Assembly: GCA_049970895.1 (NCBI GenBank)
Contig: JBMFMB010000026.1
Location: 1 to 16,603, forward strand
Source: Candidatus Bathyarchaeia archaeon
GTDB lineage: Archaea; Thermoproteota; Bathyarchaeia; Bathyarchaeales; Bathycorpusculaceae
Direction: 5' to 3'
Length of the DNA: 16,603 nt
Both the position numbers and the translations under genes were made by a program. A model generated the notes under the pieces. The model worked only from the letters and a program-made list of their open reading frames with translations. It did no database searches and was not told where the DNA came from. Of this stretch, positions 1 to 16,603 are shown one piece after another (the first letter of the stretch is position 1; the number at the start of each line of letters is the position of its first letter).

Positions 1-898
1 CAAGCAATTTCCCCGCAACTTCAACAACAGAAGATCTATCCACCTTAAAAATTGGAAAACCCTTTCCAGCCAAATAATCATTCACATACTGTTCCTTAAA
101 AACATCCACCACAATAGCTGGTGTTCCCTGCAGCGCCGCTTCCCGCGTGATAGTTCCCCCAGCCCCAACAAACAAATCCGCCTGCGCCACCAAACTCGCA
201 GAGTCCACAAACTCCTTTGGAACTACAACATCTTTGATGATTCTTCGGCGGTACCTTGGTAGAAAAACAACATTGCCCAACCGCGTCAACTTCTTCGCCA
301 ACGTGACAGAGGAAAATCTTCTCTTAACATAAACAGCCCTCTCCTCCATCTCCCTAACCACAATAAGCGGTTTTCCAAAATCATATTTCATCAAAGGCTT
401 AAACCCCTTAATCCACGCAACCTCATCAACACCATCGAAGCGGATTATTTCACCCTCAACATTATACTTTTGCAAAACTCTTTCTGGGATAGCCTTAGAA
501 ACGACAATATAGTCCGTTAGGGGTAAAGTAAGCCTATGCACAGCATCAGCATAAGGCGTATCAAGAGTTGTTATCGTCGGAATTTTCAAACCAAAAGCCA
601 CCCGAATCTGGTCAACAGAACCATGCGAAATGGCAACGTCTGGAGCGTTTTCTCCAAAAATTTTGCAAAACAATAGCTGACGCCGAACTCCCTCCTTAAG
701 TCTGGAAAGCAAGGATTTTGGGTTATATTTTCCAACGACTATGAATTCTTCGTCTAAGAGTTTTGCAAGTGGTATCGTGTCCGGATGTTTGCGAGTGGTT
801 AATATAATTTCGTGTCCCATTTCCCTAAGTCTTCTTGCTATGGCAACACCGTACCGCACATGCTTCCCAGTGCAAGCGTCATACCAAACACGCATCAT
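1..898 (-). CDS. DUF354-family protein (GT-B glycosyltransferase-like), 3'-truncated by window edge
   Basis: Absent from the ORF track because it has no stop inside the window. Manual minus-strand translation from ATG 898: MMRVWYDACTGKHVRYGVAIARRLREMGHEIILTTRKHPDT...AISHGSVDQIRVAFGLKIPTITTLDTP...ADLFVGAGGTITREAALQGTPAI, typical of DUF354. ATGA overlap with the upstream stop (895-897). Confidence 0.85.
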   Translation of the reverse strand, partial: MMRVWYDACTGKHVRYGVAIARRLREMGHEIILTTRKHPDTIPLAKLLDEEFIVVGKYNPKSLLSRLKEGVRRQLLFCKIFGENAPDVAISHGSVDQIRVAFGLKIPTITTLDTPYADAVHRLTLPLTDYIVVSKAIPERVLQKYNVEGEIIRFDGVDEVAWIKGFKPLMKYDFGKPLIVVREMEERAVYVKRRFSSVTLAKKLTRLGNVVFLPRYRRRIIKDVVVPKEFVDSASLVAQADLFVGAGGTITREAALQGTPAIVVDVFKEQYVNDYLAGKGFPIFKVDRSSVVEVAGKLL

Positions 899-1977
899 TC
901 ACACCAGCAATACATTTCTCCAATAATTTTGCCGTCTTTAACCAGTTTTGCCGGAGCATCAATGTGGCGAATCCAGTAAACGTTTTCGGGCAAAACATTA
1001 TATTTTGGGATTTCTGGAATGCTCTCCTTAAAAGCAAGCTTTACATACAAGTATGGAATGTTTGCATAATAATCCCCGCGCAGAACTTTGCTAGCGTAAG
1101 AGAAGAAGAAAGATGTTGTAAACATTCTCGCGGCATTAATCTCTGTAACGCATGGAACGCCCTCCCTGTTCTCTTTCAAGTCCACACACGCTAATCCATT
1201 AAATTTTGGGTCAATGGCTAAAACAGCCTCCGTTGCAATCCTATTCACATTATCGTTGTGAATGGTTTTCTGAACAGCAGGTGTGCCAGTCACTCCAGAA
1301 GGCGCAAGGTGCGGATATATGTATTCGATGCGTTCCCTAGCCATAGACGTAACAAGCTCTCCATCCTTCCAGAGGCTATGAAAACCTATGTTCCTTCCAG
1401 GCAAGTGTTCTTGGGCTATGAACTCCCAATTCATGCCGCGCGCCCTCCAATAATTAATCCATGAAAGGGCTGTCTCCTTGTTGTGGGCAGGCGTGCTTCC
1501 CCTCCCACCAGCACCATGCCGCGCCCTAATCCATATGGGACTGCCAAACTCCTCAAAGGCTTTATCAACATCCTCCTTGCTGCGAATTTCCATGGATTTT
1601 GCCACAGGAACGCCTTTTTTCATCCAGATTTTAGCCGACTCAAGCTTGTCTTGACAAATTTTCACAGTTCTCTTCGACGGCAAGAACATATTCGCCTCAA
1701 TTTTCTCGCGATTTTCTGAAATAACAGCCACTTCAATATCTGTTTGTGCATGTAAAAATTCAGCCTTCTCTTTGCGTATAATCTCGTTTAGCCTATCAAT
1801 ATAGCCCTCTTCCTCAGCCCTTGAAATCAAATACCTCTTATCAGTCGGCGCCAAATAAATAAAATTTGCATTCGCCTCCGTACCCACAATGAAAATTTTT
1901 TCCGGGGCAAGGCATAAAGACATTATAAAGTTTATTCCTGCAGGTCCACCAGCACCCGTTACCACGATTTTTTTCAA
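895..1977 (-). CDS. ATP-grasp ligase (CarB/PylC-like carboxylate-amine ligase)
   Basis: N-terminal VVTGAGGPAG, then CQDKLES, RARHGAGGRG, IAQEHLPG, CVDLKEN...EINAAR ATP-grasp motifs. TTG start with a GGTGGT SD just upstream. Confidence 0.85.
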   Translation of the reverse strand: MKKIVVTGAGGPAGINFIMSLCLAPEKIFIVGTEANANFIYLAPTDKRYLISRAEEEGYIDRLNEIIRKEKAEFLHAQTDIEVAVISENREKIEANMFLPSKRTVKICQDKLESAKIWMKKGVPVAKSMEIRSKEDVDKAFEEFGSPIWIRARHGAGGRGSTPAHNKETALSWINYWRARGMNWEFIAQEHLPGRNIGFHSLWKDGELVTSMARERIEYIYPHLAPSGVTGTPAVQKTIHNDNVNRIATEAVLAIDPKFNGLACVDLKENREGVPCVTEINAARMFTTSFFFSYASKVLRGDYYANIPYLYVKLAFKESIPEIPKYNVLPENVYWIRHIDAPAKLVKDGKIIGEMYCWCE

Positions 1978-2065
1978 AGCACCACCTTATTTATTGCCGA
2001 AAATAGTGAGTGAGGGCGATTTTTAATATTTTGTGTATTCTAAAGTGAGCATAAACCTCGGAAGG

Positions 2066-2072
2066 TTTATAC
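2066..2072 (+). promoter_or_regulatory. Putative TATA box of the vapBC operon (probably leaderless transcript)
   Basis: TTTATAC preceded by a purine-rich GGAAGG (BRE-like), about 24 nt upstream of ATG 2096. Confidence 0.45.
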
Positions 2073-2095
2073 GTTTGTTATACTAAAAAGCAAAC

Positions 2096-2326
2096 ATGTC
2101 GCAAACAACAACCATAGCCGTCCGCGTAAAAAAGGAAATCAAAGAAACCCTCGAAAAAGCTGGCGTCAATATTTCTGAGACTGTGAGAAAACATTTAGAA
2201 GAAATATTCTGGAAACTCCAACTTAAAAAGGAAACGGAAACTATGAGAAAAATTCTTGAAAATGTCAAGCCCTCTGCCAAAGGATTCGCTGAAAAATCCG
2301 TGAGGGAGGACCGTGAAAGTCACTGA
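2096..2326 (+). CDS. vapB: VapB/CcdA-like ribbon-helix-helix antitoxin
   Basis: 76 aa with N-terminal TTIAVRVKKEIKETLEKAGVNISETVRKHL (RHH-like) and C-terminal SVREDRESH. Overlaps the downstream PIN gene by 14 nt. Confidence 0.8.
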   Translation: MSQTTTIAVRVKKEIKETLEKAGVNISETVRKHLEEIFWKLQLKKETETMRKILENVKPSAKGFAEKSVREDRESH

Positions 2327-2699
2327 TTCCTCCGCCTTAATCAAGTATATAGCAAAGGAGGGCTGGGAAGAAGTCGAAAAACATCTAATAGAAGGCTGTG
2401 TAACGCTGGATCTAGCTTTAAAAGAGACGGCAAATGCGCTGGTTGAAAAGATGCTTAGAAAAGAGGCTGACCTTAATACTGCAAAGAAAATAATGCTACA
2501 CATGCCAAAAATAGTCAAACTAACATCACAGACGCAGCATTTCCAAAAGGCTCTAGAAACAGCGATAAAACATAAATTAACAATCTACGACGCCCTCTTT
2601 ATTGCTCTCGCGATGAGCATTAACGCTCCGCTGTTAACATCCGACAGAGCACAAGCAGAAATATCTAAAAAACACGGGGTAATAACAATTCTTGTATAA
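2313..2699 (+). CDS. vapC: VapC PIN-domain ribonuclease toxin
   Basis: Acidic PIN residues in VTDSSALIK, LKETANAL, TIYDALFIALA and LLTSDR. GTG start with a GGAGG SD. Confidence 0.9.
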   Translation: MKVTDSSALIKYIAKEGWEEVEKHLIEGCVTLDLALKETANALVEKMLRKEADLNTAKKIMLHMPKIVKLTSQTQHFQKALETAIKHKLTIYDALFIALAMSINAPLLTSDRAQAEISKKHGVITILV

Positions 2700-2701
2700 A
2701 A
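2695..2701 (+). promoter_or_regulatory. Putative TATA box for tRNA-Val
   Basis: TATAAAA starting 26 nt upstream of the tRNA 5' end and overlapping the vapC stop codon. Confidence 0.45.
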
Positions 2702-2720
2702 CGTTGCATTATAGAGATAG

Positions 2721-2795
2721 GGGCCGGTCGTCTAGCTTGGTTAGGACGCAGCCCTTACGAGGCTGAGGTCGCCGGTTCAACTCCGGCCCGGCCCA
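2721..2795 (+). tRNA. tRNA-Val (anticodon TAC), intronless, CCA not encoded
   Basis: Cloverleaf: acceptor GGGCCGG/CCGGCCC, anticodon arm CAGCC-CTTACGA-GGCTG (TAC at 2756-2758), T arm GCCGG-TTCAACT-CCGGC, discriminator A2795. Confidence 0.97.
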
Positions 2796-3012
2796 CTCAA
2801 GAACTTTCTCTTTTTCAAAATAGACCGTAATTAAAGAAAAGGATTTTTGAAGCTGTTTTAGGGTTGATATGTTGTTTCTGGCTTGAAATGGACAAAATTG
2901 TTCTAATCATAGTTTTCGGTTTCCTGAAGTTTCCAATTAAAGCTTTTAAAATTTCAAATTTAGTAGCAAGCTAACGCGCGTTAATCTTAAATCCCATAAG
3001 CTTTAAACTTTA

Positions 3013-3282
3013 GTGTGGGCTTTGTTGACCGAAAACCCTGAGGAGGAAAGGCTTCCAGTTTCAGAGAAAGTTAAGGTTTTACGCTTCCAAACCCTTTTTA
3101 AGGGTGGGAGATGGTGGGCTGCAGCCGGCCTATTCGAGGCTTTTGGGAGGAAGCACATAGCCCTATACCTATGGTTTAGGCGTGGAGACGCTTGGAAGAG
3201 GCGGCAAAAGTTTGTTTTTAGGTCGCGGGAGGAGTGGGAGAAAGCCAAAAAGGCCATTGAAAGCTTTGCAGCGGAGCTTTAG
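3013..3282 (+). CDS. Small protein with PC4/PUR-like (whirly) putative ssDNA-binding fold
   Basis: 89 aa, rich in aromatic and basic residues. LFEAFGRKHIALYLWFRRGDAWKRRQKFVFRSREEWEKAKKAIESF follows the PC4 pattern of beta strands followed by a W-containing helix. Stops 3 nt before the helicase ATG. The true start may be TTG 3022 or 3025. Confidence 0.6.
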   Translation: MWALLTENPEEERLPVSEKVKVLRFQTLFKGGRWWAAAGLFEAFGRKHIALYLWFRRGDAWKRRQKFVFRSREEWEKAKKAIESFAAEL

Positions 3283-3285
3283 GAT

Positions 3286-5154
3286 ATGCTGGCTGAGAAA
3301 CGCTACATCTGGCATCCGCTTTTGAAGGAGAAGGCTGTTGAGGATAGGCTATACCAGAACAAGATTTTAGAGAAAGCAAGGCGATGTAACACGCTTGTTG
3401 TTTTGCCAACAGCCCTTGGAAAAACAGTCATAGCCCTACTTTTGGCGATAGAAAAAGCCGAGGAAGGCAAAATATTCTTTCTGGCTCCCACAAGACCATT
3501 GGTACAGCAGCACTATCAAACCTTTCTGGATAAAACATGGTTTGAAGAGGGTGAATTAGCCCTTGTAACTGGGCGCTACCCGTCAAACCAGAGGTCAGCC
3601 CTATACAAAAGAGCGAAGGTTGTTTTTGCAACTCCCCAGTGTGTTTGGAACGACTTAAAAAGCGGGCTTTTAAGGCTTGAAGATGTTTCGCTCATAATTT
3701 TTGATGAGGCTCATAGGGCTAGGGGAAACTACGCCTACGTTGGAATAGCCACCTACTATTTTAGGCAGTGCCGCAAGCCCCTAGTTTTGGGTTTGACAGC
3801 CTCTCCGGGCGGCAGCGAAGAGAAAATAGCTGAAGTATGCAGAAACCTTGGCATAACAGCCATAGAACACCGAACAGACGAGGATAAAGACGTTAAGCCC
3901 TACATACAGCCTATAGAAGTTGAATGGCGTAGGTTAAAGCCTCCAGAACAGTATTTGGCCGTGAGGGATAGGCTTAGGCAAATGCTGGTCGAGCGCGTAA
4001 AGGGATTGCAGGCCCTCGGCGTTTTAACAGACAAGCAGCCAGCCTTCATAACGAGACGAGACCTGGTGGAGCTTAACGACGAGCTTCAGCGTAGGCTTGG
4101 AAGCGGAGAAGGCGGATACATATACCAGCTTAAGGTGGAAGCCACAGCAGCCCTAAGCATAGCCCACATGATAGAGCTCATTGAATCGCAGGGGCCTGAA
4201 ACCCTTGAGGCTTTCATTGAGAAAAGCCTAAAACGCATGGCAATGGAAGGAAGTAGAGGCCACAAATCAATCTTAAATGACCCCTTGTTCATAGAAGCCA
4301 AAAAAGCGCTTATAAGCTGCATGGCAGCGGAAAATCCCAAAGTTAAAGAGCTGGTAAAAGTTTTAGAAGGCCAGCTTCAGGCCAAGCCTGATTCAAGGCT
4401 TATTGTTTTCACACAGTACCGTGACACAGTAAACGCCCTGCTAAAAGCCCTAAACAGCAATTCAAGGCTCAGGGTTGAACGCTTCGTAGGTCAAGGTGAA
4501 CGTGAAGGCGATCCTGGAATGACCCAAGAACAGCAGCGGGAAGTTCTTGAAAAACTCCGTAATGGCGAAATCAACGTGCTGATAGCCACAAGCATAGCTG
4601 AGGAAGGCTTAGACATCCCAGAAGTTGACCATGTGGTGTTTTATGAGCCTGTTCCAAGCGAGATACGCTACATTCAGCGCAGGGGCAGAACAGGAAGACG
4701 CGTAGCAGGAAAAGTAACAATTTTAATAGCCGAGGGCACCGTAGACGAAGCCTTCTATTGGTCAAGCATTTCAAGAGCTAGAAAAATGAAGCGGATAATA
4801 GGCCAGCTAAACAGAAAACTGCCAGAACTGCTGAAAGAAAAAGCCAAGCCAATAATAACCCTAATGGACTACCAGCCACAACCGCAACAAGCCACGACAA
4901 GCATTCAATTGTCACTCCCTCCGCCTAAGAAGGAGCTTTGGAAACCACAGGCAATACAGACTAAGGGCTTAAGCCAAGCCCTAAAATGGCTAATGGAAAA
5001 CCTACCAAACCAAACAATCACAATTGAGGAGGTTGTCAAACAAGCATGGGAGGAGGAGGGCATAGAAAAGGCAGCAGTTGAAACAGCCATATGGCGCCTA
5101 GCACAACAAGGCCAAATATACCAACCAGAACCAGGAAAAATAAGAAAGCTGTGA
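3286..5154 (+). CDS. Hef/FANCM/Mph1-family SF2 helicase lacking the ERCC4 nuclease, with a C-terminal winged helix
   Basis: Motifs RLYQ, LPTALGKT, APTRPLVQQH, ATPQ, FDEAHRA, LGLTASPG, VFTQYRDT, FVGQ, ATSIAEEGLDIP and QRRGRTGR. These are followed by a Q/P-rich linker and a ~60 aa domain ending GQIYQPEPGKIRKL. Confidence 0.92.
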   Translation: MLAEKRYIWHPLLKEKAVEDRLYQNKILEKARRCNTLVVLPTALGKTVIALLLAIEKAEEGKIFFLAPTRPLVQQHYQTFLDKTWFEEGELALVTGRYPSNQRSALYKRAKVVFATPQCVWNDLKSGLLRLEDVSLIIFDEAHRARGNYAYVGIATYYFRQCRKPLVLGLTASPGGSEEKIAEVCRNLGITAIEHRTDEDKDVKPYIQPIEVEWRRLKPPEQYLAVRDRLRQMLVERVKGLQALGVLTDKQPAFITRRDLVELNDELQRRLGSGEGGYIYQLKVEATAALSIAHMIELIESQGPETLEAFIEKSLKRMAMEGSRGHKSILNDPLFIEAKKALISCMAAENPKVKELVKVLEGQLQAKPDSRLIVFTQYRDTVNALLKALNSNSRLRVERFVGQGEREGDPGMTQEQQREVLEKLRNGEINVLIATSIAEEGLDIPEVDHVVFYEPVPSEIRYIQRRGRTGRRVAGKVTILIAEGTVDEAFYWSSISRARKMKRIIGQLNRKLPELLKEKAKPIITLMDYQPQPQQATTSIQLSLPPPKKELWKPQAIQTKGLSQALKWLMENLPNQTITIEEVVKQAWEEEGIEKAAVETAIWRLAQQGQIYQPEPGKIRKL

Positions 5155-5185
5155 AAAAGGATTCACTTAATTATTTAATTGCATA

Positions 5186-5209
5186 CAGTTCGGCTCGCTC
5201 AAGAACTTT
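5186..5209 (+). repeat. Internal degenerate copy of the tRNA-Val 3' end plus downstream flank (att-like relic)
   Basis: cagttcggctcgctcaagaacttt versus 2784-2807 cggcccggcccactcaagaacttt: 19/24 identical, all five differences are transitions. Both copies are followed by a T-run and caaaa. Confidence 0.65.
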
Positions 5210-5587
5210 TTCAAAAAGGTACCTTCCTAAGAGAAAACAGTTGGTTTGATGCATGATTTGGGCTTTGCTTTTGGTTTAGGGATATTGAGGGTTACATTTT
5301 TAGATGTAGACTTTTTCTATAATGAGGTTTATGCTTTTTGCATATCCGAGGAATCTATATGTACTGTTTTCTTTTGCTATGCTTCTTATAGGAGCCCTAA
5401 ATAGATGGATGCATATGCCGATAACTGTGAAAAGGAAGCTTTCAGTAAAGTGGCAGATAGAGGGAGGGGGGTAGGTCTAAGATGAGCTCCAGGATATGCA
5501 TCTTTAAGCGCATCCTCAACAAAAGTTTATCTTTATCTAAGAATAAAAAGAAGTTATGGCGGCGCGCAAACTGTCAGGAATCGAAGG

Positions 5588-5812
5588 AGACCACTTCAAA
5601 CCGTAATTCTTAACTAAACCAATGTAATAGTCATAGACAACCAAACTTAGCTAAGGAAAGCAAAGCCCTCATAATATGCGCTCGCTTACAATCGCCTTAA
5701 AGCTGCAACTCGCTCAAAATACCCCTCAGCAGACAACCAACAAAAACTTCTCAGCGTAACAGCGCCTTTGAGCAACCTTCTCCTCCAATCTCTGTTTTAA
5801 ATACTTCCTTAA
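5588..5812 (-). pseudogene. Frameshifted, truncated fragment of an archaeal tRNA-targeting tyrosine integrase (core-binding region)
   Basis: Joined across two frameshifts (~5740, ~5640) and one stop (5697-5699) it reads LRKYLKQRLEEKVAQRRCYAEKF / GCLLRGILSELQL*GDCKRAHIMRALLSLAKF / VYDYYIGLVKNYGLKWS. From recall this resembles the 'KR.H.M.AL..L.KFLG.YD.....YGLKWS' segment of SSV-like integrases found beside tRNAs in TACK archaea. Its position next to attR fits. Confidence 0.6.
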
Positions 5813-5844
5813 ATAAATTTCAGGCTCCTTTCAAAAAGGGCAGC

Positions 5845-5875
5845 TACAAGGCTGAGGTCGCTGCCCAGCCCACCA
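5845..5875 (+). repeat. attR: decayed 3' half of tRNA-Val
   Basis: 5845-5861 tacaaggctgaggtcgc matches tRNA 2756-2772 at 16/17. 5863-5873 gcccagcccac matches 2786-2796 at 10/11. About 12 nt of the T arm are deleted. It ends in A-CCA followed by a T-run. Confidence 0.85.
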
Positions 5876-5885
5876 AATTTTTCGC

Positions 5886-6653
5886 TTAGCGTATGATGTC
5901 GGGTAGAAGCTCCAAAATTCTTCTAGGGGAGAATACGCTCAAGGTGACTGTTGTCAGCTTTTTGCCAACCTTTGGGATTAACCCCACAGCATCTGTTCCA
6001 AGCTTGCATATGATGGCGTGTTCAAAAAGCCCCAGTTGTTCGATTATTATGGTGTCATTTTGGCATCTTGCGTTTTTCAGTGCGGTTTTTATTTCTTGCT
6101 GGGTTGCGCCTAAAACTATTAATCTGTCAAGGAGCGACTTTGCCCATCTTTTGTAAAGCTTCAGCTGATTTTCGGCTAACGCAGCTTCTATGCGTTCTCT
6201 GTGCAAGTGAATAATTTTGGCTGTCAAGGGCATGTTTTCGCAGAATCCATAAAGCTCAGCGATTTTTCTAAGGGCGATTTTTCTCCCGTCAGCTAACTGA
6301 GCTTGCAGATGTTGCAGCGAAATCGCAACGCCTATCATCTTTGGCGTTGTTAATCCGATGTCAAGTTGAAGCTGATCTTCGCTTTTACATAAGCCTATGA
6401 TGTAACCCCTCACAGTTGAAAATCTCGTTAGGTTACCAGCATGAGTTGGGCATAATCCTATCGTGTTTTCAAGATAGTTTAATGCCACTTTTTCATCTTC
6501 ACCCGAAAATGTTAGTTGAATCCAGCCTCGTGTCGTAGCTTGAATTTTTTCTATTTTAACCTTTAACCCTTTTAATGACGACTTTAAGTGTTCTTCAACA
6601 AGTTTTAGTTGATCGTCGTTGTAGATTTTTGCGGATAGCGTTACGGTAGGCAT
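5886..6653 (-). CDS. DUF2110-family conserved archaeal protein
   Basis: 255 aa with GWIQLTFSGEDEKVALNYL and IEQLGLFEHAIICKLGTDAVGLIPKVG. Lies downstream of tfe and the HD gene, the usual context for this family. Confidence 0.8.
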   Translation of the reverse strand: MPTVTLSAKIYNDDQLKLVEEHLKSSLKGLKVKIEKIQATTRGWIQLTFSGEDEKVALNYLENTIGLCPTHAGNLTRFSTVRGYIIGLCKSEDQLQLDIGLTTPKMIGVAISLQHLQAQLADGRKIALRKIAELYGFCENMPLTAKIIHLHRERIEAALAENQLKLYKRWAKSLLDRLIVLGATQQEIKTALKNARCQNDTIIIEQLGLFEHAIICKLGTDAVGLIPKVGKKLTTVTLSVFSPRRILELLPDIIR

Positions 6654-7180
6654 TTGCAGTCTCCGATTATTGTTGACATTTCTTGATGCAGCTTTCTTAT
6701 TCTGGCTATTGCTGATGGGGGCAGTTCTTTTGAAAGTTTTTCTATAGTCTTTTCGATGGGGACTCTTTCTGAGCCTTCGATGAGTTTGTCTGCGTAGGCA
6801 ACAATTTTTTCTTCAAGAGTTTGGGGGATGTAAATGTCCTTCGGCCATCCTAAGCTTTTGGCTTCTCTTTGGGTTATGCCACCGCCAACGTGTCTCTTGA
6901 TTATTGAGATTATGGGTTCTGGTAAGCCTAGGCTTTTGGCTATTTGCATTCCCGCCACGGCGTGGTGGACGCTGTGGGTTTTTGATCTTCCAATGTCGTG
7001 GAGAAGGGCGCCTACCTCTACAAGTTCGAGGTTCACGTCCAATCCTTTTTCCTTGCATGCTTTTGCAATTTCAACCGCGAGCTTTGTTACTGCTTCACAG
7101 TGTCTTATCACGTTTTCTGAGCAGCCGCTTTCCCGTAAAAATTTTAGGGCTTGTTCTCTTGTTGGGAGCTTTTCACTCAC
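6641..7180 (-). CDS. HD/HDIG-domain metal-dependent phosphohydrolase (TIGR00295-like)
   Basis: VIRHCEAV, GALLHDIGRSKTH, HVGGGI and PQTLEEKIVAYADKL motifs. Confidence 0.9.
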   Translation of the reverse strand: MSEKLPTREQALKFLRESGCSENVIRHCEAVTKLAVEIAKACKEKGLDVNLELVEVGALLHDIGRSKTHSVHHAVAGMQIAKSLGLPEPIISIIKRHVGGGITQREAKSLGWPKDIYIPQTLEEKIVAYADKLIEGSERVPIEKTIEKLSKELPPSAIARIRKLHQEMSTIIGDCKCLP

Positions 7181-7703
7181 CCAGCTCCTTCCTCAACTGT
7201 TCAACTTTCTCGGTTAAGACTTTGACTATTTTGTCGTTATTGTAGTGCATTAGTGGCTTGCCGCATGTAGGGCATTTGAAAACCAGCTCGACAGCCTCTT
7301 CGAAGGGTATTCGTTTGCATCCTGGCGTGTAGCAGTAGTAGAAGTCGTGGTTTTTCTCGTATTCCAAGCGAATGTTCAGTTTTTCGAGCACGCGTCGTTT
7401 TTGGCTTAGTATAAAGCCTTCCAGCTGGTCTGGTTGTAGTTTCCAGTGGAATATGAACCATCCGGTTTTGGGATCTCTTGTTCTTCGTAAACTTACTAAT
7501 GAATGGTCGTAGAGCTTGTAGAGGATTTTGCGCACGTTGTTAAGTCTTATGCCAGTTTTGTTTGCCAATTCATCATCCGTTATTTCATTCGAATTCTTTA
7601 GCATCTCAATTAGTTTTACGGCTTCCTCTTCGCCAAGTGCCTCGGCAACCTTCATTAATGTTGCATCATCAATTGTTGATAACATGGTAACCCTTTTCTG
7701 CAT
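7173..7703 (-). CDS. tfe: Transcription factor E (TFIIE-alpha homolog)
   Basis: Winged helix ITDDELANKTGIRLNNVRKILYKLY, then RDPKTGWFIFHW and Zn ribbon CYTPGC...FEEAVELVFKCPTCGKPL. The start may be ATG 7685. Confidence 0.95.
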   Translation of the reverse strand: MQKRVTMLSTIDDATLMKVAEALGEEEAVKLIEMLKNSNEITDDELANKTGIRLNNVRKILYKLYDHSLVSLRRTRDPKTGWFIFHWKLQPDQLEGFILSQKRRVLEKLNIRLEYEKNHDFYYCYTPGCKRIPFEEAVELVFKCPTCGKPLMHYNNDKIVKVLTEKVEQLRKELGE

Positions 7704-7746
7704 CAGTCACTGCATTCCTTCTTACCATATATTTGCAAGCTTTAAT

Positions 7747-8346
7747 TTAAATCTCTTTTCTGGTTTCGGATTCAGAACTAATCTTTCTAACCACTTTTTT
7801 ACCTCTTTTTTGGGGGATTATCATGAGCTTGGCGTTTTCAAAAGTTTTAGCGAGCTCTTTTCCCTCAAAAAATCTGTCAAGAAAGACTGCGAGGCTTGCA
7901 CATTCAGAGTGAGGCTGATTTCCAATTGCCACGTTGAAGTCTGAAACTGCTTCTGAAAAGAATTCGCTGGGAACTTTTTGACTTCCAACGATTACCAATA
8001 TGTCCCTTTTTAGTGCTTTGATTCTCTGTAGCACGTCGCTTGTTTCGATGTTTTCGCCATAGGCTGTTAAGTGGACAACAACTCCGCCTTTGGCTTTCCA
8101 TTCCCTAACAACGTTTTTCCAAGGGGCTCCCATCTCAAAATGGAATGGTCCGCCCCAGTTTTTCACAACTTTTTCCATTGTTGCCTTAACTTTTTCATCT
8201 TCTATATCGGAGAGTATGAATCCTGAGGCTCCTAGGGCTCTGGCAGTTAATGCTACATGGGTTGTTAGACGCAAGTCTCTTTTGGGACGATGTCCCCACC
8301 TTAAAACATAGATTTTCGGCTGCCTTTCAATGTTTGAAGCTTTCAA
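7747..8346 (-). CDS. trm56: tRNA (cytidine(56)-2'-O)-methyltransferase (SPOUT)
   Basis: [41 protein letters not shown] and [21 protein letters not shown]. Start set at TTG 8346, which has a GGTGGA SD, rather than the ORF-track start 8367. Confidence 0.93.
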
Positions 8347-9592
8347 CTTTTCCACCGAACTCTTCAACGCGACTTTTCACTTTTTCAGCGAACCATGGCA
8401 CGGCTTCAAAGGTTACATGGGCAACGTCGCCCTCATATTTTATTTCTTGGACGTCTGCCCGGCTGAAAAGCCACGAGAGGAAAGGCATTGCCTCGTTTGA
8501 AAGTGGAAGGGAAAAAGATGCTTGAACATAATTTCGCAGCGTTCTGGCTATTTCCTCTTTTAGCTGGTCTATGTTAAGCCCGTAAAGAGCTGATATGGGC
8601 ACGGGCTTTGGTGCCTTTTCCTTGAGTTTTTCAAATTTTTGCTGTATCTCCGTCTCAGATAACAAGTCGATTTTGTTTAGGGCTGTTATTATTGGGATGC
8701 CGGAGGCTCCTATGCGCTCTATTGTTTCTAGGCATACAGAGAGCTTCTTTTCAACAGTGGCTAGTGGTTCGCTGATATCCACAACGAGCAGTATAAGGTC
8801 TGAGTATATTGTTTCTTCTAGTGTTGAGCGGAAAGCCTCTATCAGTGTAAGCGGCAAGCGATCAATGAAACCAACAGTGTCTGTCAAGAGAAACTTTTTT
8901 CTTGAAAACTTTACAAGCCTTGTCGTCGTTGAAAGGGTTGTGAAAAGAGCATTGTCTATAGGAACCTCTTCTTCCGTAAGCGCAGTGAACAGCGAGCTTT
9001 TTCCAGCATTTGTGTAGCCCGCCAGCGAGATTGATGGAAAACCCAGCTCGGCCCTACGTTCACGATGCAGAACTCGTTTTCTCCGTATTTTTCTAAGCTT
9101 TTCAATGATGGTTTGTATCTGCCTTTTGACAGTTTCATAGTAGACGTCAACCTCGTATGCCCCAAGTCCCATGAATCCAGGCTGTTCTCCAAGCTTTGCC
9201 AACCGCACTTTTTCCTTAGCCCTTGTCAGCTCGTATTTGAGTTTGGCTAGCTGAATTTGCAGTTTCGCCTCCGTTGTTGTTGCTCTTCTCGCAAAGATTT
9301 CAAGTATAAGTTGGAAGCGGTCCATTGCTTCTACGCCAGTTTCTTTGGCTATGTTGTATGCTTGAACAGGTCTTAACGGATTGTCAAAAATTATTTTCTC
9401 GGCACCGGTTTCCTTCACAAGCTGGGCGAGTTCCTTAATTTTTCCATAACCTATCTGATAGCGGGGATCTGAGGCTCTTATCTGTTCTATTTTGCCCACA
9501 ACGGTATAGCCAGCTGACTCAGCTAGGCTTTTAAGCTCGTCAAGGGTGGATGGTTCAAAAGACCTTCGGCGCTGTACGATTATGGCTTTCGT
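8327..9592 (-). CDS. hflX: Ribosome-splitting GTPase HflX (probable non-canonical ACG start)
   Basis: [15 protein letters not shown]1 [12 protein letters not shown]2 LFTTL, G3 DTVGFI, G4 NKID and SAL. The frame stays open 31 codons upstream of GTG 9499 and encodes the conserved [16 protein letters not shown]. Gene identity is secure; the start position is less so. Confidence 0.9.
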
Positions 9593-10128
9593 TAAGTCTT
9601 CTCCTCCGCGCGACTCTTGTCCTTATCAAATTGTATAATGTCACCTAATGTAAGCTCGCGGCTTGGCTGTTTAGAAACGGTTATCGATGAAACTTTTTCC
9701 GCAGAGGCTGGAACTAGAAGCTTAATTCTTAATGCGTGTTCCAGTTTGGCTGCCAGCTTGTCGTCTGGCTTAATTTTTCTCGTCTCAACTTTTTTGAGGA
9801 CGGAAACTTTTTCATTTATCTTTTTGCCTAGTTCTTCGTGTGTTAGTCCCAATTTTTCCCTTGCTTGTCTTACTTTGACGTCATAGTCGTCGACAAGTTC
9901 GAGGGTGTTTTCCAAAACCGTCTGTGTCTTTCTTACGGCTTGGGCTTTTAATGTTTGAGACTGTGCCGTTTTTGGTTTAGGTTTAAGCGTTGGCGGTTGC
10001 TTTGTCTCTTCCTCCCAGATTATTGTGCCGTGTTTTGAGCATTCGCTGCAAACTGTTAGTTTTGCTCCTTCAATTATGGCTCTTATGGGTTTGCCGTGAA
10101 TTTTCCGTCCGCAAACTTCACAGCGCAA
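9592..10128 (-). CDS. mbf1: Archaeal multiprotein bridging factor 1 (Zn ribbon plus HTH)
   Basis: MRCEVCG...IEGAKLTVCSECSKHG, HTH VRQAREKLGLTHEELGKKINEKVSVLKKVE, and C-terminal LTLGDI. The start is TTG 10128 with a GAGGAG SD; the ORF-track extension to 10296 overlaps the divergent PUA gene. Confidence 0.93.
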   Translation of the reverse strand: MRCEVCGRKIHGKPIRAIIEGAKLTVCSECSKHGTIIWEEETKQPPTLKPKPKTAQSQTLKAQAVRKTQTVLENTLELVDDYDVKVRQAREKLGLTHEELGKKINEKVSVLKKVETRKIKPDDKLAAKLEHALRIKLLVPASAEKVSSITVSKQPSRELTLGDIIQFDKDKSRAEEKT

Positions 10129-10203
10129 TTTTGTGCGCTCCTCTAACTCTTTAATACGGCACTTGGTTATGTTTATAGTTGTCGAATGCCAATTGGGCAG
10201 CGA

Positions 10204-10686
10204 ATGGTGGTTTGTTTGGAAGACGCGCTTAGGCGAATTAGGAGCGTTGCAGACTATCAGTTTGGAAAAGGTGTGGGCGAAGCACTCTTTCCACAAAATG
10301 TGGAAATAGTCTACTCAAAGCGTACTGGCAGAATACGCTATATTTTTCTTAATGGGAAGAGGCTTGCCACCATGCGCCCGTTGGACGGACTTTTCTCCCT
10401 AAGCATTGAAGGAGCGAGAAGGATTGTTAATAGTGATGTTAGGGCTAAATGCTTGGTTACAGTTAAAAATGATGTTTCCAAATTTATTGCCGAAGGCGGC
10501 GACGTTTTCGCAGCGCATGTTTTAAGGGCGGACAGCGAAATTCGCCCAAAGGACGAGGTTATTGTGGTTAATGAAAAGGGAGAGGTTTTGGCTGTTGGCA
10601 AAGCCGTATTATCTGGCGAGGAGATGACTGCGTTTAAGGTTGGCGTAGCAGTCAAAGTTAGGCGTGGCTGCATGGAGGAAGGTTAA
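10204..10686 (+). CDS. PUA-domain RNA-binding protein (similar to archaeosine TGT C-terminal domains)
   Basis: IRSVADYQFG, SKRTGRIRYI, LATMRPLDGLFSLS and GGDVFAAHV...IRPKDEVIVV...AVGKAVLSG...GVAVKVR. Start uncertain (10186, 10204 or 10216). Confidence 0.88.
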   Translation: MVVCLEDALRRIRSVADYQFGKGVGEALFPQNVEIVYSKRTGRIRYIFLNGKRLATMRPLDGLFSLSIEGARRIVNSDVRAKCLVTVKNDVSKFIAEGGDVFAAHVLRADSEIRPKDEVIVVNEKGEVLAVGKAVLSGEEMTAFKVGVAVKVRRGCMEEG

Positions 10687-10740
10687 GTATAAGAGGTCTA
10701 AATTGGTAATTGGTTATTGGTTAGGGGAGGCTAATGGCTG

Positions 10741-11094
10741 TTGATGCGTAGGCGAATAAGCCCCCGCGAAGCAAAACGCATGATGCAACGCATGGGCTTA
10801 AGCATGGACGCTGTTCCAGATGTTGAACAAGTTATCATAAAAACTAGCAGTAAAGAAATACTCATCGAGAACCCGGAAGTCGCTGTTGTTGATATTCAAG
10901 GGCAGAAAATGTTTCAGGTTGCTGGTGGAAAAATAACAGAAAAGGCTGTTGAGCGCAAATTGACCATACCTGAAGAGGATGTTAGGCTTGTCGCCGACCA
11001 GACCGGAAAAAGCCTTGAAGAGGCAAGAAAGGCATTAGAGGAATGCGAAGGAGACTTGGCTAAAGCCATTCTTTTACTTCAATCTAAAATATGA
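10741..11094 (+). CDS. nac: Nascent polypeptide-associated complex protein
   Basis: MMQRMGL...VEQVIIK...IENPEV...GQKMFQV NAC domain and UBA-like EEDVRLVADQTGKSLEEARKALEECEGDLAKAI. Confidence 0.95.
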   Translation: MMRRRISPREAKRMMQRMGLSMDAVPDVEQVIIKTSSKEILIENPEVAVVDIQGQKMFQVAGGKITEKAVERKLTIPEEDVRLVADQTGKSLEEARKALEECEGDLAKAILLLQSKI

Positions 11095-11121
11095 CCTAAT
11101 CGAATTTGGAAGAGATTTTAA

Positions 11122-12039
11122 ATGGACTTTGAAATTGTTTCAGTGGGGCATTTCAGCATAGATTCGATAAATTTGCCGAATAGGCAGTTGCCCTACATTA
11201 TTTTGGGCGGTTCTGTGGCTTATGTTTCGCTTTCAGCCAGGCGTTTAGGCGCAAATGTATCCATAATCTCGAAAGTTGGTGAAGACTTTCCAGAAGCCTA
11301 CCTGTGGTGGCTTAGTCAAGAAGGCATAGACATTTCAAACGTAGCAAAAATTAAGCATGAGAAGACCACAAGATTTGAACTAAATTATAACGGTGACCTG
11401 TCAAGCCGCATTTTGAGGCTTACTAGCAGATCGCCATCAATAGAGGTTGAAGACTTACCAAACTCTTTAGAGGCGAAAGCCGTTCATTTGGCTCCAATAG
11501 CCAATGAAATCCCATATGAGGTTGCCGAAAAACTGGCAAAATCCGCTGAAATAATATCCTTAGACCCTCAAGGACTTGTCCGGGTTTTTGATGAAAATGG
11601 ATTGGTGGCAAATGAATCGTTAAAGGACAAGCGTATGCTCGAACTTATAGACGTGTACAAGTCTTCGCGTGATGAGATTGAAGCTGTCACTGGTGTGGCT
11701 GATTTGAAGTTGGCAATAAAGACTGTGCACGATTTTGGCGTTGAAATAGTTATAGTAACCTTGGGCATGAAAGGCGCTGTGCTCTCCATAGGCGGAGCTA
11801 TATATGAAATTCCAGCATACACGCCCAACAAGCTTATTGATCCAACTGGTGCGGGGGACGCGTTTATTGGAGGTTTTTTGGCTGAATATGTTCGCAGCAA
11901 GGAAGCCTTATGGTGTGCATGTGTTGGTTCGGCACTAGCCTCCACCATTGTTGAGGGTGTTGGTCCAACATTTCTAGGGGATGAAAATGAGATTTATAGA
12001 AGGGCGAGCGTGCTTTATGAAAAAGGAATTAAGCATTGA
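11122..12039 (+). CDS. PfkB/ribokinase-family carbohydrate or nucleoside kinase
   Basis: VGHFSIDSI, LGGSVAY, SKVGEDF, VTLGMKGA and DPTGAGDAFIGGFL signature. Confidence 0.93.
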   Translation: MDFEIVSVGHFSIDSINLPNRQLPYIILGGSVAYVSLSARRLGANVSIISKVGEDFPEAYLWWLSQEGIDISNVAKIKHEKTTRFELNYNGDLSSRILRLTSRSPSIEVEDLPNSLEAKAVHLAPIANEIPYEVAEKLAKSAEIISLDPQGLVRVFDENGLVANESLKDKRMLELIDVYKSSRDEIEAVTGVADLKLAIKTVHDFGVEIVIVTLGMKGAVLSIGGAIYEIPAYTPNKLIDPTGAGDAFIGGFLAEYVRSKEALWCACVGSALASTIVEGVGPTFLGDENEIYRRASVLYEKGIKH

Positions 12040-12097
12040 AGTGCATTGTATTTAGTTAAAGCTAGAAAAGGCATAAGCCAAATGTGGGGTCACGTCT

Positions 12098-12310
12098 TTG
12101 GGGCGTGTTGCAAAGGGCGTTAAATGCAGCGTTTCAGGATGCGGAAAAGATGCGAAGCGTTCCCTCTCAGCAGCAAAGGTCAGAATGGCTGGATTAAGTA
12201 TAGGCAGCAGCGAAAGGCGCGCGTACTTATGCGAAAACCACTACAAGGAATTTAAAAAGAGGACTAAGAAGGAAAGGAAAATTGAGCAGTGGCGGTATAA
12301 AGGTGTGTAA
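12098..12310 (+). CDS. Small basic zinc-finger protein (C-x4-C...C-x2-H), function unknown
   Basis: 70 aa with CSVSGC...LCENHYKEFKK. TTG start with a GGGGT SD. Fills the gap between pfkB and thrS. Confidence 0.8.
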   Translation: MGRVAKGVKCSVSGCGKDAKRSLSAAKVRMAGLSIGSSERRAYLCENHYKEFKKRTKKERKIEQWRYKGV

Positions 12311-12337
12311 AAACTGGAGAGGGATGGGTAGGCGAAA

Positions 12338-14203
12338 ATGAGGATACTGCAGTTACACTCCAACTACATCGAATATAAGCCAATCCAGAAAGAGATAGCC
12401 ATAGCAGAGGAAACAGATAAAGAAACAAGGCGCTTAGAAGAAGTTGTTGTTTTGTTCACGGCGGTGGAAGAGGGCGACGATGAAACAGCAGCCAGAAAAG
12501 CCATAGAAGAGGTTAAATCCTCCCTTGGAAGGCTGAAGGTGAATCGCATTCTAATATATCCATATGCACATCTTAGCAGCAACCTTGCAAAACCATCAGA
12601 AGCTCTAAAAGTCGTAAGGGCTATGGAGGCTTATGCAAAAGCTGAGGGCATAGAGACATATCGTGCACCCTTTGGCTGGAATAAACAATTTACAATTTCT
12701 ATAAAGGGGCATCCGCTGGCAGAGCAATCCCGCGTAATATTGCCGGCAAAAGAGGAAAAAGAAGCTGAAAAAGTTTCAGAAGCACTAAAAGCCGAAGAAA
12801 AACTGGAGTCCTTCTGGTATATTCTCCAGCCAGATGGCAAAATGATTCCAGTTGAAGAGTTCGACTTCCGTGGGCACGAAAACCTTGAAAAGTTTGCTAA
12901 ATACGAGATTTCCAAGGTCAGGGCCAGCCAACAAATGCCACCCCACGTGCCTTTAATGAAAAGACTCGAAATAGCTGACTATGAGGCTGGAAGCGACCCC
13001 GGAAACATCCGCTGGTATCCGAAAGGCAGACTAATAAAATCGCTCATAGAACAGTATGTAACCGCCAAGGTTATAGAGTATGGCGCCATGGAAGTTGAGA
13101 CCCCGGTTATGTATGATTTTAGCCATCCAAGTTTGGCAGATTATTTGAACCGTTTCCCAGCGAGGCAGTACCTACTAAAATCAGAGGACAGGGAGCTTTT
13201 CCTGCGTTTTGCCGCGTGCTTCGGACAGTTTTTGATGGTGCATGACACGCAGTTCTCTTATAGACATATGCCCCTAAAAGTCTACGAGCTAACCCGCTAC
13301 AGTTTTAGAAGAGAAAAAAGCGGCGAGGTTGTAGGTTTAAGAAGGCTTAGGGCTTTCACAATGCCTGACTGCCACGCCTTCTGCACAGACCTAGAACAAG
13401 CCAAAAAAGAGTTTATCACACGCTTTAAACTTTGCATGGAAGTGCTGGAAGGCATAGGCTTATCAAAAGAGGATTATGAGGCGGCAATCCGCTTTACAAA
13501 AGACTTCTACGAAGAAAACAAAGAATTCATCGTAAACTTAGCCAAAATCTTCGGCAAACCCGTCCTCGTTGAGATGTGGAAGGAACCCTTCTTCTATTTC
13601 AGGCTAAAATGGGACTTCAACTTCGTCGACAACCAGGACAAGGCTGCGGCACTGTCAACAGACCAGATAGACGTGGAAAACGCCAAAAGATACGACATAA
13701 CCTACGTTGACGAGAAAGGCGAAAGACATTACCCACTCATACTACATTGCTCTCCCAGCGGTGCAGTGGAACGCTGCATATACGCTCTTCTAGAAAAAGC
13801 CTACAAACAACAACAGAAAGGCGAGCCGCCAATGCTTCCAGTATGGCTTTCACCAACACAAGTGCGCATAATCCCCATGTCAGAAAAATTCCTCGAACAC
13901 TGCGAAAAACTTGCAGAAAAACTTGAAGCCAACCAAATCCGAGTTGATATAGACGAAAGACAATTAACACTGCAGAAGCGCGTCAGAGAAGCCGAAATGG
14001 AATGGATACCCTACATAATAGTGACGGGGCAAAAGGAAATAGAGTCTGAAGTGCTCCCAGTTAGAGACAGAAAGGCTAAACAAATACGGAAAATGAAACT
14101 CGAGGAACTTATAAGTGAAATTAAAAGCCAGATGCGAGACAAACCTTTCAAGCCACTGCCCCTGCCAAAGCATCTTTCAAAAAGACCTCAATTCTACGGC
14201 TAA
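12338..14203 (+). CDS. thrS: Threonine--tRNA ligase, archaeal type with N-terminal editing domain
   Basis: MRILQLH, YPYAHLSSNLA and RAPFGWNKQF..KGHPLAE editing domain; LRFAACFGQF, SFRREKSGE, RLRAFTMPDCH, LHCSPSGAVER and WLSPTQVRIIP. Confidence 0.97.
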   Translation: MRILQLHSNYIEYKPIQKEIAIAEETDKETRRLEEVVVLFTAVEEGDDETAARKAIEEVKSSLGRLKVNRILIYPYAHLSSNLAKPSEALKVVRAMEAYAKAEGIETYRAPFGWNKQFTISIKGHPLAEQSRVILPAKEEKEAEKVSEALKAEEKLESFWYILQPDGKMIPVEEFDFRGHENLEKFAKYEISKVRASQQMPPHVPLMKRLEIADYEAGSDPGNIRWYPKGRLIKSLIEQYVTAKVIEYGAMEVETPVMYDFSHPSLADYLNRFPARQYLLKSEDRELFLRFAACFGQFLMVHDTQFSYRHMPLKVYELTRYSFRREKSGEVVGLRRLRAFTMPDCHAFCTDLEQAKKEFITRFKLCMEVLEGIGLSKEDYEAAIRFTKDFYEENKEFIVNLAKIFGKPVLVEMWKEPFFYFRLKWDFNFVDNQDKAAALSTDQIDVENAKRYDITYVDEKGERHYPLILHCSPSGAVERCIYALLEKAYKQQQKGEPPMLPVWLSPTQVRIIPMSEKFLEHCEKLAEKLEANQIRVDIDERQLTLQKRVREAEMEWIPYIIVTGQKEIESEVLPVRDRKAKQIRKMKLEELISEIKSQMRDKPFKPLPLPKHLSKRPQFYG

Positions 14204-14286
14204 AATATGATGAAAGTTAACTGGGACTTCCAAAACGCATATCAACTTTAAGGGGAAAATTTCTGTTCTCCGAGAAGGGAATTAAA

Positions 14287-15177
14287 TTGGATAAAGAGTT
14301 ACTTGTTTATATCGATGGCGAATACTATCCGAAATCCCAAGCTAAAATATCAGTTTATGATCATGGGCTTCTGTACGGCGATGGAGTCTTCGAGGGAATC
14401 CGCGCATACAATGGCGTAGTATTCAAGCTTAAAGAACATATTGATAGGCTTTATCGCTCAGCCCATGCCATAATGCTACAGATTCCAATAACGAAGGAGC
14501 AAATGATAAACATAGTTTTAGAAACACTACGCAAAAACAACTTGAAAGATGCTTACATACGCTTAGTGGTAACCAGAGGTGTGGGCGATTTAGGGCTAGA
14601 CCCAAGGAAATGCTCAAAACCAACAATAATCGTGATAACAGACACAATTGCGCTTCATAAAAGCGAGGCGAAGGAAAAGGGAATAACAGCAATGCTAACA
14701 TGGGTGAAGAGGGACCCCGTGGACGCAACAAGCCACGAGATAAAATCACTAAACTACTTGAACAGCATACTCGCCAAAATAGAGGCCAACATAAACGGCG
14801 TAGACGAAGCCATATGCCTAGACAAAAACGGCTTCGTATGCGAGGGCGTAGCAGAAAACATATTCATCGTGAAAAATGGGCGAATATACACGCCGCCAAG
14901 CTACACTGGCGCCTTACCTGGAATAACAGCCGAAACAGTAAAAGAACTAGCTAAAAACCTAGGATACGAAGTTGTAGAAAAGAACATAACACCATACGAA
15001 CTCTTCACAGCAGACGAGGTATTCTTCACCGGAACAGCCGCAGAAATAGTTCCAGTTAGAGAAATAAATAAGAGACAAATAGGAAATGGAAAGCCCGGCC
15101 CGGTGACAAAAAGGCTTATGGAAGAATTCTCAAAGCTGGTTCAAGATCCCAAACATGGAATACCAATCTATCAATAA
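14287..15177 (+). CDS. ilvE: Branched-chain amino acid aminotransferase (PLP fold IV)
   Basis: [47 protein letters not shown] and [16 protein letters not shown]. Confidence 0.96.
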
Positions 15178-15182
15178 CTGAT

Positions 15183-15205
15183 CCGTTAACGTTGCCTATT
15201 AACGG
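15183..15205. terminator. Inverted repeat between the convergent ilvE and aminotransferase genes
   Basis: CCGTTAA-N9-TTAACGG, a 7-bp stem spanning the short intergenic gap and the minus-strand stop codon. Function inferred from position only. Confidence 0.3.
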
Positions 15206-16431
15206 TCAAGCTTAAAACATTTACTTATTTTTTTCATGAAATCCTCCAGCAGATTGAATGCTTCTTCAAGGGTTTCGATGGGCGGTAAGAAAACACCTCT
15301 AACATGTCCAGCACCATATGTCGGGCAGAAACCAGAGCCATGCACAAAGAGCACGCCGGTTTCCTTTAAAAGTTCTAACACAAACTCAAGGTCAGTTTTC
15401 CATTTTGAGCCTACACCATGAATTTTTGGAAAGACATAAAATGCCGCTTCCGGCTTGGTGCAGCTAATTCCCTCAATTTCATTCAGCCTTTTCCAAGCAT
15501 AATCCCTTCTAGCCCTAAGCTTAGAAACCATCTCACGAATATGATCTTGCGGGCCTTTCAAGGCAGCAACACCAGCCTTTTGCACAGGAGTATTGGCGCA
15601 AAGCCTTATCCTAGCCTCCTTTTCAACACATTCCTTCAGTTCTTGAAGTTCACCCCGCGGACTATAGAAGTAGATGTAGCCAAGCCTCCAGCCAGTCATC
15701 AAATAAGCCTTTGAAAAACCATTCATTCCAATAACTGGAACATCTTTAGCAATACTTGCCGTACTCACAAACTTCTTCTCAAAAACAAGTCGGTCATAAA
15801 TCTCGTCAGATATTACTGGAATGCCGTGCTCGGCAGCTAAATCCAAAATCTGCCTCAAAGTCTTCTCATCGTATAGGGCACCACAAGGATTATTGGGATT
15901 AATAACAACAATTGCACGGGTTCTGCTGGAAATCTTTCTCTTCAAATCTTCAACATTTGGCTGCCAGCCCCGCTCCTCTACAGTTTCATACGTAATGGGC
16001 TTTCCGCCAAAAAACTTCGTATAAGAAATGTAGGGCGGATAAGTTGGACCAGGAAGAAGAACTTCATCTCCCTCATCAACTAGAGCAGCCATAACCATCT
16101 GAATACCCTCAGAAATCCCAGACGTAACAATAACATCATCAGCCGAAACATCTACACCATTCAAGCGTCTCTCTTTCTCGCTTATGGCTTCCCTAAGTTC
16201 GGGTAAACCCTCAGAAGCAGAATAAGCGTTAGCTCCGCCCTTAACAGCATCAAATAAAGCTTGCTTAATATGTTCCGGGGTGTCAAAATCAAAAGCCACC
16301 GGATCACCAATATTTAAATAGTAAATCTTTTTGCCAGTTTTTGCAAGCGTCCTTGCGTAAACAATAACATCGCGAATAGCGTATTCAATAGTGCGGGCCC
16401 TTTCAGTAACCTTAACATTTGCCATTTTCAA
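15199..16431 (-). CDS. Class I/II PLP-dependent aminotransferase (alanine aminotransferase-like)
   Basis: IEYAIRD, LNIGDP, INPNNPCG, ISDEIYD, NGFSKAYLMTGWRLGY and VHGSGF. Start is TTG 16431 or ATG 16425. Confidence 0.92.
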   Translation of the reverse strand: MKMANVKVTERARTIEYAIRDVIVYARTLAKTGKKIYYLNIGDPVAFDFDTPEHIKQALFDAVKGGANAYSASEGLPELREAISEKERRLNGVDVSADDVIVTSGISEGIQMVMAALVDEGDEVLLPGPTYPPYISYTKFFGGKPITYETVEERGWQPNVEDLKRKISSRTRAIVVINPNNPCGALYDEKTLRQILDLAAEHGIPVISDEIYDRLVFEKKFVSTASIAKDVPVIGMNGFSKAYLMTGWRLGYIYFYSPRGELQELKECVEKEARIRLCANTPVQKAGVAALKGPQDHIREMVSKLRARRDYAWKRLNEIEGISCTKPEAAFYVFPKIHGVGSKWKTDLEFVLELLKETGVLFVHGSGFCPTYGAGHVRGVFLPPIETLEEAFNLLEDFMKKISKCFKLDR

Positions 16432-16478
16432 CGCACCTTTCCGAGAAACAACGCTTTTAATTTTAAACGATAAAAGGC

Positions 16479-16603
16479 TTATGGAATATGGTATGTATAT
16501 GTTGCTTCCACATGCTCATCTGTTAGAGCAGTCACTGTTATGTTCCTATTTTGGTATTTTTGCCAGTCAAACGGGCATAATAAAACGACTTTATCGCCAA
16601 CGT
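16479..16603 (-). CDS. C-terminal end of a gene entering from the right edge (beta-rich, possibly a surface protein domain)
   Basis: Open minus frame VGDKVVLLCPFDWQKYQNRNITVTALTDEHVEATYTYHIP* with stop at 16479-16481 followed by a T-run. Product is speculative. Confidence 0.5.
   Translation of the reverse strand, partial: VGDKVVLLCPFDWQKYQNRNITVTALTDEHVEATYTYHIP

Follow-up and report, generated by a model that had tools for sequence, protein, structure and literature searches.

Motors of the Hef family without an active nuclease, such as the eukaryotic Mph1, Fml1 and FANCM, work on replication forks and D-loops in the company of small proteins that bind DNA (MHF1/2, RPA) and whose folds are of the histone or OB type, whereas the partner described below has a predicted PC4-like fold. 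The archaeal Hef of Pyrococcus furiosus and Thermococcus, a core repair gene, couples the helicase to an XPF-type nuclease. A helicase-only archaeal Hef has been reported from Thermoplasma acidophilum (taHef; Rohleder et al. 2016, PMC4838364), and the portions of that paper drawn on here describe a Hef/FANCM-family SF2 core that contains an insertion domain, lacks an ERCC4 nuclease and is followed by a short region where a partner could bind, all of which also applies to the protein studied here. As for small partners of the PC4 kind, a 2013 survey stated that archaea lack both PC4 and Pur-alpha (PMC3575825). Finally, islands and cryptic integrated elements that target archaeal tRNA genes are known, for example, from Thaumarchaeota, and the excerpts of that account used here describe insertion at the tRNA 3' end, a duplicated tRNA 3' end at attR and serial integration of variable cargo at one tRNA (PMC6563490), features that the present locus shares. 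Here we analysed a 16,603-nt stretch of DNA from an uncultured bathyarchaeon (the window), which carries a helicase of this type behind a small gene at the end of such an island. The reading that we prefer, at a probability of about one half, is that the two genes form an operon of a branched-DNA helicase and a PC4-fold partner that would serve recombination-dependent replication or repair from its position at the island end.

The two genes lie in the same orientation on the forward strand, separated by 3 nt, as a sequence-only reading of the window had noted: an ORF of 89 aa with a GTG start (3013..3282, +) is followed by one of 622 aa that encodes the helicase (3286..5154, +). Upstream is a tRNA-Val(TAC), the target of integration (2721..2796, +; ARAGORN; Rfam RF00005, 63.2 bits), and an Rfam scan of 2650-6000 returned no match besides this tRNA. 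Its 13-nt 3' end occurs twice in the genome by exact-motif count, in the tRNA-Val itself and in a tRNA-Ile on contig C12. A VapBC pair adjoins the tRNA-Val.

Immediately 3' of the tRNA lies a 25-nt direct repeat (2796..2820, +), defined from the sequence and its alignment with the right junction and with the empty site of the nearest relative, G011. In that genome the window segments 46-2820 and 5206-9201 are contiguous with an 11-nt overlap (blastn), which makes it an exact empty site, and the flanks are 91-94% identical; one low-depth metagenome contig is likewise empty, with 2820 joined to 5227. The inner insert that is missing from G011 (2821..5205, +; its junction can be placed anywhere inside the repeat) measures ~2.4 kb, sits at the 3' end of tRNA-Val with direct repeats of 20-25 nt on each side, and has the gene pair as its sole gene content. 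Sequence and alignment place its attR at 5187..5217 (+), where an eroded core resembling a tRNA 3' end (5187-5197) precedes the right direct repeat (5198-5217); at the same position in other module copies the tRNA-like core is intact.

Overlapping this junction, an older non-coding remnant of an outer insert (5206..5862, no strand assigned) was recognised by alignment with other genomes. It is common to G000 and G011 (91% identity) and absent from G013, G003 and G007, in which the tRNA adjoins the DUF2110 gene directly. The attR of the older insert is a partial copy of the tRNA-Val 3' half from which the T-arm is deleted (5849..5873, +; from the sequence), and the alignments of other genomes resume at 5863. 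The locus therefore comprises two nested inserts; empty sites and repeats bear out the tRNA-associated island of the sequence-only reading, and the single decayed island that it had envisaged has to be given up. None of the other ORFs between the tRNA and its distal copy, three of 50-52 aa at 5091-5474 among them, has a Pfam family, in agreement with the earlier view that the pair are the only intact genes there. The island at this tRNA-Val consists of little besides the putative operon.

Inside the inner insert, a dispersed intergenic repeat of 75-85 nt (2880..2962, +), found by DNA search and alignment, has further copies on G000 contigs C36 and C23 and on G011:C34. It is followed by a conserved promoter-like block (2978..2992, +; alignment of five module copies) with a TATA-like box centred ~27 nt upstream of the start codon of the small gene, a spacing that suggests a leaderless transcript; no public RNA run was listed as containing the locus. 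Homology among module copies begins at this block (blastn start 2972-2978). At the opposite end, comparison of downstream sequences revealed a conserved 32-nt tail directly after the helicase stop codon (5155..5186, +), unique in the genome, which may act as a terminator, form the right arm of the element or combine the two.

By its sequence, the longer protein is an SF2 helicase of the Hef/FANCM family that is nuclease-less (no ERCC4 domain) and ends in a winged-helix-like domain. It passes the NCBIfam cut-off for Hef nuclease (NF010337; 616.9 bits, cut-off 610) with profile positions 2-531 of 781 and lacks positions 532-781, the nuclease and HhH2 part, in contrast to the Hef of P. furiosus and Thermococcus. 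The best solved relative is the P. furiosus Hef helicase 1wp9 (E 4.8e-169, continuous over profile positions 12-502) and the second best is FANCM 9el5; RIG-I, MDA5 and Dicer have the same helicase fold. PF00270 (E 7e-23) and PF00271 (E 1.8e-27) are both found, and the insertion ('thumb') domain PF21210 lies between the RecA lobes (residues 231-335, 46.4 bits, cut-off 27). The signatures PTALGKT, DEAH, TASPG and QRRGRTGR are invariant in the family alignment (n = 29), so that SF2 motifs I, II, III and VI are intact. Both the absence of the nuclease and the intact motifs had been read correctly from the sequence.

The layout is a core with insertion domain (~5-535), a variable linker and the winged-helix-like domain of ~70 aa (~556-615), which is conserved in the family alignment and for which ESM Atlas gave weak leads (0.75-0.76), including one that points to MCM winged-helix clusters. 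This is where the protein departs from taHef. The latter ends in a canonical PCNA-binding PIP box, according to the sections consulted of PMC4838364, whereas such a box (Qxx[LIMV]xx[FYW][FYW]) is present in the post-core linker of 0/29 family members; a weaker motif, [T/S/K/A/P][LIMV]xx[FY], is present in 19 of the 29, and the helicase runs on into the conserved C-terminal domain, which sets it apart from taHef as those sections portray it.

The 89-aa protein matches nothing in Pfam or NCBIfam at E<=1 and no PADLOC family, and a search of PDB sequences with the profile of the small protein gave nothing significant (best E 0.19). Its AF2 model (pLDDT 86.7) is a curved sheet of beta-beta-beta-beta-alpha topology, with predicted strands at 21-30, 34-43, 46-57 and 60-69 and a helix at 72-86. 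The top structural matches are PC4 homologues that cover the whole domain, 5a4n (Z 7.6, rmsd 2.1 over 66 residues) and the phage T5 PC4 homologue 4bg7 (Z 7.4, rmsd 2.1 over 69 residues), with human PC4 6ycs at Z 6.5, all of them below Z 8, a range in which matches are common by chance. PC4- or Pur-alpha-type single-stranded DNA (ssDNA) binders make up 5 of the 7 top matches, Foldseek E-values are 0.08-0.3, and among named Atlas clusters the closest, no more than a lead, is DUF3276 (0.79). The model thus points to an unannotated family with a PC4-like fold, as had been anticipated: PC4/Sub1, the bacterial homologues BPSL1147 and YdbC and the phage T5 homologue have a similar size and the same four antiparallel strands and C-terminal helix as the prediction, but no sequence relationship to the PC4, DUF2128 or Pur families is detectable (Pfam and NCBIfam at E<=1; PDB profile search). 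The family comprises 266 representative clusters at E<=0.001. In a quick-search tree the helicase-linked small proteins cluster on one side, apart from a widespread paralogue that stands without a neighbouring helicase. The linked protein may have arisen as a paralogue of this widespread bathyarchaeal protein.

A survey of homologue neighbourhoods brought out the conserved pairing and patchy distribution that the sequence-only reading had proposed to look for. Of the metagenome loci whose small gene is at least 67% identical, 39 could be assessed, and in all 39 helicase sequence follows immediately downstream (in one of them as a remnant only); the helicase is also present at nine further loci whose small genes are 49-60% identical. 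The dN/dS values of the small gene and the helicase alike are 0.05-0.11, indicating purifying selection. The two genes thus appear to form one operon and, as had been claimed, a selected and dedicated pair. The partnership is not obligatory: the linked side of the tree includes three small genes that lack a helicase, helicases 60-74% identical in G410, G074, G369 and G024 stand without an upstream small gene, and in G009 a frameshifted small gene stands alongside an intact helicase. A second Hef clade, of ~707 aa, is found in an operon of RadA paralogue, small ORF and helicase. The small ORF of that operon, P0040, gave an hhalign local match to the 89-aa protein over 26 columns (E 0.017, probability 2.7%), and its AF2 model (pLDDT 79) has no clear match, the best being DsbG at Z 6.0 with a PC4 homologue at Z 3.2.

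The distribution of the pair bears on the plainest explanation of the locus, that the helicase is the ordinary, vertically inherited Hef of the lineage, beside a tRNA by chance, and that the small ORF is unrelated or spurious. In several other families of the class Hef-type helicases are near-universal, and the PF02732 (ERCC4) matches of the genome, stand-alone nucleases on contigs C9 and C5 with none within the window, might represent a nuclease half that has split off. Yet Hef-type helicases were found in 8/103 genomes of the lineage's own family, against 133/401 genomes of the class; in G011, the nearest relative, the site is exactly empty; the module occupies at least five different contexts within the genus; and the small ORF is conserved, co-inherited and under purifying selection. 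An ordinary vertical Hef is largely refuted by these findings and we regard it as very improbable indeed, in line with the earlier suggestion that the helicase is not the single-copy Hef of its lineage. The pair is accessory and patchily distributed. Its divergence within the genus (~83-85% identity at the nucleotide level) is similar to that of the flanks and fits relocation after vertical descent and transfer among close relatives equally.

Comparison of module copies also defined their setting. In 18/40 loci the helicase stop codon is followed by the 32-nt tail and then by a tRNA-3'-end-like core, beyond which at least 12 unrelated flanks were found. Because the tail and the tRNA-like core are succeeded by differing flanks, the pair represents the att-proximal end of tRNA-integrating islands; it is the att-proximal terminal cargo of islands that integrate at tRNA 3' ends in hot-spring Bathyarchaeia. 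A second island, in G012, lies in tRNA-Ile, and G000 contig C12 provides the matching empty site; the G012 island encodes a type II methyltransferase adjoining a 382-aa ORF, for which no Pfam, PADLOC or PDB match was found. Divergent RadA paralogues adjoin the pair in 10/28 loci with sufficient upstream sequence, and also in G005 and G009, and are missing from the other 18 of the 28 and from this window; the canonical RadA is located elsewhere and is 97-98% conserved. Among the larger islands, that of G009 and G005 further contains XPB-like and ParB-like genes, and a split ATP-dependent ligase occupies the left part of the G009 island.

The integrase relic of the sequence-only reading was not recovered. 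A whole-genome read-through search with integrase PF00589 at E<=1 gave nine matches, none on the window's contig, and read-through searches of G000, G009, G005, G012 and G001 with the same family located no integrase near the islands; the single match on a module-bearing contig (G005:C2:264758) is ~258 kb from the module. These searches address integrases of the PF00589 type, which divergent integrase types may escape. Set against the Thaumarchaeota islands, as far as the excerpted account goes, the present ones differ in that no integrase was detected in or next to the islands examined and in an element end that is marked by the helicase pair and a conserved 32-nt tail.

Islands without an integrase of their own, as judged by the PF00589 searches, invite the view that the pair is dedicated to the integrating element itself, as the module that replicates, maintains or mobilises it. 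For instance, the winged-helix domain would recognise the tail, and the helicase would open the DNA so that replication could proceed or a recombinase acting in trans could excise and integrate the element. The pair always occupies the extreme right end of the islands, with 32 nt between it and the att core, the conserved unit takes in a promoter of its own as well as the tail, the C-terminal winged-helix domain is conserved, and the PDB title of 4bg7 describes the phage T5 homologue as implicated in recombination-dependent replication. However, neither protein has a catalytic recombinase, primase or initiator domain, 22/40 module copies lack the tail, and the small protein was found on no viral contig, where one distant Hef-like helicase (35% identity) was the only related sequence. 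Moreover, the pair is intact under purifying selection although the rest of the element is gone, and such persistence argues for a benefit to the host. We consider a dedicated element function possible but doubtful. A more far-reaching version is a long shot: the pair would be an archaeal, PC4-based and so far unrecognised counterpart of FANCM with its accessory DNA-binder, in which helicase and partner would recognise the tail on the att side and thereby replicate or mobilise mini-islands that have no integrase and hop among tRNA genes with a common 3' end, and the widespread paralogue would be a general bathyarchaeal PC4-fold ssDNA-binding protein.

The sequence-only reading had also raised antiviral defence. 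Here the helicase would sense or unwind foreign nucleic acid, viral or plasmid, in the manner of RIG-I or of Hachiman and DISARM, and the small protein would sense ssDNA replication intermediates. A patchy, island-borne distribution at tRNA hot spots would suit such a role, as would the fold shared with RIG-I, MDA5 and Dicer, the methyltransferase next to the 382-aa ORF in G012, the VapBC pair next to the tRNA and the presence of a PC4-like anti-Cas9 protein (7jta) among the leading Foldseek matches of the small protein. Against this, PADLOC-DB 2.0 matched generic helicase lobes only (best PbeA, E 5e-21, residues 350-478) and the small protein not at all, the pair has no effector domain (nuclease, protease, NADase or membrane protein), the recurrent neighbours are RadA paralogues and other recombination, replication and DNA-metabolism genes instead of defence genes, and Hef and FANCM are the closest relatives by far. 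Nothing thus points to defence in particular, and we consider it unlikely; of the options that had been offered, the best fit is a part in the ancestral element's replication or recombination.

Returning to the preferred reading of a helicase and PC4-fold partner in recombination-dependent replication or repair, the pair probably remodels branched DNA during recombination. The ssDNA binding, the interaction of the two proteins, the substrate and the biological role that we infer would combine as follows. The helicase would translocate on forks and D-loops, like Hef, Mph1, Fml1 and FANCM, and the small protein would bind the exposed or displaced single strand or help to load the helicase. Together they may cooperate with RadA-type recombinases in recombination-dependent replication or repair, with the element as the first beneficiary and the host benefiting after decay of the element. 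As to novelty, the earlier impression that this is not a described system stands for the partner and for the island-end position, which we did not find described and which appear to be new, and fails for the helicase-only Hef, which is known from T. acidophilum; the passages of that paper, selected by other terms (PMC4838364), bring up neither a PC4-fold partner gene nor an island location.

These results provide a concrete and testable candidate partner for an archaeal motor of the Hef/FANCM type and add an unannotated family with a predicted PC4 fold to a domain of life said to be without that fold. They also delimit to the base an island family that targets tRNAs in uncultured hot-spring Bathyarchaeia and whose end the pair marks. 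Should the pair act together with the RadA paralogues beside it, it would be a compact model of the way in which FANCM-like translocases are steered towards recombination intermediates; should it instead work for the element, that would point to a helicase-based way to maintain or move islands without an integrase.

The assembly containing the window is archaeal, with 1.34 Mb in 79 contigs (the window being contig C26), and the source names attached to near-identical proteins assign it to Candidatus Bathyarchaeia; the public runs that contain the locus are hot-spring metagenomes. Here a small-protein gene (3013-3282, forward strand, GTG start, 89 aa) is followed after 3 nt by a helicase gene (3286-5154, forward strand, 622 aa), and the GC content of the pair is 47–48% versus 39–46% in adjacent bins. 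The flanks are housekeeping genes, with a DUF354 glycosyltransferase, an ATP-grasp protein and a VapBC pair upstream, and DUF2110, an HD protein, TFE-alpha, Trm56, HflX, ThrRS and others downstream. The VapBC genes (2096-2699), which share a 14-nt overlap and directly precede tRNA-Val(TAC) at 2721-2796, encode a VapB-like antitoxin (76 aa, with weak similarity to CcdA) and a 128-aa PIN-domain VapC; they lie outside the insert, because four other genomes (G011, G003, G013 and G007) align over all or part of this region.

In the nearest relative, G011, window positions 2820 and 5206 adjoin with an 11-nt overlap, between flanks that are 91–94% identical. A 25-nt repeat follows the tRNA (2796-2820), and a 20-nt copy of it (5198-5217) is preceded by an eroded stretch resembling a tRNA 3' end (5187-5197). 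Contigs of one run span the filled form of the site (2488-5591), and the empty form, with 2820 joined to 5227, appears in a low-depth contig from another study. The segment 5206-5862, common to the window and G011, ends in a partial tRNA copy (~5849-5873); since the DUF2110 gene directly abuts the tRNA in G013, G003 and G007, this segment represents an older insert. Two stretches of the region recur elsewhere. One, a dispersed intergenic repeat of ~75–85 nt, occupies 2880-2962 of the insert, ahead of the promoter; further copies, 81–89% identical, are at G000:C36:366-438, G000:C23:574-647 and G011:C34:2421-2493, two of them near contig starts. It could be a MITE-like element, a regulatory element or a small RNA. 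The other is a 78-nt stretch of the older remnant (5393-5470) with a 92%-identical copy at G000:C16:9292-9370; contigs in several runs terminate or diverge at positions 5393 and 5467, in the manner of a repeat boundary.

Inserts elsewhere place the pair at their right end. A 6.1-kb island in G012 is inserted precisely at the 3' end of tRNA-Ile; besides the pair it contains a type II methyltransferase and two uncharacterised ORFs, and it closes with a partial tRNA-end copy. Its empty site is at ~38190 on contig C12 of the window's genome. In that genome the 13-nt tRNA end is present at two places only, tRNA-Val at the locus and tRNA-Ile on C12. In G009 and on contigs C4 and C2 of G005, a longer island finishes with the pair, which abuts chromosomal DNA in all three cases, the G005 contig-C2 copy occupying the same DUF2110 site as the window's. 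There, a second, 75%-identical copy of the helicase's last ~50 nt and downstream tail (G005:C2:7364-7454, locus L065) separates the intact module from the DUF2110 gene; it resembles the right end of a further module-bearing element integrated at the same tRNA-Val site. We compared 40 loci in which the 3' end of the helicase gene is followed by 100 nt or more of further sequence, reading tails and flanks directly off the sequences. A 32-nt tail past the stop codon is common to 18 of them; by a pattern search that tolerated up to 2 mismatches, a tRNA-3'-end-like core comes after it in 13 of the 18, and the core is eroded in the window's three copies and of another type in two. Beyond the core there are at least 12 unrelated flanks. 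On the left, homology among module copies begins at a promoter-like block (2978-2992) ~27 nt ahead of the start codon. Many long contigs stop 100–1600 nt upstream of the small gene (L105, L107, L108, L113, L118, L125, L129, L137, L139, L143, G343:C9 and G005:C2), which suggests assembly breaks at a repeated or polymorphic boundary left of the module. The integrase relic proposed in the sequence-only reading was not recovered, no tyrosine-recombinase match being present in or beside the islands examined, and the small protein was not found on viral contigs.

We retrieved 80 metagenome loci with the linked-clade alignment. The small gene is at least 67% identical in 43, of which 39 offer at least 100 nt downstream, and in all 39 helicase sequence directly follows, beginning a few to ~35 nt past the stop codon, although it is reduced to a 42-residue remnant in L121 and lacks its first 126 residues in L120. 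Nine more loci pair small genes 49–60% identical with helicases 59–68% identical. Comparison of the window with other copies gave dN/dS of 0.05–0.10 for the small gene and 0.05–0.11 for the helicase. The proposal of a dedicated, selected pair is thus borne out by linkage and constraint, with known exceptions: helicases 60–74% identical lack an upstream small gene in G410, G074, G369 and G024, G009 combines a frameshifted small gene with an intact helicase, and L191 an intact small gene with an internally deleted helicase.

The small protein was matched in 33 of 41 related genomes, mostly as a copy 42–51% identical without a helicase alongside. This solo paralogue occurs in most genomes searched within the order; in the window's genome it lies directly downstream of SAM synthetase (G000:C1:132237-132476, reverse strand; also locus L071, 6223-6615) and is ~50% identical to the 89-aa protein. 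Of the 401 genomes in the class sample, 94 have this protein family; for the window's own taxonomic family the figure is 46 of 103. A quick maximum-likelihood tree of 80 distinct sequences, whose basal branch is weak (support 71), has 49 rows on one side (45 helicase-linked, 3 solo, 1 not assessable) and 31 on the other (28 solo, 3 not assessable). The linked label requires 5 changes on it, against a shuffled mean of 26.2, and none of 500 shuffles was equally low. One possibility is that the solo paralogue serves Bathyarchaeia as a general DNA-binding protein with a PC4 fold.

Could the helicase simply be the ordinary, vertically inherited Hef of its lineage? It scores 616.9 bits against the NCBIfam equivalog 'Hef nuclease' (cut-off 610), over profile positions 2-531 of 781 only, and among 401 genomes of the class, 133 have a Hef-type helicase (E ≤ 1e-60), near-universally in some families. 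In the window's own family the share is just 8 of 103, however; within the genus (14 genomes), close full-length copies are confined to G000, G001, G005 (two copies), G009 and G012, and module-bearing genomes have only ~2.2 kb in common (2972-5190), in differing surroundings. The data largely refute ordinary inheritance, which we regard as very improbable. Helicases 82–89% identical to the window's (P0047, P0049; locus L189) bear the source labels Micrarchaeaceae, 'Ca. Terraquivivens tikiterensis' and Nitrososphaeria MAGs, reflecting differences in binning or labelling, or else transfer among hot-spring lineages.

Pfam recognises two RecA lobes and a helical insertion domain (PF21210) in the helicase, with winged-helix matches under cut-off at residues 556–615 (e.g. 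MCM4_WHD, E 0.0016). Searched against solved structures, its family profile best matches Pyrococcus furiosus Hef helicase (1wp9, E 4.8e-169), followed by FANCM (9el5) and then RIG-I-like and Dicer helicases. Across 29 relatives (53–93% identical), conservation extends over all SF2 motifs and a C-terminal stretch of ~70 residues, and the linker joining the core to this stretch is variable; none of the 29 has a canonical PIP box, and 19 have a weaker TLxx[F/Y]-type motif. Two stand-alone ERCC4 nucleases are encoded in the window's genome (contigs C9 and C5).

No Pfam, NCBIfam or PADLOC family matched the small protein at E ≤ 1. An AF2 model from a 31-sequence alignment (pLDDT 86.7) predicts four strands followed by a helix. 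In a search of all structure representatives, the PC4 homologue BPSL1147 ranked first (Z 7.6, rmsd 2.1 over 66 residues) and a phage T5 PC4 homologue second (Z 7.4), ahead of Pur-alpha, MoSub1, human PC4 and YdbC, but the consistent Foldseek matches reach E-values of only 0.08–0.3; a PC4-like fold is therefore likely, not proven. When 1.84 billion representatives were searched with a profile, 266 clusters emerged (E ≤ 0.001), among them tandem two-domain forms and, in P0252, a fusion with an AAA+ ATPase; ten members scanned showed no Pfam family on this domain. The available part of a 2013 survey gives PC4-fold proteins as absent from archaea (PMC3575825), and that of a 2020 review on PC4-like domains does not contain the word 'archaea' (PMC7549692).

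The neighbourhood suggests a link with recombination. Of 28 metagenome loci with at least 1600 nt upstream, 10 have a divergently oriented RadA paralogue ahead of the pair. Besides an XPB-like helicase and a ParB-like protein, the G009/G005 islands encode two RadA paralogues with 55% and 39% identity to canonical RadA, which is located elsewhere and is 97–98% conserved. The left part of the G009 island also has an N6-methyltransferase-like gene and an ATP-dependent DNA ligase that a frameshift has probably split (G009:C2:1127-1875, L174; overlapping ORFs of 158 and 102 aa). In a second Hef clade (~707 aa), a RadA paralogue, a 108–111-aa ORF and the helicase form an operon (G094, and G011 twice: contigs C14 and C15, loci L072 and L073); a small ORF of this type also precedes the helicase in G035 and G130, with no RadA paralogue detected beside it. 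The ORF has 492 homologues (E ≤ 0.001), all unnamed or 'hypothetical', and a 555-nt contig of the window's genome (C69) carries a fragment 97% identical to G011's second-clade helicase. A dedicated role in replicating or mobilising the element is conceivable, if less probable than work with RadA-type recombinases; antiviral defence, one of three functions first suggested for the pair, is less likely still.

In the available portions of the literature, a stalled-fork role of Hef-family helicases is established (PMC3905845; PMC4838364) and a helicase-only Hef is described from Thermoplasma acidophilum (PMC4838364). Our full-text literature search returned no description of the pair or of such island ends, which does not prove absence. 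Taken together, the pair is well supported as a selected, accessory operon at the att-proximal end of tRNA-integrating islands. Judging from the protein families, the helicase would be a Hef-, Mph1- or FANCM-like translocase on branched DNA, assisted by a PC4-fold ssDNA binder, and the two may cooperate with recombinases of the RadA type in recombination-dependent replication or repair, a reading to which we assign a probability of about one half.
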